Of a stretch of 64,000 nucleotides of DNA, positions 1 to 64,000 are shown piece after piece. The DNA is from Amoeboaphelidium protococcarum X5. Lineage: Eukaryota; Fungi; Aphelidiomycota. How positions within the stretch are numbered: the first letter of the stretch is position 1; every line of letters begins with the position of its first letter. Position numbers and translations under genes: made by a program. The DNA is taken from positions 37,413 through 101,412 of the forward strand of contig JALDTO010000135.1 of assembly GCA_023515725.1 (NCBI GenBank). The letters run 5' to 3'. The notes below the pieces were generated by a model. That model saw nothing but the letters and a program-made list of their open reading frames with translations, searched no databases and was not told the DNA's origin.

Positions 1-780
1 GGACAATGCTTAGTTCTCCAGACGCGTGACTAGCCAAGCACACATTCACTGTTACTACATCTTTAACTGGTTCAGAACTCGGGCACCAAACGGACTTTGC
101 AAAGTTTGTTCAGTTCATACAACAAAAGCTTGTTCGGAGTAGCTGGATAACCCGGGGAAGCGGTGTCAAAATTGCCAGCACCATACGCAATTTTGGTTTT
201 GGGGTCAAACTAACCATCTTATTTCAGAGTAAGCGTACGTGCCAAATTGTCATAGGCCCGTTAGCGTTTGCTGAACGCCTACCTCCTCAACTTTTGCCAT
301 TTCTCAGGACGGTAAAAGCCAATGAAACCGTCTCTATGGTGCAGCACGTAACGCAGATGCTAGATGATCCCCAGGAATAAAGTTGATTTGGCGGAGGGAA
401 ATGTAGGTCATAGCATTAATTATTTCCGGAGCCTGAGCCTAACGATTCCATTCAGCCTTCTTCATAGCAGCAAACTTTTCTCCATTGTCTTCACGCCATC
501 TGGAAGTTGTGTACACAAGTTTGTGCTTCCCATTAGCAGAAGGCGTCTGGTTGGTGGGAACATTTGGAATCCGACCATCAGAACCACAAGACGCAGCCAA
601 GAATACATCACGACTGACATCAACTCTAATTACCCGTGTTTCATTGTTTACTTCCAATGGCTGATACCCAGTATCATCAAAAGCAAACCCATAGCGGCTA
701 GCAGCTGGCGCAGCATACGCAGGCCGCTAAATCAAAGCAGAACAGCTAACTCCATCGGATGTTAAAGAGTAGAAAAAACG
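1..780 (-). pseudogene. Fanzor (eukaryotic TnpB/IS200-IS605-derived RuvC nuclease) pseudogene, runs off the window start
   Basis: Minus-strand translation gives RFFYSLTSDGVSCSALIQRP (TDG motif), RVIRVDVSRDVFLAA (RuvC-I-like), FIGFYRPEKWQKLR, IAYGAGNFDTASPGYPATPNKLLLYELNKLCKVRLVPEF*TSQRCSNSEC (RuvC-II Glu plus Zn-ribbon start) and RVWRTKHC. At least two frameshifts (~400-280) and an in-frame TGA at 72-74. Confidence 0.8.
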
Positions 781-1416
781 CACTAACTATATAACTCTAA
801 AAGAACGCGTCAATAAAGAGGTATTTACAAGGATCAGCAAATTCAAGATGCGAGTGTCGCAACTTCTCGAGTCGTTGGAAGAGAAGAGAGAAGTGTGGTT
901 TATAAGATCTGAACTGTCACGAAGTCCTGGCACTATATGACAAACTCAGAGAGGACAGAAGACTGATAACTTACGTACTCAGCGGACTAAATCCGCTGAT
1001 GTTTGATGAGGCACAAGTTTTTAAAGTTAAAGGACATGCCTGTACCTGCGGAGCTAGACACAGAACCATCTTCCACGTCGTCTGCGAATTTTCACTAGTG
1101 AATGGTTTTAGTTGGAGCCGGGAGTACTATCAGAGTTACAAATAGAACTCTAGAGTGCTTGAGTAAGTGACTTGCCTGCTCAGAGAATCATAGATCTTTG
1201 ATATCAATTTTTGATGACTAGAGAGAAACAGATGTACACAATGAGTGTCTGTATTAATAAATGATTTATTATTATGGATTTGGAATTACATTCAGCAGCT
1301 CGACCGTACAAACACGCAGCCCAGCATTACCGATCACAACTGTTTTCAACAAACACCTATCAAACTGAAAGGAGAATTTTATTTATTGATACCATCTAAC
1401 CACAATGGCGATAAAA

Positions 1417-1722
1417 TCACAAAATATTGACATTAAAGGCACCGTCATTTTTGCCATCAAATTCGAAATTTTCTGCGCCAACACAAGGATGATCTTTCAA
1501 CAGGCGTCCAATCGCAGGTTTAAGTCGAGCGATGCCATTCAGACTGTGATTCACTCTCCTCACAATCAGACGCAAAGAAGAACCAGATGACTTGGTGCGG
1601 AGAAGTTCGGTAACCTTCTTGCGTGCTTCCTGAACAGTGTGATCATGTAAATCAATCACTTCTGGTGCCTTATACCATCTGAACACAAAAGCAGCTCCGG
1701 CTAATACTGCCAAAATTTCCAT
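1417..1722 (-). CDS. Small Smr-domain protein with N-terminal hydrophobic anchor
   Basis: IDLHDHTVQEA...LRLIVRRVNHSLNGIARLKPAI matches the Smr pattern (DLHG...I.GRG.HS...lk.av) with the glycines substituted. ATG to TGA. Confidence 0.7.
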   Translation of the reverse strand: MEILAVLAGAAFVFRWYKAPEVIDLHDHTVQEARKKVTELLRTKSSGSSLRLIVRRVNHSLNGIARLKPAIGRLLKDHPCVGAENFEFDGKNDGAFNVNIL

Positions 1723-2156
1723 TATACCATCTTTGCGTTCTCAGTATGCGTCTGGCATTATTGTTAAGGTTAAAGTATAATGATATACTGTTAAGAAATA
1801 AGTGTATTTTCACGTAATCGGGAAAAGTTGCGAGCAGTAGATATCTTGGTCTTGTTCAGTAGTCAGCTGACTTATCTGTGTAATCATGCAACTGTATTAG
1901 TTCAATCAGTAGTGGTACTACAGTCTACGAAGTATCTGCAAATGATCAGAACATCAGAGCAGCAGTGCATCAACGCATTAGATTACTGTACTTTGCGTAT
2001 TAGCACAGCAAGAGTGATGAATAAAAGTTTGCAACTCTGAATGATAAAATGACAACATCTCAAGTTCAAAAGCAGAGAAAGTATACAATTCATAACAAAA
2101 AACATATATTATTGAGTCAGAAGGATAAAGCATGCAAGTAGTACACACATGCAAAT

Positions 2157-3512
2157 TCAGCGCACAAACAATTTATCAGCGTCTCTCAAATCTTTCTAGC
2201 ACGCTGCTGCAAAGTCCACGTCATCACCTGCAATCGAACAGTGACCGAAATCAATTATTTTTATGGCGCTTGCACTTTGAGCTTCCAGAAAATCACGATT
2301 GATTATAACATTTCTCAATGCGATATCGCCATGCGCAACCCCTAGTTAATGAATTTAAACTAAAATGTCCTTCACATACCCAATTATTGGTAGTTCCATG
2401 CCCGTGCAATCTGCATCCTCAAGTCCGTCACCCAGATTTTCAACCAACAAGCAATCAAATTAGCCTGACAAGTCAATATATCCGTAAAATCTGGGAATCA
2501 AAGAACCTTGCAAGCCTTCGAGCTACTAATACGCCTACACTTCACGCGCAAGACACGCTGCTGCCACCGGACACTTAGCCACATCCACCAATTTGATCAC
2601 GCGCTGATAAATTAAATCTCTTGTAAATCCACCAAGGAGTATGGAACTTTGCGAATTTCTGCACAACATTTTATGCACATACAACTACCTATTGTACACA
2701 AACACTTTCTGGTACCCGGGTGACTTTTCTGCATCTTCCAGAATTTATTTTCGGGCAAAAGGTGGCGTACTGTAAGGCGATGAATAAAAGTGATCATCAC
2801 ATGCAGCATATATCAGAGCAGACAAGGCTTTGATCACAGTAATGGGTCCGTCTGAACAGCGATGAACCATCTTGCTGATCAGTAGTGTGGAGCGTGGCTG
2901 GGAACCGTCGCGCTTCAAGAAATAGAATTTATCATATGTACATAGAATTCCGTACTTGCAGTGGTTGATACTCATGTACCCATAAATCTGAGACACGACC
3001 TTATACACGACCTTGTAATCAGAGCTTCCCTAGTCATTCAGAATATCACACAATTCTTGACCGACATCAAAAGCCCACATAGTTTTCACTTCGGCAGGAA
3101 TTAAATCTCTAGATGTGGCGTCAACTATCAACTGAACAGAGATATCCGGATTACCACAGAGTCTCCCCTCGCCAGACTCGATCTAAATCTTTTAGCCCAA
3201 ATGCTTAAAAATCTTAATAACAGGATAGCAAATATAATTATAAATCACCGATTAAACGCCATTTTCTGAAGAAACTACTGGCCGATCGACATCAGTAAAG
3301 ACTTTAACGAGTTGCTTTAAATAGGGCGCCACACGCTATTCGAAAGGACCTATTATGTCATCATCAAAAGCGTCCCACACTTAAACGGAGCAATCATTCA
3401 ATTCCCTAGGATTCGCAGGCACTGTCAGCTTAGTACTCGTTCTACCCTTGTTTTTGTCAACAATAAAAGCTTCAGGCGGACTGTATTTCAGCAGATCTAC
3501 TAGAGAAGTCAT
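2157..3512 (-). CDS. PD-(D/E)xK restriction-endonuclease-like domain fused to a protein kinase domain (Crinkler-type C-terminal architecture), 451 aa
   Basis: Continuous frame with TAR=Gln. GNPD...PAEVKT and QIYGYM...YGILCTY, followed by VIKLVD, REVQAY, HGDIALRNV and IIDFG kinase motifs. Ends at TGA. Confidence 0.8.
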
Positions 3513-4989
3513 CTTTACACCAGATTCGCTATTGACTGTCGCGATGAAAAGGAAAAAGAGAAAAAAACTGAAAAAGTGATTTGAACGGGGTCGTCTCTAC
3601 ACGCGACTGGATGATCGGCGATTGATTGGTTTACACGACCAAGAATCACGCCCGATCGAACCGGGAAATTTGCAAAGACCGTCAAGTTGCCAAGGGTCAC
3701 ATACATCTAAAGAGGTTAAGAATTATGAATGTATACTCTGCGTGAATAACACTATATATGTATCCACGTTCTATCACTTGCAATCTAATGCATTGAAATT
3801 ACACACCTAACAGACCCCCAGCTTTTCCGCAAATGACTGACGTAATAAATATAAACTGTACTAAAATAGAAGGTGATGATGAATCTCCATTGTTCGTCAA
3901 ATCAGCCTGTTTTATTTCTTCTTCTCTTCTTGTAGTTCTACCCACACTTTCCCAGAGGAGAAGCTCACCTTGTCGTGGTTCTGAGGCTCCTCTACTTCCA
4001 TATGGATGGAGAGGTCTAAGAAGCTTTGTACATCCCCTTTAAGTAATTATTCTAATCGGTGCAATTAGATGTAGTTGTTGGCAGACATCATGAACTCTGT
4101 GTCGCGATCCTTTACCCGGCGCGTACTGAAAATGTTAAATGTATTAACCTGTCAGGCTTCTGTATACCGAACCTTCCCCTCGACTCTGTTGGCTTACAGT
4201 TAAACTTACATAAGCTGCTGCCTGGCGCGAAATGTAGTCTCGTCTCACTTCTTATCCTTTTTTGGATCGCATTGTAGTTAGAGCGGTGGCTATGGTTGGA
4301 GGCTAGACGGAATCGCTCACTGCGGGACATATGGCATATGGTCAATGGCAACCAATTGCTGAGAATGCTTTGTAGTTAACTATGGAATAATTTATGGTAT
4401 TGTACTAATAATCTGTAGGCAATTATTGCTAGTACCTCTCAGCCATTTCAGTGATTTGGTTAAGTACTTCTATCAATCAGCATGGCGCTAGTCCACTTAA
4501 AGCTCACTATAAAGCCGCTGGATTAGACACTATGCTGGAATCAAATGCACGGGCCGAAAGCTTATTGGGAAAGAAAGTCATGCCTGGATATAACTGCGAG
4601 CTACTCTGTTTAAGCGTATCATGCTTCAGATAACTTCATCCCACTCTGACTGGCTAGTCGCCTGATGAGTGTCGTCTTCGAGACTCCCTGCAAGGTTTAA
4701 CTCCCTGATAAGACAGCTCTCACCAAGTAACTCATAACGGTCATGTTATACTAAGTGCTAGGGCAACTCTCTACAAAAAATGTCAAATCAATATTGTTTA
4801 CGAAATCAAGTATAACTCAAAAAATACTTATGAGACATATATAAAATAAGTACCTTTCGATAGAGCTCTTAATTATGTATAACATATGGAAAAGATGCGG
4901 ATTTTGCGCTACAGGATTAGGGTAAAAACTAAAACAAAAAGTGGCAAAAAACTTACTAACAAACTTATAAGGATTATCATATTAGGGAG

Positions 4990-6215
4990 ACTAGCGCGTC
5001 TTCCTGATCATAATGCAGACCTCACATTGCACTGATACACATCGAGATATACTTGTATCCACATCTGGAAAATATCCATCTTGGATCATTTACTTGAGCA
5101 TAGTGAGGCTTGGGTGGCCAAGACGACGATGCAATAATAACAGCTGGTGCTCAGTCGATATGAAATCACTAGCAGCCAGGCAGATTAGATTGTCCTACTG
5201 CAACAGAGTCTAATCTGTAACTGTGTCAACATTCAACTAGTAAAGTCCACTAGACATTTAATGACTAGACATAAGTATTTCACCATCCAGCTCAACTCTA
5301 ACGGAACCATTACGATATGTTTTTCAAAGCCATGCTTGTCAAGCTTATTGACAGAGAAAAGATTACAGCCAACCTCGGGAGCAGAGTACACGTCTTGAAT
5401 CATGAGACTCGTTCTCATACCTTCATTGTCAATGCATTCTATCACCATGGATCCTTCACCCATAATTTTTGATTGTTGAGTAGAGTCAGCGGTCGTGCAA
5501 CGATAGTCAAGAGTGGTAGTTTTGGAGCCAATCACCACAACATGTGATAAAATCAGTGCAACCTTTGTCAGAAATCGAGTGATACTTCTAATAAAAACCA
5601 ATATTTATATTACCGCATTAAAGAATCACTATTTCATCCTAATATCATTCCTTAGAACTGTTTTTATTGTCTTTGAACTTATTACCAAGCTATTACTTGA
5701 ATGATTTCTTTCTGACCTTTTGGCTTTTAGCAGCCCTTTCGAATGGCCTACTACTTATCCATTTGTCTTCTTCTTCTTATCTCGAGGACAATCGCGCTAT
5801 CAGTGTTCCAATGGACCACAGATGAAATCGCCATCATCAGCATCACTACTATCATTCTGGGGACGACGAGGACGCTTCTGGAACTTCGTCACTGCAGCAG
5901 CTGCAACAGAGGTACTTCACTTCTTGTTACTTCATCTGATCCATAGAAATATTCAAGGACAGTTACCCGTCCGTGATGCTTTTCTTCAAATTCAACAGCT
6001 TTGTATCTGACACTGTTGCGAACAATCCCAAGCGCTTTCGCATCACAATCGTACAGATGCTTCAATAGTTTAAACACGCGGTTACGTGCCTCTATTGATT
6101 TCTCGGATGGACGCGCTATCCCTCCCTACTTGACAGCTTCAGCCACTCCTGGTGTCGGCGCGACAACAGGTTACCTAGTCGGTGCAGCCTAAACAGAGGC
6201 GATCGCATCGGCCAT
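4990..6215 (-). mobile_element. Degenerate Ty1/Copia LTR-retrotransposon remnant (gag knuckle, post-protease region, GAG-pre-integrase)
   Basis: Degenerate CCHC knuckle DFICGPLEH*QRDCP (~5780-5830). GEGSMVI...DVYSAPEVGCNLFSVNKLDKHG is typical of Copia. LHRRLGHPS (~5105-5135) and CEVC (~5015-5026) form the pre-integrase HHCC. Frameshifts and stops are present, and no RT/RNaseH was seen. Confidence 0.75.
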
Positions 6216-6426
6216 TTCAGTCTCTGCCAAGTTCAGCTCATTCAGTAGGAGAAGGAAATTAGAGGATTTTTATGTGAGGACAATTACAGCGACGGTTCTA
6301 TAACTAATTTAACAACTAATTCAAGGTATTTTTAATAGGAGTATTTTATTCCTATTTACGGATTTTTCTTGACTTTTTTCCGTAGTTAGTTTTCTTCCAC
6401 GGATTTTTTTGCATTTTTTTCCGTAC

Positions 6427-6472
6427 TGATTTAGTCCGTCAGTTGTTATACAACAACTGACGGACTAAATCA
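6427..6472. repeat. Perfect 21-bp inverted repeat with a 4-nt spacer
   Basis: TGATTTAGTCCGTCAGTTGTT-atac-AACAACTGACGGACTAAATCA. Confidence 0.95.
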
Positions 6473-6653
6473 ATCACGATTTCATAGTCATACAAAGTTT
6501 TAGCTTAAAGTGCGTATCATTCAATCAATTACATTAGGGCATAAGATTATTAAGAGAATATAAAACAGGAGTTGGGTAAATATAATATAAATAGACATAA
6601 TGTAAAGAACAACTTTTCGTTTGATGTTAATAGTAAAACTGTGGTGAACAACT

Positions 6654-7886
6654 TCATTCTGCTGTTAGTCTTTCCATTTCTTCGACCTACAACTCTTCCA
6701 TTACGCGGACCTTGGTGTAGATAGGCTACCCATCAATATATCCTGAAATATATTAGGAAATTCTATTCCTTAGAGAACCAGAACGAGCCTGCTTCTTCGA
6801 CGATACCTCTTCCCTCTTCCTTTTCCGACCTTACTCCTTCTCACAGGTAAATGCGTCAGAAGAGGATGCCTGGATACTCTTCAAAGGCGTCGCTTCCACA
6901 GCCACAGGATTCAAGTAAGAGATTAAATCGTCTTCTCCACAAGCCAGCAAGCATATCGTAATTACTTGCATAATGACACTGGTCATGACTTGGAGAGTAT
7001 AAGAACGCGCCACCCTTTCTCTAGAGTATGGCTCCTTATTTTAATTAGAATTGCCGCTATCAAAAGGCCAGGTGAATACCGTATCTCGACTATCATTCTC
7101 AACGAACACTTTAAAACATTTCTAGGAGTATAGTATAGTCGGACATCCGGTGCGATATAAAGTGCAAAGCGTTTAGATCCCGCGTGAACCATGGTGCCAT
7201 AATTTAGAGACTGGAAAGGCGGTAGCTCTTTACGCCTCAGTCGCTAACAAAGGATTACCAGATAAACCTTTAAATATAGTGTCGGATTGAGCACGAACAT
7301 CATAGGTGGGATGTGCGAACAGGGCACCAACCACAAAAGGACTAAAATTCGCGCGAGTGACGTAAAGACCTAATGGAAATCCAATATATGTAACCACGTC
7401 ATCAAATGCGCTTTGGACCACAATCTCAGGACTATTATCTTCCAAATCAACGAAATTTCTTAAAATACGGCGCAAGAGAGCATTATTCATTACATTTTTC
7501 GTATAAGTGTCTAACCAAGTTGAGGGAGCGCCAACTATTTCCGCCAAGTGATTTAAAGACGTAATCTACTACAGACCACGATAGAGATACGGATTTAATA
7601 CCAAGTGCTGCAGCTGTGACGCGGTCGGCTTCTTCATAACGCGTACAGTATCTTGAATAATGGATGAAGGACTCATAAACTCCCATTCATGTACTTACCC
7701 ATCCAAATATTAGCAATTGATATCCAACTTTGCTTCCAAATCATCCTATTACGAATTCTCATCATTAAAGGATTCCACGGATAATATAGTCTCTACATCA
7801 CTTTCACTTTCATAATTTTCTATATCCTTATTGGCGCGAATATTTATTTATTCTTATCCACTGAAGTATGATGATCCTTGAAGCAT
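6654..7886 (-). CDS. Uncharacterised PD-(D/E)xK-like protein, 410 aa, paralog of 12798-14252
   Basis: Open frame ATG to TGA with TAR=Gln. SDTIF...ATEAQRATAFPVSKLWHHGSRGIQ...FKVFVENDSRDTVFTWP aligns with the paralog. Confidence 0.7.
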
Positions 7887-8151
7887 ATTGATTATAAACA
7901 GCTAAATGATGCGAAAAATGCGGTTTCTTTGTCGGATACGGAGTTCGAGAAACGCAAAACCGCCTCGCAGTTTAAAATTACTAAACATAGAAAGTAAAAT
8001 GAAAGTTCCCATTAATATTTTAAATGATTTTTAATTTTTATTTTGTTTTGTAATTTTAAAAATAAATTCATTGCTATTTTGTTTCTTATCATGCACTATA
8101 TCCGCCTTATAATAGGGGACATCTTAACTCGAATTCATTTTTTGCAGCAAA

Positions 8152-9531
8152 ATGTCTTAAGAAATCGACTTGGAACAGGTACGGCAGTTAGTAAATTAAG
8201 GTTTGAAGCGCAAGGAAATTTTAGATACTCTAAATTCTAGTGGAACAATCTGCTCCAAGTCCAAATTGGACCGGTTTATGACTGAACATGGATTGAGTAC
8301 TGCTTTAAATAGAGCCACATTTGCGGATTAAAGTGAACATTGGATTGAAGAAGCTCGCCATCTAATTAATGGCGGGTCCACTTAACAATAATTATTGGAT
8401 TGGCTGAAATAGAAGCATAATATTTAAATGTCCTTAAGGACTTTGCAATCGATTTTGTCGCAGCATTAAATTGGAACGAGACATTGTGCGCTATCTCCTG
8501 TCGAAGTTTTGGATTTAGTGCATGTTGTAAATCAGGATGAAGGTGAAAGATTGGGAATTAGATCAACTACATAAGTCCTTCGTGAACTATCAGGCCAATA
8601 AGTATCTCGAGACATGGTTATGGTTTGCTAAAGATTCGACAATCCAGAGGCTGTGTAAATGCGTAAAAGGCGCAAGTTGAAACGCCGTGAATATTAAAAT
8701 GATGGTCCTAATTAAGTGTGGCATATAGATGGCTTCGATAAGCTGTCGTAGTTTGGCTTTGGAATAAGTGCGTGTGTAGATGGTTTTAGTAGGTATGTTG
8801 TGTTTAGTATGGTCGCAGATACGAATAGGCCCGCGCGTTACATACTGGAATATTTTCTGGATGCGGCTGACAAATGCAATGTTATGCCTGGAAAAGTTCG
8901 TGTTGATGGCGGAACTGAGAACAATTACATCAAGTAATTGCAAGAAATATTGGTAGGTGAGAACTCTTATATTGTGGGTTCATCCAATTTCAATACGCGT
9001 ATAGAAAGTTACTGGGGCAGATAGAATCATTATGGGCTTGAATATTGGATAGGAACGCTGAACAATCTTCACTTTGCAGGTTATTTTAATACCACGCTTT
9101 ATTCTCATAAGACAATTTCTCAGTATTGTTTTGGACATTATATCGCTGAGTGTTTAGATAAAATTACCACCTTGTGGAATTACCATAAGATTCGAAATCA
9201 AGGACAGCCCATCATGCGTTATCAAGTTCCCGAGATGTTTGATGGAGTAGAATGTGGTTTGGAGCCTCCTCAAGACATGCGTGATATGGCTATTCAATTG
9301 TTTGGACCAAGTACTATAGATATGAATGATAGGTTTAGAATTAATTACGCTAGGCATCTTATTGATGAAGTTGTTATAGAGAAAGGTTTTGATCAACTTA
9401 CCTTTGACAATTGTCAAGATGTGTTCAAGGCTTTAGTGTCCGATGGCGATCTCGTAAGCGCGCTGGATGCATTTAGAGATTAATTGTTGATAGCAGAATA
9501 GTAAGTGAGAGGGTAGGAAATTGCTTAGTGA
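8152..9531 (+). mobile_element. Intact IS481/IS3-like (rve-related integrase core) DDE transposase with two N-terminal HTH-like repeats, 459 aa
   Basis: Uninterrupted frame with TAR=Gln. GPNQVWHIDGFDKL, VDGFSR, PGKVRVDGGTEN, GSSNFNTRIESYW, WNYHKIR. The D-D-E triad is retained. Confidence 0.85.
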
Positions 9532-9616
9532 AGAATGGTCTGAATAATTAAAAATTTCTTATTGCTATTACTATCTTTACGTACTCATTGTTAACTCCAC
9601 CAGAGCTACTAAATAC

Positions 9617-11632
9617 TCAATCCTCAGTCAAAGTTGGCAATTTCTTCTACGCAGCATTTTTAGCACGCGTATTAGGTCTTCTGCTAGACGGACGTATGTT
9701 TTTAACAATAGGATCCACCAACTTAATCTTAGATTTCTCCTTTACTATCTGCAAATCCTGAGTGGCTTGATTATTAACTTCTACCTGTTTAGACACAGAA
9801 GTTATGGAGACATCCGACTTCAATGATGTCTTCTACTATCCAAGAGGATTAGGAGCGGCCTATGCTGGAGATCCAAACACAGTGGACTCGAATTTATCCA
9901 TTAAGAGAGAATCTTCCATAATCTTCTCCATTACTAAAGACGGAATGGTCGCGACATCTAAATGCAAAGCCTTGCAAATCTAATTGCACTAGTGCATAAC
10001 GAAGAACTTCACAATTGCTGGTAAACCCATATTGCCAATACTGCAATCGGTGCCATTGACAGTGCACACCTAAAGATCTGTAAAGTGACACTTAGAGCCT
10101 TGAATATCAACTATCATTTACTCGTAGTTCTCCTTCTCAAACCAATAATAGGAGTAATGGGCAAAAGCCCAGGCCACTTCTTCACGAAAGTTCTCCTCAT
10201 AAGTCTGATCATCATCACAAATTTGCATAAAATGCTCGTTGTCGATATACTTCACAAATTGGCCATCTACGAAGGGTTCAACTGTCCATATCTTTGCTAG
10301 ATCCACCATATCACCAAATTCCTCATTTTATTTGTCTCTAATCTCCAGCATCACGCCAGCACAAACTCCACGCTACTCACCAGCAACCTATAGATATTCT
10401 TAACCCAGCAGCGTCTTAATCAATTCCGCGTCAAAATCTAGGAAGCACCTTTGAGCGCAAACAGAGTTTAATATTTCCCTAGCATGTAATCCATAATCAT
10501 CGTCATCCTTATCAATTGCGCACTTAAAGACTACTGGCAGATCTGGAAAAAACTTGACCAGAGATCCATTATAGTAGCATCTTTTTATATTCCCTTTGTT
10601 AGTCTTTCCTGCCAGATCTGGCATTCCAACTACTCCTGGATCCTCAGTGAACCAGGAGCCTGTTTCATAGTCGTAGACATGCACAACCACACTGCCTTAC
10701 AAGGAGCGCGTATTTTTTATTACACGCTGAGGGGACACCTTGGAAATGTTTTCAAACTAGCAAAACTTATTCTTATGTTCAATCTAACTATTTCTCGCAA
10801 CATTTGAACTGACAGGTATGATCGTAGACTCCTGCGCAGATTTGATCTTTTTGACAGGCTTGACAGGTTGAATAATAGGCTCATCTAAAGTACGCGTCGG
10901 TTCAACAATTTCAAAATCATCCTTATCCTGCATCTTCTCATCTGGCAAACCATACTAGTAATCAAAGTCCTCGACATTCAAAAAATTCAGCTACTGTAGA
11001 GACTCATAGTTTCTCTTTAAACTAGGATGCAATTACACGCGATTGCTTTCAACCAACGGAATCAAATATAGCACCTTATCCTTATTAGAGGTATACTTAC
11101 ATCCTGCCAATTGAATATTCTGGGTCCATTATATTACGTCAAAATCAACTCCAAATTAGGGGATTTGGTGGATTTGACTTTGTCCAATTGACGATTGCTC
11201 AACTTGATAGTGAAACAATGCACAAGCTTATGCTAAGACAGATTGATAATTGTCATTATACTTGTCAATCTAAATCATCTATGGGCCAACATTTTCCAGA
11301 CGCTTAAATTATCCAACCTTTGATCCTGAAATACAAGGGACAATGCTAATTTGCACCAGCGCGTTTTTACGCGTCAAACCTCTATTTCCACTACCAGGAC
11401 CGTTTCTATGAACAGGGGGCGGCGGCTTAGTCTGGTATCCACTGTGCAATCTATTTACCATTGACTCGGTTCTTGTCTGCACCGCAAGCTTTTTCTTTTA
11501 CTCAAATTGCATTTGTGAATGCATCAACTAGGCTTGCGCCTATTGCCAAGATTTACATCCAGCACAATGACAGTCCTCCCTTTTGAGTCCGGACGAATTG
11601 GGACATAACACATCTTACAACGGATTAAACAT
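9617..11632 (-). CDS. Alpha-kinase (eEF2K/MHCK family) with N-terminal Cys cluster, 671 aa
   Basis: WTVEPFVDGQFVKY, AFAHYSY, MIVDIQG, FTDLQV, GNMG, FFVMHQCNQICKALHL. N-terminal C-x10-CHCAGC. Single open frame. Confidence 0.88.
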
Positions 11633-12797
11633 GCTTGATACTGATTCTATTCAAAAGACACTAGGATATAGATATCAACTAAAGAGATTGCGTATATTTG
11701 TCGCGTTTTAGTTATCTGAACTATGAGAGCTGTTATTAATAATATGATTGCGTAAGATCTTAGAGTGGCGTAAGGGGGGTGGCGCAGCAAGTAATGACAA
11801 CACTACGGCGTCCCAATGCTGCATTGCTTATACCTGTATGCTTATCTCGCAAATAAGATTGTACGTTGTTAAAAAGTAGTTTAGTGAATAGTGTGTAAGA
11901 GATAATAAAGTATCATTCAGTATCAAAACAATTTATCACAAATAATCGCTTACTTACTGTTAAATTGCAAGCGCCAGTTTCGAGATTAACGCATCAAGCA
12001 ATCAGTTGTGACAAAGATCGAGCAACCACTACTCACAAACAGTTTGCAAATTTTTGCTTGAGGTTTGGTGCATATATTTCTTTACTAGAGAAGCGGAGCA
12101 AATACTGCTATATTAAAAATCTTGAGATATTTACACCAATACTGCTGCAGTTGCGCAAGTTGCACATTAAAGTAAAGCAACACACACACGGTGCATGACT
12201 AATACATTTGATTTTGCAGCATGATATAAATAAGAAAGTAATCACAAAAATTAATCAATTTGTTAAGTCGCATTCGCGTATTACAAGTGCAAAAACGTTA
12301 TGTATTAATGTGAGGCACTGATTGCGGCTCTCGAACATTAAAAACAAAAACAGTTGTAAGAAACAAATATTCGTTTCTGCTTTTTAAATAGCGACGCGCT
12401 TTTGCGGCTCTCGGATTCCGTAGTCGGAAGAAAGTTTGGTCTTTCACAATCAGATTTACAAAGAGCCTCAACCAGGTCCGAGTAAACACGATAGAAAGGC
12501 CCATTTCATGCACTCCGTCCTTCTCTGACTAAAACCGCCGCGCAATTTTAATGCGCCTACAACGGCAATATCATATGAGCTGGTTCATTATTGGAAATGG
12601 CCTGTTGAAACTTGATCTAACTCGACTGTCTCAGAGCGAATTTGATTCGGGCGCATCGACTTGTGGTAATAGTAAGGTTTGACTTTAGTTACTACAAAAA
12701 ATGACTTATTTTTCAACTCGCAAAAAATAAGATGACTGCAATACATAGTATATTAAACAATGAATTTTATTTTATTGAATAGGAATAATGAAATAAT

Positions 12798-14252
12798 TCA
12801 ACAACTCTCACAATCGGATGACAGCAAGTAATGTGTTTAGAAGTGATCGCGATTAGACTCTTCTTGATTAAATGTATCAACCGCGACACCAACAGGAAAG
12901 CCGCCATCACTATCACTGCAAGAGTCATTCTCTTGCTCATCTGAGCTTGTCGCTGGTCCAATGAAGTCAGCCAACTATTGCACCCTCACCTCTTGATAAA
13001 GAATAGTTCCGTCTTCAGCTTCACCACACTTAAAACGTGGGATGATACGCCCAACATCCTAGGAAACATGATGTTCTTCTTCACTGCGTTCATCATTGAA
13101 ATCATCATAATTATCTTCTTAATTACTACGGCGCACCCTTTTACTGGGCCTCACTTTATCAATGCTATCAGGAATAGGCTTTGAAGATCGCTTCCTAGTA
13201 GATTTCATAGACGACGACTATTTCAGCGGGGTGTAAGAGGCATTTGCAGCAAGAGGATTAGAAATACGCGACACTTGTAATTTCTACTACTCAGATGGCT
13301 TTCTTAGTAGACAGATAATGAGCGCCTTTATCAATCGATCACCGAGAGGCTCTGATGCATTGGCGCCATCCTCCTCTGTCAATGGATACGTGAATACTTC
13401 ATTTCGGACCTCATTTTCAACAAAGATTTTAAAGCGCACAGAGTTGAGAAGAAAGATGGGTGCATTCAGCGTGTACAATGCGGCAAACATCTGAGCAGTT
13501 CTAGAATCTTGATACCAATGCTGATGGACAGGAAATGCAGTACGACTTTTCAACTCTGTACCAATAAACGTAAACGAATTGCAATTATAATCTTGGAAAC
13601 AAACGTCCATACAAGATTGATAATCATACTCAGGCTTGGCCATGATGCCCCCAATTCGCGTTTTGCGTTCGGCTGATGGCATTGCTGCAACTTAGAGAAT
13701 TGAAGCTATCACACCTACCAGTATAGACAACAAATTGCCAATATTAGCCTCAGAATCAGCTTCACGTAGTTGAGGCAAATACATTTAAATCGTTTGATTA
13801 TCCTTGACCATCTACCAATAATAAATCCAATCCTAGCGCGAAACCTTGAGCAGAGCTGCTAAACTATCAAGCCCATCATCCTCACAGCCTAAAGGTTGAA
13901 CATTTCTGTAAATAGCCGGATGGAATAAAACATGCTTTAACTTTGATGCATGTGGAGTAACAATTACATGTGTCTATTTCTCTTAATCACGATCATCCGA
14001 ACGCGAAACCAGCCTGACAGACGCCTTTTGAACAAATTCATGGAGCTTTATACAATGAGATTAAATTAGGTCTTGCAAAGGAGTTTCGAACTTCTGCCCC
14101 ATATCATCATCGGAATCATCTTCAACATAATCTAGGATATCAACGGTTGATCCAGATCTAGAGGAATTTGCCTCTATGTAAGCACTTGGCTCTACTCGAA
14201 CTTATTACGGCATTAAAGTCTCAAGACTCTGATTGAACGTAGGTATGGACAT
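12798..14252 (-). CDS. Uncharacterised PD-(D/E)xK-like protein, 484 aa, paralog of 6654-7886
   Basis: Open frame. MDVCF...GTELKSRTAFPVHQHWYQDSRTAQ...FKIFVENEVRNEVFTYP. The C-terminal GTILYQEVRV matches GQPIYTKVRV of the paralog. Confidence 0.7.
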
Positions 14253-14639
14253 TTGACGCGTTAATTAGTATTAGTTAAGTACTAATAGAAATAAAACAAT
14301 GACTCAGAACAGAAGAAGGTTAAGAGTTTGCCGCCGTTGAAATCAGTAACACATAAAACACCGCTCTGAAAGTGTTGGAGAAGAGCAGAAAAAAATATCG
14401 TGATTTTCAATTTTCGGCTTAATTGTTGCTTAAAGCTTCCCTTACAGGGCGAACATGTTTCGTTACGGCGATCTAATTGCTATTATCATAGTGCTAGGAT
14501 GCAAACTTAATTGAGTCAAATAAATAATAGTTGTGAGAATACAACGAAAAAGAATGACAGATAAGCAGTATCTCCGGTCTTTCAATAATCAGTCGCAGAC
14601 AACGTGATGAAACAGCTCGAATTATAAAAATTTATTAAA

Positions 14640-15120
14640 TCAAAACCAGAGTGTCTTCCATTGCTTTCTAATACTATGCAAAGTCGTTCTTTAGCAGAAG
14701 CAGCTAAAGTTTCGGCCAATTCAGGAGGTAATTCGTTCAAAATCTCGAAAATTTGCTCAATCAGCTGCTATTTTGATTGAGGAATTCCAATTATTTTTTG
14801 ACTTCTTTACTAAATAATTGCCCAAAGTACTCAGCAGGATTAAGATCCAGCGATTGCGGAGGCCACAGAAGGAGTGGTACGTTAATTTACGCCAAAAAGT
14901 CCATCACCACCTTAGACTTGTGACACGGCGCTTTATCCTGCATTAATGTCATGCGGATTCCCACATCAGCTTCCATCATATCAAACTCAGGTATTAGATG
15001 TGTCTCGATGATATCAATATATTACTCGCCTTCCATGGTCCCATCCACCACCGCAAGCGGCCAAAATTCAAATTTGGAGAAACAGCCCCACAACACATGA
15101 CCCCAAAATCACCCTACTAA
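14640..15120 (-). mobile_element. Tc1-type transposase 3' remnant (frameshifted)
   Basis: WGCFS...DGTMEGEQYIDII...LMQDKAPCHKSK...WPPQSLDLNPAE, then a frameshift into LWAII...QLIEQIFEI. Confidence 0.85.
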
Positions 15121-15143
15121 AAATATATTAAACGGTGCCTGGA

Positions 15144-16128
15144 TCATAAATTACTTGCGTTTCGAACACCATAGCTTTGCATAAGACTAAACTCAAATAG
15201 TATTCTCAGTATATTGTTCATCAGGCTATGCTTCTTCCATTCACACAGTTTGGTCTCAGCAGCCTTACTACCTAAACGTCGAAAGTACATGACAAGCATC
15301 TCCAGATTGGCCGCATTGACAAACAGCCTTAATACAGAAGACTCTTTAAGCTTGGCAAGAGCAATGTGATTTGCACCATCAACCGTCAGCGGACGAATAG
15401 TTTGGTAGCATGTGACCAACGATGATTTGCTGGCAGTGCTAACGGAATCAGATGTGCCTGCCAGTTCTGATACTACAAATTACGCGTCACGGAGATGAGT
15501 TCTCAAAGCAGCAGAAGGCAATGGATCATTGTTGCTCATTTTGGCAGGGTAGGAATTAGAAGCAGAAGAACCAGCAGAAGGCATAGATCTAGCACGCGCA
15601 TTCTTGACTGCAGTTGTCAGTTGATTACGGGCGGAGCGAGTATGACGCGTACTAGTTTGGTGTGTTAACCTGTCGCAATGGAAACATTCAGCATCGCCAA
15701 GCAAGTGTATTCCTGTGATTTGATAATTTTGACGATGCTTCCGCATCGAGAAGTACCATACAAAATTATACTTGTTTCCATCTTTGACGGGGGTTTGCAG
15801 ATTTTTCACGAACACGGCGCCAATAGTCTGCATCAAACTCAATCTTGAACTGCGTCATGTGTTGTCTAGAAGCATTGATGAATTATACAGTCTTGGTCCT
15901 CTTGCAGTAATCAATTTGTAGCAGAGGATCATAAGGACTTTTAGTAGTCTCGCAAATGAGCTACTTGACCATCCACCCATCCAATTACCAAAGCCTCTTC
16001 TCTATCATTTTCTATGAACTTGACAAAGAACCGACATTGACCGCGTTACCTGCCAGTCTGATGATAGACACACTTGCCCTTTTAATCTTGGTGGACTTGG
16101 TGCAGAAGGGGCAGAAGAATTTCGTCAT
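15144..16128 (-). pseudogene. Possible degenerate hypothetical gene (two overlapping frames)
   Basis: One frame opens at ATG 16128 and a second TGA-free frame runs 15854 to 15144. No family recognised. Confidence 0.25.
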
Positions 16129-17157
16129 TGCAGTAGCTTTCACTGATTGACAAATGTCATGCAATACACATTAACCAATAAATGGCCAATCATCTGTTTA
16201 GGACGCCTTTAACTATCTGGCTAGCAATACCAAGGATACCTTACAGACATTAGTATTGTTTAGAATATAATTGTTTAGAAAGAAAAAGAAATATACATAC
16301 ACATGTCAGAGTTTATAAGGACACACAGGGTAGTAGGACGTAACTAATGTAACTGTCACATTGGACGTACATAAACTGATTGCCGCTATTGTGATTAAAA
16401 GTAACGCGAATGATTAATGATGCTGTAATGATGTAGTACATTACAATGAATAAAATGGATGAAAATGAATAACACAAAATATGTATACTTTAAATAAAAG
16501 ATTTGATAGGGATGACACAGCTTGGTATGAAACTACCAGACACTTCTAGTGCTGCTTTACATATCATTTATCTGACAAGCCTTGATTGGCAGGTGAAAAC
16601 GCCTGTATAAATCAGGCCAATATACCACCTGCCTTAGAGTTGAGATTTGTATATTAAATTTTGCATGGTATATGTAATTTTTTCATATTATTAACTAAGA
16701 TCACATAGGATTTAAATAAAACACGTAATCTATCATTCTATTTTACTATGACATGTTTCTCCAACTCGGGTTTAATAAAAAATACGCATTTCTCTAGCAG
16801 GGTTTGCATGGATGCGGAGAAATGGCGTTTTTTAATGTCCAAACTGTATTTGCTATTTATAGGTCAGAAAATTATGTTTCAAATTCTAATTTTTTCATTA
16901 AAATAAAATTCATACTTTATAGTATATGATAGTGTACTCATATTAATTGTTTCGCGTTGAAGAAAAAGTTTTTTATTATAATAACTAAAGTAAAAAATTA
17001 CTCTCTCTTACAATCCGAGGCTGATAATCGTATTTGTGAGCGTGAAGGTAAAGAGCGTGATAAAAGACAAAGCAAAAGATCTAGATAGTAGAACAAAACA
17101 ATGAGTCGAGAGCCATTTAACAGGTGATCTATTCAGACAATATGTTACACTGGGAAA

Positions 17158-17963
17158 TCAGTACAAGAAATTGTTCTCTTTCCTCCAAGCGAAATACTGA
17201 GCGTGGTACTTCATCACCACTTCGATCACATCATCAGACACCAAAATGCGCCAGCCATGGGTGGGCAAATGAATTTCATCAACCCAAATCAATTTCGAAG
17301 CTTCGGGCGAATTTTTGGTGAGGCCCTGGAAATAGTCTCTGCGATCTATTGATGAAAATGGATTCCTTCTTAAGTCTATAAATGCCACAGAAGGACAACT
17401 TAGGATAGACGTGATGGCTCCATCCACTTCCTCGCGATATTGCCCAATCCCATGAACGCGGTTGCTCGACAAATCCAAGATCAGTCTAGACGGAGCAATC
17501 AAATTACGCCTGTACAGATCTTCAACCATAGCAGATATATACTTCATATCGGAAGACAGTAGGTTATTCATTGACATACCAATATATCTCAGTGTGGACT
17601 TATCTACAACACCATCCATCAACCAATTATGGAACTTGGATACAGTCATGCGCTTTTGCGTCACACTGGCAAGATCAGCTGCAACTAACAGACCTGAGGC
17701 ACGTATTGAGACAACATCATTTTTGGCGACGACCTGTATTTCCTTTTAGGGTTCCATCGAGCGCTCGTGCAGCGGCATCAAGTATTTTTTTATGAAGACT
17801 CGCATCAGCAAGCGATGGGCTGGTTGCACATCACCAACTAGGCATCAGGGTCGTCAATTTCATTCAAGTCCGCTACATCCAACTCATTGAAATACACAGC
17901 TAATTTGTCAAATTTGACTCTTTCTTCGGGCTCTTTACACAACTCGTCCAGGATTTTGGACAT
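17158..17963 (-). pseudogene. Hypothetical protein with LRR-like motifs and one apparent frameshift near 17845
   Basis: IGMSMNNL, LDLSSNRV, IDLRRNPF repeats. The ATG frame (17963) must shift near 17845 to join the frame ending at TGA 17158. Confidence 0.5.
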
Positions 17964-19567
17964 TGTATCCAATCAGTATTAACAATTAAATGAACTTTAC
18001 CGCGAAACGATGAAGAAAGCTGATAATTTTTCCTTGTTGAAAAAGAAAAAGAAGGAAAAGGCGGCTGGGTTTAACTCCATCCTGGTTTCTGCTGTCACAG
18101 CTCGCGGGAGTTTGTTCTCCAATCAAACGGGACTACAGACGGTTACTTGTTCAGAAGTGTGTTAATTGATAGAGCAGTTTGCTTACTAACCAAAAATTAG
18201 AATACCGTTATAGAGAAGGGAATGAATTCATATAACAGCTTTCAACTATACATTCAAGACCTGGAATTGTTGTAGTGGAACTAGTGTCATGGCAGGAATA
18301 CTGTGGAACTCGATGCGCTCGAGGACAAACTTGCTTCTGAGTTTCAACCTAAGGACAGTATAGGACGTGAATGCATCGCATATGGCAGCTTAGACAACTG
18401 TGCGTCAATAGCAAAACCACGATATTTGCATCTACCTCAACTGTGATTACTAATGTGGGAACTCATCAAACATAGTCTTGGCCTGCTGACGAGGATAAAA
18501 TATTTTGGGTAAATTATTGGATATTCCTGATCACAATCTTTCTTAACCGTCATAGTCTTCATGATGGGTCTTTGATTCAAGACTTTATTACTGGCTAGAG
18601 CTTCTAGAATTTATACGTGACGGGAAAATTATTTCTTAGGAGGTGTACAAGGGGTATTATAAGTCGTACAAGTTATTTGTGGCCCCGATTTAGAGGTGGC
18701 AAACTAAAAGACCAGATGAAGAAAAGGGTTTTTGTTGATAAGATAAGTGTATCATCGATTGTCAGATAAGTTTGTAAGGACACGACAGATGAATACACTT
18801 TATTTGACCGCTTGAAACGCTGTGCCGAGAAGGTTTTATTCTTTGAATTGCGGTCTCAATTGAGCAATGGCTCAACATTACACCTTGTTTCATATTTGAC
18901 AATGTGTGATTTCTGCACTCTGGTCTTGGATGCTGTCATGACCTGCAATGGGGTAAAGACGGTGCATTGCAGAGCTAGAGGCCTAAAATCTGGAGAAATG
19001 TACAATCTTTTCGGCGAATCAACTGATGCTACAATGACTCGCCCTTGATTTGACTTGTCTGGCTTGAAATCTACTACCCTGGAATATCTTGACCTTAGTT
19101 AGACATATATCAGTTTCTCTGTCATGGGCTTTGGGGCTTTACCTGCAGCCACCACTCACTGGTATTTCACTAGTACAAGGCTAATATGTGAATGATATAA
19201 ATTGATTCTTTTGAGACGTACATGTCTGCTTTTAAGTGTAAAGGCATCACATTATCAAACACGTTAGTGCTGACTTTTAATCATGTCTTAATCCAAGACT
19301 CATCTATGATCTAAACGAGAACTACAGAGCACATCTACAGGTGAAGAATATCAGAGAGTAATTCGAGACATTCGAACATCTCCTAGACCATATCTATAAT
19401 CGTTCATTGGTACCAAAAAGTTATAGAGCAAAAAGGAACATTATCATAACCATACCTTTCATATTCTCAGCGTTAAAATCTCATGTCTCAATAACTTTTC
19501 TCTGTCCAGAAAATCTTTGAAATCGTTGCTTAATCAGTCACCTTTCGAAGTAATAACTGTAAGCATG

Positions 19568-20684
19568 TACAGTTTGTCCGCGCCGCGAGAAACCGATCAG
19601 CGCACCAACAAAAACATGAGTGATAACGGGGATAATAATAGATTAAATGACTTCTAAAAAGGCCAAATTCAGGCTTTAAAAGATTTTAATTTCTCATTTA
19701 ATCAAATAGCAAAATATTTAAAAGTCCCATTGTCCACTTCCCATTGTCCACTATCAAGTCATATTGATACCGTAAGCGCGATATTGAGGAATTGGGCGAG
19801 AAGCCGGTGGTCATAAAGCGCACAACGGATGGCAACGTAGGTCGTATCATAAAACGTCTGAGGGATGAGAATCCCTCATGGACCATCAGAGACATTGAAA
19901 GGGAGCTTCCAAATCATTCGCAGCCAGGAGAACGCGCTATTAAGCGGACCGCTATCAGCAAGTATTTGGCTCGCACAGGGTACTAATACATCAAGTTAAA
20001 GAAGAAGTAGCTAATTTCTGAGCGTAATATAGCCAAAAGATTGCACTTCTGCAGGAATGGAGTACTTCAGGAAGATTTGTGGTGGATGTAGATCCTTTGG
20101 TCCGACGAAACTACGTTCAGAAAGATCCTCAAGGATAGAGAAGTTTATATGTGGGTACACTCAAGCACTCCGGAGGATTAGATGCCCTTAACCTTCAAGT
20201 TTAGGCGGGTGGTTTTCAGTCATGTTTTGGGGGTGTTTTAGCTTCTTTGGTCTGGGGCCTCTGGTGGCTCTGGATGATAACATGAATGCAGATTATTACC
20301 TGTAAATCTTAGAGGAGTTTGTCAAACCAGAGATCAACGCATCTAAGGAGGTGCACGGGGTCGATTTGACCTTTATCCAGGACAATCAATGCCCCTTGTC
20401 ACAAGGCGATGAGGGTCATGGACTATTTGAAGGCGCAGAAGGTCGAAACATTGGACTGGCCAGCTCAAAGTCCGGATTTGAACCCTATAGAGAACCTGTG
20501 GTCCATCCTTAAAAGAAAGAGAGATAAAAAGTATGGTGTCCCCATGACCCGTGATGAGTTAATCGACCAGGTGTTCGCTGTGTGGGATGAAATCGATGAA
20601 GAGCTGTGTAAGAACCTTGCTACTAGTGTATATAATAGACTAACTGAGTGTATTAAGGCATATGGTAAATAAACCAAGTCCTGA
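19568..20684 (+). mobile_element. Tc1/mariner element with full-length but disrupted transposase (ATG 19616 to TGA 20684)
   Basis: HTH N-terminus (FQKGQIQAL...FNQIAKYLKVPLST), ILWSDET, FWGCFS, FIQDN, WPAQSPDLNPIENLW. A 14-bp tandem duplication (tcccattgtccact) near 19726-19753 and further frameshifts disrupt it. TA|CAG at 19568 is the putative left end. Confidence 0.88.
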
Positions 20685-21633
20685 ATAAATTTTTATTGAT
20701 CAATTTTATAAGTTTCAAACTGATCGGTCAAAATGTAGTTTTCCCTAAGAACTTAGCAATAATTTGCAGGGCAGGGTTGGGCCTACCCAACTCAAGGACA
20801 CTTCAACTATGCTGGGCTGCTGCATCAAATCACACATTTCTGACGAAGCTCTTTCAGTGGCCCATGGATATTAAAATTTGAGTGAAAGGCGCAAAGAGCT
20901 GATAAGCGCACTTTTTAAAGGGGATTAATACCTACCTTTACTTCGTTTTTATTATAGTACTATACATACCATTTTAAATGCAGCTTTTACCACAGATTGA
21001 GTTTACGCGCGCGCAGCCTTGTTAGTTTCACTATATTCTTTCGCGATTGTGTTCCCGCGTTAAATTTGTATCCTGTTTCGGCCGTTTTTAGTCTGATAAT
21101 GAACTCTTCTCGATTGTTTCAGACTTCCATCTTAATTATTAGCGACTAAGATCAATAAAATGGTACAATGCACTGTAGCAGATATTCTTGAAAATATTGG
21201 AGAGTTTTCCAATACCTCCAATATCCTTAGTTGTCATTGTTTCGACTGTGCGGCAAGAATTAATTTAATTGGCACGCCTTAATCGTGAGCATCGGAATCG
21301 GGCGATTTCGGCGTCGGATCGCCAGTCAGTTCCAACGGCTCCTTGTATAAATCCAGAGAGTTCGACGTGATATGTCCCTTGTTCTGAGTGCTGTTCATTG
21401 GAGCCGGACTATCATTACCAGGAACAACTCTAGCCATATTCACAGCAGAACCAATAAACTTGGGCAACGAACTGTGCGCGATAAGCTCGACTTCTTGATA
21501 AGTTTTCGGCGGGCTCAGAAACTTGGCGGACGAGGATGCCTTTTTGAAGTACCGAGCGATTTTGCTTTGGCGCATCCGTTGTTTCTATTTATTGAAGTGA
21601 CAGTTTGTAATAACTCTCAAAGTTATCACAATC

Positions 21634-22281
21634 ATGCATCTGGAACATCGAATTCCGTGGAATGCTCTGGACAAAGTCCTCAAGTATGAACAGCACCCGA
21701 AAGATCCGAATAAGAAGCGGCTCTTGGTTGACGAGGCTGGGCTCTCTGTTGTCGGACATTTTGCGCGATGTCTTCATGACGCCATTACCGAGTTTGAATC
21801 TACAGACAAGAGTTCTCTTACAGAGAGGGAACGGTACAATATAAGATCATGGAAATGTAGCTATGGCTAGCCGATTCAGCTTTCAGGAGGGTAGGGCTAT
21901 TTGGGAAGCAAAATGAGTGTTGTGGCTGGTTACGTGGAGCTGAATCTCCTACTTCTGAATTGGTCAAAGTATAGGTAAATACTTTTCTCTCCAAGCTACG
22001 GACGTGACTGGGTCTTGGATGTCTGTAGTGGGCAACGCGATGGCGGACATCCCGAGTGGTTGGCGCAGAGGATGCGTGCCATTTGGGACAGCGATGTTCC
22101 CCCTGAAAACACGACTGAAGTGGCACAAGCAATGTTGGACCATTGTAAAGATCTCTTTCGCTGTATGTACACATCAGGAGGCGATCTATTTACAGCCTTG
22201 GAAATCGAGTCTACGATGCACTGGGTATTTGGACTTTGGCGCTGGGAACTCTATAATGAAAGACCTAGTGAAGTAGCTTGA
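21634..22281 (+). CDS. Hypothetical ORF upstream of the tyrosine recombinase
   Basis: 215-codon TGA-free frame joining two track ORFs. No recognisable domain. Confidence 0.3.
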
Positions 22282-23203
22282 GGGACTACAGTGCGTTTCA
22301 GATATTTATCCACTTTTTACCATCATGAACTACCAACTCTTGTTTAACTCTTGTCCTTTATACTCTTTGAACACGCAATGGAAAATTTTATAAAATTGAT
22401 GGCACCAAGTGATCTTCCCCATGTCTCCATATAACAATTCTTGATTGATGAGAGGGCATTCTCAGTACTTTCCATAGTCAGGAAGTCGTCAAGCGGAATA
22501 CTTTCCATCTCCTTCAGCAATCGCAAATTATATACCGTAATCTGCATCCGAACTTCATCAAGATAAAACAAATGTCGGCGAACAGGGGCGTGCAATAGCA
22601 ACCGATATCCATTCGCGATTGAACCAAATCGCAGTTTCCACTTCTCGCTGAGACAGAAAATACATCGGCCTACGCAAGCTTTCCATCTTGGAGGAGTTTG
22701 CGATAGAAATGACGGAAAAGTCAGTCCCTGCAAACATTGGATAAATACGTACACCAGCAACAGAAGAGGCCATGCTGTCACCGAGTAAGTTTAGCAGATC
22801 CTAGAGTTGTTCTTCGTTTCACTTCTTCCTGCCACCGACTCTATGAATCGGTTGACACTCGTCAACACATCAAGAAACAAATACAGACTCTCATCTGCGT
22901 TCATCATTCCAAGTTGATATACTTCTGGCGAATAACATCGAGAGCCAAACGAAAGGTTATTCCCGCGCCAGTCACCGACAATGACGCGGTAAACATGTAA
23001 GCAAACATATCACCATTATCCTCGATGCAACAACGATGCAAATGTAAGAATTAATAAAAAGTTAGTATCAGCTAGATATTGTATTGTATCTGACTCTTTT
23101 AAAACAAATAAAACGCTTGTTTTCTTTTGCACCGGTAGTGTTTTGCACCTTGCACCCGGAGAAACGCACCGAACTCGCTTTGTTACAATCTCGACCGTCT
23201 CGC

Positions 23204-25636
23204 ATGTCTGGCAGGAAGCGTTCTAGAGCAGTGTAGAGTGACTCGTAGCCATCTGGAGGTGGTATCACCACCTCCAACAGTAGTACTGGCATCCCAGCCG
23301 TTGATGAGTGTGCTGGTGTTGGCAGTAGTGTCGGCGTATCCGCCTCCTCAAGTTCTGGTCTGGCTGGGTGCGAGGCTGAAACAAGTGTTGTTAGCATGAA
23401 TCAAACTGCTGATATCACTTCACAAAGTTCTGCTCAAGTCAGTGCTGCTTTCAATAGGTAGCTGGAGAATGAAGATGAAGATGACGACGACGATTACGAC
23501 TCTGATGATGGTCTGGATGATGAGCAGTTGGCGAAGAAGGTGAAGAGACGCAAGAAGTCGGAGAACAGCCATGTGTATCGCATTGAAGCGGCGTACAAGT
23601 ATAAGCTGGATGAAGGCATTGGAGAGACGTTGAAGCTGCTGAGGTTGACTCGATCCGACGTATCTGTGCCACTCACTGGCGGTAGGCCTTTGGCTGTGAA
23701 TAGTATGTAAGCCTACTAGAAGCATTACAGAGGATTGCGGTACTTTTTTGCGCTAATTGGTGACTACAGCTCGAGTTTAATGCTGCTTCCTAACCCCCCG
23801 CAGTACACACCGTCAATGAACGCCAAGAGCATCATTTTGTTTATCAAGTTCAAGCGTAATGAGAAGGGTTCTTTGCTAAAAGACGAGAATGGCAACGCTG
23901 TGAAATGTGTCTATGGGCACGATATCAAGTGCTAGGGTGGTTGGAATATGCCACAGAATGTTGACCAGTTGTTATCGGCTGTCTCTGTGCTGCATGATAG
24001 TCGTAATTAGAGGGGGGAGTACAGAGATATCTGCGAAGAGTGCATCCAACGTTCTGAGCGTGGTGATAGATCTGGCTGTCGGTTCCATCCGATGGCTCCT
24101 CGTATTTGGCTGGGTGGAGATCCAAAGAATTCTTCCCTCATGACTAACATGTAGAGATTGAACTCCCGCGATGGATGCAGCTACGTGTCCGAAGGCAGCT
24201 AGCCGCTCACACCTTGGGAATTACTACGTCTCCGCGAGTATTTCATCTCGAAAAATGATGCGAAGTCATTCATGATGTGGACGATGATTATCGTTAGTAT
24301 CAAGCTATTTCTGCGCAATGATGAAGTCACCGATTTGAAAATTCATGATCCTAGGCTGGAAAATTGTCTCAACAAGGATCTTGCGACCTTTCAAAGTGAT
24401 GGCAGTATATCTTCCCTTGCTTTCTACATTAAAGGCAAGTCTGATCGTGTTAGAGTGTGCTTGACTCTTTGGACGGATTATGATGTGCCCGAATTGTGCC
24501 CGGTTCGTGCGCTTTTGACGTGGATTTTTATTTCTGGGATTAGAACTGGATTCTTGTTCCCTCAAGAGAGTACACTGGATGCTGTGAAGCAAGTTGGGCA
24601 TGCGGCGTACAACATCTCTTACGTATCTTATCATAGGCAGTATCAGAAAGCTTGTAAGATTGCTACCGGCAATCCCGATGGTAAATTTGGTACGCACACT
24701 AGTAGGAAGACTGGCTATTTGCTTGCTGTTTGGGGAATGGGATCAGAGATTGACATCACTAAGAGTGCGCGACACGCTTCGTCCGCTAATGCCGCATTGT
24801 ATAAGAAGGATGCTAGCTATTTGCTAGAATTAGCGAAGACTAGACGTTTGGACGTGTCTTCCGTGGTAAGCAAATTCAGATCAGCCTACTGTGAGTAGCT
24901 ATAGATGGCTCGCAGTCTGAATGCTGCCCATTCTAGAGGCAATTTTTGTCTGCAGCAGGTGAGTCAAGAGATTGTTCGTAGCTTATGTGGATTATCTGAT
25001 GTTGATGCAGTTGGTGGACCTAGAGTGATTTACGATGCACTTCTCCAGTTGCAGAAGAAAGAGACTGTGCTGCAGCTTATTGAGGCAAAGTTGAAAGAAA
25101 TTGCACCTAATGCCACTCCGGAGGAGATTAATGAGCTGCGTAGGATGCTTGAGCTTTATGCGAATGGATTGATTGCTGCCACTCAATCAGCTAAGTTGAA
25201 GTAGCCAAAATCTACTCTGACTTCTCAATAATCTTCTTCCAGATAGTTACGTGAACAAGCTGCGGTTCACTCTGATGATGAACTCTATGAATCCGATGAA
25301 GAAGACACTGACGTAGCTGATGTTGTACCTGCCATCACAGCTGTTCAGTAGGATGAAGTTGTGAATGATATGCCTGGGAGAGAGAAAGTGAGAAAAGCGA
25401 AGACTGCCATGGCGAAGTTGGAGGCCATTCTTGCAGTGGATGATCCTGGCTCAACCGTCGGGTTATCAGCTGGCGCCAAATCATTCTACGTGAAGCAATA
25501 CTGCCCGATCATGAAATGTCTGAGAAAGCACTTTGGCGGTGATTTGGATAAGTTCATCGCACATTGGGGGAACTTCAAACCAACTAGCTTCAAGACAAAC
25601 AATTGCTCTGGTACCATGGATGAGTGTAGTATTTGA
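23204..25636 (+). mobile_element. Intact Crypton-like tyrosine recombinase, 810 aa
   Basis: Five track ORFs join in one frame with TAR=Gln. Catalytic R (LFLRNDE), K (KGKSD), HxxR (GTHTSRKT), H (SARH) and Y (ALYKKD) are present, plus LCPVRAL. Confidence 0.88.
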
Positions 25637-26268
25637 ACAAGACAGATAATATGGAGACTGAGATTGAAAGTGGATTTAATACAAAAAGTTTAATGCAAAA
25701 TCATTGAGGATTTGTTTGAAACAACTGACTTGTCTGTTTTCTGCGAGATCACCGTCGCGCGCTCGATCGCTCGCGCATTCTTCCAACGTCAACCTTAACG
25801 GTTTCCGTTTTTGCACTTTGCACTTTTAACAATAAGAGCATTTTATCCTCAAAGGTGAAGAGATAACACCTTTGAGATCATTAACTCATAATCATGATAT
25901 TTTATATCACTTTTCAACCTTAGACGATCCGTTTCAGTGCACTCTCACAATGAACGCTCATTAAATTTGCAGAAAATGCGTAACTATCCTGCGAAATCAA
26001 AAGATTCCGATCTAACATAATTGCAAATTCCTACATCTACCCCAAAGGTAATGTTTGAGATTTCTGTTCAAGCCAGAGAATGGTAGATTACAGCCAGCGC
26101 AAAGCCTTAGGGGTACAATTTCAAAGACAAGGATCCAACATATAGGTGTGTTATTTCAATGAATTACATTACACATTCCTCCACTTTTTCAAAATTTTCA
26201 ATCTTCTTCTGGACCGAATTGTCAGTCAATTATCTTATTGCAATTTATCGACGAATTGTCATTTGTTC

Positions 26269-27456
26269 ATGGAGTATACAAAAGCTACATTACAGCTCGT
26301 TATGGCTATCAATGGTCAGTTGCTCAAAATAAATGAGTGTAAGCTGTCAAATACTGATCATGTTTCTCAGGGCTCTAGTGCTGTAAAATTAACAGTGGCT
26401 AAAGCTGCACGTAAGATTCTATCTTTTGATGACTTACCCAAGAAAATGCAAATGAAGTTCAGGAGAGCTGGTCTTAGAGCCGGCAGAAGAAGTGTTGGAG
26501 AAGGCAGAAATCTTTACGAGCAAGTACCGTCTTAGGTCAAGACGTCTGTGGACGACCTAAACGCGTTTTTGAGTGATAAGCAGGCTAGTCATATTATTCC
26601 CTATAGTGTTGATAGAACTAAGAGTGCCGATAATATCAAATGGGAGAATGGTAATGACAATCAAATGAGAGGAAGCTAATCCATGACGGTAGAAGAACAG
26701 CGAAAAATTGATGTAAGTAATGCTACACAAGGAGCATTAACTGGATTGAAGAAATGCATTACAAATGGAGGAATTGCCTTTGGGGTAGGGTTCTTAGTAG
26801 AAGGTGGTAAAACTCTCCTGGATAGAGGCATTGCTGCTGCAAAAAACAAGGATAAATTTGATACCGATACTGTGAAAGTCATTCTCGAAGATGGGTTAGG
26901 TGGCGCAGCAATTGCTGGAGGATGTGCGATAGTTGTTACAGCTGCTTGTATAACTTTCCCTCCTTTAGGTGCTGGCTTGACAGCTTTAGCCTCACCATTG
27001 TCCATGTACGGCACTGGAAAAATTTTGAAAGATTTTGGGTCGATTTTGAATAAACATTATGGATATCGCAGAGGCAAACTACAGGCAGAAGATAATATTT
27101 TTGATCTATTCTCGTTTATTCCTTCATAGCTAAAAATTGAAAATCTAAAAGTTGAAGATTATCGATTGGAGTTTGATTATACAGATAAAATTATGCTGCA
27201 TGTTTTGGCGACTGTTGAAATATTTGCCTCTGTTAAAGCAATTACGGGCGATAGTGATTGTGCATTCTATTTCACGGAAACTGAAGAGTTTGTCCAGGTA
27301 CATTCGAGTATCATTGATAGCTGTAGTGATTTCGACGCGGCTTTAATAGTCAAAAGGATGTGGGACGATCATAAGCTATTATTGCAAATGTCTAAGCTCC
27401 CGGGTCGTTACATCGTTAGCCAACAGATGCCATGTAGTAGATATATCTGTTTGTGA
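26269..27456 (+). CDS. HNH/His-Me-finger-like domain followed by Gly/Ala-rich hydrophobic helices, 395 aa
   Basis: FLSDKQASHIIP...NIKWENGNDNQMRGSQSMT, then GGIAFGVGFLVEG and GLGGAAIAGGCAIVVTAACITFPPLGAGL. One frame to TGA. The start codon is uncertain. Confidence 0.55.
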
Positions 27457-27699
27457 ATAAGTAATCTGAATGCTTGTTGCCGTTGCCCTTGGCATGAGTT
27501 TGTTGACCTCGTTGCTCTTGAGGATAAACTATACAGTGCATGCAACCGTAAGCCGACTTAAGTGCCAAATGTTATGGTCTAAAAATACAGATATCGTAAA
27601 TTTTATTCATAGATATAACATCAATTAAAATCAGCGTTTTACGCACTCTGCTACGGTGTAGCTTTAGTCAAACGCAAGGCTGCTTTCCGCGCGCGTATT

Positions 27700-27990
27700 C
27701 AAAAAGGTCTGTATTTCTTCATGAGTAGTGCAAGAATTTCTTCTATAGGAAGAGCGCCTTTTACTGCGAATTGAGCCATTTTCCCGGTCACTTCATAATA
27801 ATAAGCATCTCTAAAACGCAGAAATCTTATAAAATGCGTCCAGATAGTCTCCAACTAGATACGGCGCAAAGGCTCTGGAACATAACGCTTCAATGCTGCA
27901 AAAGAATAGCAGCAATTAGAGCAGATGCACTACTTAGAATTTCCCCACACTGCCTCAATGGGATTCAGTTCAGTAATGTGGAGTCCAACA
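27700..27990 (-). mobile_element. C-terminal fragment of an IS630/Tc1-superfamily transposase (HCELNPIE type)
   Basis: ELNPIEAVWGNSKQCICSNCCYSFAALKRYVPEPL...RFRDAY...AQFAVK. Degenerate. Confidence 0.7.
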
Positions 27991-28475
27991 AGGGTTTGTT
28001 CATTTTCAAGTTTGTCCGCCATTGTTAAAATGTGTACGGAGAAATGCGATTTTCCCATAAAACAACAATTGCTATACAGTACTATACTGTAGATCAATAT
28101 AATGTGTTACAAATTCGAAACGCTTCATAAAAGTAAGATTGAACTTCCCTAAAGCCATTGTAGACATATGCTGGTCTGTATATAAAACTTAGCTTTATTA
28201 TCGACAACATTTCCTACTTAAAGAATTTTCGCGTGTGTTTTTGTTCATTAAAAGTAAAGATATCCTTTAATTCTTGTTAAAATCCGAGAATTGACTCATT
28301 CGTTGATCAATACGGGTGGCGTGGCGCATTACCTGGAAACCACCATCGATGGGACGACTGATCCGTGAGAAATTGAAAGCCAATTTGATAGATCCCGATT
28401 TGCAACTTCTTTCCCACAGTGATAGTCGTATTATAAATTGAGCAATTAAAGATTCATCTGGTACAAAGCACAGGC

Positions 28476-28793
28476 ATGGAGTTATCAGCTACAAATTTTG
28501 ATATAAGTCCGAATGTATCCCTGCAAGATTTAACTTCTAGTTCTGCAACAATGTCTGGTGGTGGTTTAAGTCGTAGAAGCTCTATTTACTCCACTTCAAG
28601 TGATGATTATGGCGTCCAGTATGCTCTTTCTCCAATGTTGAGTATGCAGAATTTATAAATGGATGGTGACGCGGATGGTATAAACGATTCCTTGGACGAT
28701 GCTGACATGGCTGCAATGAACCCGTTTCAAAGTGTCCCATTGTTTGCCATGGTTGTATCTGTCATACTGCCCCATGCCTGGATGTTATTTTGA
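28476..28793 (+). CDS. Small Ser-rich protein with C-terminal hydrophobic tail, 105 aa
   Basis: ATG to TGA with one internal TAA. Ends VPLFAMVVSVILPHAWMLF. Confidence 0.5.
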
Positions 28794-29065
28794 AGGAAAT
28801 TTGAAACTAGTCTGTTTATACATGAATATTTTGTGCATTATATCATTATAATGTTTTTCTCTCGACTGATATTATAGGATTTTTACCACCTCTCTGCTTA
28901 TATTCAGTTACAGCCTTGAGCGAAACAGTAGCTCAGACGAGGTGTCGGTGACGTCGCGCAACCTTAGAGATTTCATTCTCGCAGCTGTAAGCACGATCAA
29001 TCAAAGTAAAAAGGTATTCTATAGAGCTGACGTGATATAAACAGTTTAATCGCTCAATATTAATT

Positions 29066-29959
29066 ATGGAAAATTTGAGAAATATTAAAATACCAGGCGG
29101 AGGACGCGGTCTGTTTGGTGGAGTTGGCGCGTTGGTAGGTCTTGGATTCGCCGCTGCCGGTGTAAATGCGAGCCTGTACAATGTTGATGGTGGTCACAGA
29201 GCGGTGAAGTATTCTAGAGTCTTTGGTGTGTTGGATAAAGTATATCCTGAAGGAACACATTTGAGATTTCCGTGGCTAGAGCAGGTCATCATATATGATG
29301 TTCGTGCAAAGCCGCGTAATATTCCATCGCTGACTGGTACTAAGGATCTGCAGATGGTGAATATCACGATTCGTGTGCTGTCACGTCCATCCGTGGAAAA
29401 CTTGCCCGTGATATACAAGACTCTGGGCATGGATTATGACGAAATTGTACTACCATCTATTGTGAACGAAACTCTGAAGAGTGTGGTGGCGCAATTTAAT
29501 GCAGCCTAGCTGATCACTCAGAGAGAAAGAGTTAGTCGTCTATTGCGTGAATCGCTGAGAGAACGCGCCCAGAAATTCAACATTGTGCTTGATGACGTGT
29601 CCATCACTCACCTCAAGTTTGGCCCAGAGTTTACTCATGCTGTGGAGGCGAAGCAAGTCAGTCAATAGGAGGCTCAGCGTGCCGCGTTCCTGGTGGAGAA
29701 GGCAAAGCAGGAGAAGCAGAGTACCATTGTGCGTGCTTAGGGTGAGGCATAAGCTGCTGAGATGATTGGTAGAGCCGTTGTGAACAATCCTGGCTTCTTG
29801 GACTTGAGAAAGATTGAGAATGCCCGTGAGATTGCCTCAATTGTTGCCAACTCCAAGAATAGAGTCTTTTTGGACACCGATACTCTGTTGTTGAACGTGC
29901 AGGTAGAGAGCAATGATTATAGCAAAAAAGATGAAAAGGTTTCTGAAAGACCGCAGTGA
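29066..29959 (+). CDS. PHB2: Prohibitin-2
   Basis: [67 protein letters not shown] falls at conserved Gln positions. Confidence 0.97.
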
Positions 29960-29984
29960 AGTTGCAACGAAATATATATAGGTG

Positions 29985-30011
29985 ATTATTATTATTATTA
30001 TTATTATTATT
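29985..30011. repeat. (ATT)n microsatellite
   Basis: Run of att repeats downstream of PHB2. Confidence 0.85.
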
Positions 30012-30087
30012 TCCGTGTTGTCTTATTTGGCCGTTACGTTTTTATGCTTTTTCTCATTCTTAAACTGCATTATATTATGATAAAAAA

Positions 30088-30795
30088 ATGGTGACGACAT
30101 AGTCAAAAACTGACAATAACAATGCACAACCAATTGGAGAGTGTCCAATGTCTGCTGGAAAAGAGCGGAAATAGTCTAATGCTGCTGTGTGCCCTGTGAG
30201 GCATGATAATATGATGCCTGATCTACCTCAATCACCTGCGCCGGATCAGGAAACAAAGTTGGATACAAGTCGTCAGATATCATCCATACCTCGCGCCTCA
30301 AAAGACGGTACGAGTGATAGCGGAAACGCTGCTTAAGAAAGGAATTGGGTATATCCAAGTGACCAATAATTTTACAATGCTCTGCACCGAAAAGGTAAGC
30401 CGACCGATGAGCGTGACGTTTCCATGATTGTATCTATCCATAATGAGATTAATGAGCGAACGTGGAAGGAGATAGAGCGATGGGAGTCTATGCACTGCAA
30501 CGAGTGCCCTACTGGTCCTCGACTGCTGAAATTTAGTGGCAAACCGAATTAACTGTCTCCTCGCGCTTGGTTCTATTATAACCTGGGACTGGCGCCTCGG
30601 CCGTTTGATCGCCATGATTGGATTATTGATCGCTGCGGTCGGAAGGTGCGGTACGTTATTGATTATTATGAAGGTGATTCTACTGAGCCTGTGCAATCTG
30701 GCAATGAAGATGAAGCTGTGATGCATGTTGACGTGAGACCAGCTGTTGATTCTATTACAGCATGCATTGACCGCTTGAAGATGTTGTTTTAATGA
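30088..30795 (+). CDS. HCCS: Holocytochrome c/c1 synthase (heme lyase)
   Basis: CPM/CPV heme-regulatory motifs, [51 protein letters not shown]. Ends TAA TGA. Confidence 0.95.
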
Positions 30796-31136
30796 ATATT
30801 AAATTAAACGTTCATATAGAAGCATTGTGATTTGAAATTAATTCTTTTATTAGGAGATAAATTTTCTCAGTAAAAGTATTATTGTAATAAAACATCTCGT
30901 ATTGCCTCGTGTAATTCCTATAGTTTTCTGCCCAGTTAGCGTAGCCGTTAGATCTCCTACCGCTTGTTCCATCGCCCCATTCTTTCTCGTCTCGCCAACA
31001 AAAGGTTTTCATTAGACGAAGAAGCGGCGACAAACTCCGCAAGCCGATAAGCTTAACGTTCGTTGATTTGTTGTGAAAGTGTCCAAGATCTTTTTTGGAT
31101 TGAATCTGCTCTGTAGCATATATACGTTGTAAAAAT

Positions 31137-32691
31137 ATGAGTCTCTTTGCCTCAAAGGATAGTTCGTTAGGTCCGACGCGGACGGCTTAGTAGTCTATTG
31201 TCTACAACACCAACAAGTTTCGAAAGGGAAATTTTGCTAGATTGTAAGTCTGATGATAATGATGTATTTGATTTATACAAGTTCTTTATAATGATTTAAA
31301 GTTTTGCTGTATGTAGAGAGAACAATCTAACGATATCTCTGGAGCGAAATGATTATCCTGTAAAGCTTGTGCCTATTAGACTCGACATTGAAGTGGATGG
31401 CTTGAAAATTAGAGATTGCTTTACATGGAATTTATATGAGAATCTGATGACACCAGAGCAATTTGCTCAGCTGCTTATAGATGATCTCGTTGAGCACCAC
31501 CATCACTCCTATAACCAAGTGGCGTATTAGATAGCTAATTCCATTAGATAGTAATGTGAAGCATGGCAGGGCACTGTTGGTGATTATGAAGATCAAGTAT
31601 TTGCTGTTGATGATCCGAATATTGAAGATTTGCATCAAGAGTCTGAGTGGCGTACTATCATTAAGCTGGATATGCAAGTGGGTGATGTACATTTGAATGA
31701 TCAATTTGAATGGCCTCTGACTCCATAGAATTATCCTGTTAATGATGAGGCCAGCACTGATCCGTCAGTGGACACTCCGGAGAGCTTTGCCAAGCGCCTC
31801 TGTGAAGAATTGGGTATTGGTGGCGAGTGGGTGTCTAGCGTTGCACATCAGATCAGGGAGTAGATTTGTTATGCTAGAATCAACTTTGATGATGTGCTAA
31901 AGATGGATTCTCTTCCTGTAGACTCTAAAACTTCCACCATTATGCCATTCCGCGTTGATAGTGAGGATTATGGACCATAATTGGAATTTCTTGATCCTGA
32001 AGAGTTGGAGCGCCGTGAGAAGGAGCTTGATAGGACCAGTAGAAGACTCAGGAGATCTTAAAAGAATGAGGGTAATTTTATAGTGCTCAATCGCCACGGT
32101 TATGACAATGACACGTAGGAGTCTAGTAGATTTAGCAGAAGATTTCAATAATCATAGTAGTAGCAGCGATAGAGTAATGTATTTTAATAGAATAATGCTG
32201 GTATGCCATCATTTAACAGTGCAGGCATAGTCAATTAGTAGTATAACTTTGGCATTGCGAGTATACCAGGTGCAGTGTATTAGAGAACTCAACAGCCGGC
32301 GCCACTTCCGAAGCAGGGCGCCTCCACATCAAAAGTTCCGTATCGTAATTATAAGCCAACTCCTGAGGAAGAGGCTCTGGTATTGAAGAAGATGGAAGAG
32401 ACTATAAAGTAGAATGCATTGCTTGGCCAACTTGGTTCAAGTCCTCCAAAAGGACATCGCGGCTTTGGCGCTAGTGCTCAGAAATTTAACGCTGATGGAT
32501 CACTCGAGGTTGGTGAGTTCCGTTCCAAGTGGCGCTGTAGTTGGTGTCTATTGAGCGGCAAATTTACACCAACATTGAGAAAAGGTCCTGGTGGTTCAAA
32601 GACGTTGTGCAACGCGTGTGGTATCTGGTATGGTAAACATGGCTCTCTCCCTCAAGATAGATATCATGAACATGCCAATGATCCCATGTGA
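31137..32691 (+). CDS. SNF5/SFH1-family chromatin-remodeller subunit with C-terminal GATA-type zinc finger (one intron 31244-31316)
   Basis: LVPIRLDIEVDGLKIRDCFTWN...TPEQFA and IIKLDMQVG...DQFEW repeats. CSWC...LRKGPGGSKTLCNACG. A GTAAGT...TAG intron restores the frame. Confidence 0.9.
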
Positions 32692-32947
32692 TTAATATAA
32701 GTATTTAAATAATTATTTGTTAGTCTTAAGTCTATGATTGAATAATTTTCTTGCTATATCAATGAAGCATATCAGTAAAACTTACCTAATAGGAAATCTT
32801 GATTGTTGAGAGTGTCTGTGATTGGGTGATCATTAAAGCAAGTGCTTTCAGGTTTAATATTAACCATTAGACCATTCTATCATTTATCCCGCTTTTTTAT
32901 TTACAATATCTACTTGTTTTACTTTAAGGACTAAAATATCACAAAAA

Positions 32948-34096
32948 ATGGCTTCATTATAAGATAGCTGTGCGATGGCTCAAGATGTCGGCGATTCTCA
33001 AGTGGTTGAAAGTTAAGATATTGTAGCAAAGATTGATCAAGCATAATCCGTTACAAATAACGATGATAATGATTCTAACGTATCTATCGATCTGAGCTCA
33101 TTTGCAAAAGTTAAAAATGCCATCAGCTAAGCTAGTATGTCAGATATGAGTGAAGATGACGTGTCAGACGCGTCCTTCATATCCAACTCTGGGGAGGCCA
33201 TTGTCGATGCTGATGCACCTGTTGACGGTGACTAATCTGCTATCCCGGCAAAACATAGCTGGTCCAAAAAGTTTGTGTCTGGCTTCAGAAAGTTACCTGG
33301 CAAGAGTTCAGATAATAAATCTCAAGCCAAGTCTAAAGATAACTCTCCGTCACCATAATCTGTCTAGAACAGTCCATAGAAATATACAGTTAATGCTGGC
33401 TCAGGGTCAAACAGTAAAGGAAGCCTAACTTCAAGCTTTACAAATTTGGCCATCTTTGATGCACTCTCTAGTAGTTTGAGAAAAGAGGCACTGAAGAGGT
33501 ACATGATGAAAGGTAGTGGTAACGGTGGCACAGGTGATGCCTAGTCCAACTCTAAACCCGATGCAGGTGCACCAGGTAAATCAGCCTCAATGGACAACAT
33601 CAATCAGCTAGTCACTGCGCCGCCAAAATCTATCTTGAAGAAGCGAGATTCTAATAGTGGTAGCAAGTCTAGTGTCTCTACTGTTGACACTCAGACTGGG
33701 GAAGTTGTGAAATCGTCCAAAATTGAGCAGCAAGAGTAAGAGGCTAAAAGTCAAGTTAAATTGCTGCTTGGTCAGACTCTAACAACTCATTCTTCGCCTA
33801 ATTTACATCTGCTGCTGGTAGATACTGACGCGCAATCACAGCAGCTGCTACCTGAACCGTAGATGAATCAGATGAAACAGTCTGGAAGTGTCAAAAGTAT
33901 CCAGTTTAAAGATGATGATACGCGAGTTATAGAGACACATTCAAAAGTGTACTATAACCGTAAGCCTGGTAATGATCTCACTTTCAAGAAACTGACTCCA
34001 CAACTGCGAGATGAGATACGCTCAGAATTGAATCAATTCAAAAAGTACGAGATGTCTGTGCATGAAGACAGCACTCATCACACTGTATTTCATTAA
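32948..34096 (+). CDS. PP1 regulatory protein, Phactr/Bni4-like C-terminal domain (3' end on TAA, see findings)
   Basis: KSILKK (SILK), KSIQF (RVxF), ETHSKVYYNRK...KLTPQLRDEIRSELNQFKKYEMSVHEDSTHHTVFH. Confidence 0.8.
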
Positions 34097-34395
34097 ATGC
34101 AATAATCAGTCAATTAATTAGCGATTTCCCATTATCTCTTCATTTTATTGATACGATAACAAAGTAGTGATCATTCATTTTCATAGCGAGCAATGCTACT
34201 TCACCTCAGGGACATCACGTCTCGAATAACTTTCCTTTTGAGCGTGTCGATTAAAAGAAGCTCAAACGCGTCCCCAATCAGCAACCGAAAATAACCGAAA
34301 GGCGGAAACGTCTATCATTTTAATCTTTTCGTGGATCATCATCAATTCGGCTATCCTCATTATTGTTGTTCAGAGAATTAATTCAATAGTACAAT

Positions 34396-35028
34396 ATGGG
34401 AATTTCTAGAGATAGTCGCCACAAGCGATCCGCAACTGGTGCTAAGCGCGCCGCATACCGCAAGAAGCGTAAGTTTGAATTGGGACGTCAACCGGCAATG
34501 ACCAAGCTGGGTGCTCGTAAAGTGCACACTGTCCGTACCATGGGTGGGAATACCAAGCACCGTGCACTGCGTCTGGAGACTGGAAACTTCTCTTGGGGAT
34601 CAGAGGCGATTACTCGTAAGACGCGTATTATCGATGTTGTTTATAACGCTTCCAATAACGAGTTGGTGCGTACCAAGACTTTGGTGAAAAATGCTATTGT
34701 GCAGATTGATGCCGCTCCATTCCGTCAGTGGTGGGAGGCTCATTATGGTGAGGTTTTGGGTAAGAAGAAGAGAGCACAGGCCGCTGCAGCAGCTGAGGAG
34801 TCAAAGCAGGACGGTGCAGATTAGAAGAAGCAGTCGAGCCACGTCAAGCGCAAGATTGAGTCGCGTAAGGATGATGCTCACGTTGAGGCTGCTATCGATG
34901 ATCAGTTTGTCGCCGGTAGATTGCTCGCATGTATCTCCAGCCGTCCTGGTTAGACTGGCCGTTGTGATGGCTACATTCTTGAAGGTAAGGAGTTGGAATT
35001 CTACATCAAGAAGTTGAAGCACAAGTGA
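34396..35028 (+). CDS. RPS8: 40S ribosomal protein S8 (eS8)
   Basis: [15 protein letters not shown]...[23 protein letters not shown]. The Q of RPGQ is encoded by TAG. Ends TGA. Confidence 0.98.
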
Positions 35029-35166
35029 TCTCGATGCTTTTAACGCATGATAAATATAATCTGATAGTAGTAAACTTATTTATACAGCAATTTCATTTTC
35101 TATTTGAGCGACTTTATAAGGTACTAAGCGCAAATATATATGTACATAAGCATTGTTAAAGCTAAA

Positions 35167-38100
35167 TCACGCTAATAATCTAGTTATTTTACCAACTCCT
35201 TTAGTTCTACCTTCTCTAAATAGCAAACGCTAGCCAACTTGTATGTATTCTGGATACTTCATGAAGCGAAATTTAACAAGCGCCCTGTCACCTGTTCTGA
35301 TAACATTTCTCTCAGCCAGGCTTTGAGAAGTACCAACGGCATCAGATTAAGACTAATTAGCAAAGTTATCAGCAGAGCCAGATTTTAATAGTTCACCACC
35401 AGCACTCTCAAGGATCTGCTTTTATGGGGTAATTGATAGAACGTAAGCCGCTTACCGCACATTTCCCACATGAACCATAGTTTAATAACATTTGCCGATA
35501 GTTGAACTGTGATACAGTACCAGAACTTCAGCCTCGAATACCTGTACAGCTTCAGGCTTCACATCTTTACCTAATAACACCATGCCTTTTCGCAAGTAGC
35601 TGCGCTTGATCTTTTTCAAAGCGAAGCATGCCGTCTAACCAGCACTAGCATATGGTACGTTGAGCCGCTTAATGTGAATAGATTTGATTTATGCCGGTAT
35701 AAACACACCGTTTGTATCAGGCCCAAGCTGGAGGGAGTCACCAACACGCACGGTGCCATTCAATAAAACACCAGATACAACGCAACCAACACCGGGAACG
35801 CTAAATGACTCTGTGATCTGGATATGAACAGATTTCTTTGGATCAAACTACTTGTATACTGGGAGAAGATTAATAAAACTCCTAAGTAGATCAACACCGA
35901 CACCACTGACATTGCTAATCTGGAATATAGGACATACGCGCTCAGACACGAACGTCTTGGTAGTTGATATGACATCACTCATTGAATTTATATAGATAGG
36001 AATCTTGCGACACCCGCTGCTCTTGAGAATCTTTGTCAACTACTTAGTGGTGGATTCCAAAATATTACCAGGACACATGTCAATCTTGGTGATGACGACA
36101 AACACTGGGACATTTAAAGCCAGAGCCAATCCTAGATGCTCCTTGGTCATACCTATAATGCCGGCATTAGATCCAATCATGAGCATCACATAATCAGGCA
36201 TACATCCAGTCATACCGAACACGGTGGTCTTCAGATATCTCTCGTGACCAGCCAAGTCGATAAACGAGATCATCTTAGCTGCCCGCCGGCTGATCTCTTC
36301 CCAAGTGAGCTTTCTACCAAAATTATCAGCTTATTTAACAACTTGCTTACCTGTACTGTCGAATCCCATAATCTCTAAACCAACTGACGATGTTCTACCA
36401 GTGTCTATCTCATGCTTATGTTTAAACAGTTTAACTCTAGCTGCGCCTCTTCCATCATCCAAGTCACTTGATGTCAGTACACCTAACGTTGTCGAATTAT
36501 GAGTAATTGTACAATCACTGAGCAATAACATATGATCACCATCAACTTCAAATCCGTAATACGCATCTTCGCCGTATTAGTCAATCGTAAAAGAACTTTG
36601 CTCCTACTGATATATATCCCAACTCTCAAGGTTTTGATTACAGATTGTGCTATCGACACATTAAAAATTTATTGATTTGAGAGCAGAGGTCAGCTTAATA
36701 CAAAAATCAGACAATGAATAGCCTTGTGCCGCAAACTATAGCGGCACCCTCCTTTGTAGAATAAGATAACCAGTGCGTAAACCACTTTGCCAATACAAAT
36801 CTTTGCTATTTCTCGCACTCTGACTTCCCTCGTCGGTGTAAACCTTAATTACGCGATCAAATATACTTACAGCTTCCAGGTCAGACAGCTATATTCGAGA
36901 TTAATACAAAATATCCTTTTCAAATATTTAAAAAAGCGTTCGAATAACGTTACTCTCAATAGCACAGTCTATGGATTAGAATTACTAACATCTACCCGAC
37001 AAGTAGCAAAATATAATGCCAGCAAACCAATATTCAAAGCACTTCAAAACATCCTTACGATATGCATAGTTCCTTACACACTTCTCCGAATCCAAGACCA
37101 CATTACTTTCACAATCAACAAAGGGAGTACTCAAATTAGCTTTGATGAGCAGGAGCTTGGACCTTAGTTCATGGGGAAGCGATAAAAATTCCACGACAGT
37201 TATCTTAAATCGTAATGATTAATCCCCCCGCAACTATAACACCAAAATATGATTACCAGTGACTAAAAAAGGAGAAAATTCTGAAGCCTACGGTATAATT
37301 CTATAAAGCATACCACTTCCACGGGTAAGAGATCCTGGCAAGACTGTTCTAATAGATCCATCAGGACCTAAAAGTTAATGCCCAACTTTAATATCTTGGA
37401 CAGCAATTGGCTTCAAATCAGCTGAGAGTAATTCGGTATCATAAGCGAAGCATTTTCCACTATCAACATTACCCACACATGCTACTCTTAATTCAATCAA
37501 ATGCGAAGCATCAGCATGAGCACTGTCCACTTGATGCCTTATTAAGAGATAAGCACTATACCGTTCATTCTCCTACTTATTGTAAACTACGGTAGCCACA
37601 AGACTGAGCTTCTGTGCTGCCTATTGGTATACTCTTGTCAAATGTTCCAGTTACTCTGATGTATTCAAAACGATACCATGCTACGAAGATCCCAGCTCGA
37701 GAACACATTCCCCATGGCCTTCCTCAATTTTACTCTAAATTAGCTCAGCTATCAAATCAACATCAGTAACATTATACTCCGTAGCAGTATCATATAATTT
37801 AGACGCGTGTCTCACATCCTAAGTAGACTATTATTACTAACTGCCACCGTCAGAGAAGAGCTACAATTACTTTTCCGCCAATATCCGTTCCTCAAGTCCA
37901 CCCTTATCTTTATGCTAAAGCTAATTATCCCCAAGCTGATTATCATCAACTATACTATTGCGCACAATCTCAGAGGTGAAATCAGATATAGAACTGAGAA
38001 GGTCCTGGTAATTTTATTTCTTATTCACAGCAGCAGATGATTACTTTGAGCTTTCGGCAATGAATCCAGGTTTCTGTCCTTACTGATGCCCATGATGATT

Positions 38101-38169
38101 ATGATTTCTATGACTTTGACCTTAATGTGACTTTTTAGAGCCTGTACTACTATAATTACTAGAATTCAT
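35167..38169 (-). CDS. GTPBP1: GTP-binding protein GTPBP1/2 (translational GTPase) precursor, 1000 aa including a 319-aa intein
   Basis: [13 protein letters not shown]|[80 protein letters not shown]. One open frame. Confidence 0.93.
36496..37452 (-). mobile_element. Intein (319 aa) inserted in the GTPBP1 P-loop
   Basis: Block [10 protein letters not shown]...IKVGHQLLGPDG, block B VTGNHILV, blocks [24 protein letters not shown] followed by +1 Ser. Removing it restores GNVDSGKST. Confidence 0.95.
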
Positions 38170-38650
38170 TCTATTACACAATCACGCTTGAAAAGGGAAT
38201 CAATATCAATAATAATAATAATAACAATTTGAGTATTCAATGATGATGAACGGTCGTCGCGGTTGTCTCATCGTGTGAAGAAAACATGAGAAGACAATTC
38301 GCTTGAAATAATTCAGTGCAACTTGTTTCAGCGCCAAGCTGTAATTTCACGTTATTTTTATCGGAGCTTTTGATTTCGTTTAAATCTTGATGTATCGCGT
38401 TGTAACTGAAAGATTAGCATAAAGTGAATGATCGACTCGTTCAGTATTGACTGTTTCATGATACTCTGTGCGTTGTCATGCTTTTGCAATTAGACTACGG
38501 TAATGAGCAAACAATAATGTAACTCGGCAGAGTCTCCATTTTCGATTTAAACTTCAAGCCATCTATTAATCTATTTGCCATCATTATATTTTAAATTGTA
38601 AAATATTTTGGAAGCTGCTTGTAATTTCCGACTATTTCCCACTTTGAATC

Positions 38651-39253
38651 ATGATTGGAACCGTGGAAATTGTTACAGTATTATTATTATGTTTGATCTC
38701 ATTGATTAAATCGCAATCGGTGAACATCACCTCGTTCCGGATGCTTAATCCAGATGTGAATGTGAGTGATGTGAATTATTTTAGCCGAAGTACTGGGTCC
38801 GTTCCATGTGGTGTTGGCGGATCACCTGCCCCTGCTGATAAACGAGTCACTGTATACGAAAGATCTGTGTTGGAGATTGGAGGCAAAGCATTCGGCGGAA
38901 GTGCTGCGGGTAATGTTACTGCGGCGCTCCTCATTGGAAATAATCCCGACTTTTCTCTGTATCCGTCAAACACTGTGGGATTCATTGTGCCTCCCGTGAC
39001 ACTTGTCCCGTTCCCAGTGCCAGTCAATGGTTCCTCGTGGACACTTCCCAGACTGCTTCCCGCGATTTTGGTCAATGTGCAGTAAAACTTATTCGCTACA
39101 ATTTAATTGAAATATTCTGCAGGTTCTGGAGCTGTGTATTATTGTTTAGATGTCACAATCGGGCCTCCCACTACAAATGCCGCGTTGAAGACATAAAAGA
39201 TATCATGGTTAGCTTTGGAAATCGGAATCATGGTAATCCTCTTCACCTACTGA
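38651..39253 (+). CDS. Secreted, probably GPI-anchored protein (BIM1/X325-like fold), 200 aa
   Basis: Signal peptide, PCG motif, ATIQ...GAVYYCLDVTI, hydrophobic C-terminus. In frame through two TAA codons without needing an intron. Confidence 0.65.
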
Positions 39254-39542
39254 TACAATCGATAACAATGTTATTATTAATAAATTCTTGTTTTCGAAAT
39301 TTGATGCCACGTTAGATATTTATTGTTATGACATCATTAAGTAGTTGTGACTTCAATACCAAACACAGTAGAATCAGCGCGAAACTAATCGACGTGTGGC
39401 AATATTGTTTCAGCTTGTTTCAGAATTGCGTCTCGTCTCTCTTGACGCTTGTCACTCATACTGTACAACGGGTTTCTGGCGTAATTCTGTTAGGTCACGA
39501 ACGGCTCTACACTGACTTAAAAAGTATTCAGGGTCAGAAAGT

Positions 39543-41213
39543 ATGACGGTTGAATAAGTGGCTGATAGTGGAGATAAGAAACTCCGTGCAGTGTTGAGAA
39601 TCGCTGAGCAGTATGGACATCCAGCCGTCACAATTCCTCTCTATGATGGATACGTCACGCTTGGGCGCAAAGCTGACATTGTTCTAGAGTATGAGTATAT
39701 ATCGAGTCTACACGCTGCTATTGAAATATGCGAGCATAATTATTGGCTGTAAGATTTGAACTCTACCAATGGCACCTACATTGGCCAGGATGTGCAGCCT
39801 CAAAAGGCGAAACGTTACTATCAAATCAAAGATGGCGATATGTTCAGACTGGGGCGCATGGACATATAATTTAAACTAGTTTCTGCATCATCAATGGAGC
39901 AAGCTTTAGCCGAGATGGAGTCTAATTTTGGCGATAAGAAGGCGAATATAATGTCGGCGGGTGACGATCCTCTGGGAGATGACGAAGAATTTTACTCGGT
40001 CCAGGAGCAGATTCCTGCATAAGCAAATTCCAACGTACTGTTGGTGGCAAACTCTTAGCAAGTCGATGATAAATAGGATTCTAATATGGTAGTAAATTCA
40101 GAAGTGAAGACGGAGGTTGCGCGCTCATAATCATCACATGCCTGCTCCACTCAAAGTCAATCTCGAAATACGTCTGAAGACGCTTAGATTGACGATTTGG
40201 AGGAGAAGATTGTCCCGCATCTGCACCTGACGCAAAATCCCAACTTTGCCATGCCAGCGACACAAGATTCTCTGCTGGAACCGATGCTCGACTCTGATCT
40301 GAAACAAGAGGAGGATAAGAAATTGTTGAAATCTGGTAACAAATAGAAAAAGAAAAAATCATCAGTAGTAGGTAAAGATGTTACGCGTAAGAAGTCTGCT
40401 GGTTCTTTGAAAGCCAGCACATCCAAGCAGGGGAATGTTGATGACTATGATTAAGGAGAGGAAGCGAAACGTGATAAATCACAGAAATCTACTAAGAGTT
40501 AGCGGAGAGCTACTAGAAAATTGTCTCAACCTCAAGTTCCTCAACCTATAGCAGCTGATGTGAAGTATAAAATATCCATTACAAAAATTGAACTGTGCGA
40601 TAAGGATAAAGTGGCATTATAGAGTCTTGGCATCTCGATAGAGCAAGATTTGTCACTGGCTGATTATCTGGTGACTAATAAAATTTATAGAACACCGCGA
40701 TTTTTATGTGCGATTAGCAAGGGAGTTTAAATTCTATCAGATAAGTGGTTAATCGACTCGATCAAGGACGGCGAAATTTTAGATCCAGCGGAATATTAAC
40801 TAAGAGACGTGCAGTTTGAGAAGGATAATGATTTTGTGCTTCAGGAATCTATTGAGAAGGGATTGCAATGTAAGAATGGATTTATGAACGGATATCAATT
40901 TGTGCTGGATGTTGAAGATTCCGCGTACAGTAATTGCGAAGAGGTGATTTTGGCTTCAGGCGGTGAAGTCTTGCAAGTTTTACCAATGCCTAGGAGACCC
41001 AATGTCTTACTTATCACTGATTCAACGCAGAGTTAATATGTGAGAGAGGCTCGTGATGCAGGATGGTAGGATTGTATCTATTCTAAAGAGCTTGTCATCA
41101 TGAGCGCGCTGAAACAGACGATGAATTTGGAAGACTTTCAGGTTGATGCTTCACGTAGTGCATCGTCCTAGAAATAAAATCAACGCAGAAGAAAGAAGCG
41201 CAAGATGTCGTGA
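39543..41213 (+). CDS. FHA plus tandem BRCT protein (MDC1-like DNA damage mediator)
   Basis: LGRKAD...ISSLHA...DLNSTNGTY (FHA). YLVTNKIYRTPRFLCAISKG..ILSDKWL and a second BRCT-like repeat. Confidence 0.85.
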
Positions 41214-41466
41214 TATTTATGACAATTTTAATGTGATATACTTGGGGCGTATTATTTTTTCCTCCATTATTGATTTTCTTCTCAAGTGGGTTTATTGAGC
41301 AACTACAGTAACAGTGATAGTGTGTGTTTATCCGGGTTGATTCGCAAATCTATTTTTCGTCGCCCTCTTATTACTTTCCTTCGTTTCCGTCATTAAAACT
41401 GATTAGCTTATTATTTCTACAGTTGCTCCTAAAATTATTACAGAAAGAGTAAAGGGAGAATATAAA

Positions 41467-42837
41467 ATGTCTAACAGATTTGAGCGAACATCGGACAAGA
41501 AGACAGTGGAGAGGCATTTAAAGATTTTAAAAGATTTATTACAATAGCCGGACAATAAGATTTGTGCTGATTGTAAGAAGCGTGATCCTCGCTGGGCTAG
41601 TGCTAATTTGGGTATTTTTATCTGTCTCCGATGTTCAGGTATCCATCGATCATTGGGTGTGCACATATCCAAGGTGAGGTCTGTGGATTTGGATACATGG
41701 ACTCAGGATCACATTGACAATATGCTCAAATGGGGTAATGCCAGAGCGAATAAGTATTGGGAGCACTCGCTGGGTCCTAATCATACGCCTGATGATAGTC
41801 GTATGGAGAGCTTTATTCGCTCAAAGTATGAATACAAGAAGTTTGTAATGCCTGGACCTATTCCTGAGGATCCTTCTGTACTGGATGGTCCGGCATAGTA
41901 GTAATAGTAGTAGCAGAGAAGTGCTGTGACGGAGCAACGCGGTACTATTCAATAGCAGCAAGTCCCTTAAGCTGCTGCTGCTGCTGGTGGATCAGTTTAA
42001 CCTTCGTATTCTCAACCTTAGCAAGGCTCTGTTTATGGAAATAGTGCTTCATCTTTCAATAGTTAGTAACCGGTGTAATAGAACTCTGCGGTTTAGAAGT
42101 AATAAGTGTAGCAGTAGTAGTAATAGTAGTTTGATCTACTTGGCTTAAACTCTTTTGAACCTCAACAGCCTAGGTAGCCAGCTGTGTAGTACCAACTACC
42201 TTAGTAGTCTTTTGCGCCTGCTCAGTAGTAAAGCAGTCAAACGAATAGCTTTATGCATAGTAAGCCAGCTGCGAATAATAGTAGTAACTTTGCTGATTTC
42301 GCTGGTATTTCCTTTGCTGCTCCGCCCTCTGTGGGCGCTGCTAGTGGATTTGGGAATAACACGAAATCTTTTGGGACTTTCGGTAATCAGTAACCTAATT
42401 CTACTACTACCAACAATTATAGCTCGTCTGGATTTGGAAACTAGCTGGGTATGTCTGCTATGAATGGTTAGAATAGTAGCGGAATTCAGAATAAGAGCAC
42501 TGGAGATGTAAAGTCCAATATCTTATCAATGTACTCGTCCACGCATACTAGTCCAAATTCTCAAGTCAGTAATAACTCTGCTCCAGTCATGGGCGTTGGT
42601 GGCGGCAGTAGCGGTGGTGGTAATGCATTTTCTAGCATTGATCCATTCTCTTAGTTGGGATCATTCAGTAGTTAGTCTAGATCATAACAATAGTAGACCG
42701 CTCAAAACAACTAGTAGCTGTTTGGGTAATAGTAATAGTAGTAACGTCCAGCTTCATTTGGATAGCCGTCGCCGTCACAGCAGGCTTAGTCTCAGGGTGG
42801 CAATTATAATAATCAGCAATGGGGTGATCTGATTTGA
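41467..42837 (+). CDS. ArfGAP (SMAP/Age2-like) with Q-rich tail
   Basis: CADC...PRWASANLGIFICLRCSGIHRSLGVHISKVRSVDLDTW. PolyQ tracts mix TAG, TAA and CAG. Confidence 0.95.
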
Positions 42838-43280
42838 TTTTAGATGAATCTAACTTGTCGTGATTTGTCAACACCGGACCGTTTGCTAGTGACGTCTTTT
42901 TGAAGTAAGAGAATCGCAGGTTTTAATGTAAGCTTATAGTTTTCTAACTCTCTATTATCTAGTAGATCATCATTTTCTCTATACAATAACACCTTATCAT
43001 TCATCACAGTGTTTTCATCGTTTGCGAGGTTGGGAAGCGAGAACTGTTTCACTTGGCGCGTTTCAGTCTGACGTTTGTTTCAGAATATTTGTTGACGATC
43101 GCAAATCCCGTTTCCTTATCAATCTCCCGTTTCTCCTCTTCTTATCATTACCATATAACTCACTATTGCTGCATCTTTTATTGGATAGTATATACACTAA
43201 CTCTGTATACAGTACATTATTAATCTTTATATTTTATCAAGTTACTGTTTACACTGAAATTAATTGTTTGAAACGATTGG

Positions 43281-46442
<3,162 letters not shown>

Positions 46443-46543
46443 AATACTATAAAAATATATTATATATACTTGTACCTATGATTGAAGATTTTTCACCTGT
46501 GCATTTAAATAAACAATAGCAGATCAAAATATTTAAATGATGA

Positions 46544-47395
46544 TCATATCTACATCTAAACCAATGGAAAGTCTGCAGAGTCGCTGTATGAGCATCCTCT
46601 TAAGTTCAATTTGCAAAAATCCTTCAGATACAATGACAAACCAGCCTAAGATAATGCCGATTAAAAGCTTTCATAAACTTCATACGGAATCAGACCATTA
46701 CGAGATTTTGACATTACTATACCACCTTCATAGCGGGATGAAACCTCACTCACACCGCAATAATGAATCAGGATAAATTACTTGTCCTCAGATACCTTTA
46801 ACACCTTCCATTGATCTTCACCGCTAAACTTATTCAGCACCGTGTACTTGGCAACTAGCTACCCATCGGCAGTTTTGGGATCCGCATACTCGGCCGAGCA
46901 TTGAATAGTCTTTGTCATGGAGGAAGTAATATTCATGTCGTATACGTAATCCAAAACTAGCGGACCGGATTACTGCTTGATGGTAAAAGACATTCTCTGA
47001 CACTACCAGCAATCGTAAGCCGGATTTAAGCCGCGAATGACATACCAAGGACCATCCGTGAGCAGGCGAAGATCAAAGGATGGCAAGACAGACTTAGCTT
47101 TAGGCAGAGAACACTTCTAATCCTGCTTCAAACAACTATGATCAACCAGGCATTGCAAAAAGGACTGTAGCTATGCATTATCTTCATAGGAGAAAGAGCA
47201 CACGGCACTGCACGTCTGATCAGAACCGCACTTTTACACGCACGACAAGAACTGGCTACAACCACGATCCAGTTTGCATGTCAGCACCGGTTTCCAGCAC
47301 TTGGTCAAAAGGCATCCATACTTAAGATCAATAGAGTACGCAAGATTAGCGACAAACAGCAGGAACACCAAATATGACATTACACGAAAGGACAT
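46544..47395 (-). CDS. Violaxanthin de-epoxidase-like (VDE/VDL) Cys-rich plus lipocalin protein with signal peptide, 283 aa
   Basis: CLLTKC......C.....C.....C...C.....C...C...Y...FLQCLVDHSCL, then GPWYVIRGLNPAYDCWQCQ, EDQWKVL, ILIHYCG...YEGGIVMSK. Confidence 0.8.
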
Positions 47396-47772
47396 AATTT
47401 TCGATTATTCAGTGATTAGAAAATGACAAAGTGCAGGAATATGAAACTTCGCTGGGAAAATGCCCCTTAAAATATTTATGCGCCACAGGTTTTACAATTG
47501 CGCCAATCTCCAATGAGCCACAAAGTCCCATCGTATGTGCATAGCTAATTTATAATAACTTGGTATGGCTTATATTTAAATTTCATACTTAAGCCCTTTG
47601 CTGCCTTTAGAACTTTCATATATTGTACTTGATCACCACCACAAAACTTAAACAATGGGCTATTTTTAAGTCAATCACCTACCACCAAAAACATTATTAT
47701 AAGACTTCCTTCATACATGTGTCTACTCTCTTCTCTATAACACCATAATATAATTGAATTAGAGCAATAAAA

Positions 47773-49154
<1,382 letters not shown>

Positions 49155-49398
49155 ATGATTGATACTGTAGATGATGAGAAATAGTGCTTTACCTAAATAG
49201 ATTCATAATGATGATTGTAGAAATTGTATTTTTTGCTTGGTGGTGTGGTGATCAAACGGGTTGCATCATTTCTACAGCTTAACTGTGTTAGTTGTCGGTG
49301 CTAGAAAATCGAGATGACTTGCAAATGACACTACATTATGTTTTCATTTTGCTTTAAACTTCTGCTTGAAAATCAAAGCGTTTATTATTCAAATTAAC

Positions 49399-50577
49399 AT
49401 GAAGAGTGGCGCTGCAGTGCAAAATTTGTGGTTTGGATCGCTGGGATGGATCTTGATGTAAAATCTGGGGGTACGCGCACTTCCACAGGCTGATATTGCG
49501 AATGTCACGCTTCCCTCTAACCAGACGCAGACATTGACATCGGTTGTACCACTGACAACAATAACTGCGTCTGTGATACCTACAGAGATTATAACTCCTA
49601 CCACTGCTTTGCCTAATGTCACCACTATGATAAACATCACGACAACTACTGCCACTCCGCCTGTTGTGACAACAACATTGAACGTGACAACGCAGCTGGT
49701 TAACGCGACTTCCACCATACCGGTAAGTATCAGTGAAATTGTCAGTGGCACAACTACTTCTCCTACTACAACCTCATTCACGACCACTGCTAATGTTACT
49801 ACTATCCAGACGGTACCCACCGTGATCTCACCTCCTGTTACAGTGACTTCTACAACGACAAGCGAAGCCACTGTTATAACAGTTATAAGTGGAACTAGTA
49901 CTGCTATTACAACGTCTCGAGAAGTCTCAACTTCTACGCCAGCTGGAACTGCGACCACAACTACTACCGCATCTGTCTCTGTGGTGGTGTCAACTACTAG
50001 TGTGCTGGGATCTATCACTGCGACACAATCTCCGGCCATCACCTCTACTACCGCAACTGTATCTCCGTCCACCGTCGAGATTGTCACCACGATCGTATCT
50101 CCATCTGGAACTGTGACAGCGACGACATAGCCAGGAGAGACCTCGATACAGACTCAAATCTCTAGTTAGCCGACAGTAATTGTAGTTCCAACGTCAGCAA
50201 TTCAAACTGTGGTAACACCTACATCTCCAGTGGTAACAGGATCAGTTGAAACTGTGATTCCAGCCACGACTCAGATTGGCTCTGTGGTTACTGTTGTACC
50301 AAGTATTACTTCACAAGTCCCTGTAGTGACTACTACAGGATCTGCTATTGTTTCGCCAATTATTACCACTGCAACTGCAACTGCTACTTCTGGAGTTGTA
50401 GTACCTCCAACCGCGACCGTGGGAATACCAATCAATGTGCCGATCGTCTTTATTGCCTCTGAGATATTTACAACCACCTTGCAACCAAACAATGTCGTTG
50501 CCACTGTTATATGTACAACATTTATCGAATAGCCATGTCCCACGCTGACTCCTGCTGCTCCTCAGATTCCTCAATGA
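49399..50577 (+). CDS. Thr/Val/Ser-rich secreted mucin-like protein, 392 aa
   Basis: Signal-like N-terminus and low-complexity T/V/S/P body. One frame to TGA. Confidence 0.8.
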
Positions 50578-50908
50578 AAAGTATTTAGGTACAGGATATA
50601 ATTGATATCGCGTTCTAAAGGTTACTAATAAACTTGATATTGCTCAAAGCACTTTGATTTCTATTGAAGATCTCCTAGCTTTACAGATTTATGCACCGGC
50701 CAGTTTTTTCATAATCTCAATGACCTGTAAAGACTTGCTCTCAACGACTCTACTCCAGCCAAGTGTTCACTTAGCCAATGTACTGTTAAACATCAGCGAC
50801 GCGTTCATCCCCCCCTTTGAAGCCATTAAGATCTACCATTTTTAAACCTCTTGTGTTAGTAGGAAAATAGCACATTTTAAAGCTTAATTAAGTAGCGCGA
50901 TTAAACAT

Positions 50909-51511
50909 ATGGCAACAAAATATGAAGCCAAATATTAGCATGATGGAACCGTGTCTTGTCACATTTATATTCCAGTTAAATTGGATAAAATTGCCTGTGA
51001 TGCTTACCTCAAAGAACTAGAAAAGCTGTGCAGTCAAGATGGTCAATGTCTGAAGATAATTTCTAGTGACGAGTACCACATTAGTTTGAGTAAACCATTT
51101 AAATTGATGGAGTGCCACAAGGAAATACTGCTACAAAAGTTGCGCGCTATAGCTATGCACATTACTCAATTCAAGATCAGACTTGGAAGTTTGTCGATAT
51201 TCCGCACAGAAGACATGCAGAGGTAGTATTTGGCTATGCAAGTAGCTATGGGTCGCGTTAATGTTGTGGACTTGATCAAGGAGATAGATCGCGTTCTCGA
51301 CTCTCTTTAGTATCCTACATACTACTCACCTCCACAGCCTCATGTATCAGTAGCATATAGTGATTCCGGGTTCAAAGATTTCGTATTATCCGATAATGAT
51401 GAACTCTCTGCCCGCGTATAGAGCGTTAGAATAACAACACCGTTGATGATAGAACGATTTATATGCCGGATTGGAAATGATCATTTCACGATAACTTTAC
51501 ATAGAAAATAA
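50909..51511 (+). CDS. USB1: U6 snRNA phosphodiesterase (2H family; 3' end on TAA TAA TAA, see findings)
   Basis: CHIYIP, YHISLSKP, YY...QPHVSVAY, CRIGN..F.I.L C-terminal strand. Confidence 0.85.
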
Positions 51512-51556
51512 TAATAAAACAATACAAGTACAGTATTCGATTTAAAATATTAAATT

Positions 51557-52948
51557 TCAATCATCGTCAGTGATGATTCTTTTAGCTTTACCTGTAGGAG
51601 TGCCGACATTCTTAGACTCATTACCACCTTCAACGTCAGTGTCACCACCACCACCTTCTTCATCGTCGTCATCGTCAAAGGCATCTAATTCATCTGCTTC
51701 GTCAGAGTAAGTCTCCAATTCTTCGTCATCGTCCACCACAAAATCATCTTCCTTGTCGTAATCATCTCCACGATTCTACAGAAATTTGTTACTAATTTGC
51801 CCGTACTTTTGAGCATAGTCATCCTCCTCTCTAGATGCAGCAACATCTCCATACTCTCTATCCAGTCGCGCAGTCTTTGTACCTCGAGCACGCTTGAAAG
51901 CAAAGTCCAAATCATCTTCTGCATCACCGGCGCCAGACGCACCAAAGATATCATCCTCTTCCTCATCGCTATTCATATTCTACCTGGCAGCTTTCCTCTT
52001 GGCTCGCTGCTTCTCCTACTCGATCTACTCATACACTTTACGACTCTGATTAGGATCATCGAATACAGATAGGAACTTGGTCCTCTTCATACCAGGATTA
52101 GCATTAGATAATTGACCATTCTCAATATTATCCTATTCATTCTCTACAAATCCTTCATAGTTCCTAATTCTATGAGTACGCGTGGCAGTGGGTAGAATAA
52201 CCCATTGCTCATTAACATTATTGACAGATTCGAGGATACCACCATTTTCATGTCTTCGATATATGGCAGTGCTAGACTACACTTTTATAGGATATACATT
52301 CTTCCCAATCTGGAATGCCCATGAACCATCAGACCACTTTACAAGTCTAGCATTACTTTTACCATCTCCGTTAAATCTGATGGTATGAGTAAGAAGATGA
52401 TGAAGCACTTCAAAATCTTTATGACCCACCGCTTCATAGGACTCTGGATCATATGTTGAATATTCAATATTCAGGAAAGTGGGAATCTTTAACGTGGCCA
52501 AGTGCTCCTACTGACTCTATAAACCTGGGATTGCAGAGGGAACATCAACTTTAAGTTCAATCCTTTTTGGTTCTTGGTCAAATTGGTCCTGATCATCTTG
52601 AGAATTCAAATTATCTTAATCTTCATCCTCTTCATCCTCACCAAATAAATCTTTATTCTCCTCTTGCACGAATATATCATTACTATCATACACTTCCTAT
52701 TAGTCTTTCACTGCAGATTACTTATCAGAGTCAGCTATTTACTAATCCTAATCCTTAGAACGTGATTCCTACTACTACTATTATTACTCTGCATTAGATT
52801 CAATCTATTATTATACTTCTGATGCTTCACCTTCATTTTCTGAAGACTCTTCGCCAAAGAGATCCTCATTAGAGTATTCAACATTCTGCTACTACTCAAC
52901 CACCACCTCAGGGTCACTCCAGTCATCTGACGATTCGCCGTGATCCAT
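51557..52948 (-). CDS. LEO1: Paf1 complex subunit Leo1
   Basis: LKIPTFLNIE...YDPESY, TIRF...SNARLVKWSDGSWAFQIG. Acidic termini. Confidence 0.9.
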
Positions 52949-53219
52949 ATTCTATACACACAATATATAATTAAAATATTTTCAGTTCTTTAAGAAATCG
53001 CCGCTATATAAAGAAAATTTTCCAGGAAACGAAGAATGTACAGTAAATGAGCTCTCTCTCTCTCTCCCCTCTCCTTTCTCTTATATCTCGCGTTTCTTCT
53101 GCTTAGCTCTATAACTTTGAACATTACGAAGCTTTCATAAACCGTTTCGTTGCGTTCAACTTCTCAGTCTATAAAAGTAAATGACCATTATGGACGCGCC
53201 ATAGTTTAATTAACTCGAC

Positions 53220-53741
53220 ATGTCATAACGACAAAGTGCTGGCAAGGGAAATATCAGGTTGGACGTTGGTGAGTTGAATCGAAATAATCTTGGACAGGCA
53301 AAGGCGATAAACTCCGTCGTGCTTCCAGTTAAATACTCGGATAAAGTGTACAATACTGTTCTAGACAGGGGACATGGAATGCTTGCCTATTTCAACGACT
53401 CTGTGGTGGGATGTATAACATCATTCCCTGCTGATGCCGCAGAGTTTGGCGCTGATGGCTCTGAGCACACGGGCACTTATATAATGTCGTTTTGCGTTCT
53501 CGCTGCGTACAGAGGATACGGCGTTGGATCAATGCTACTGCAAGAGTTTATAAAAAGTTGTCGAGCTCTGTCTAACGATAACGCCGGCTTTGTCTCAGTT
53601 CACGTCCAGGCTGGCAATGGGAGCGGTTAGAAATTTTATGAAAAGTTTGGCTTTACCGTTGTGAACACAGTTCGCGATTATTACAAAGATCTTCCTGATG
53701 GACAGCGCGACGCGTTTCTGCTCAGATTGGATTTGTCTTGA
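53220..53741 (+). CDS. NAA50: N-alpha-acetyltransferase 50-like GNAT
   Basis: NNLGQ...INSVVLPVKYSDK.Y, YIMSFCVLAAYRGYGVGS, VHVQ..N...KFYEKFGF, YY. In-frame ATGs at 53181 and 53190 are alternative starts. Confidence 0.88.
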
Positions 53742-53917
53742 GAATTTTCTAAAGCATCAACCACTCATTGATTAAGTTCATTATAATCAGTGTCAAAAGT
53801 TGAATAGTAAAAGAAAAAGAGTTATAGTTTTATATGTAAAACAATGTTACTTTTTTATAATTTAAATCACTTCACTTTATCACCTTTATTCTTTTTGAAA
53901 ACGAAATATCAGCAAAC

Positions 53918-54841
53918 TCAGTAAAAGAATGCTGCCATAACCAAAGCACCAAACAGAACGACAGCATTCTGACCAACATGGGAAGCATCGGATCCAAAGT
54001 TGTTCACGTTGTTATTGTTAGGTCTGTTGTTGTTGTTGTTGTTGTTACCGCCACCAATGACAGTCTGGGTAGGCTGTGGCTTAGCAGTGGTGACACCGTT
54101 AATGACAGTCACAACCTGGACGACAGGAGCAGCAGTGTTGATAGGGGTGCCATAGACATAGACAACAGTGTTTGGAGCAATGGTGGTAAATGCCCAGGTG
54201 GTGGTCCAGATGGTTGACACAGGAGCAACAGTGGTGGAGACAGAGGTGAACACGGTAGTGCTATCAACAGCAGTAGTGGTCGTGGCATCGGTGGTGGTAG
54301 TGCTGTTGGTATCGACAATGCTAGTGGTCTCAGAGATCACAGTGCTTGTAGTCTCAGTGGCAGAAGTGGAAGTCTCAGTTGCAGAGCTGGTAGTATCAAC
54401 GACAGTGGTAGTATCAACGACAGTGGTGGTATCAACAACGGTAGTCTCAGTAGCTGTAGTAGTCTCAGTGGCAGTAGTGGTATCAAGAGTGGCCAGAGTG
54501 CTGGATACAATTTCAGTGGAGGTGGAGGTGGTGTCAATGACAGTGCTATCCACAGCAGTAGTAGACTCAACGACCAAAGTGGTAGTCTCGACAGCAACAG
54601 TGGTAGAGGTGGTCTCAACAACGGCAGTGGTGGTAGTGGTCTCAACAACAATCTCAGTGGAGGTGGTGGAGGTAGCGACAACAGAGCTATCTACGACAGA
54701 AGTGCTCTCAGCAACCAAAGTGGTAGTAGGAACGGTAGACTCAGTAGACACGACCAAAGCAGTAGTAGTCTCCACGATGGAGGTCTCTTGAGCGATAGCA
54801 GCAGACGCGGCAATCACGGTAAAAATAGCCAAAAACTTCAT
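53918..54841 (-). CDS. Thr-rich GPI-anchored cell-surface protein, 307 aa
   Basis: Signal peptide MKFLAIFTVIAASAAIA, (VV)DTTT/ETTT repeats, omega-site-like SDA and hydrophobic tail. Confidence 0.88.
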   Translation of the reverse strand: MKFLAIFTVIAASAAIAQETSIVETTTALVVSTESTVPTTTLVAESTSVVDSSVVATSTTSTEIVVETTTTTAVVETTSTTVAVETTTLVVESTTAVDSTVIDTTSTSTEIVSSTLATLDTTTATETTTATETTVVDTTTVVDTTTVVDTTSSATETSTSATETTSTVISETTSIVDTNSTTTTDATTTTAVDSTTVFTSVSTTVAPVSTIWTTTWAFTTIAPNTVVYVYGTPINTAAPVVQVVTVINGVTTAKPQPTQTVIGGGNNNNNNNRPNNNNVNNFGSDASHVGQNAVVLFGALVMAAFFY

Positions 54842-55173
54842 AGCAGGATACGGATAAAGACGGTACTTTCTAATAAAATAGATTCCAAAAATTTGCAGAT
54901 TTTTCAGCTGGGAAGAAGATAGAACGGTGAAAGCATATCAGGGAGTATCAAAATCAGTTCTGAATCAGTTTTGATCAATCAGGGGTAAGTCTTGGCATAT
55001 TAGTCCATAAAGTTTAACCTTGACTCGTAACTATCCGCATACGTTCGCTCAAAATATTATATTTGTCGCGCATTTCAATAAGTTGAAACTAGTGCCAAAC
55101 AATATGAAATAAATTGAGAGAATATTTAACAGAAGTTACGCGTTATTACATCCGAATATCCATCAGACTTCAG

Positions 55174-56238
55174 TCAAAATGACTCCTCTTCAATCGATAA
55201 GTTGCAAGACTCACACCGTTTCACAGCCCCTTAAACAGTCCATGAATGAATATGCTTTCTAGAATCAGAAGACTCCTGTGCCGTCCTGTTGTTTCCTTAC
55301 TCATTAAGCAGACTAGTTCTGACGCGTTTCTTCATGTCACGCAAGTTGCTCTTCCGCTTTGACTCGGCGCGTTTACGTTTAAGTTCATCGCGCCTCTCAA
55401 ACTCTGCATCCAGCTCCCCTTCACTCTTCCACACGTGCTTAAACACATAATCTTCCACTTGGCATCGCAGAAATAGGTGCATTTTGGCGTATGTACTTCT
55501 ATGCGGATTCGGCTTCTCCCAATATCGCAAAACTTTGCCAACGACTTTATTCTATCGGACTTCATTCTGTTGAGATGGAGTTTCAACACTTTCCCTTTGA
55601 GTACTTACACTGGACTTTCTCTATTACGCAAGTAATAATTCATAACTGAAAGGCTTGGTGAGACTGCTTTCACTGACAGACTTGATTTCCTCATCTGTAA
55701 TCAAATAATCTTCAATAATCTCAGTCTTGGTCAGCAGCGTATACTTTCCCGGTACTCGGCTTATGCAATCATTACACACCATATAGAGATAATGAGTTAA
55801 GTAATTCATATTCACATTAGCAGAATGGCATTCCGCGCATTCCAACTGTAGACTCAAATCATTTTGTGCCACAGAATCTGAAGACGACGTTGTGAGTGGC
55901 ACGTTCGCCGGGATCATCAGATGCTCATATATGACGTTTTTCTTCTTCTTTTGTTGTTGGGCATTACTACCCGCGGCACCATCAGTTTCAACCAAAAATC
56001 CACCTTTAGAATCTTTTATTTGCGACAGATCGTAATCCACGTATTTTTTCTTTGGCGCCCAATCTTTCATTGACTTTTTACTATTACTTAAATCGCGTGT
56101 AGTAGTATGCTCATCAATGTTCTACTTGGACTGATTCGGAACTATAGCGTTCGCCTTAGCTCTACGCTCCAAGGCATCACGCTTATTTCTTTCAATTCGC
56201 GCTTTCTACTCAGGACTCAGATTACTATTACTACTCAT
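55174..56238 (-). CDS. XPA: DNA repair protein XPA/Rad14
   Basis: EQKARIERNK, DSKGGFL, CAEC...CNDC, KYTLLTKTE...DYLITD, KPNPH..YAKMHLFLRCQVE, C-terminal CESC. Confidence 0.93.
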
Positions 56239-56481
56239 ATCCACCACGTTTGTTTGAAATGATGTTACGTCTATAGATCTTATCACGCTAAGAAAAATGA
56301 ACAAACCCGTCGCCATTTGCTTCAAAGGAACGAGATCACTCAAACAGAAGTTCATCGCTTTGACTCTGTTCCGTCGCATTCTCTCCCTGTAAAACAACCA
56401 CTGTGCCGCTTCATATTCACTATATTTCTATTTGTAGTCTCGCATTATATATATCGGAAACTAATTTTAACTTAACTCATT

Positions 56482-57201
56482 ATGGATGCTGTCAATTAAT
56501 TTCTTTTGGATCCTAAGAATCATGGAATTTTGTCGATTCTGAAAGGTATAAGGAATGGTTTGGTGTATGGAGCCAAGATTCGACTGCCTCATGCGTTTGT
56601 GATGACCTTCCTGTTTAGAGACTAGTTGACTTTCAGGTAGAAGATTAAAGCTATATTGGAAGCTACCTGGCAGCATAGTAAGAACTTGGGTACATTTGTT
56701 GGTATTTATAAGTCTCTACTGTTACTACTCAAGTCCACCAATGGTTAGTAGAAGGAGGAGTAGTGGCACAGTTTCATGAGTGGGTTGATTGGTGGCTATG
56801 TTGTATTCGGTAAAGATAACAATATTAATCAGTAGATTGTATTGTATCTATTCAGTAGAATTATGGTGGGTGCGATCAAGGTGTTATATGCAAGAAACGT
56901 GTTCAAACTCATTGGTTTGATACCATCCGAAGATTTCAAAGGTGGTCGCCGTGCCTCTGCCAGACTTAGCACTGCATCTACCTCCACGTCTGTATCTGGC
57001 AAGTCTGCTCCACTAAGTGCCGGTCTATATGAAGACAAAATCTTCCCTGTATTCGCTGCCGTCGTCTGGGGTGTTGTGATGTACTTGTTCAAGTGGGAAC
57101 GCTTCTCATTACAATCATCTCTGCAAGCGTCCATGCAGTATCTATACAATGATTCCAACGTTTGGAGTAATTTCAGAAATTGGTTAATTCATAATTAATG
57201 A
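56482..57201 (+). CDS. PXMP4: Peroxisomal membrane protein 4 (Tim17 family)
   Basis: KGIRNGLVYGAKIRLPHAFVMTFLF, INQQIVLYLFSR, LQASMQYLYNDSNVW. Ends TAA TGA. Confidence 0.93.
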
Positions 57202-57312
57202 TTTTATTGAAATAATAATGAAAGAGATGTATGTATACCTTTAATTTTTGTATATACCATAAAAACTTTTTTTTCGTCGAATACCAAATCGTTTTATTTT
57301 TAATTGAGCTAA

Positions 57313-58371
57313 ATGTTAGTGGAGTGTGATTTGTGTGGTGATTTTGTGGAATAGAACGATTTGGTTGATCATCTGAATCTTCACCAGGCACTTTAATTGT
57401 CTTTGCAACAGTCTAATGAAGTATCACCAACGACGACAACAAGAGCAGTTGTTACGGTGAATTCCGCACGAGTCAACTTAGATGAACATTTGTTAATAGA
57501 AAAGATTCGCTAATGTCTGAGCAACTAAACTGCCATCTTCTCATTCAGTCTGTGTACGCCTTTGGTCCGCCACTATTCGCAGAGAAATCAGGATGATGCA
57601 AGATTTGGTTGTGGATATAGAAATTTATAAATGCTGCTCTCTAGTCAGCTCAATGGTAGTAATCATTAAGAGGTGCCGTCGATTGAAGATTTACAGCGAT
57701 TTCTTACCGCGGCGTTTCAAAACTAATTTGATCCTGATGGGGCGCGTCATTACGGATACTCTGTGCAAGGATCTTAGTAATGGATCGGTGCCGTTGAGGT
57801 GTTGACCATTCTCTACTCTCGCTATCATTACTCTGCGTATGTAGTTGATTTTGTAGATTCATTTGATGGTTCTGCTGCGTCTAAGCTGATCCGGTATTGT
57901 TGCGCCTACTTCAACAGTTTCGATACGCGACTTTTACATAGCCAGAGATAGTTCTTGGCCGTGTAAACTAATCATTTTTATGACAATTTGTAAGATAAGC
58001 CTCCGCTGTATCTCTAATTTGATGGTCATAGTATCACTATAGTTGGCGTTCTAGTGCGACGATCAACATCACTGAGTCAATAAGAGTTATAAGTTTAAGC
58101 TGGCGATGTGTCATTGATTGTTCTGGATCCTGGTTGGTCTACCTCTGCCATTCAATAGAAACTTTCTAAAGCTGCCATATGGCGAAATGTTCAGTAAGCT
58201 CAGTTGCCACCATAGTTCCTGAAAGACTTGACTTGGCTATCTAGAAAGAATGCGTATCAAGTGGTTGGGCTGCACCACCGGATTGTAAACGATAAAACTG
58301 TGATACTAATGGATGACTCGGCTACTTAAAGAGATAGGGCGCGCGGTGTCTATGATGTAATAAAATCTTGA
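57313..58371 (+). CDS. ZUP1/Mug105-like peptidase C78 deubiquitinase with N-terminal UBZ-type finger
   Basis: CDLC...HLNLH, FGCGYRNLQMLLS, FDPDG, WIGAVE, PLYLQFDGHSITIVG, VLDP. Confidence 0.88.
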
Positions 58372-58419
58372 CCTGTAATTAAATCATCAAATTAAATGGC
58401 TTCATGTCGAATTACAATA

Positions 58420-59175
58420 TCATATACCCATTCTGTTGGTGACTTCAACCTGAGGATGATCAGAGACATTTGGTTTAGTCTCATAGACAGCTTTTACAAC
58501 GCGCAAATTATTAACGGGACCGTTACAAGTGCCAGTGAATCCTACATAAACAATCATCGTAGCAAGTCCATATATATCATCGCTGACATTGTTAGCAGCT
58601 TAAGAATTTAGCATCATTTATCGCGTCTTAAAGTTCCATGGAAAGTATATAGATAGCAGAGTCACATTGCTAAACTTGAAGGGAAGCAACTCGTAGCTGA
58701 TTCTATCACCAGTAGAAGATGGATTAATCAGATCGAATTCCTGACTAACCTGTCCACTGGAGTTAATTTACGAATTACACCCACACTGACCGTTATGAAC
58801 ATGATTATCAGGATTCCACATGGACTCGACATCATTAAAGTCTACGCCTTTATTTGCAAACAGAACCATCCGACTGGGAGCATTCAGTGGATAACTCTAT
58901 GGATCAGTGTTGAGTGAAATGCTCTAAATCTTGACGCTTTAAGTGAACGGAATCACCATAATAATAGACTCATCATACTCGTCAAATGTCGCAGTATCAG
59001 TATCGCTAATACAAGCGCATTTCCCATTCGCCGTCTATTGGGTATTATCACTTTAGTCATTACTATGGAATACATTATACTAATCGAGAGGTTTAAACAC
59101 GGACCTCGCTCTATCCTAATCTATAACATTCAAGAACTTTACATGCTCCACATCTATATACTCTAAAAGATCCAT
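58420..59175 (-). CDS. PITHD1: PITH-domain protein
   Basis: LLEYID, IPFTQSVKIQSI, APSRMVLFAN, KFSNV..LSIYFP.NF, YVGFTG, VYETKPNVSDH. Confidence 0.85.
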
Positions 59176-59557
59176 AATTGTTCCTATTAAAGTTTTCTAT
59201 TTTTAAAATAAGGTTAACTTCCAATGCTACAGTATGTACAGTATAAGTATACAGTGAGATCTGATAAAAGGCAGCCAGAACTGCAGAGGCGATGGAATGA
59301 GGAAGAGAGAGAGCCTGTTTGTAGCGCGCGTCCCATTCAATGATGAAATTCAGCTGATATTTCCAGCGCAGCCGTTTCGCTAGTGGAACTAGTTGATCGT
59401 TTTTCGAATTTCTTCTTCTCTAAAAGGCGCGCGCTTGTGAGGTAATTACTAGTTGTTACTATTCAGTGTATATAGTTATATATCTGTTGCTGCGTTTACA
59501 CTATTAAATCTACTGAGTGAGCCTGTCTATCTGTGTGTACAATTCAAGTGTGCAAGA

Positions 59558-61471
59558 ATGACAGTCTCGTAGATATAGACTGTGATGGAGACTGACTATG
59601 AGCAGTATTAAGAGATTATCCATATTCTCCTTCACTGGCCTTTCTAACGGTCAAAGCAAGAGGTGGCCAATGTGCTCCGGCTTATTGCTGAGGCTCATGA
59701 GAAGGGACATTTGATTTAGGGAGACTAGCAGTTCAGTCTTACTGTGGGAAATATTAAGCTTACCGTGAAAGAGCCTCAGAAGGCGTAATCATCCGTCATT
59801 GTACCTACCATACTGGATGACGTTTAAGATTTCAATGCTGAAGGGATTCATCATTTAGATGAGAATGATATTGATATTGATGATGATGATGATGATGTGG
59901 TGGTAGAGGAGCTAGAATTGGATATGGATAAGATGACATTACACAATCTGACGCGTCCCCTTTAAGCTTAACTGAATGCAGAGTTGAATCGGTATAATTC
60001 TCAGGATGCGCTATCTGTGATCGCAACTGGCACAACAAAGATGTCACCTTCCACTGATTCTTAAATCAAGGATCGTTAACAAGCGGATAAAGATGCTGGC
60101 AAATAGGTATAAGATGATGATGAAGAGGAGGAGGAGGAGGAGGAGGACTATTCGAGTTTCGATGAAGAAGATTTTGAAGAGGCCGACTTTGAATTTCCCA
60201 CCAGGGAGACTATGCTCAAGATGATGAAAGATTTGGGATTCCAACATCTACCTGGGCCATCGTTCACGTTTGATGTGGATAAGAATGTATTTGTCAATGA
60301 GCAAGATGGTACGTAGATTCCACTCTCTGCACCTGATATATCATAAGCCGCTAGTGGTGGTGGTGGTGGTGGTAGTAAAAAGTCTGGTGTCAATTCTAAA
60401 AGCTCTACTGCGAAAAGTAAAGATAGTGCTCTATTGCCAGACTTTATCCTTAATGACAAGATTCAGGAGATGTTCTCTTAATCCATGGAGTAGTTTAAAG
60501 ATGATATGTAGCGTTAAATTGGTATTTCATCATTATCTTCTACGAAAGGTACAATGAAGGCGTAGTCTCCATATCAGTTCAAAGTTACTCAGGTGAAGCC
60601 TTAGTCTCGGCATAATAAACATGGTAGCCTCACGGAACTAGATAAAAAGTTTGGAATGGTCTTTGGTGGGTTCAATATCAATGGGGACCATGTGCCTAGA
60701 AGCAGAAATCATAATAATACCAATCAGTTGAGTGCCAAATAATAGTAGCAGCAGTATAAATAACAATTATCTTAGTTAGATAAGACAATGGTCAAAAAGA
60801 ATAATTAGTTGTTGGATGAAGATTATCAGATTGTGTATGAGGAGAATCTTAAATTGAAGAAATTGACTGAAGCTGCTAAATAGTCTATAAGTGATCAGAT
60901 TGAGTAATAGGCATAGGCACAACGTGACTTTAAATCTCTTACTCAATAATCTCATGGCGGTGTATAGAACATCATCAATGATAATCCGTTGATTAAGAAG
61001 AAGCATGAGCCTACTGGACTATTTCTGTTTGGCTCGGAGGCTGATAAGAACCCTCTCCTTAATGGATCATATGCCACGTTCAAGAATAATCGCGCATGTC
61101 CAGTGCCTCCTGCCGAGCTATTGAATCATATCAGGAATTCGGTGGAGGCTAGGTAGCGTTTATAGTAGCAGTTGTAATCTGGTGTTGGTGGGTAAGGTAG
61201 TGGTAGCTTTGTCGGGCCATCATCATCATCATCTGCTGGTGGTGGTGCAAGAAGTAGTCAAGCTCGTCACTCTTCTAATTCTAATAGTAATATGAATGGC
61301 GGCAATGTCCAGATCAAGTCTGGTTCATTTGAAGATAATCTGAAGGGAATATTTAAAAAGTAATAGTAGCAAAAGCAATAAATTGGTGTCAAGCAGGGAT
61401 CCTCCAAGCCTACTCCATCATCATCCACTGCTGCCGGTCGATCTTCTCGTGATGCTGGTTGTGTGTTTTGA
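59558..61471 (+). CDS. Hypothetical low-complexity protein, 637 aa
   Basis: Long TGA-free frame with acidic, Gly-rich and Gln-rich tracts. Ends DAGCVF*. Confidence 0.75.
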
Positions 61472-61797
61472 CATCTATCTGAATTGTGTCGCAGGCGCTT
61501 TTGTTGCAAATTGGCTACTATCTACACTTGACGTGTCTTATGTAACTAGCGTACAATATAGTTATACACTGCGCACATCCGTTTTTTGTCTCACTATTAC
61601 GTTTATTTTTTAATAATCACATACGCGAACGGAATTACGTAGGAAGTTGATCGTAACTTTTCTCCTTTATGAAACTTCAAACAACTCTGAGGATTACAAC
61701 CTAGCTTTCTATCAAAGTTTAATTATTGTCGCTGAACATTTAAACAACATAGTAAAATTTATTCGCTCAGAACAACATCATTGAGTAGAAATTAGAG

Positions 61798-63357
61798 ATG
61801 CCAGTGTGTAATACTTGTGGAAAGACCATCGCTGGCGGGGAATCGTATGCTCAACTGGATGATGGTGTGAATGTACATGCCCGATGCTTCAATTGTAATC
61901 ACTGTAAATTGCCCCTCCCGGCAGAGTATACTATACATGATTAGAAGTTGTATCATTTGCAATGTGTGGATAAAGAAATCGCTAGCAATTAGACCTCCTC
62001 TGGCGATGGTTGTGCCAAGTGTAAGAAGCCATTACTTCCCGGCGGTAAAGCTGTTCGTATAAATGGTTAGCTGATGCACGCCGACTGTCTCAAATGTGGT
62101 AAATGCAACAAGACAATAGCCGGTGGTCAATATTTTGAAGATTAAGGTGTATGGTATGACGAGGCGTGCTATATGGATGTATTCAGTCCCAAGTGTCGCA
62201 CCTGTAAGCGAGCCATTCTAACTAATGACAAGTACACCACGTACCAGAGTGAAAAGTATCATATCGATTGCTTCCCTAAATGCAGTGTGTGTAAATCCGG
62301 TCTTTTGAGTGATAGTAGCGGTGATAGAGGTGTTAGATTTAAAGAGATTGATGGTGTGTTCACTTGCGACAAATGCATAGAGAAGCGTTACGATCCCGTC
62401 AATAGAGAGTCTGAGTTGGCCAGACGGGAAGCGAAAGCTGGTATTGGTAACAGTGATGTATTTGATAAGTTTGGAGTCACTTATGGTACACCTGTTGCCG
62501 CTAGTAAGAGCTAGAATGTATAAGGTGTGACGAATAATAATCTTTAGGCCAAGACTGAAGTACCTAACGCAAGTAATAAAACCAAAGACTTGCTATCCAA
62601 GTTGAGCAATTAAATTCCGGCATCTGCTGTAAGTAATTCTTCTGTGCCTTTGAAAGTGCCTCCACCACAATCTCCTACTAAAGTTACTGAATAACCAAAG
62701 ACTACTGATAGTTCCAATAACATCAAGCCTTTGGATCAGTCTTAGCCTAATAAACCAAGGAACACGTTTATACCGTCTTAGGAGTCTTTATAAAACAGTG
62801 TGGGTAAAATGGACTCTAAATATAATGTTACAGGGTCTGGTGTCTCAAATACTAGTAAAGCTGTCATTGGAGATTAGTTTAAATCTACTGAGTAAACCAA
62901 AGCTCCTATTGGTGAAAGTAAATCTATTCCAAAGTAGAGCAATACTGTTAGCAGCTCTGTTAAAGAAACTCCTGGTTAGAGTAAAGTTGTCCCTTCTGCT
63001 CCCAAAGCTCCTGAACAAGTGGTATCATCCTAGGAGTAGACGCCTTTGAGAAAGTCATCTAGCTCTAGTGCTCTGCCAACCAATCTGCTGGATCAGATTA
63101 GAAAATCTTCGATTGAAAAACTGAACAAGGTGGATGATGTAAGAGATGCTTCTACGCCATCATTTCTAAGAGAAGAATCTAGTTAAAATTAATCATCTGG
63201 TCTAAAGGCATCACTGTCCAAGTCTTTGAGTAAGATGAACTTGGCATCGAGTGGCGATGATCTATAGAGTGAGTTGTAGCGCTCATTAAGCTCTAAAAGG
63301 CTCGCAATGAGAGAAGCTTCACCTGAACGAGTATTTGCTGACAAGGACGATTGGTGA
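61798..63357 (+). CDS. Three-LIM-domain protein with C-terminal WH2-central-acidic (WCA-like) tail, 519 aa
   Basis: CNTC..H..CFNC..C, CAKC..H..CLKC..C, CRTC..H..CFPKCSVC. NLLDQIRKSSIEKLNKV (WH2). Ends DKDDW*. Confidence 0.85.
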
Positions 63358-63423
63358 AAGGTTTTGTGATATATTTATGAAATTCTATACTTTATGACAG
63401 CTAAATTCATTCACTAAATGGTT

Positions 63424-63444
63424 CTCTCTCTCTCTCTCTCTCTC
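63424..63444. repeat. (CT)n microsatellite
   Basis: ctctctctctctctctctctc between the two convergent WH2 genes. Confidence 0.85.
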
Positions 63445-63504
63445 TGTATACTGTATTCCATATGCTCTTATCAGTAGCACCATGGTAAAGTCATAGCACT
63501 AAAA

Positions 63505-64000
63505 TCAATCCCAATCATCGTCAGCCTCATTACCTCCCTCTTCAATATGCTTTCTCCTATTGTTCAAGTGTGACGATATATTGATGACAGCCTCTTCCGG
63601 TCCATCATCTTCCTCTTCAACGGCAACTTTAGCCTTCATCTTATTCAGAGACTGAGCCAGCGCAGATTACAAGCCACTCTTGCCAAAAGCACTTGCAGAC
63701 ACTTTACCTCCAGCTCCGGCAGCCACGCCTTTACCTTGCGCAGATATCGCTCCATTTCCAACGACATTATCAACTTTCTTGAGAGTCTGGACTGACGCCT
63801 TGCGAATTTGAGACAGCAAATCTCCCTTACTTTCGGGCAACGGCTCTGTGTTGGAGTGAACAAGCGGTGGCGGTGCAGACGCGGTAGATTATTATGAAGA
63901 CGGAGGTGGAGGTGGGGCAGGTAAAGACGAAGCTGACGACTATTGAGGAGGCAATGGCAACTACGCTCTCATCGAATCTGTCAGACTGTGACTTCTCTCG
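63505..64000 (-). CDS. 3' part of a WASP-family-like protein (polyproline, WH2, central, acidic); 5' part lies outside the window
   Basis: PAPPPPS, GDLLSQIRKASVQTLKKV, GLQSALAQSLNKM, HLNNRRKHI, EADDDWD*. Confidence 0.85.

Follow-up and report, generated by a model that had tools for sequence, protein, structure and literature searches.

What is an insertion of 319 codons doing inside the P-loop of a translational GTPase gene in the aphelid Amoeboaphelidium protococcarum, and how did it come to be there? Inteins in nuclear genes are rare, and how they colonize a further host is still unsettled. The gene lies on the reverse strand of the window (the whole 64,000-nucleotide stretch of DNA analyzed here) at positions 35167-38169. 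Read with genetic code table 6, it is one open frame of 1000 codons (35170-38169, with the Met at 38169) closed by a TGA (35167-35169), and its translation matches database protein P0001 exactly. The insert occupies 36496-37452 on the same strand and is stop-free in table 6; the chance of a TGA-free run of 319 codons is ~0.001 for this base composition, and the 14 TAA and TAG codons within it, stops in the standard code, are read as Gln. Upstream, on the same strand, an N-extein of 239 residues (37453-38169) ends in the first part of the G1 motif with the Walker A residues GNVDSGK (37453-37473), which are cut after the Lys. Downstream, a C-extein of 442 residues that includes domains II and III (35170-36495) begins with Ser+1 (36493-36495). 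The junctions read [10 protein letters not shown] before the insert, CFAY...ITHN from its beginning to its end, and STTLGV after it, and deleting the 319 residues from the precursor makes the Walker A motif GNVDSGKST whole again.

We consider, with a probability of about 0.88, that the insert is a class 1 intein that splices in cis, belongs to the PI-SceI/Prp8 type, has lost its homing endonuclease and has become fixed in the G1 motif of a vertically inherited nuclear GTPBP1 gene. An in-frame intein of 319 residues between GNVDSGK and ST had been proposed in the earlier note, and the open frame, a Hom_end_hint match, the fold and the pattern of selection all bear it out. The residues required for splicing are where that note had placed them: Cys1 (37450-37452), block B as T65-G-N-H68 (37249-37260), block F as YYGFEVDG, then His318 and Asn319 at the end of the insert, and Ser+1. 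Across 41 inteins at the same site, Cys1, His68, His318 and Asn319 are invariant. The insertion is in frame in a conserved host protein, and all the animal and fungal GTPBP1 orthologs that were retrieved are empty at this position. On these sequence features we assign 36496-37452 of the reverse strand to the class 1, or canonical, inteins.

Profile and structure comparisons agree with this assignment. The Pfam family Hom_end_hint (PF05203) matches residues 240-557 of P0001 with 59.7 bits (cut-off 32.1, E 5.6e-16), and it exceeds the cut-off in both genomic copies of the gene. The full protein is needed for the match, since the stop-free pieces alone give a weak C-terminal hint only. The generic Intein_splicing (PF14890) and NCBIfam intein models find no match to the insert, which may be a reason why the intein went unannotated. 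Among solved structures, sequence comparison places the Cryptococcus Prp8 inteins (E 3.5e-9) and PI-SceI nearest. AlphaFold gives pLDDT values mostly above 90 and Hint strands to residues 1-110 and to the final 35, and values of 30-60 to the center; Foldseek with the Hint part returns PI-SceI and Prp8 inteins as top matches at E ~1e-10. The Hint part is therefore predicted to fold like these inteins. The N-terminal splicing region comprises residues 1-106 (37135-37452, pLDDT mostly >90), and the C-terminal splicing region, with block F, His318 and Asn319, lies at 36496-36600 (pLDDT 96-98 in its final 30 residues), both on the reverse strand. A model of a segment of the precursor shows high confidence for the Hint part and for the G domain, but not for the two halves of the P-loop.

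An alternative in which the insert is never spliced as protein, being either intronic or inert within a gene that no longer functions, is very improbable. A spliceosomal intron is rejected on both junction sequence and selection: the insert DNA starts with TGC and ends with AAT, and neither the exact junction nor one shifted by a base offers a GT-AG or GC-AG pair. A dead gene might be tolerated if a second GTPBP paralog covered its function, but three diverged variants all keep the frame open. One of these is a second genomic copy on another contig, in which the site is likewise occupied and the intein DNA is 80% identical; this second copy and KAI3636384.1 have identical inteins, and the intein of KAI3645912.1 is 70% identical to that in the window. 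Between the two genomic copies dN/dS is 0.04 for the G domain and 0.17 for the splicing blocks taken together (0.19 for the N-terminal and 0.11 for the C-terminal splicing region), values that indicate strong purifying selection and argue against a dead insertion.

The mechanism that we favor, protein splicing, can be outlined from the conserved residues and established intein chemistry. Translation would yield a 1000-residue precursor with a split P-loop. Cys1 would undergo an N-S acyl shift, aided by Thr65 and His68; Ser+1 would accept the ester by transesterification; Asn319 would cyclize, aided by His318; and an O-N shift would leave the free intein and a 681-residue GTPBP1 with an intact GNVDSGKST loop. 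By established chemistry Ser+1 would serve first as the splicing nucleophile and then, once ligated, as the G1 Ser that binds Mg. In the precursor 319 residues separate this Ser from the G1 Lys, so GTP binding should require splicing, and the dependence of GTPase activity on splicing that had been postulated gains support from the way in which the insert parts the two residues. The intein is probably splicing-competent. Its persistence would follow if exact removal alone is tolerated, such that selection maintains the splicing blocks and the center drifts.

Such drift is evident in the central 178 residues (36601-37134, reverse strand), for which dN/dS between the two copies is 0.51. Among the three variants the splicing regions are 86-97% identical and the center 56-73%, and none contains a stop, so that the splicing blocks are conserved and the center is relaxed between copies. 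Neither Hom_end (PF05204) nor LAGLIDADG (PF14528) from Pfam matches the insert. With an endonuclease profile built from 74 long relatives the center scores -1.3, inside the range of shuffled sequences, and other nuclear-type members score 70-156; hhalign gives a probability of 0.2%. A language-model search links the center, at 0.84, to clusters that weakly resemble LAGLIDADG proteins, no more than a lead. Two LAGLIDADG motifs or a Hom_end domain between the splicing regions, the mark of a mobile intein, were not found. Going by its position and length rather than by motifs, the center is most likely a decayed homing endonuclease, and the intein is probably immobile. The inteins of Saccharomyces cerevisiae VMA1 (PI-SceI) and Cryptococcus Prp8 belong to the same Hint subfamily and fold and share Cys1, a TxxH-type block B and the His-Asn end. 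PI-SceI retains an active LAGLIDADG endonuclease and Prp8 mini-inteins have deleted theirs, whereas the aphelid intein retains a center of ~180 residues that is unrecognizable; the hosts also differ. The VMA1 and Prp8 inteins both use Cys+1.

The host protein belongs to the EF1 family of GTPases. The exteins contain the G1-G4 motifs, with G2 as DTGRT (36391-36405), G3 as DLAG (36247-36258) and G4 as TKID (36079-36090) in the C-extein on the reverse strand, together with EF-Tu-type domains II and III and matches to Pfam GTP_EFTU and GTP_EFTU_D2. The G domain is 64-68% identical to named animal GTPBP1. The host had been described as GTPBP1/2; the GTPBP1 part of that name holds and GTPBP2 is rejected, the same genome encoding a separate, divergent GTPBP2-like paralog that is empty. 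In a tree of 103 host proteins from which inteins were removed, the extein nests among the empty proteins of Rhizophlyctis, Hypoxylon, Wallemia and Mixia with an SH-aLRT of 99, and because of this placement we take the host gene to be cellular and vertically inherited rather than viral. Occupied and empty alleles are interleaved across the tree, and the well-supported branches force at least 13 changes. Within the intein, 14 of the 22 Gln codons are TAA or TAG, a usage resembling that of the exteins, and on this codon evidence the intein is judged to be an old resident of the aphelid lineage.

How far is the site occupied elsewhere? An intein-only homolog search matched solely the sister copy, and a query that spanned the end of the intein and the C-extein retrieved ~30 proteins matching both parts. 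In all, GTPBP1-like proteins with an intein at the identical position contribute 74 distinct inteins of 136-470 residues. Of these, three are aphelid, 24 are shorter than 200 residues and many carry Hom_end or LAGLIDADG domains; in some, such as P0165, P0015 and Indivirus ARF09802, the endonuclease region is intact or recognizable. Most are found in giant-virus-like genes. In the best 80 GVMAG loci, a sample biased toward occupied alleles, 8 are occupied, 60 are empty and 12 are unclassified, and some occupied viral-like contigs also encode D5 primase, TFIIB or EsV-1-7 repeats. A Harvfovirus GTP-binding elongation factor ranks near the top of the fold matches, which also contain a Marseillevirus LCMAC201 GTPase. 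At least two other same-site groups look nuclear: P0015/P0165, which are on eukaryote-like contigs with P0165 adjoining RIB43A, and P0019/P0153/P0163/P0164, a group for which the host tree places the exteins as sister to an Echinamoeba-like GTPBP1. Related inteins follow the Walker A Lys in viral eEF1A-like proteins, in eIF5B (L116) and in a midasin-like ATPase, and also in PIF1, RecD, DnaB and other helicases; outside the translational GTPases, 35 of 41 follow GK. Archaeal IF2 inteins occupy the same motif and are of a different intein type.

The intein would have entered horizontally, through endonuclease-driven homing of a mobile ancestor. Its source would be a family of inteins that target the Walker A DNA encoding GK followed by S or T and that circulate in giant viruses, phages and protists. 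No present-day donor within the genome was found: the G1 sites of eIF5B (two copies), eEF1A, eRF3-like, HBS1-like and mitochondrial EF-Tu proteins are all empty, and this genome yielded no further intein of the same type and no Hom_end domain. Intein trees (125 rows by 104 columns and 54 rows by 102 columns, with bootstraps that had not converged) are star-like and place the aphelid intein without a supported sister. The GTPBP-site inteins do not form one clade, and the starred branches of the intein tree force at least five changes.

Rare indels are more informative about origin than these trees. A rare insertion of two residues within the V-x-x-G-S stretch of the N-terminal splicing region (37333-37338, reverse strand) is common to a small eukaryote-associated group; among the inteins aligned it is present only in the aphelid inteins, P0165 and P0310 and, in extended form, in P0015; its carriers include a midasin-like intein. 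In the aphelid inteins, P0165, P0310 and P0015 alike, the loop ahead of block B is also longer. Comparison by eye with the inteins printed in the supplement of PMC5784728 (eIF5B, SRP-alpha and PRP8), which stand outside the trees, finds the same insertion and the long loop in the Batrachochytrium eIF5B inteins OAJ41994 and OON05292; ~33 of the first 72 residues of these inteins match the aphelid intein by eye, the best in the analyzed set being 36. The inteins of Rhizophagus eIF5B and SRP-alpha, Prp8 and VMA1 are without the insertion. We put roughly even odds on this eukaryote-associated subgroup, including chytrid eIF5B inteins and the GTPBP1 intein of another protist, as the best lead to the donor.

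The earlier note had suggested that ectopic homing may have carried a nuclear eIF5B intein into GTPBP1 at the equivalent G1 motif. The Batrachochytrium indel and loop speak for such an origin, and the AU test does not reject grouping the aphelid intein with L116, the sole eIF5B intein in the trees (p-AU 0.066), although L116 is not its sister in the tree. A jump of this kind does seem to occur: the GTPBP1 inteins P0019, P0163 and P0164 group with L116 at 97/94, and this grouping, for which compositional bias was flagged, is possibly the trace of an eIF5B-GTPBP1 jump in another lineage. For the aphelid intein we nevertheless judge it unlikely; the link to eIF5B has genuine support in the shared indel, but an allelic donor among the GTPBP1 inteins of other eukaryotes would fit equally well. 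The indel gives no direction and is found also in another protist's GTPBP1 intein and in the midasin-like intein but not in Rhizophagus eIF5B; both eIF5B copies of this genome are empty, and over 36 bases their DNA agrees with the GTPBP1 site at 19-20 positions, which is not above the level of eEF1A or eRF3. The trees name no donor, and since giant-virus GTPBP1-like genes carry an intein at this very position by the dozen, allelic homing was available.

Allelic homing could have been from the GTPBP1 intein of another eukaryote, of the P0015/P0165 type, either directly or through a vector. These two inteins occupy the identical site on eukaryote-like contigs, have a recognizable endonuclease region, and have in common with the aphelid intein both rare indels and an HxLVL motif; a clade of the aphelid intein with P0015, P0165 and P0310 is not rejected (p-AU 0.16). 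We still regard this origin as somewhat doubtful, since the maximum-likelihood trees keep P0015/P0165 apart from the aphelid intein and the proteins in which they reside are no near relatives of the aphelid extein.

We tentatively entertain a third source, in which a giant-virus GTPBP1-like gene provided the intein by allelic homing during infection, or a phage-type P-loop intein did so. The preponderance of giant-virus-like genes among the occupied alleles (the GVMAG loci and Indivirus ARF09802, with the Harvfovirus fold match) is consistent with this, viruses have been proposed as vectors of inteins (PMC10710043), and the highest plain identity of the aphelid intein, 49%, is to P0303, a phage-like helicase intein outside the group that shares the insertion. 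Yet none of the viral GTPBP inteins analyzed has the two-residue insertion, the only viral-like sister in the trees is a long branch with weak SH-aLRT values of 61 and 55, and the extein itself is not viral.

Descent from an ancient, vertically inherited GTPBP1 intein that was lost from most lineages would explain the occupied site in several eukaryote-like lineages, and it would suit the long stem of the aphelid intein and its host-like TAA/TAG usage, both of which suggest that it is old in its lineage. We consider this origin improbable: the GTPBP-site inteins are polyphyletic, the animal and fungal orthologs that were retrieved are all empty, and it is established that exact loss is rare without homing cycles.

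A broader reading treats the G1 site, between GK and S/T, as a hotspot for an intein family of relaxed specificity that ranges across GTPBP1, eIF5B, eEF1A-like proteins and P-loop NTPases, with a viral reservoir, at least three independent colonizations of nuclear GTPBP1 and at least one jump between eIF5B and GTPBP1. We would give it an even chance of being correct. If it is true, the intact endonucleases of P0165, P0015 and ARF09802 make ectopic homing directly testable. Occupied next to empty alleles, and live next to decayed endonucleases, provide ready-made material with which to tell allelic from ectopic homing and to study transfer from virus to nucleus.

Parts of this picture have precedents, which limits the surprise: the splicing mechanism is standard, and P-loop hopping and viral spread of inteins have been published. 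Gallot-Lavallee et al. (2023) reported inteins in 55 KOGs of Anaeramoeba, with homing into the P-loops of unrelated proteins, viral spread and a proposed jump between the SRP receptor and IF2 (PMC10710043); the short list of eukaryotic intein hosts given in the earlier note is accordingly out of date. Anaeramoeba cluster 15 and P-loop cluster 1 resemble the present case in non-allelic spread, P-loop homing and virus-mediated transfer, but P-loop cluster 1 is of class 3, whereas we assign the aphelid intein to class 1 (PMC10710043). The inteins of fungal eIF5B/IF2 (Batrachochytrium, Rhizophagus) and of Rhizophagus SRP-alpha are likewise nuclear and of the Hom_end_hint type; those of eIF5B also lie behind the G1 Lys of a translational GTPase, and that of the Rhizophagus SRP receptor alpha is annotated at a Walker A GK-S site (PMC5784728). 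In contrast to the fungal eIF5B inteins, the aphelid intein resides in GTPBP1, a member of the EF1 family, uses Ser+1 rather than Thr+1, is shorter and is without a recognizable endonuclease.

What appears to be new is the host and the insertion site, common to nuclear genes of several eukaryotes and many giant viruses. GTPBP1 had been put forward as an unreported intein host, and apparently it is one. No paper in the searchable literature contains both "intein" and "GTPBP1"; judged by title and abstract, none of the matches on Amoeboaphelidium or aphelids concerns a GTPBP1 intein; the main text of PMC10710043 contains neither GTP nor GTPBP; and Green et al. (2018), text and supplements, makes no mention of GTP (PMC5784728). 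The word intein is absent from the text and supplement of Zinoviev et al. (2019), who aligned giant-virus GTPBP1-like GTPases that include Indivirus ARF09802 (PMC6582330). These proteins are of the same host family as the window's extein, which is cellular where theirs are viral. ARF09802 carries an intein at the same GTPBP1 site, and there is thus a gap in annotation: viral "GTP-binding elongation factors" that have already been studied, such as ARF09802, are intein precursors.

The single eIF5B intein in the intein tree (L116) forms one group with the GTPBP1 inteins of P0019, P0153, P0163 and P0164 (L018, L104), with branch support of 97/94 and compositional bias flagged. These inteins are 319-324 aa each, and all of their contigs are GC-rich. 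The grouping is a candidate for a paralogue-to-paralogue jump in an amoebozoan-like lineage. The aphelid-intein family is also found at GHVD.GK/C...HN/STTTG in the eEF1A/eRF3-like proteins L106, L117, L121, L124, L132, L133, L135, L139 and L175; their contigs are AT-rich and are probably of giant-virus origin. The archaeal protein L146 possesses an intein at NIGTAGHVDHGK/C, and this host protein looks like aIF2-gamma rather than IF2.

Among the GTPBP1-like proteins with same-site inteins, the giant-virus protein P0002 (L016:10001-12970) has an intein in which an AP2 domain precedes the LAGLIDADG endonuclease. The intein-bearing P0033 is encoded by the single gene of a 3.1 kb contig that starts with GGGGTTTTGA-like repeats (L193:1-30), resembling a telomere-capped nanochromosome. 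At the start of the contig that encodes intein-bearing P0165 lies an adapter-like sequence (L103:1-21) that we take to be the SMART cDNA adapter; if so, the P0165 intein would have been retained in a cDNA library, a reading that is weak because there are several genes on the contig.

A midasin-like AAA ATPase (P0310/P0338, the latter of 5007 aa; L192:965-5896) contains an intein in its first Walker A motif, at LLEGSPGVGK/C, and possibly represents another unreported nuclear intein host. The rare two-residue insertion of the aphelid intein is also present in the P0310 intein. In the A. protococcarum genome itself, both copies of the RNA polymerase III largest subunit contain an intein of ~420 aa (L009 and L012; C212:565327-566361 and C264:836788-837822), which starts with Ser and ends with Phe-Asp, followed by Thr. 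Both RPC2 copies are likewise occupied, at EMERD/C...HN/C (L010 and L011; C192:529124-530410 and C221:44083-45369), and a third, partial piece (L014) lies downstream on C192 at 533774-533974.

In the window, the neighbors of GTPBP1 were interpreted, on visual inspection, as genes for ribosomal protein S8 (34171-35028, +) and an FHA-domain protein (39543-41210, +); the surroundings are an ordinary nuclear context. An integrase-like reading frame with a WHIDG...DGFSR motif (7906-9528, +) faces a second long frame (9620-11632, -), and by eye the two together form a transposon-like segment.
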